Part shown: one piece after another, positions 1 through 20,000 of the stretch
Layout: the number at the start of each line of letters is the position of its first letter
Numbering within the stretch: position 1 is the first letter of the stretch
Source: Vicugna vicugna
Lineage: Eukaryota
Assembly: GCA_013265495.1 (NCBI GenBank)
Contig: MU058226.1
Coordinates: forward strand, 1,067,094 to 1,087,093
Reading direction: 5' to 3'
DNA length: 20,000 nt
Position numbers and translations under genes: made by a program
Notes under the pieces: generated by a model
What the model saw: the letters and a program-made list of their open reading frames with translations, nothing else
The model's database searches: none
What the model was told of the DNA's origin: nothing

Positions 1-46
1 GAAACGAATACAACATTGTAAATCAACTATACTTCAATTAAAAAAA
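1..46 (+). mobile_element. 3' terminus of a LINE-1 (artiodactyl-type 3' end with A tail)
   Basis: AACATTGTAAATCAACTATACTTCAATTAAAAAAA is a typical L1 3' terminal sequence; a related terminus recurs at 2036-2125 and 5522-6085. Confidence 0.7.
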
Positions 47-1565
47 TACACAAAGAATTCCCAAAACTCAAAGACAATAAAACACCCATTAAAAAATGGG
101 CAAAAGACCTTAGCAGACACCTTACAAAGAAAATATGCAGATGTGGCAAACAAGCATATGAAAAAAGCTCCACAACTTAAGTCGTCAGGGAAACGTGAAT
201 TAAAACAATGAGATACCACTCAATACTTAATTAGAATGGCCAAAATTCAGAAAACTGACAACATCAAATGCTGGTGAGGATGTGGACCACAGGAATTCTT
301 ACTCATTGCTGGTGGGAATGCAAAATGGTATAGCTTCTTTGGAGATATTTTGGTGGTTTGTTACAAAACCTGCCATACGATCCAGCAATCGCCCTCCTTG
401 GTACTCGCCAAAGGAGTTGAAAACCCAGGTCCACACAAAAGCCTGCACACAGATGTTTATAGCAGCTTTATTAAAAACTGCCAGAATCTGGAAGCAATCA
501 AGATGTCCTTCAGTAGGTGGACAAATAGATTGTGGTATATTAGACAATGGGATACTTTCAGCGCTAAAAAGAAACGAGCTATGAAGCCTTGAAAAGACAT
601 GGAGGAAACTTAAATGCTTATTATTAGGTAAAAGAAATCGATCTGAAAAGGCTACGTCCTGTATGATTCTAACTATATGACATTCTGGAAAAGGCAAAAC
701 TATGGAGACAGTAGAGTTCAGTTTTTGCCAGAGGTTAGGGAGAGGGGAGGAATGAATAGGAGGAGCACAGAGGATTTTTAGGGCAGTAAAGAAACTCTGT
801 ATGGTATAATGATGGATACGCGTGTTATACATTTGTTCAAACCCATATAATGTACACCACTAAGAGGTAAACAAGCTAACTTTGGACTTTGAGTGATTAT
901 TGTGAACGAAAAATACTGCAAACCGTATCAGTAAACAAAGAATGCTGGAGCCATCAAGTCATCAGCTGCTGCCACCAACCCCTGAGTGGAGACAAGCCTG
1001 CAGCCCGGCCTCTGCAGCCACCCACAGTGGAGCACTCTGAGGGGACTCAGAACAAGAAAGGACAGGATACTCGCCCTAGATAGCTAGTTGCTTGTCAAAG
1101 GAATGATTTCAATGAGCTCAAATGTTTGCTTCCTCCCATACATAGAAAAGTGCTAAATTATTTAACTTGAGCTGTCTGGTTTTCTTCAGTCAACAAGTAA
1201 TCTTTTGATGTTCCAGCTACCTGGTTTTTGTTGTAAAACTCTTACATATCCTGGCTTCTCCCTACCTCTTCGGGGCAGTTTCTCAGAGTGATCTGAGAGG
1301 CTGTCATCCTGGCTTGAGTCCTCCTGCCAAATAAAACATAACTTTCAATTTTTAGGTTGTGCATTTATTTCAGTCGACATTATGATGTGTCAATGTAAGT
1401 TTACCCATTATAACAAATGTACCACTCTGTGGGGGATGTTGATGAATGGGGCGGTTATACATGTAGGAGGGGGGCAGGGGGTAAATGGAAATCTCTGTGT
1501 CTTCCTCTCAATCTCAATTTTGTTGTGAAGCTAATACTGCTCTAAAAAAAAAGCCTTAAAAAAAT
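47..1565 (+). mobile_element. Old L1 (L1MC-like) ORF2 end and 3'UTR, interrupted by a solo LTR at 901-1379
   Basis: L1 ORF2/3'UTR motifs (AAATGCTGGTGAGGATGTGG, CTCATTGCTGGTGGGAATGCAAAATGG, ATGTTTATAGCAGCTTTATT; after the LTR, TATGATGTGTCAATGTA...AACAAATGTACCACTCTG) ending in an A-rich tail ~1545-1564. Confidence 0.85.
901..1379 (+). mobile_element. ERV1-class solo LTR (479 bp)
   Basis: TG...CA termini (TGTGAAC...GTCGACA); 4-bp TSD TTAT at 897-900 and 1380-1383; AATAAA at 1330-1335; the L1 reads continuously once it is removed. Confidence 0.85.
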
Positions 1566-1727
1566 TGGTCCTAGAATAGAGGATCAGAATACGAGTTTTA
1601 ACACGATTTGGACATGATCTGTCAAGTATAAAGGATCCTAATATGAGTTTAAAGGATTTTAATGTAACTTAGTTTTGAAAGCATTTTTTGATGGACACAC
1701 AAGAAAATTAAAATGATGCTGAAGGCA

Positions 1728-1760
1728 ACACACACACACAGACACAAACACACACACACG
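1728..1760. repeat. Imperfect (CA)n microsatellite
   Basis: ACACACACACACAGACACAAACACACACACAC. Confidence 0.85.
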
Positions 1761-1904
1761 TCACATCTCCCCAACTGCTATCCCCCAGTCGCCTAGGTTA
1801 TTTACCCAGAAACCAGTTATTCTCTTCCCTGAAAAATACTAGTCTTTTTAGTAAAATACAAATCTATGCTTCTATTTAGTCATTGGTGTATGTTGTTTTA
1901 TCAG

Positions 1905-2327
1905 TAAAAGAGCTCAGGCCACAGACTTGGAGAAAATATTTGCAATATCTGATAGAAGACTTGCATCTGGAATATACAAAGAACCCTTAAAACTCAACAA
2001 TAAGAAAATGGATAATTTAAAAATGTGCAGAATCTATGAAAACGAATATATGTATGTATATGCAAGACTGAGACATTATGCTGTAAACCAGAAATTGACA
2101 CACCATAATTGACTGTACGTCAATTAAAAATGTGCAATATCTGAACAGATAATTCATTAAAGACACTATACAGATGGTGCATGAAAAAGCATATAGAAAG
2201 ATACTCAATATCATATGTAATTAGGGAAATACAAATAAAAAGCAATATACCATTACACATCTATTTGAATAATTAAAATAAAAACTGGTAATACCAAGTA
2301 CTGGTGAGGATGTGGAGCAACAGGAAC
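1905..2327 (+). mobile_element. Old L1M ORF2 3' fragment (resumes ~3475-3535 after the MaLR insertion)
   Basis: CACAGACTTGGAGAAAATATTTGCAA...CTGGTGAGGATGTGGAGCAACAGGAAC, continuing as CTCATTCCTTGTTGGCAGGAGTGCAAAA at 3481. Confidence 0.75.
2036..2125 (+). mobile_element. Severely 5'-truncated young L1 3' end (~90 bp) with long TSD
   Basis: ATGAAAACGAATATATGTATGTATATG...GACTGTACGTCAATT flanked by AAAAATGTGCAGAATCT (2019-2035) and AAAAATGTGCAATATCT (2126-2142). Confidence 0.8.
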
Positions 2328-3474
2328 TATAGGTCTGTTAGGGCTGCTGTAAGAATAGAGCACCAGCTGGGTAGTTTGTAAACAGGAAGTTACTGCTCAT
2401 AGTTTTGGAGGCTGGACATCCAAGATCACTGCACCAGCAAGGCTGGGTAAGGACTTTCTTCCTGGCTCATGGCTGGTACTTCCTGGCTATGTGCTCACAC
2501 AATGCAAAGGGCTTGGGATCTCTCTGAAACCTCTTTTTAAAGGCACTATGATATTGTGATTCACAATAAGAAATATTTATTTGGTCTTCCTTCCTTTTCC
2601 TGCCACAGAGTTACTAAAACCTTTGGAATTTCCTAAGTGATGAAAGCGATAGAAGTGTCTTTCGTTATGTTAATGAGGTGACTTTTGGAAAGCCCCAGCT
2701 ACCCTAAGGATGAGGGCTGGTCACAGGAGGAACCTACCATGTGATTAGGGGCTTTTTACTTTCAGTCCCACCTCCATGACTTCCATGGAGGGGACAGGGG
2801 CTGGAGGTAGATAACTGCTAATGGCCAATGGCTGAATCAATGATGCCTATGTAATGAAGCCTCCATAAAAACCCAAAAGGATGGGGTTTGGAGTTTTCAG
2901 GCTGGTGAACACATGGAGGTGCTGGGAGAGTGGTGTCTTTTCTCATATACTTCGACCTATGCATCTCTTCCATCTGGATGCTCACCTGTATCCTTTATCA
3001 TACTCTTTTATAATAAACTGGGAAACAGTAAGCAAACTGTTTTCCTGAGTTCTGTGAGTCACTCTAGCAAATTAATCTGGAGGGTGTCCTGGAACCACCG
3101 ATTTATAGCTGATCAGTCTGAAGCATAAGTGACAACCTTGATTTGTGATTGGCACCTGAAGTTGGAGGGGTATTCTTGTGAGACTAAACCCTCAATGTGG
3201 GATCTGATGTGATCTCCAGGTAGAGACAGAAGATAGTGTCAGAACTGAGTTGAACTGAGGCCCCTCGGGTGGTGTCAGAGAAGTGCGTGGCAGTGTGGAA
3301 AAAACCCACACCTTACGAACTGGGAACAGGATTGCAGGCACTCATCCCACTCATTAGGGCCCCACTCTCATGACTTAAGTACTTCCCAAAGGCCCCATCT
3401 CCAAATACCATCACATTGGGCATTAGGATTTCAACATATGAATTTTGAGGGAACACAACATTCAGACCAGGGCA
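2328..3474 (-). mobile_element. MaLR LTR (MLT1A-like), split by a MER21-like LTR
   Basis: GTCTGTTAGGGCTGCTGTAA...CTCATAGTTTTGGAGGCTGG and CCCAAAGGCCCCATCTCCAAATACCATCACATTGGG...ATTTCAACATATGAATTTTG...CATTCAGACC are MLT1A-type motifs; imperfect TSD GGAAC/GAAAC. Confidence 0.8.
2547..3336 (+). mobile_element. MER21-like solo LTR (790 bp)
   Basis: Starts TATGATATTGTGA..AATAAGAAATATTTATTTGGTC..CTAAAACCTTTGGAATTTCC (MER21-type), ends ...ATTGCA; TSD GGCAC at 2542-2546 and 3337-3341. Confidence 0.8.
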
Positions 3475-3579
3475 GAAACACTCATTCCTTGTTGGCAGGA
3501 GTGCAAAAGAGCACAGCCACTACAGAAGATAATGTCTCCGCCTTTTGAGTGTCAAACAGAATGTGGACATTTGAAAACC

Positions 3580-3925
3580 ATCACAGTTGACTTTCTAAAC
3601 ACTAATTATCCACATTCCTCCCACATACAAAATAAACTCCCTCCCATCCCAGTCTCATTCCATTACAGAATCAGGGTAAAATCCAGAATCTCATCTAAAT
3701 CAGGGCCAGGTCTGGCTGAGGCTCCTGGCGTGCATTTATGTAAGTGAAGCTCTTCAAGTACAGTTTCTCCTGGACTGAAGGCCTGTGAAGTACAGAGATG
3801 AGTTATCTGTCTCCACAGGCAGGACAGGCACAGGATAATTTTCATACACAATTAAAAAGGGAGAAATGGGAGGCACAAAGAGTCACTGCTTTATAGCAAT
3901 GTTCAAATATAGCCAGGCAAATTGA
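3580..3925 (-). mobile_element. MaLR internal-region fragment (MLT-int-like)
   Basis: GTCTCATTCCATTACAG..AATCCAGAATCTCATCTAAATCAGG..GTTATCTG..AAAAGGGAGAAATGG resembles MaLR internal sequence. Confidence 0.6.
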
Positions 3926-4014
3926 AATTTGTCATCTTTTTCCATCTCTCAACCCCAACTTCCACCCCAGACCCTGTACCCTCTTCGACATTTCAACTAT
4001 CTTGGTAAGAGGCG

Positions 4015-4219
4015 CCTCTGCTAGAACAGGGGAGTCCATCAGGGAGGAGATACTAGTCAGTGCGAGGAGTCCGTGGGGGGCAGGGGTGGGCAAGTCTCCC
4101 CACCTCCTCACATTATGCTAATAGGGCAAGACAATTTCAGATGCTCTTTGCATAAGAGGAGTCAGGGACTCTGAAGTCACAATGTTGGATGGGGGTAGGT
4201 TGTAAACAAATCTAGCATC
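4015..4219 (-). other. MHC class I 3'UTR-homologous sequence
   Basis: Minus strand GATGCTAGATTTGTTTACA..TTGTGACTTCAGAGTCCCTGACT..GCAAAGAGCATCTGAA..TTAGCATAATGTGAGGAGGTGGGGAGAC..CCCACCCC..CCTGTTCTAGCAGAGG matches class I 3'UTR motifs as I recall them. Confidence 0.8.
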
Positions 4220-4248
4220 ACCGTACATCCTCTGGTAGGTCTGAGACC
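4220..4248 (-). pseudogene. First 29 nt of MHC class I exon 3 (GSQTYQRMYG)
   Basis: Typical intron 2 end (CGGTTTCATTTTCAGTT...GGGGCGTCAG|) followed by GG TCT CAG ACC TAC CAG AGG ATG TAC GGT; homology stops just before Cys101. Confidence 0.85.
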
Positions 4249-4446
4249 CTGACGCCCCCCCGCCCCCCACAGTGAATAAACCGAAACTGAAAATGAAACC
4301 GGGTCAAAGTCCCGCCGGCTCTTCCTGTGTCGAGAGTCGGGCGGGTTCCGCAATGTCGGGGTGACCTTCGAACCCGGAGACTCGAGGTACCCCAGCCCGT
4401 CCCTGGGGAGGGGGTCGTGAGCTGGACCCGGGCCCGCGCCGCTCAC

Positions 4447-4717
4447 CGGCCTCGCTCTGGTTGTAGTAGCCGCGCAGGGTGTTCAGGCCCACTCGGTACC
4501 AGTGTGCGTTGCCCTTCGCATTCCGTGTCTCCCGTTCCCAATACTCCGGCCCCTCCTGCCCCACCCACCGCGCCCGTGGCTCCATCCTCGGATTCGGGGC
4601 GTCACTATCGAAGCGCACGAACTGCGTGTCATCCACGTAGCCGACTTCCACGTACCAGGTCTCCCCGAGGCCAGGCCGGGATACCCCCGTTTCCGAAATA
4701 CCTCTTGGAGTGGGAAT
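4447..4717 (-). pseudogene. MHC class I exon 2 (alpha1), 271 nt, +1 frameshift near codon 9
   Basis: CAG|AT TCC CAC TCC AAG AGG TAT TTC (DSHSKRYF), then the shifted frame gives [87 protein letters not shown]. Confidence 0.95.
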
Positions 4718-5024
4718 CTGGGGGCGGGGAGGGGGTGAGACCCGGCCCGACCCTCCTCCGGGCGCGGGTCCCAGGATCTGATGTTGAAGGGGCGGAAGCG
4801 GGGCGGGGATGAGGGGGCTAGCGAGACGGAAAAGTGGTGGCAGTTCGAAAAAGAGCCAGGACCTCGGGGTGGGAGAGAGGAGAGGGCGGGCTAGAGGTGG
4901 GGTGACGGGTCTGGGCAGGGGGCGGCGACGTCGCACTTTCCCCGGGGGTCCTGCCCTCGCTACCCCGGGGCGGGCCCCTCGCTCCTCCCCCGCAGAGGCC
5001 GTTCCCTCCCGACCCCGCACTCAC

Positions 5025-5097
5025 CCGCCCAGGTCTGGGTCAGGGCCAGGGCCCCCGAGAGCAGCAGGAGGAGGGCTCGGGACTCCCAGATCCCCAT
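5025..5097 (-). pseudogene. MHC class I exon 1 (leader [24 protein letters not shown])
   Basis: 73-nt coding exon (canonical length), ATG at 5097, donor G|GTGAGT at 5025/5024. Confidence 0.92.
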
Positions 5098-5139
5098 CAG
5101 AGTCTGCGAGAAGCAGAGTGAGGACCGGTCCATGCGGAC

Positions 5140-5255
5140 TTTATAACCGGGAACCGACTGGCTTTTGTAGAAACCCGACACCAAAGAGAGTGAGAACTGG
5201 GACCGCGTCACGAGTGTCCAGGCCGGAAGGCCCGGGGAGAAGGGAACCCCCAGCA
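5140..5255 (-). promoter_or_regulatory. Degenerate MHC class I proximal promoter
   Basis: TATAAA 5145-5140; CCAAT position reads CCAGT (5161-5157); Y-box position reads TTTGG (5185-5181); X2/CRE TGACGC 5210-5205; kB-like GGGGGTTCCCT 5251-5241. Confidence 0.75.
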
Positions 5256-5521
5256 CCGAGCGTTCTCGCCCCAGACCCCGCCCTCGGTGAGACCCCCGAG
5301 AGCCACTCCCTCCCGGGAACCTGGGACTTTGCCCTGATCGCTCCCCTCCTGCACCGAGAGCTCTTCGTCACCAAGTCTCACTGAGTCCTGGCCCAGGGGC
5401 TAATTCAGCGATTTTCAAAGTTTTTGGTCAGAATATCTATATAGTCATCCAAATTAGGAACACCTCAAGGATATTTTCTATCGATATTTTCCATACTAGG
5501 AATAATACTGTTAAATTAAAA

Positions 5522-6085
5522 ACATTGTAATAACCTCTAATGGAAAAAAAACATGAAAACGAGTATATGTATGTATATACAAAACTGGGACATAGTGCTG
5601 TACACAAGAGACTGACACATTGTAATTGACAGTACTTCTATGAAGGAAAAGCCCAGCTGGGCTAACAAGCTAACTCACAAATCTAAGTGTAACAAGTGTC
5701 GGATTACTGATCTGAGTTCTGCTGGGTTAACTTGTAAATCTGAGTTAATTATTGTTGGTTTGCTGATTCCCTGTTCATGTTTTTTCACTAGCCAGCTGGA
5801 TTTTCAAAGAGACATATCTGGCGTTGAAATGTTGGTTTCCTGCCTCCCTGCCTCTACTTTTGTGATAATGATGTTGCTAAAGCTGTTCCATGCCTATTGG
5901 CCAAATACCCCAAGCTTGTAATTAACCCTATAAAACCTCATGCACACGTCTTGGAGGTGCTCAGAGCTTCGGAGCAGAAGCCCCTCTGAGCCCGCCGGCT
6001 TAATACATCTGAGTACTCCAACCCTCCGAGTGGTGCTTGTTTCTTGACTGGCCTGTCATTTCCGTAACACTTCAATTAAAAATTA
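5522..6085 (+). mobile_element. Short young L1 3' end, split by a solo LTR
   Basis: TTGTAATAACCTCTAATGG..ATGAAAACGAGTATATGTATGTATA..GACAGTACTTC [LTR] CTTCAATTAAAAA; same family as 2036-2125. Confidence 0.78.
5639..6069 (+). mobile_element. ERV1-class solo LTR (431 bp), lineage-young
   Basis: TATGAAGG...GTAACA termini; 4-bp TSD CTTC at 5635-5638 and 6070-6073; TATAAAA 5929-5935; AATACA polyA-signal variant ~6002. Confidence 0.8.
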
Positions 6086-6804
6086 ATTTAGGTAAATATT
6101 AATATCCCATTGCCTTTACTACAAAATATAACTATTTCCCAGAATAACCGTGGTAGTGAGATGGTGGAGCTTTTTACAGTTTTACATTTTTGCAGGTCTC
6201 TTTCTTGTATGTCTCATTAGAAGACCACTGGATTTTCAAGTTTGCTTCTGCGTTTAATCCCTTATTTTGATTGAAGACTACAAAGAGGCTCACACATATG
6301 TAGGAGTATTATTTTTAATAACCTTTTCACATAATTGTGGAATGTTCCTCTTTGATACAAAACTAAAACTACACAAGTTGTAGTTTCTCAAAGGTTATTT
6401 GCAAAGTGGACCTGAAACAATATAATTGAATATTTCCTATTCTGTTACATTAAAATCCATAGGCCTATCTTGCACACTGATTGTCTCTTGTACTGATGAA
6501 CGATGTTTTTTAGCAGATACATTGTTTGACTGAGTTATACAATCTTCCAGTGTCTATGTATTTAATCAAAGTTATCAAAAAATCATCATATATGATCATA
6601 TTACCACAGATGCCAACAGAGGAGTTAACCTAACGGGAAGCTGACAGCTTATGCGATGAATCACTAGTTTTCCAAAGTTCTGGGTGGCAGTCTCAACTCT
6701 CAGTTTATTTTCCTGAAGGAAGAAAATCTTCCTCACTTCATTTTTGAGAAAGTGGATGGCAGTTAACCAAGTCTAAATAATTATAGTTTCTCTGTCATTT
6801 ATTC

Positions 6805-6966
6805 TTTTTCTTTTTACTGTTATTTTTATTTATTTATTTTCATGTTTCATTTCTAAATTTTTTTGGGGGGAGTAGGTGATTAGGTTTTATTTATTTATGG
6901 GACTTGAACCCAGGACTTCCTGCATGCTAAGCAAGCACTCTACCACTGAGCTATACCCGCCCCCCC
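6805..6966 (-). mobile_element. tRNA-derived SINE (camelid Vic-type)
   Basis: Minus strand GGGTATAGCTCAGTGGTAGAG (A box)...GTCCTGGGTTCAAGTCCC (B box), then AATAAATAAAACCTAATCACCTACTCCCCCC and an A-rich tail. Confidence 0.85.
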
Positions 6967-7825
6967 AACTCATCCTTTCAAGTAAAAATAGTATTTCAGG
7001 AAAAAGGAGGCTAGCTCAGCTCACATACAGTATTTTCCCTGGGACATAGGACTTCAGAATGTGGCAGAAGTGTTGTTTTATGTGTGCTTCCCATGTCATC
7101 ATATAAGGTATTTTTAAAATGTGATTTTAATGATGATGATTTAGGACAGATAGTTTTTAATGCTCCAAGAAGGACATTTAAAAACAAACCTTTTTTTTTC
7201 TACAAGTGAGTTGTGATGGAAGATAATTCCTATTGCAGTTTGCTGCCAGAAGTCTCCATTATTACTAAACTTTACCTCAATGCAAATGTCAACATAGAGT
7301 AAAGGCAAATAATGTGTCAGAGACTCTATGAAAATAGTTTTGAACTGATGGATCCTGTGAAAGGGTCTCAGTGACTTCAAGGGTTCCACAGACCACACTT
7401 TGAGAACTGCTGTTCTGCATAAACCAAGGAAAGTCTCCCAGCTGGTCCCCACTTTCGCCTCTTGTTTGTGTCCCAGAATCCCTCTCTCTGAGCTGGAAAC
7501 TCCCTGCCTCCCCAAACCTAGCTGAAAGCTCTGCCCCTGGGCTCCCTTAGGAGAAAACCCACTTCCTGGAAAAGAATAACAGAGAGAGTCCTCAGTCTGG
7601 GAAGGGCGGTGGAAGGACAGGTAACACCACTCTGGAACTGGAAACAGTCTGGGCCCGAAGGCACCAGACTCACTCATAACCTATTTTGGGTTTGTTATAC
7701 ACCAGCTTAATATGTATTCATATCCCAGACAGAAGTCTGCAATAGTTTCTCAGAGAAATAACATTGGCCCTTTCATCTCACGTGGGTCTAATGCATCTGA
7801 GGTGAGGCCCACAAAGCATGGAGAG

Positions 7826-7990
7826 CAGTCCTGTCCAACAGAACGTTCTGTGATGGAGAAACTGATCTATGTCTGTGCTCTCCACTGTGGTAGCCACTAG
7901 CTACATGTGGCACCTCAGAAATCACTATTGTGCTGAGCACCTTTAATTTAATTTATTTTATTTAAATAACCATATGCTGATAGTATCTTG
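7826..7990. mobile_element. MER3-like hAT-Charlie MITE
   Basis: CTGTCCAACAGAACGTTCTGTGATG..GGTAGCCACTAGCTACATGTGGC..TTTAATTTAATTTATTT. Confidence 0.7.
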
Positions 7991-8734
7991 CATATGAGAT
8001 AGTGCATATCCAGAATGTTCTTAAAATTGTCTGTTCCCCAAAAAGATACTTTGTGACTCATTGGTTGATAAATATTAAAAGAGTCAGTGGAAGGCATGGG
8101 TTTGTATATGTGGGTCTTAGATGTATCCTTAAAACACAACATGCCTAAGAAAGTTTAATTAATATATATTTTAACAATTACAGTGTATAGACATTAACCA
8201 AACCATGGTTTATCACTATCAGGTCATAAGTGTTCAAAAATGCCCATCATTGGAACTAATCCTTATCTACGTTACATTGGGACTCTGGGTATTTTCATTA
8301 ATCTGATAAACATGGGCAGGCATGTAAGTCTTTCAATTAGCCCAGGAGAAAGTATTTATTGGCCACAATATATGTCAAATGCCTTGCAGGTCCTGTACAT
8401 ACTTGTAAATTATAAAGCAGAAGATGTACACCTTAGAATTCAACCACCTTAGAAATCTTGACCTACTGTTCCTCCTATGTTTTACTCCCCAAATCAGTGA
8501 ATTCTGTTTCCCTTCACCCTTGGACCCCTCTCTCCTCACCATCCCCTCCTAGATGAAAAGATACGTGAATTTTTACAATTGTGGAACAAATAATTCACTA
8601 AGCGTAATCCTAAAGATGAAAAACCATAAAGAAATACACAAATCCTCTCTGTGTCAACCACACACTTACAAAGATTTAAAACACACGCTCATATTAAACT
8701 CAAAGACATAAAAAATTTGACAGACAAAAGATAT

Positions 8735-9200
8735 GATGTGCCTCCATGTTCTTCAGCCAAAGATCACCTGGAGCACATCTGTGGGCAAGCAGGTTGGATT
8801 TATTACTGGGAGCAGCGAGGGAGATCACACTGCCTCAGGCCCACGGTGTCTGAGCGTGAGTATTAGACAGAACGTACATACGGCTTTGGTTGGGTGATTC
8901 TGAGGAGGGATTTGGAAGCAGGGGCTCATTCTAGATTGAATGTTGTTAGGAAGTGAGGGAAAATTCTGTGACTGGGCACCTGAGTAAACCGGGAGGGAGG
9001 GCAACTAGAGCAAGGATACAGCTGTAACTAGACAGAAGCAGTGGTCGCTGTATGAGCACAGGGAGAGGTCCAGTACATTGTGAAGGTCACAGTGCCGCCT
9101 TGTTTGGTCTATATGGAATGATGTCATGGTCTTGTCTTGTCTCCCTGTGTCATGGTCTCAGGTGTCCTTGTGTAATGTCAATGTTCCAAATTGTTTTCTA
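8735..9200 (-). mobile_element. Old LTR fragment (ERV1, MER31/MER67-like)
   Basis: AAAGATCACC..GGTTGGATTTATTACT..GCAGCGAGGGAGATCACAC.. contains a reverse AATAAA-type signal and resembles this LTR group; family uncertain. Confidence 0.5.
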
Positions 9201-9349
9201 ATATTCTTTAGTTATTTTTCATTTGGGATATAGTTACTTTAAAATATTGAATTCAGAAGGACAAAGCAGACTCCAAGCACAGGAATTGGTCTCACACTTA
9301 CACGGGCCTCAGTGTTGTGAGAAGCGGAGCTGGGGCTCCTCAGTCGGTC

Positions 9350-9520
9350 ATGTTAATGTCTCAACAATTTCAATATGCTTACATTTTGACACAGAAACTT
9401 CTCTTTTAGAAATTTATCCTAAGGAGATGATTAGACATGTTCTCAAAAATACACATTCAAGGATGTATCTTGAATTGTGGTTTATAGAAGTAAAGAGTGG
9501 AAATAATCTAAATGCTACAA
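9350..9520 (+). mobile_element. Ancient L1ME 3' fragment
   Basis: TTTGACACAGAAACTTCTCTTTTAGAAATTTATCCTAAGGAGATGAT..CAAGGATGT..TGGAAATAATCTAAATG. Confidence 0.55.
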
Positions 9521-9549
9521 TCACTGTAATGATGGTCACTATGAACAGA

Positions 9550-9740
9550 GGAGAACTAACTATGTCTCAGGCAGTCATTCCATGTGATTTACATACAGGG
9601 TCAATTTATGCCTCAAAGCAAACCCATGAGGGGCCCAATGTGTGATCCTTTTGTGCAGACAGGGAAAGGGAGCCTCAGAGAGGATAAGGAGCATCTATTT
9701 CGAGGCCACCTTGCATCAGGATCTGGAGACACTGGAGGAG
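9550..9740 (-). mobile_element. MIR SINE fragment
   Basis: AAACCCATGAGG..TTTTGTGCAGACAGGGAAAGGGAGCCTCAGAGAGGATAAG..GAGGCCAC resembles the MIR core. Confidence 0.6.
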
Positions 9741-9959
9741 AGCAACAGTTAGGCGCCTGCTGATGGGAAATGGGCTCTGCTGTGCGGGAGAGGGACAGAA
9801 ATGACCGAGACAGATGCACATCAGGACTGCGCTAAGTGCCGTGAGGAAGAGCTGATGATGCCATGAGAGCAGATAACAGGAGTCCTGACAGGTCCCCTGC
9901 TGCTGATATCAATAATGTCTGAAAGATGGAAAAGATAAATGGAATGTGAAATAAAACCA

Positions 9960-11380
9960 GAATTCTATATAATTATATACAATCATAGAATGAAAAAGAG
10001 CTCTTGGGAATTAAAAATGTCATAGAATGAATACTTGAATAGATGAAGTGGAAAATTAGAGTCATACTGTCAGTAAGTAGTTGGAAAAATAATGACAAGG
10101 AGGAGACAAGACCTATTAGAATACTAGTCTGTCAATCAAGGGATTCTAACAAGTTAATAAAAGGAGTTTCAAAAATAATGGAGAGTAGGAATCATAAGAA
10201 AACTCAGATTAAGACCAGCATTTACATCCTGAATGTCCCAACCAAACTCTTAGTGCAGACCCAGCCCAAGACAATCACAATGACATTTCAGACAGAGGGT
10301 GGTAAAGAAGAGACCTTGAAAACTTCTTGGGGCTAGAAGATAGTGAAGCAATGCCTTCTGAATTCTGGGAGAAACAAGTATTTCCAACAGAGTTCAATAT
10401 GAAGTCAACATGTAAGGCCTAGGGGAGCCTAAGAGATTTCAGAGTTTCAGTGTTGTAATTTCCGTGCTCCTTTCCCTGGGACACTATTAGGCAAAGTTGG
10501 TGGGGGAGGCAGGGATGATGGAGAAAACAAGAAACAGGAAATACATGGGATCCAAACCTCAGGGGAGCCAAACAAGAGAGGGAGAGGGCTGCCCAGTAGG
10601 AGGTGAAGGAGATCGGGATGTCAGCCCTACCCCAGGTGTGCAGGGACCCCGCCCACAGTCCGCAGTAGGCAGGACTGAGGACTGTCGTAAGGATGGGTCT
10701 GTGTAAAGAGATGAAGTTAGTGGAATATCAGATGTGCTCAAAAATATTTGGGAAGACTTAGGGTCTGTGGAGAGTTTTGTAATGATTTAAAATGAATACA
10801 ACATAACTAAGGTATTATTTATTCCAGGGAAAATAAAAAATCATTCAAGGAAAGGAAAGTCTACTAAATGCTCAGTTGTGACTAACATTTCCATCATCAT
10901 AACAATGCAAACACTGCACCGTGAGCTAATCAAAATGGTAAGATTTATAAATTTATGAATTATAATTATAGAGGGAGGATGGTGGTGTGGGAAAGAACCA
11001 ATTAACTAAAGATGGTATATAAAACTGAAAAACAAGGAAGGAGTATTATAAACATGCTATTTAGAGGCATAGAAGAAATAATTAGAGAATCAGCTAAAAG
11101 TGTTTTAAAAAAATTTGGGGGGGAATTAGCTTTATTTATTTATCTATTTTTTTGATGAAGGTACTGAAGATTGAACCCAGGGTCTCGTGCATGCTAAACA
11201 CATACTCTACCACTGAGCTATACCCTCTCCACTCAGTTAAAATTTGAAAAATAGCTTGTCTATGAGATTTAAGAGACGGGGGGACATGGAACAGTGAGCC
11301 ATCTGCTTGGATATCAAGTCTTGTAGAAGTATTTTACTTTTTAAAACTATGTGCATATATCCATCATCTAAAAATAAGAG
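9960..11380 (+). mobile_element. HAL1-like (half-L1) element, decayed
   Basis: AAAGAGCTCTTGGGAATTAAAAAT..AGCAATGCCTTCTGAATTCTG..AAGAAACAGGAAATACATGGGATCCA.. resemble HAL1; explains the 10043-10336 ORF. Confidence 0.6.
11102..11230 (-). mobile_element. tRNA-derived SINE (camelid Vic-type)
   Basis: Minus strand GGGTATAGCTCAGTGGTAGAG..CCCTGGGTTCAATC; flanked by imperfect TSD AATCAGCTAAAAGT / ACTCAGTTAAAATT. Confidence 0.85.
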
Positions 11381-11419
11381 GACAACCTAGTAAATGTGAG
11401 ATGGACTCGGGAACTGTTC

Positions 11420-11970
11420 TGTAAGAAGAGTCATAGACATGGGGCAAGTGTTGGGAGGAAACTGGACATAGAGTGGCAGATGTTTATGGGAGAGTTTTGT
11501 TTTCATTGATTTAGATTTGTTTGATTAATTTTAATGGGAGCAATGGCAGCTGTAGGCAGGAACAAAGGAGGCAGCAGGAGTGAGAAACTGCTGATACAGG
11601 GGACAGAGGAGCCTCATCCTGTGCCCTCTCTGAGAGGCAGCCTTAGACAGGAGGGACCATCCATCATCACTGGGGGGAAGGTGAGGATACAGGTGCAGAT
11701 GCAGGAGTGTGGGAGGATGATGATGTCATTCTCACCTGAGTCCTCTTATTTTCTGAGTGAAAACAGAGCTCACCTTTAAGAATAAGGAGTGAGGAGGAAG
11801 TGGAGGGGATTGAGGAGGGAGGAGGAAGTGAGAGACAACCCTCTTAGGAGGTGGGAGAGTGAGCTGACTCAGGACATGGCATCTGAGAGTGCAGGGTGGG
11901 GGCCACTGAGGTCTGTGCTCATCAGCCTAGAGAAAGTTCCAGCACTTGGGCAGCAGCAGAAGGATGTGTA
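11420..11970 (-). mobile_element. Ancient L2 fragments
   Basis: Purine-rich decayed sequence with L2-like motifs (e.g. TCCTCTTATTTTCTGAGTGAAA); weak. Confidence 0.4.
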
Positions 11971-12689
11971 ACAAAGTGAAAGAAAATGCAGTTATTGTTG
12001 GTGTGAGAATTATAGTTCATTTTTCTTTGTCATTTTAACATTTATACTTTGTTTTACAGTGAATATACATTATATTATATACTATACTTTACACATATAC
12101 ATTATAATAAGGATTTTAAAACTTTGTTAAATTTTTAAAAAGAAAGGCAGATGGATAGAAAAAGACAAGAGCAAGAACAGGGGAATGCAGAGCTGGAGCC
12201 ACGCAGGATCTTTCCCTTCTTTTGGGGGTGTGGTCATTTATTAGTATCTTATAAACTCTTTGATACTTCTAACAATAATTTTTTTTGTATTTTATGTGGC
12301 ATTTTTAGCTATATCCTTGGACAAATTTTTCCATACAATCCAGCCCATCTTTTCCAGCAATCTAATCTCTAGGCAGAAGAGCTCAGTCAAAAGGTGATGG
12401 GTCTGGAGTAGAGGATCAGAATGTGCGTCCTGACACATGAGCTGAAGAAGAATGTCAAGTGTTTCACAAGTGTAAGGGATTTTAATGTCATGTGCTTTTT
12501 GAAAACATTATTTATGTGCACAAAAGAGAATTCAAAAGATACTCAAGAGTATACAAAAATAAGTAAGTCATATTGTTTCCCTCATCCCCTGGTCACCCAA
12601 GTCCTCTACTCAGAAGCCACTGCAGTTAGTAATTTCTCACTTATCTTCCCAGAAAAATATATTTATGCATTGCTGTATACTGTTATCTG

Positions 12690-13790
12690 AGTAAAAGCTC
12701 CAGCCATGGACAGAGAGAAATTATTTGCAAATTCACATATCTGATTCAAGACCTGTTTTAGAACATACATAGAACCCTTAAACTCAGCAATATGAAAGCA
12801 AACAACAATTTAAAAGTGGAGAAAAGTCTGATAAAGATTTCATTATAGAAGATTTATTAGTGGAAATGGGTATGAAATGGTGGTCAACATCATGTTATCA
12901 GGATATGTAAATAAAAACAACAGTGATGCACCATCACACCTATGAGAACAGCTAGAATCCAGGAATAGGAGATGCCAAGTGCTGAGCAGGACGTGGAGCC
13001 GCAGAAGCCCCCCCACCCCACCCCACCGCCTCTGCACTGCTGCAGGAATGCGAAGCAGTGCAGCCACTGCAGGGACGGTCAGTAGTTTCTTATAAACACT
13101 GACACAGACTCACCGTCCAACCTGCTGATCACTCCAGTACTGTGTCATCTCATTTGAAAACTTATATTTGCACAAAACCCTGCACAGCAGTGTTTATAGC
13201 AGAGCACCCCTCAAGTGTGGGCTTCGCTTAGTGGCTTTCTTCTAAAGACTACAGTATGAAAAGCGGGGAAGGAAAAGTAAAAATCCAGGAGAAACCTGGG
13301 AAACCTACCGTAGCTAGGTGACGAGGTGAACTTGTTAGTGATAATCAAGTGGAGAGCACACAGCCTCGATGTGTGGAGAACGTCACTTCATCTCTGTGGT
13401 CTTTTTCCCCCAAACCCTTTGCCCCAGTCAATCAAGTCAAATGAGTCTACAACATCCCTGAGCAGTACACCCCATGTCATCAAAACCGGGGGATGTCTGC
13501 CACAGCCCGAGAAGTCTGAAGGAGACAGGATTGGGACTCAGTGCAGTGTGGTTTTGATAGGATCCTGGATCAGAAAAAAGGAAAATTAATGAAATCTAGA
13601 TAAATTTTAGAATTCAATAATATTGTATCAATATTGCTTTATTAGCTGTGACAAATGTATGACAGTGATATAAGATATTCCCATAGGGAAACTGAGTGTG
13701 GGACATACAGTAACTCTGTACTAACTTTGTTACTTTTTTGTAAATCTCAAACTATACTAAAATTCAAAAAATTTTAATATTTGCCAGAAG
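12690..13790 (+). mobile_element. Old L1M ORF2 end followed by an L1MC/MD-type 3'UTR
   Basis: GAGAAATTATTTGCAAA..AGAACCCTTAAACTCAGCAATA; AAGTGTGGGC..TCACTTCATCTCTGTGGTC; GTGACAAATGTA..AACTCTGTACTA..TTTTTTGTAAATCT. Confidence 0.7.
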
Positions 13791-14050
13791 TGAAGAGGCA
13801 GTGGAAGAAACTGATCAGCTTTTGAGTTTTCAGGTTGTTTTCATCAATGAGGTTGTGAAAGGGGTATTGAGGAGAAAAGACGGGAACCTTAGAGTCAGGG
13901 CAGGGTTCCAGAGCTCTCCTCTCCTCCACTCCCTGCCCGCCCGCAGCCCGAACCCAGAACTACTCAGAAGGCACCTTCATCTCCCATCTCTGACTCAGAC
14001 CACAGCCCCTCTGCTTCCAGGACTGTGCTGAGTAGGAGAGAGCAGAGTGG

Positions 14051-14069
14051 TGGCGCCCTCGTGTGGCCA
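14051..14069 (-). promoter_or_regulatory. Candidate CTCF binding site
   Basis: Minus strand TGGCCACACGAGGGCGCCA vs CTCF consensus TGGCCACCAGGGGGCGCTA; lies in a short unique GC-richer segment between L1s. Confidence 0.55.
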
Positions 14070-14099
14070 CAGGGATGATGACAGGAGACCTGAGCTCCC

Positions 14100-15510
14100 T
14101 TTTTAGTCATTGTTCTGACTATTCAAAGTCCTTTGTATTTGCATATAAATTGTAGACTCAGCAGGTAAGTTTCTTAAGAGACACTGTCAGAGTTTTGATA
14201 AGCGTTTAGGATTCCGAATTGAATTGCTCTCAGTGCATAGATTGATTTTGGGAGAACTGGGGCCTTAACAATATTGATGATGCCAATAAGTGAATACGGA
14301 GTTTATCCCTATTTCTTTAGTTTTTCCTTACTTTCTCTCAGGCACACTATGTAGACTTCAGGGTTCAAATCTGGCAAACTCTCTTTAAAATGATGCCTGA
14401 ATATTTTATTTTGATGCTATTATGAATGGAATTTTAAATTATTCATTTTCTTAATGTTACATTACTGGTACATAGCAACCCAATTGACCTTGTAGCCTGC
14501 AGTCTCCTTTTATTTACCTGTTAGTTCTAGAAGCTTTTTTGGGGGGAATTTCTATGCACACAATCATGTCACCTGCAAATAAATCCTTTTTTATATTTAT
14601 ATCTCTTTGATTGCTTTTCATTGATCAATGCTCTGGCTAGGACCTCTAGTACAATAGAAACATACTAGATGTTTAGTAGAAATGGTGAGTGTTGGCATCC
14701 TTACCTTGTTCCTTACATTAAGTAGAAAGTATCCAGTCTTTCACCATAAAGTATGATGTCAGTTCTAGCTTTTCCGACGATGTCATTCATCAAATTAAGC
14801 AAGTGGGTTTTTACTCCCAGTGTGCTGAGAGATTTGATACATTAATATGATATATTACAGATTTCTATATATTCATCCAAAGGTGCCTCCTGAGATAAAT
14901 TGTTCTTGCTCCTAACATGTTGGCTTCCACTTGCTGATGTTTCCTTAAGGATTCATGAGTGACATTGATTTGAAGTTACTTTTTTTGACGTCTTTATCTG
15001 GTTTTGGTATCAGGGTATTACTAACCTCATAAAACAATTTGGAAGCCGTTTCTTCCTCCTGAATTTTCTCCAAGATTTGTATAGGACTGGTGTTGATACT
15101 TCAATGTTGGATAGAATCCACCAGGCTCCATCAGAGCCTGGAGTTTTCTTTGTGGAATTAAAAAAAGTTATGTATTTAATTTCTTTAATTCATAGGAGAT
15201 TAATTAGTTTTCCTATTTGTTCTTAATTCAGTTCAGTATATGATGTCTTTAAAGAAATTGGTTCATTTTCATACTCATTATCTAATTTATTTGCTTGAAT
15301 TGTTTGTAAGAGTCTCTTATTATTCGTTTAAAGTGATAAATCTCCCTCTAATGCTGCTTTTGAAACATCTCACAAATTTTTACTTCATTTCCATTTAGTT
15401 AAAAAGATTTCTAATTTCCCTTCTGATTTCTTCTTTAAGCCAGGATTATCCATGAGTTTAAATTGTGTTGGTTAATTTCTGAATGTTAATAAATTTTCAA
15501 ACTTCCTTTG
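14100..15510 (-). mobile_element. Old L1M ORF2 fragment
   Basis: T-rich antisense L1 motifs (GCTCTGGCTAGGACCTCTAGTACAAT, GGCATCCTTACCTTGTTCCT, TCTGGTTTTGGTATCAGGGTA, TGTTGGATAGAATCCACCAG). Confidence 0.8.
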
Positions 15511-15729
15511 TCCTTCATTCTCACTATTTACTATTAGAAGTTGTTGAATTTATAGGTTTCAAAACACGGCACAACTATTATTTCCAAAAGACTTCAGGAC
15601 ACCAACAATAAGAAAAAAGAAAAGGCAAACAAACACGTTTTTCAAAAGTTGTGCAATACAGGGTAATGCTAAACTGATGATTTCCCTAACTCTCAGAGTG
15701 ATGAAGGTACAGCCCAGGCACGCTGTGGC

Positions 15730-15901
15730 TCAGACTGCCTTTGGGCTCAGTCTGCAACATCAGCCCTGCCCTGGTCTCCAGCTTGCTCACCCAGCCGGCG
15801 CATTTTGGAATTGTAGCCCCACAGTCGTGAGAGCCAATTTTTAACTATATATGTACGCGTGTCTTGGGGCTCTGCATCTGTGATGCACCGTGTCTAATGC
15901 A
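15730..15901 (+). mobile_element. MLT2-like (ERVL) LTR 3' fragment
   Basis: CAGACTGCCTTTGG..CTGCAACATCAGC..TGGTCTCCAGCTTGC..GTGAGAGCCAATT..TCTAATGCA. Confidence 0.6.
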
Positions 15902-16629
15902 GGACTGTTACAGGCACTAACAACAACAGCTAAACCCTTGCAGTTTTCAAGGAATTTCTAAGGCAGGTGGTGGCTGTGCAATCACGTGACACCCACTGGC
16001 CAGGAAAGCACATGAGCAGAAGAAACTCTTCTTGCTTTGGGGGAAGGTGGAGGATGAGGTGAACCATCCCTGAGGAAGTAGCGTTTCAGCAGAGATGAAG
16101 GGGGCAAGACCAGAGGTTAGGGCAGGTCGCTGGGGTGGAATGTGCCAGATGAGGGAAGAACAAGGGATCAGAAGTCCTGACATGGAAAGGACACATTTGA
16201 GACCAGGGTGGCTGGGACGAGGACAGTTGCAGGCTGTGGCTTCTATCCAGGGGCTCCCTCCCTCTGCCTGCTCTACCTCCACACTCAGCACGTGGACCCC
16301 CCGGCTGATTCAGAAGCCCTAGGATTACAAAATAGTAGGACCCGGAGGCCCTGGGCCTTCTAGCCTAGTGGCTTTGTTCTGGAGATACTGAAGCTGAAGC
16401 CACAGAGGGAAGTGACCTCCCCAGGAAACGGAGGGTGTGGCACGGATGGAACTCGCTGACTCTGAGGCCAGGGGGCTTTCCACGAAGACAACAGAGGTGA
16501 TCTGGGGGAGGGGACTTTGTGGGGAGAGTGAGGTAACATCCAGGGGGTGAGATGCAGGAGACCTGGGGGGGAGTCCTACTTTCAGGCAAATGACACCTCT
16601 TTCTCTGCCATGAGAGCGTTTCCCAAACT

Positions 16630-16850
16630 CCCCCACTCCTCCTCATCCTCTGCTTCTTCAAGCCCTGCTCAAGAACGACCTCCTTCTGGAACGTTTTCTT
16701 ATGGAGGTGTTGAACTAACATTTCCACTTTTTCTCTCCAAATACTCTCAGTGCCTATTCAGTGTGGGATTTGAATTCACTTGTGAGGTTGCGGTACAATT
16801 GTTTTCCCATCATTTTATGTTTGTGCCCTGTCTCTCCTATTACACACACA
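16630..16850 (+). mobile_element. Ancient L2 fragment
   Basis: TTCTTCAAGCCCTGCTCAAGAACGACCTCCTTCTGGAACGTTTTC..TTTATGTTTGTGCCCTGTCTCTCC resembles the L2 3' region. Confidence 0.45.
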
Positions 16851-16950
16851 GACACACACAGGACAAACACCCTCATTTCTCACACACTGGGAAGGGAGCT
16901 CACTCAATGAATAGCGGAGCTTACTTTGAATCCACTGATGGTAACCCCAG

Positions 16951-17239
16951 GTCACACTCTCTGCAGCATTTCTGTGTGGCTGTGTCTGACCAGCTCCCGG
17001 AGTCCCTGCCTTAGTGCTTTTGGTTCATGGATGACAACTCTTCATCCCCATGACAGTGAGGAGGTGAAGGCGAAGTCTTGAGTTCAGGGCTTGATGCAGG
17101 AGCCAAGTTGCTTTGATGACGAGATCAGGATCTTCACAAGTCAGATTGAGATTTTCCAATAAATCTGAAAAACTGCAGTGATACTACAACCAAACAACGG
17201 AGCGTGGTCTGAACAAACAGCATCTGCTGCAGAAAGCAG
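16951..17239 (+). pseudogene. Divergent MHC class I-like alpha1 exon (multiply frameshifted)
   Basis: CCCCAG|G TCA CAC TCT CTG CAG CAT TTC = SHSLQHFCVAVS; across frameshifts [84 protein letters not shown]. Confidence 0.85.
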
Positions 17240-17389
17240 GTGGGTGCCTGGGATAACAGGGGAAGCAGTGCTCATCACCTCACCCCGGTTGTAGGAGCGG
17301 GAAGTCCTCTGGACATGTGTTCCCACAGGGACAGGATTGGCAGGTGTATGTGTACAAGTTATCCCTTGAGAATGAAGGCTGGGGTCTTT

Positions 17390-18380
17390 GAGCCATTAAT
17401 TAATTAATCATTAGCTCAGCAATCTCATTACATCACGGATACATGCATATAATTTGGGGGCTCTGGACGTGGGAGAACAGACCGTTGTAACCTAGTACTT
17501 GTCCTGAAAGAGCTTACTATTAATATGGGGCGGCACCCATACTTCTGGGGACGCCTTATTGACACTTTGATGCACATGCAGTGATGTCATAGATCAGAAC
17601 TATCTTTAGGAGGAGAAGCAGAGAAATTGTTTACTCAAGTTCATAGGTGTGACACCGTGGCGGTTAGGGAGAGTTTATGAATGAGGTGGATTTTGAATGA
17701 TTTGTGTGTGACTGTGTGATTAATGTGTAAGATTCGTGCTGACGAAGGACAAAAAGGAAAAAATGTTTCAAGGAGTCAGGAGTTAGTGTGCGCCAGGGTG
17801 GGGTAAATTTGACACAGTGAGTTTAGGAGATATGTTGTCATTTAATAATTTCTAGTTAATGTCTCTTGAGTGTTTAGCAGTATTGAAAGTTTGTGAAAGG
17901 CTTTGAGTGTTCATTCAAGGCATCAACCAGTGAGAAGTACAACTCAAGGTGAATAACGAGACTGTTCAGATTTTACCACTTGAATCTGTTAGGAGCATGA
18001 ATTCAACAAAGGTTTACCAGATGGTCACATTCCAGGCACCCACGTAGTCCTGCCTTCTAAGGGCTCACAGTGTAGGAGGAGGGAGTGACACACAGTGATG
18101 TTGGTAAAGTGTGTAAGGGTTGGACTAAGAGCTTGAGCGGGGGGCTGTGGGCGCACCCTGGCGGGTGTGGTGAACCAGGCTGGGGCAGTCCCGGAATTAT
18201 TTGTATTTGATTCTGAAATTCACTCAGCAGCTTTCTCAGCCGAAATTTGGTGCTTGTTAGTGTTGAGTTGTTTGCATCTCCAGCACCTCAAGGACTGAGC
18301 ATGGTGCCCACTCTTATGTTCATAGTGTGCCCTGTGACTCTGTTCTCAGGAACTTGTACTCAGAATCTGAGACATTGGCA
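17390..18380. mobile_element. Ancient L2 fragments within the class I-like intron
   Basis: CATTAATTAATTAATCATT.., CTTGTCCTGAAAGAGCTTACT, GTCCTGCCTTCTAAGGGCTCACAGTGTAG resemble L2 3' ends. Confidence 0.5.
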
Positions 18381-18610
18381 GAGAAGAGACCTGTGGGGTC
18401 ATCATGTAGCCCTCCATTTACAGAAGATACAGAGAACCGTGGAAGTTAAATAACTTTCTTAAATGACACAGTTCATGGCAAACCCCAAATCTGTAAGTCC
18501 CCATCCAATGCTTTTTCGATACATCCTGGAAAAGAGTGTAGCCCACTCCCCAGTGCAGAGCTGACGGCAAGTAAAAGAGATCAGAGTCAGGGAACCACAT
18601 CAGTTTATCT

Positions 18611-19483
18611 TACAGAGGGAAACCAAATATATGTGTTTTCGACACCAACCGATTCTGACACTGACTGCCTGAGACCCCAGCCATGAAGGGCTCAGTCCCC
18701 CAAGACTGGCCCCACTTCAGATGCCAATTCAGCTCCATGTTGTTACCTAGGCTTCTGACCAAGTGGCTATAAATCAGGGGTTCCCATGGCCTCCTGCTCT
18801 GGTTTGACAATTTGCTAGGATGGTTCACAGAACTGAACAAAGTGTTTCCTGACTAGATTATCGGTTTATTACAGAAAGATACAACTCAGGAAGTTCCAGG
18901 GGCAAGATGCATGGATTAGGAGGGTGTAGAGCTTCCGTCCCATCTGCACATGTGTCACCCTCCTAGCACCTCAATGTACCCCCAGTACCGACGCTCTCTG
19001 GACTCTGTTCTCTCTGTGGAGGCTTCATTACATAGACGTGGTTGATTAAACCATTGGCCACTGTGACTGAGCTCAGTCCCAGCCATTCCTCCTTCCGGGA
19101 GTCGGTGATGAGGATGAAAGTTCCAACCTCCCAATCCCAAAGTTGGTTCCCTGGGCAACGAGCCCCCATCCTGCGGTTATCAGCTTGTTAACATAAACTC
19201 AGGTGGGGTTGTGAGGGGCTTGTGATGAAGGACAGGTATATTCACTTTTATGCTCAGACCTGATCCAGGAATGGAGGACAACAGACTGCATATTATAAAG
19301 AGACGCTTTTGTCACCTTACTGCTCTGGAGCTCTTTCAGAAACTGCGAACAAAAACCACGTATTATAATAAGAGATGCTCTGCTGGGCTCAAGGTTTAGG
19401 AGGTTACAAAGGCTGCAGGAGCTGTGTGCTGGGGCCCTGGATGACACAAAAACATATCCTTCTTACTGTGTCACAGTGTCACA
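18611..19483 (-). mobile_element. MER21-like solo LTR (873 bp), antisense within the class I-like intron
   Basis: Minus strand begins TGTGACACTGTGACACAGTAAGAAGG; shares motifs in reverse with 2547-3336 (GGAGGCTTCATTACATAG, CCATTGGCCA); TSD ATCT at 18607-18610 and 19484-19487. Confidence 0.8.
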
Positions 19484-19616
19484 ATCTAGAATGTGAATGT
19501 CCCCTAAGGAGAAGCCAAGAGAATAGGAGGGGTATGAGGGGGCAGGGATCATGGATGGAGAGGCCTCAGAGGCCCGTCTGCCTGACTGACACTGCCTGGT
19601 CCTGGGGGCGGGCCAG

Positions 19617-19868
19617 CCCCCGCCCCTCCAGTTCACCTACGACCGTGATTTCTGGGAGGACGGCAGGACCACAGGGCCCTGGCTGTGATGGTGACGACTC
19701 CCTGAGCCTGGATATGGACTCTCGGCAGAACAACGCAGTCTCCTTCACGGCCGCTGCACAAAAATGGGAGGCCAGGGGTATCTTCATAGAGAAAGGGTGT
19801 ATTTGAGGAGTGCGTCCTGTGGCTGCAGAGAGACTTGGAGCTCGGAGGGGAGAGTGTGAACCACACTG
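19617..19868 (+). pseudogene. Divergent MHC class I-like alpha2 exon (frameshifted)
   Basis: GGGGCGGGCCAG| acceptor context; LQFTYDRDFWEDGRTTGPW / GCDGDDSLSLDMDSRQNNAVSFTAAAQKWEARGIFIEK / ECVLWLQRDLELGGESVNHT G; donor position reads GG rather than GT. Confidence 0.85.
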
Positions 19869-20000
19869 GGAATGACCTCCCGTGGCCCACCCAGTCCTCC
19901 CCCAGCACCCAGCCTTGGCCAGTTCTCTCTCCGCGGTGCTGGGGGCTCCCCAGGGCCCATCAAGCCAAGGGGACTCGGACATGCCCTGTGGGATGGATGG

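What the first reader, a model, noticed from the sequence alone, without database searches (positions are those of the whole stretch)
16951..19868. Hidden, highly divergent MHC class I-like gene (alpha1 + alpha2 exons), fragmented in the ORF track
Seen: two plus-strand segments 2.4 kb apart, each with an AG acceptor and a phase-1 end, translate across frameshifts to class I alpha1 ([17 protein letters not shown]..YYNQT) and alpha2 (LQFTY..EDG.TTG.W..DGDD.LSLDMD..KWEA..ECVLWLQR.LELG). Established: exon order, exon phase, the N86-type sequon and the Cys164 equivalent are class I hallmarks. GVP, 'EDGxTxG' and 'DGxDxLSLD' are closer to non-classical lineages such as MR1, ZAG and HFE than to classical class I. 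The long, repeat-filled, CpG-poor intron 2 also differs from the ~200 bp GC-rich intron of classical genes. Inference: this is a member of an ancient MHC-encoded non-classical lineage, possibly the little-studied one I recall being called MHX1 (unverified). It is not a paralogue of the neighbouring gene. Alpha3 and TM exons would lie beyond 20000.
Basis: partly seen in the sequence, partly recalled or inferred. Interest (0 to 1): 0.85.

Follow-up and report, generated by a model that had tools for sequence, protein, structure and literature searches.

The report
Dead copy of a non-classical MHC-I gene
The two exon-like segments are real, but they are the decayed remains of a duplicated copy of a conserved, little-studied non-classical MHC class I gene (camel BL3-7, related to pig SLA-11) whose intact copy lies 36 kb upstream.

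Summary
Window 16951-17239 and 19616-19868 (+) are relics of exon 2 (alpha1 plus a linker) and exon 3 (alpha2) of a class I gene.

They are not a working gene. Against an intact paralogue 36 kb upstream on the same strand (C1666:1042515-1051400), the relics carry:
- 16 indels, 13 of them not multiples of three
- at least five in-frame stops
- Cys101 changed to Arg
- a GT-to-GG exon 3 donor
- no leader exon anywhere in the window

The upstream gene is 99% identical in alpha1 to the Camelus dromedarius protein named "BL3-7". Exons and introns align to it (blastn E 1e-154; exon identity 78-80%).

In a 43-row tree the relic falls inside this lineage (100/100). Classical class I, MR1, HFE, ZAG, MIC and FcRn all fall outside. 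The lineage has orthologues in artiodactyls, whales, horses, rhino, hedgehog, sloth, afrotherians, lagomorphs and tree shrew.

A second relic on contig C6949 is about 90% identical and shares most lesions, so the gene died before a later block duplication.

The claimed closeness to MR1/ZAG/HFE is not. The name "MHX1" could not be verified. Interest is modest.

The parts
16726..16950 (+). 3' end of intron 1 of the relic. It is homologous to the last ~200 bp of intron 1 of the intact paralogue and ends in the acceptor AG at 16949-16950.
   Evidence: blastn block 16726-18293 against C1666:1047379-1048946. Intron segment K2P distance 0.31.
16951..17239 (+). Exon 2 relic: the alpha1 domain plus the lineage-specific 12-residue linker. 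It is 289 bp against 297 bp in the intact copy, with eight 1-base deletions, +2, +1 and -3 indels, and in-frame stops in every local frame. The GT donor at 17240-17241 is kept.
   Evidence: Pairwise DNA alignment, 77.8% identity (253 of 325 ungapped columns over the exon plus 20-base flanks), with an indel list. Local-frame translations. tblastn with P0121.
17240..19615 (+). Intron 2 relic. GC 0.47 and CpG observed/expected 0.29, measured on 17240-19614 (2375 bp).
   Evidence: The intact copy's intron 2 is 1883 bp.
18592..19487 (.). An 896-bp interspersed repeat inserted in intron 2. It is absent from the intact paralogue and present in the sister relic on C6949 at 97% identity.
   Evidence: Gap between blastn blocks. 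Own-genome DNA search found 1528 first-look candidates; 40 were scored, and the dispersed copies are 66-81% identical.
19616..19868 (+). Exon 3 relic: the alpha2 domain. It is 253 bp against 276 bp, with deletions of 1, 8, 6, 4 and 4 bases. The Cys101 codon is now CGT. The Cys164 equivalent is kept.
   Evidence: Pairwise DNA alignment, 80.5% identity (236 of 293 ungapped columns over the exon plus 20-base flanks). tblastn. Residue table.
19869..19932 (+). Start of intron 3. The donor GT is mutated to GG at 19869-19870. Homology to the intact copy runs to 19932. The contig ends at 20000.
9357..20000 (.). A block duplicated elsewhere in the MHC. It matches C6949:484762-474042 in reverse orientation at 89.8% identity over 10.8 kb, and that block carries the sister relic (psi2).
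   Evidence: blastn. tblastn of P0121 on C6949.
4220..5097 (-). Context: a truncated classical-type class I pseudogene. Leader at 5097-5023, frameshifted alpha1 at 4715-4445, first residues of alpha2 at 4249-4220, then lost. Its counterpart lies next to psi2 on C6949 at 82% identity.
   Evidence: Pfam MHC_I E 3.9e-31. 89% identical to camel class I..

Best explanation
Window 16951-19868 holds exons 2 and 3 of an unprocessed (duplicative) pseudogene, here called psi1. It belongs to the non-classical class I lineage represented by camel 'BL3-7', which the literature relates to pig SLA-11.

Shown:
- An intact paralogue lies 36 kb upstream on the same strand: leader at C1666:1042515-1042577, exon 2 of 297 bp, intron 2 of 1.9 kb, exon 3 of 276 bp, then classical-like alpha3 and TM exons.
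- psi1 arose from it by genomic duplication that kept the introns.
- psi1 then lost coding capacity through frameshifts, stops, loss of Cys101 and loss of the exon 3 donor.
- The already dead copy was later duplicated again, together with a classical-type pseudogene, giving psi2 on contig C6949.

Inferred:
- psi1 makes no class I protein and has no antigen-presenting function.
- The first duplication is old. Intron K2P distance is 0.31-0.38, which is 4 to 8 times the psi1-psi2 distance. At commonly assumed mammalian neutral rates that means several tens of millions of years, around the base of the artiodactyl or camelid stem.
- The parent lineage itself probably binds peptides like classical class I, because all eight peptide-terminus residues are conserved in it.
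For: DNA homology to the upstream gene covers exons and introns (E 8e-155, 3e-90, 4e-57). Exon identities are 77.8% and 80.5%, with 11 indels in exon 2 and 5 in exon 3.

The upstream gene reads open across exons 2-4. Its exon 2 translation (alpha1 plus linker) is 99% identical to P0121, the 'BOLA class I ... BL3-7 [Camelus dromedarius]' protein.

Tree of 43 rows and 194 columns: lineage plus psi1 100/100; classical 100/100 and separate; psi1 groups with the artiodactyl members at 58/78.

Identity of psi1 is 54-65% to lineage members, 35-38% to classical and 19-28% to MR1, HFE, ZAG, MIC and FcRn. The locus labels were checked against solved structures for MR1, MIC, HFE and ZAG. The FcRn label rests on recall.

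psi1 shares the lineage's 2-residue alpha1 deletion and its exon 2 linker extension, with the same donor position.

psi2 shares most lesions: five or six of the 1-base deletions in exon 2, the TGA stop, the 1-, 8-, 6- and one 4-base deletions in exon 3, the Cys101 loss and the GG donor.

No leader homologue was found in the window by blastn with word size 7 or by tblastn.

The stretch is not an assembly artefact. Eighteen DNA-type runs from three organism codes and at most 7 of the 8 holder studies (P1-P7) hold 0.80-0.97 of its words.

Against: Pfam's own MHC_I model does not reach its cut-off on any by-reference reading of the relic. The best is 12.6 bits at E 0.1. The genome-wide PF00129 scan missed the locus.

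Classical class I proteins alone give only marginal tblastn hits here, best E 0.085. Thirteen of the 81 panel proteins hit the alpha2 end and 38 of 81 hit the alpha1 start, at E 2.4 or worse. Noise hits of similar strength occur elsewhere in the window.

Silence at the RNA level was not tested.

The timing of the duplication is unresolved. psi1 as sister of the camel gene is not rejected (p-AU 0.158), and its position at the base of the artiodactyl members has weak support. A long neutral branch can be pulled towards the base of a tree.

That pig P0135 is SLA-11 itself was not checked by name. The link runs only through the paper's statement about BL3-7.
Confidence: 0.93

Rival explanations
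1. It is a working, highly divergent class I gene, and the apparent frameshifts are sequencing or assembly errors.
For: Exon edges, the NQT sequon, the Cys164 equivalent and the exon 2 splice sites are kept.
Against: There are 16 indels in two exons, at least 5 stops, Cys101 to Arg and a GG donor. Most of these lesions recur in an independent locus, psi2, that is only about 90% identical. The words of the stretch are held by 18 DNA-type runs of three organism codes. No leader exon was found.
Confidence: 0.02
2. It is a decayed copy of a classical class I gene or of a MIC gene, so the resemblance to a separate lineage is an artefact of decay.
For: The best solved-structure matches of the 61-residue alpha2 read-through are classical class I chains (E 0.0016-0.018).
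Against: The tree puts it inside the BL3-7 lineage at 100/100 and outside the classical clade at 100/100. MIC lies far away. Intron DNA aligns to the BL3-7-type gene. The relic has the lineage's linker extension and long intron 2. It is 27% identical to this genome's MIC.
Confidence: 0.01
3. psi1 is the remnant of a second, separately evolving paralogue of the lineage that arose before the artiodactyl radiation. It is not a camelid-specific duplicate, and intact or decayed orthologues would exist in other mammals.
For: Intron K2P distance to the camel gene is 0.31-0.38. psi1 keeps many residues seen in horse, whale and pig orthologues where the camel gene has changed (alignment). It is 64-65% identical to the horse and rhino proteins against 62% to the camel copy. 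It is placed outside the 11-row artiodactyl set, which is starred at 96/87, and joined to it only at 58/78.
Against: A camel-specific clade is not rejected (p-AU 0.158). Neutral long branches drift towards the base of a tree. Retained ancestral residues also follow from an early duplication on the long camelid stem. No second gene per species stands out among the 32 hits.
Confidence: 0.2
4. The relic is transcribed and has a non-coding role, for example as a lncRNA or as a donor or acceptor in gene conversion among class I genes.
For: In psi2 and in the intact gene the alpha3 region is closer to a classical alpha3 (87.9% and 89.1%) than the two are to each other (79.8%). This suggests sequence exchange among class I loci here.
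Against: No promoter or leader was found. No test of transcription could be completed.
Confidence: 0.1

Closest known systems
Camel BL3-7 gene (P0121, Camelus dromedarius; the intact copy in this genome at C1666:1042515-1051400)
   Same: Same lineage and same exon-intron plan. Exon 2 carries the linker extension, intron 2 is long, and DNA homology runs through the introns.
   Different: BL3-7 reads open through leader, alpha1, alpha2, alpha3 and TM. psi1 has 16 indels, stops, no Cys101, a dead donor and no leader. It shares 62% of readable residues (104 of 167).
Pig SLA-11
   Same: The literature relates camel BL3-7 to SLA-11 and calls it a locus of unknown function and unusual structure (PMC6829570, passages). 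SLA-11 is called functional in the Babraham pig assembly (PMC11496355, passage). A Sus scrofa protein, P0135, sits in the same clade.
   Different: I did not confirm by name that P0135 is SLA-11. psi1 is a dead copy.
Sister relic psi2 at C6949:477139-474175 (-)
   Same: About 90% identical over 10.8 kb, with the same lesions and the same 896-bp repeat in intron 2.
   Different: psi2 lies mid-contig, so its alpha3 and TM exons can be seen. Each copy also has a few private indels.
Class I pseudogenes and gene fragments of the human MHC (HLA-H, -J, -K, -L and others; from general knowledge, not tested here)
   Same: Unprocessed class I relics left by block duplications inside the class I region.
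   Different: As I recall, the human ones derive from classical-type genes. This one derives from a lineage for which the searches here returned no primate member.
MR1
   Same: An EDGxTTG-like motif in alpha2, and a conserved, old, non-classical status.
   Different: Separate branch in the tree. Only 28% (psi1) and 39% (intact copy) identity. This genome's MR1 lacks five of the eight peptide-terminus residues that the lineage keeps.

Membership tests
MHC class I superfamily (alpha1-alpha2 fold, Pfam PF00129) | Significant match to the family profile | tested here: inconclusive
   Pfam itself: 0 of 7 fragments. 1 of 5 read-through pieces, at E 0.1 and 12.6 bits, below the 28.3 cut-off. A home-made class I profile of 20 rows, without this lineage, scores the X-masked read-through at 83.5 bits against at most 2.4 in 300 shuffles. 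Homology to a gene whose exons hit PF00129 at E 1e-21 and 6.5e-24.
MHC class I superfamily (alpha1-alpha2 fold, Pfam PF00129) | One exon per domain with phase-1 boundaries | tested here: met
   Exon 2 has its AG at 16949-16950 and GT at 17240-17241. Exon 3 has its AG at 19615-19616. The exon 3 donor position is kept but mutated to GG.
MHC class I superfamily (alpha1-alpha2 fold, Pfam PF00129) | Alpha2 disulfide Cys101-Cys164 and the N86 sequon | tested here: not met
   Cys164 and N86 (NQT) are kept. Cys101 is Arg. This fits decay, not a different fold.
BL3-7 / SLA-11 lineage | Falls in the lineage's clade, apart from classical, MR1, HFE, ZAG, MIC and FcRn | tested here: met
   100/100 support for 22 lineage rows plus psi1. 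Classical clade 100/100.
BL3-7 / SLA-11 lineage | Two-residue deletion in alpha1, a 12-13-residue linker at the end of exon 2, and a long intron 2 | tested here: met
   Alignment. Same donor position after the linker. Intron 2 is 2375 bp here and 1883 bp in the intact copy. That these features define the lineage is my reading of the aligned rows, not a published definition.
BL3-7 / SLA-11 lineage | Intact coding gene with a leader exon | tested here: not met
   Indels, stops and donor loss. No leader homologue in the window. It is therefore a pseudogene member.
'MHX' lineage (recalled from a 2016 PNAS paper on MR1/TRAV co-evolution) | Identity with the published MHX sequences | not testable with these tools
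   The paper is not held. No MHC use of the name appeared in seven searches. The taxon spread seen here (present in rabbit and hare, no primate or murid among the hits) agrees with what I recall of that paper. That is a lead only.
MR1 | Clusters with MR1 | tested here: not met
   Separate branch. 28% identity. The MR1 locus of this genome was confirmed against solved MR1 structures (E 7e-53).
MIC | Clusters with MIC | tested here: not met
   Separate branch. 27% identity. The MIC locus was confirmed against solved MICA/MICB structures.
Classical class I of artiodactyls | Nests in the classical clade | tested here: not met
   The classical clade (13 labelled rows plus one unlabelled class I-like row, C1666:542k) has 100/100 support and excludes it.

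The most novel reading that the evidence does not exclude
psi1 and psi2 are the last traces of a second, independent paralogue of the conserved BL3-7/SLA-11-type lineage. It would have arisen before or at the base of the artiodactyl radiation, so this supposedly single-copy eutherian non-classical gene once had a sister gene, which may still be intact in some mammals. The parent lineage keeps all eight peptide-terminus residues and both cysteines across placental orders, which would make it a conserved presenter of peptide ligands whose partner receptor is unknown.
Probability: 0.2. Interest if true: 0.5.

Novelty: new member of a known kind. Interest (0 to 1): 0.3.

Why it matters
The relic itself is ordinary. 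MHC class I regions are littered with dead duplicates.

Its value is as a pointer and a marker. It led to an intact member of a class I lineage that is conserved across placental orders, has no solved structure of its own (the best PDB match of P0121 is HLA-B7), and is described in the literature as of unknown function.

The pair psi1/psi2 also gives dated landmarks for the block-duplication history of the camelid class I region. It flags loci that gene predictors and Pfam scans miss.

The taxon spread of the lineage (no primate or murid hit) and its retained peptide-binding residues make the parent gene a reasonable target for ligand and receptor studies in livestock species.

Tried and rejected
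- Pfam on 7 single-frame fragments: none hit. One coordinate error was corrected first.
- Solved-structure search with the 39-residue fragment: nothing.
- Solved-structure search with the 27-residue fragment: the top five hits were designed TPR proteins, which are spurious. Class I and MR1 came in at E 0.12-1.3.
- The 59-residue alpha2 piece: two class I chains at E 0.9.
- The search for homologous proteins with a 44-residue alpha2 piece, longer proteins: 1 candidate, none scored. A 39-residue query was too short.
- tblastn of 81 of the 120 classical-type proteins (those of 330-420 residues) against the window: only marginal hits at the relic, and comparable noise elsewhere, for example on the minus strand at 19831-19995 with E 0.014.
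- Leader exon search in the window: nothing credible.
- Sequence beyond base 20000: the contig ends there.
- Own-genome search with intron 3 of the intact copy, to find a continuation of psi1 on another contig: only a dispersed repeat matched.
- Earlier findings of this scan: nothing by place, by words or by sequence.
- Literature on 'MHX' or 'MHX1' as an MHC lineage: none in seven searches. The recalled PNAS paper could not be fetched by DOI, a guessed PMC id or PubMed id. One search was badly posed and uninformative.
- Pfam on 9 other long ORFs of the window: none hit.
- Rfam: only two tRNA-like matches, which I read as SINE-type repeats because they also match intron 1 of the intact gene.
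- Supplements of the cited papers were not consulted.
Full report
**What is in the window.** Exon-like segment 1 starts at 16951, right after an AG at 16949-16950. Segment 2 ends at 19868. The window lies in a mammalian MHC class I region. On the minus strand, at 5097-4220, sits a truncated classical-type class I pseudogene. It has a leader, a frameshifted alpha1 and the first residues of alpha2. Pfam MHC_I scores it at E 3.9e-31, and its alpha1 is 89% identical to camel class I proteins.

**First tests were weak.**
- None of 7 single-frame fragments hit Pfam.
- Of 5 by-reference read-throughs (stops as X, two +1 frameshifts passed with four-letter steps), one hit MHC_I. It scored E 0.1 and 12.6 bits, below the 28.3-bit cut-off, at profile positions 119-177.
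- Against solved structures, the 61-residue alpha2 piece matched 328 sequences at E up to 10. The top one was a designed TPR protein, which is spurious. The following rows were almost all classical class I chains, at E 0.0016-0.018 and residues 119-183. None of the 60 listed was MR1, HFE or ZAG.
- Shorter pieces gave nothing or marginal hits.
- A word-indexed search of 5.8 billion proteins with a 44-residue piece found nothing.
- tblastn of 81 classical-type proteins gave only marginal hits at the relic.

**The key result came from the window's own genome.** The window is the last 20 kb of contig C1666. A six-frame PF00129 scan listed 33 exon matches. The candidate was not among them. The list did include an intact-looking pair 36 kb upstream on the same strand: alpha1 at C1666:1047582-1047842 (E 1e-21) and alpha2 at 1049759-1050025 (E 6.5e-24), separated by about 1.9 kb. 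Their translations match the candidate strikingly.

**DNA homology to the upstream gene.** blastn shows three collinear blocks covering exons and introns:

| Window | Upstream gene (C1666) | E-value |
|---|---|---|
| 16726-18293 | 1047379-1048946 | 8e-155 |
| 18294-18591 | 1049314-1049611 | 4e-57 |
| 19488-19932 | 1049631-1050105 | 3e-90 |

Window 18592-19487 has no counterpart in the upstream gene. It is an interspersed repeat with many dispersed copies in the genome.

**The upstream gene is intact.** It has a leader at 1042515-1042577, an exon 2 of 297 bp, an exon 3 of 276 bp, and classical-like alpha3 and TM exons. It reads open when spliced. Its exon 2 translation (alpha1 plus linker) is 99% identical to P0121, named 'BOLA class I histocompatibility antigen, alpha chain BL3-7 [Camelus dromedarius]'.

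**The candidate is a pseudogene (psi1).**
- Exon 2 (16951-17239) is 77.8% identical to the intact exon. It carries eight 1-base deletions plus +2, +1 and -3 indels.
- Exon 3 (19616-19868) is 80.5% identical. It carries deletions of 1, 8, 6, 4 and 4 bases.
- Every local frame has stops.
- The Cys101 codon is CGT.
- The exon 3 donor is GG.
- No homologue of the leader exon or its flanks exists in the window.
- With the right comparator the homology is highly significant. tblastn of P0121 gives summed E 1.1e-11 for alpha1 and 1.5e-17 for alpha2.
- A codon-aligned, X-masked read-through scores 83.5 bits against a class I profile built without this lineage. The maximum over 300 shuffles was 2.4 bits.

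**Which lineage.** The intact gene's alpha1 finds 32 proteins (of 59 candidates) at 64-99% identity. They come from camel, whales, sheep, deer, muntjac, hippo, pig, peccary, horse, donkey, rhino, hedgehog, sloth, manatee, elephant, aardvark, golden mole, elephant shrew, hare and rabbit. Cluster look-ups add water buffalo and tree shrew. No primate, rodent, carnivore or bat appears. That search needs shared words, so absence is weak evidence.

An index-free search with alpha2 shows a gap. Seven single-domain representatives are 67-85% identical. The next ones are at most 55% identical and are sauropsid class I, from duck and Komodo dragon.

I built a maximum-likelihood tree of 43 rows and 194 columns.
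- Of the 32 hits, 25 were taken. Four near-duplicate or unnamed rows were dropped: P0127, P0129, P0136 and P0142.
- I added 10 classical proteins and this genome's classical, MR1, HFE, ZAG, MIC, FcRn and C9038 loci.
- The lineage plus psi1 form one clade at 100/100. The classical clade is separate at 100/100.
- Within the lineage, the gene tree largely follows the species tree.

The MR1, MIC, HFE and ZAG labels were checked against solved structures. The FcRn label rests on recall.

Identities over alpha1 plus alpha2:

| Comparison | psi1 | Intact copy |
|---|---|---|
| Lineage members | 54-65% | 66-84% |
| Classical class I | 35-38% | 43-45% |
| MR1 | 28% | 39% |
| HFE | 26% | 36% |
| ZAG | 26% | 36% |
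| MIC | 27% | 30% |
| FcRn | 19% | 26% |

**History.** A second relic, psi2, lies on contig C6949 at 477139-474175 (-). Window 9357-20000 aligns to C6949:484762-474042 at 89.8% identity. The classical-type pseudogene has a counterpart there too, at 82%. psi1 and psi2 share most lesions, so the gene was dead before this block duplication. psi2 has an alpha3 exon about 640 bp after exon 3, and a TM exon. This makes it likely, though unproven, that psi1's alpha3 lay just past the contig end.

Intron K2P distances are 0.31-0.38 between the intact gene and either relic, and 0.05-0.07 between the relics. At commonly assumed mammalian neutral rates (my assumption) the first split is several tens of millions of years old. 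In the tree, psi1 joins the artiodactyl members at only 58/78. A camel-only clade is not rejected (p-AU 0.158). The timing therefore stays open: early camelid stem or pre-artiodactyl.

**How it works.** Most likely it does nothing as a protein. With no leader, a dead splice donor and broken frames, no class I chain can be made. This is inferred from the sequence. Transcription could not be tested.

**The parent lineage.** All orthologue rows with a residue at the position keep Y7, Y59, Y84, T143, W147, Y159, Y171, C101, C164 and N86. K146 is kept in 19 of 20. The list of peptide-terminus residues comes from established knowledge of classical class I. I infer that the parent gene binds peptide-like ligands in the classical manner. 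psi1 has lost Y7, Y59, C101, T143 and Y171.

**Comparison with what is known.** A review of the camel MHC states that BL3-7 is 'a locus of unclear status', is closely related to pig SLA-11, and has 'unknown function and unusual structure' (PMC6829570, passages read). A pig assembly paper lists a functional SLA-11 (PMC11496355, one passage). A 2026 review counts SLA-11 among the classical loci without confirmed function (PMC13584530, passages).

I recall a lineage named MHX from a 2016 PNAS paper. That paper is not held, and the name was not found in an MHC sense in seven searches (look-ups).

**Verdict.** The thing is an unannotated, unprocessed pseudogene of a known but poorly studied non-classical class I lineage. 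It is a new member of a known kind and of modest interest.

Noticed in passing
window 851-889 (+): A 13-codon stretch ending in a stop is 12 of 13 identical to the C-terminal 13 residues of P0121, the camel BL3-7 protein model (tblastn E 0.003). If real, the predicted last exon of the intact upstream gene lies about 16.6 kb beyond its TM exon, inside this window. No AG acceptor is obvious just upstream in this genome.
   Followed up: partly
window 4220-5097 (-): A truncated classical-type class I pseudogene: leader, frameshifted alpha1, and alpha2 cut after about 10 residues. It is part of the same duplicated block as the relic. Similar copies with the unusual 'WY.EV' alpha1 motif lie on C6949 at 437495-438257 and 487232-488031.
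   Followed up: partly
G000:C6949:473850-473228 and C1666:1050572-1051203: The alpha3 regions of psi2 and of the intact BL3-7-type gene are each closer to a classical alpha3 of this genome (87.9% and 89.1%) than to each other (79.8%). In the pig and rabbit orthologues, too, alpha3 looks like a classical alpha3 by eye. This hints at sequence exchange between this lineage and classical genes in exon 4.
   Followed up: partly
G000:C9038:271627-273059 (-) (loci L018, L023): An intact-looking class I-like alpha1/alpha2 pair (PF00129 E 3e-21 and 2e-19) that is none of classical, MR1, HFE, ZAG, MIC or FcRn. It has no solved-structure match at E 1e-21 or better and is 42% identical to the BL3-7-type gene. 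The lineage was not identified.
   Followed up: partly
window 18592-19487 vs G000:C6949:474555-475450: The repeat inserted in intron 2 is 97% identical between psi1 and psi2. The flanking intron is 93-95% identical and the whole block 89.8% (gaps included).
   Followed up: no
window 11156-11227 (-) and 6897-6953 (-): tRNA-like Rfam matches (50.6 and 34.1 bits). They also match pieces of intron 1 of the intact gene, so they are probably tRNA-derived SINEs and not tRNA genes.
   Followed up: partly
window 9000-12500: A strong positive GC skew (0.16-0.32) on the + strand over about 3 kb. The cause was not examined.
   Followed up: no
window 15760-16726: About 0.95 kb of relatively GC-rich DNA (GC 0.51-0.53). 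It separates two short stretches homologous to intron 1 of the intact gene, where that gene has only about 150 bp. It is probably an insertion. Its nature was not determined.
   Followed up: no
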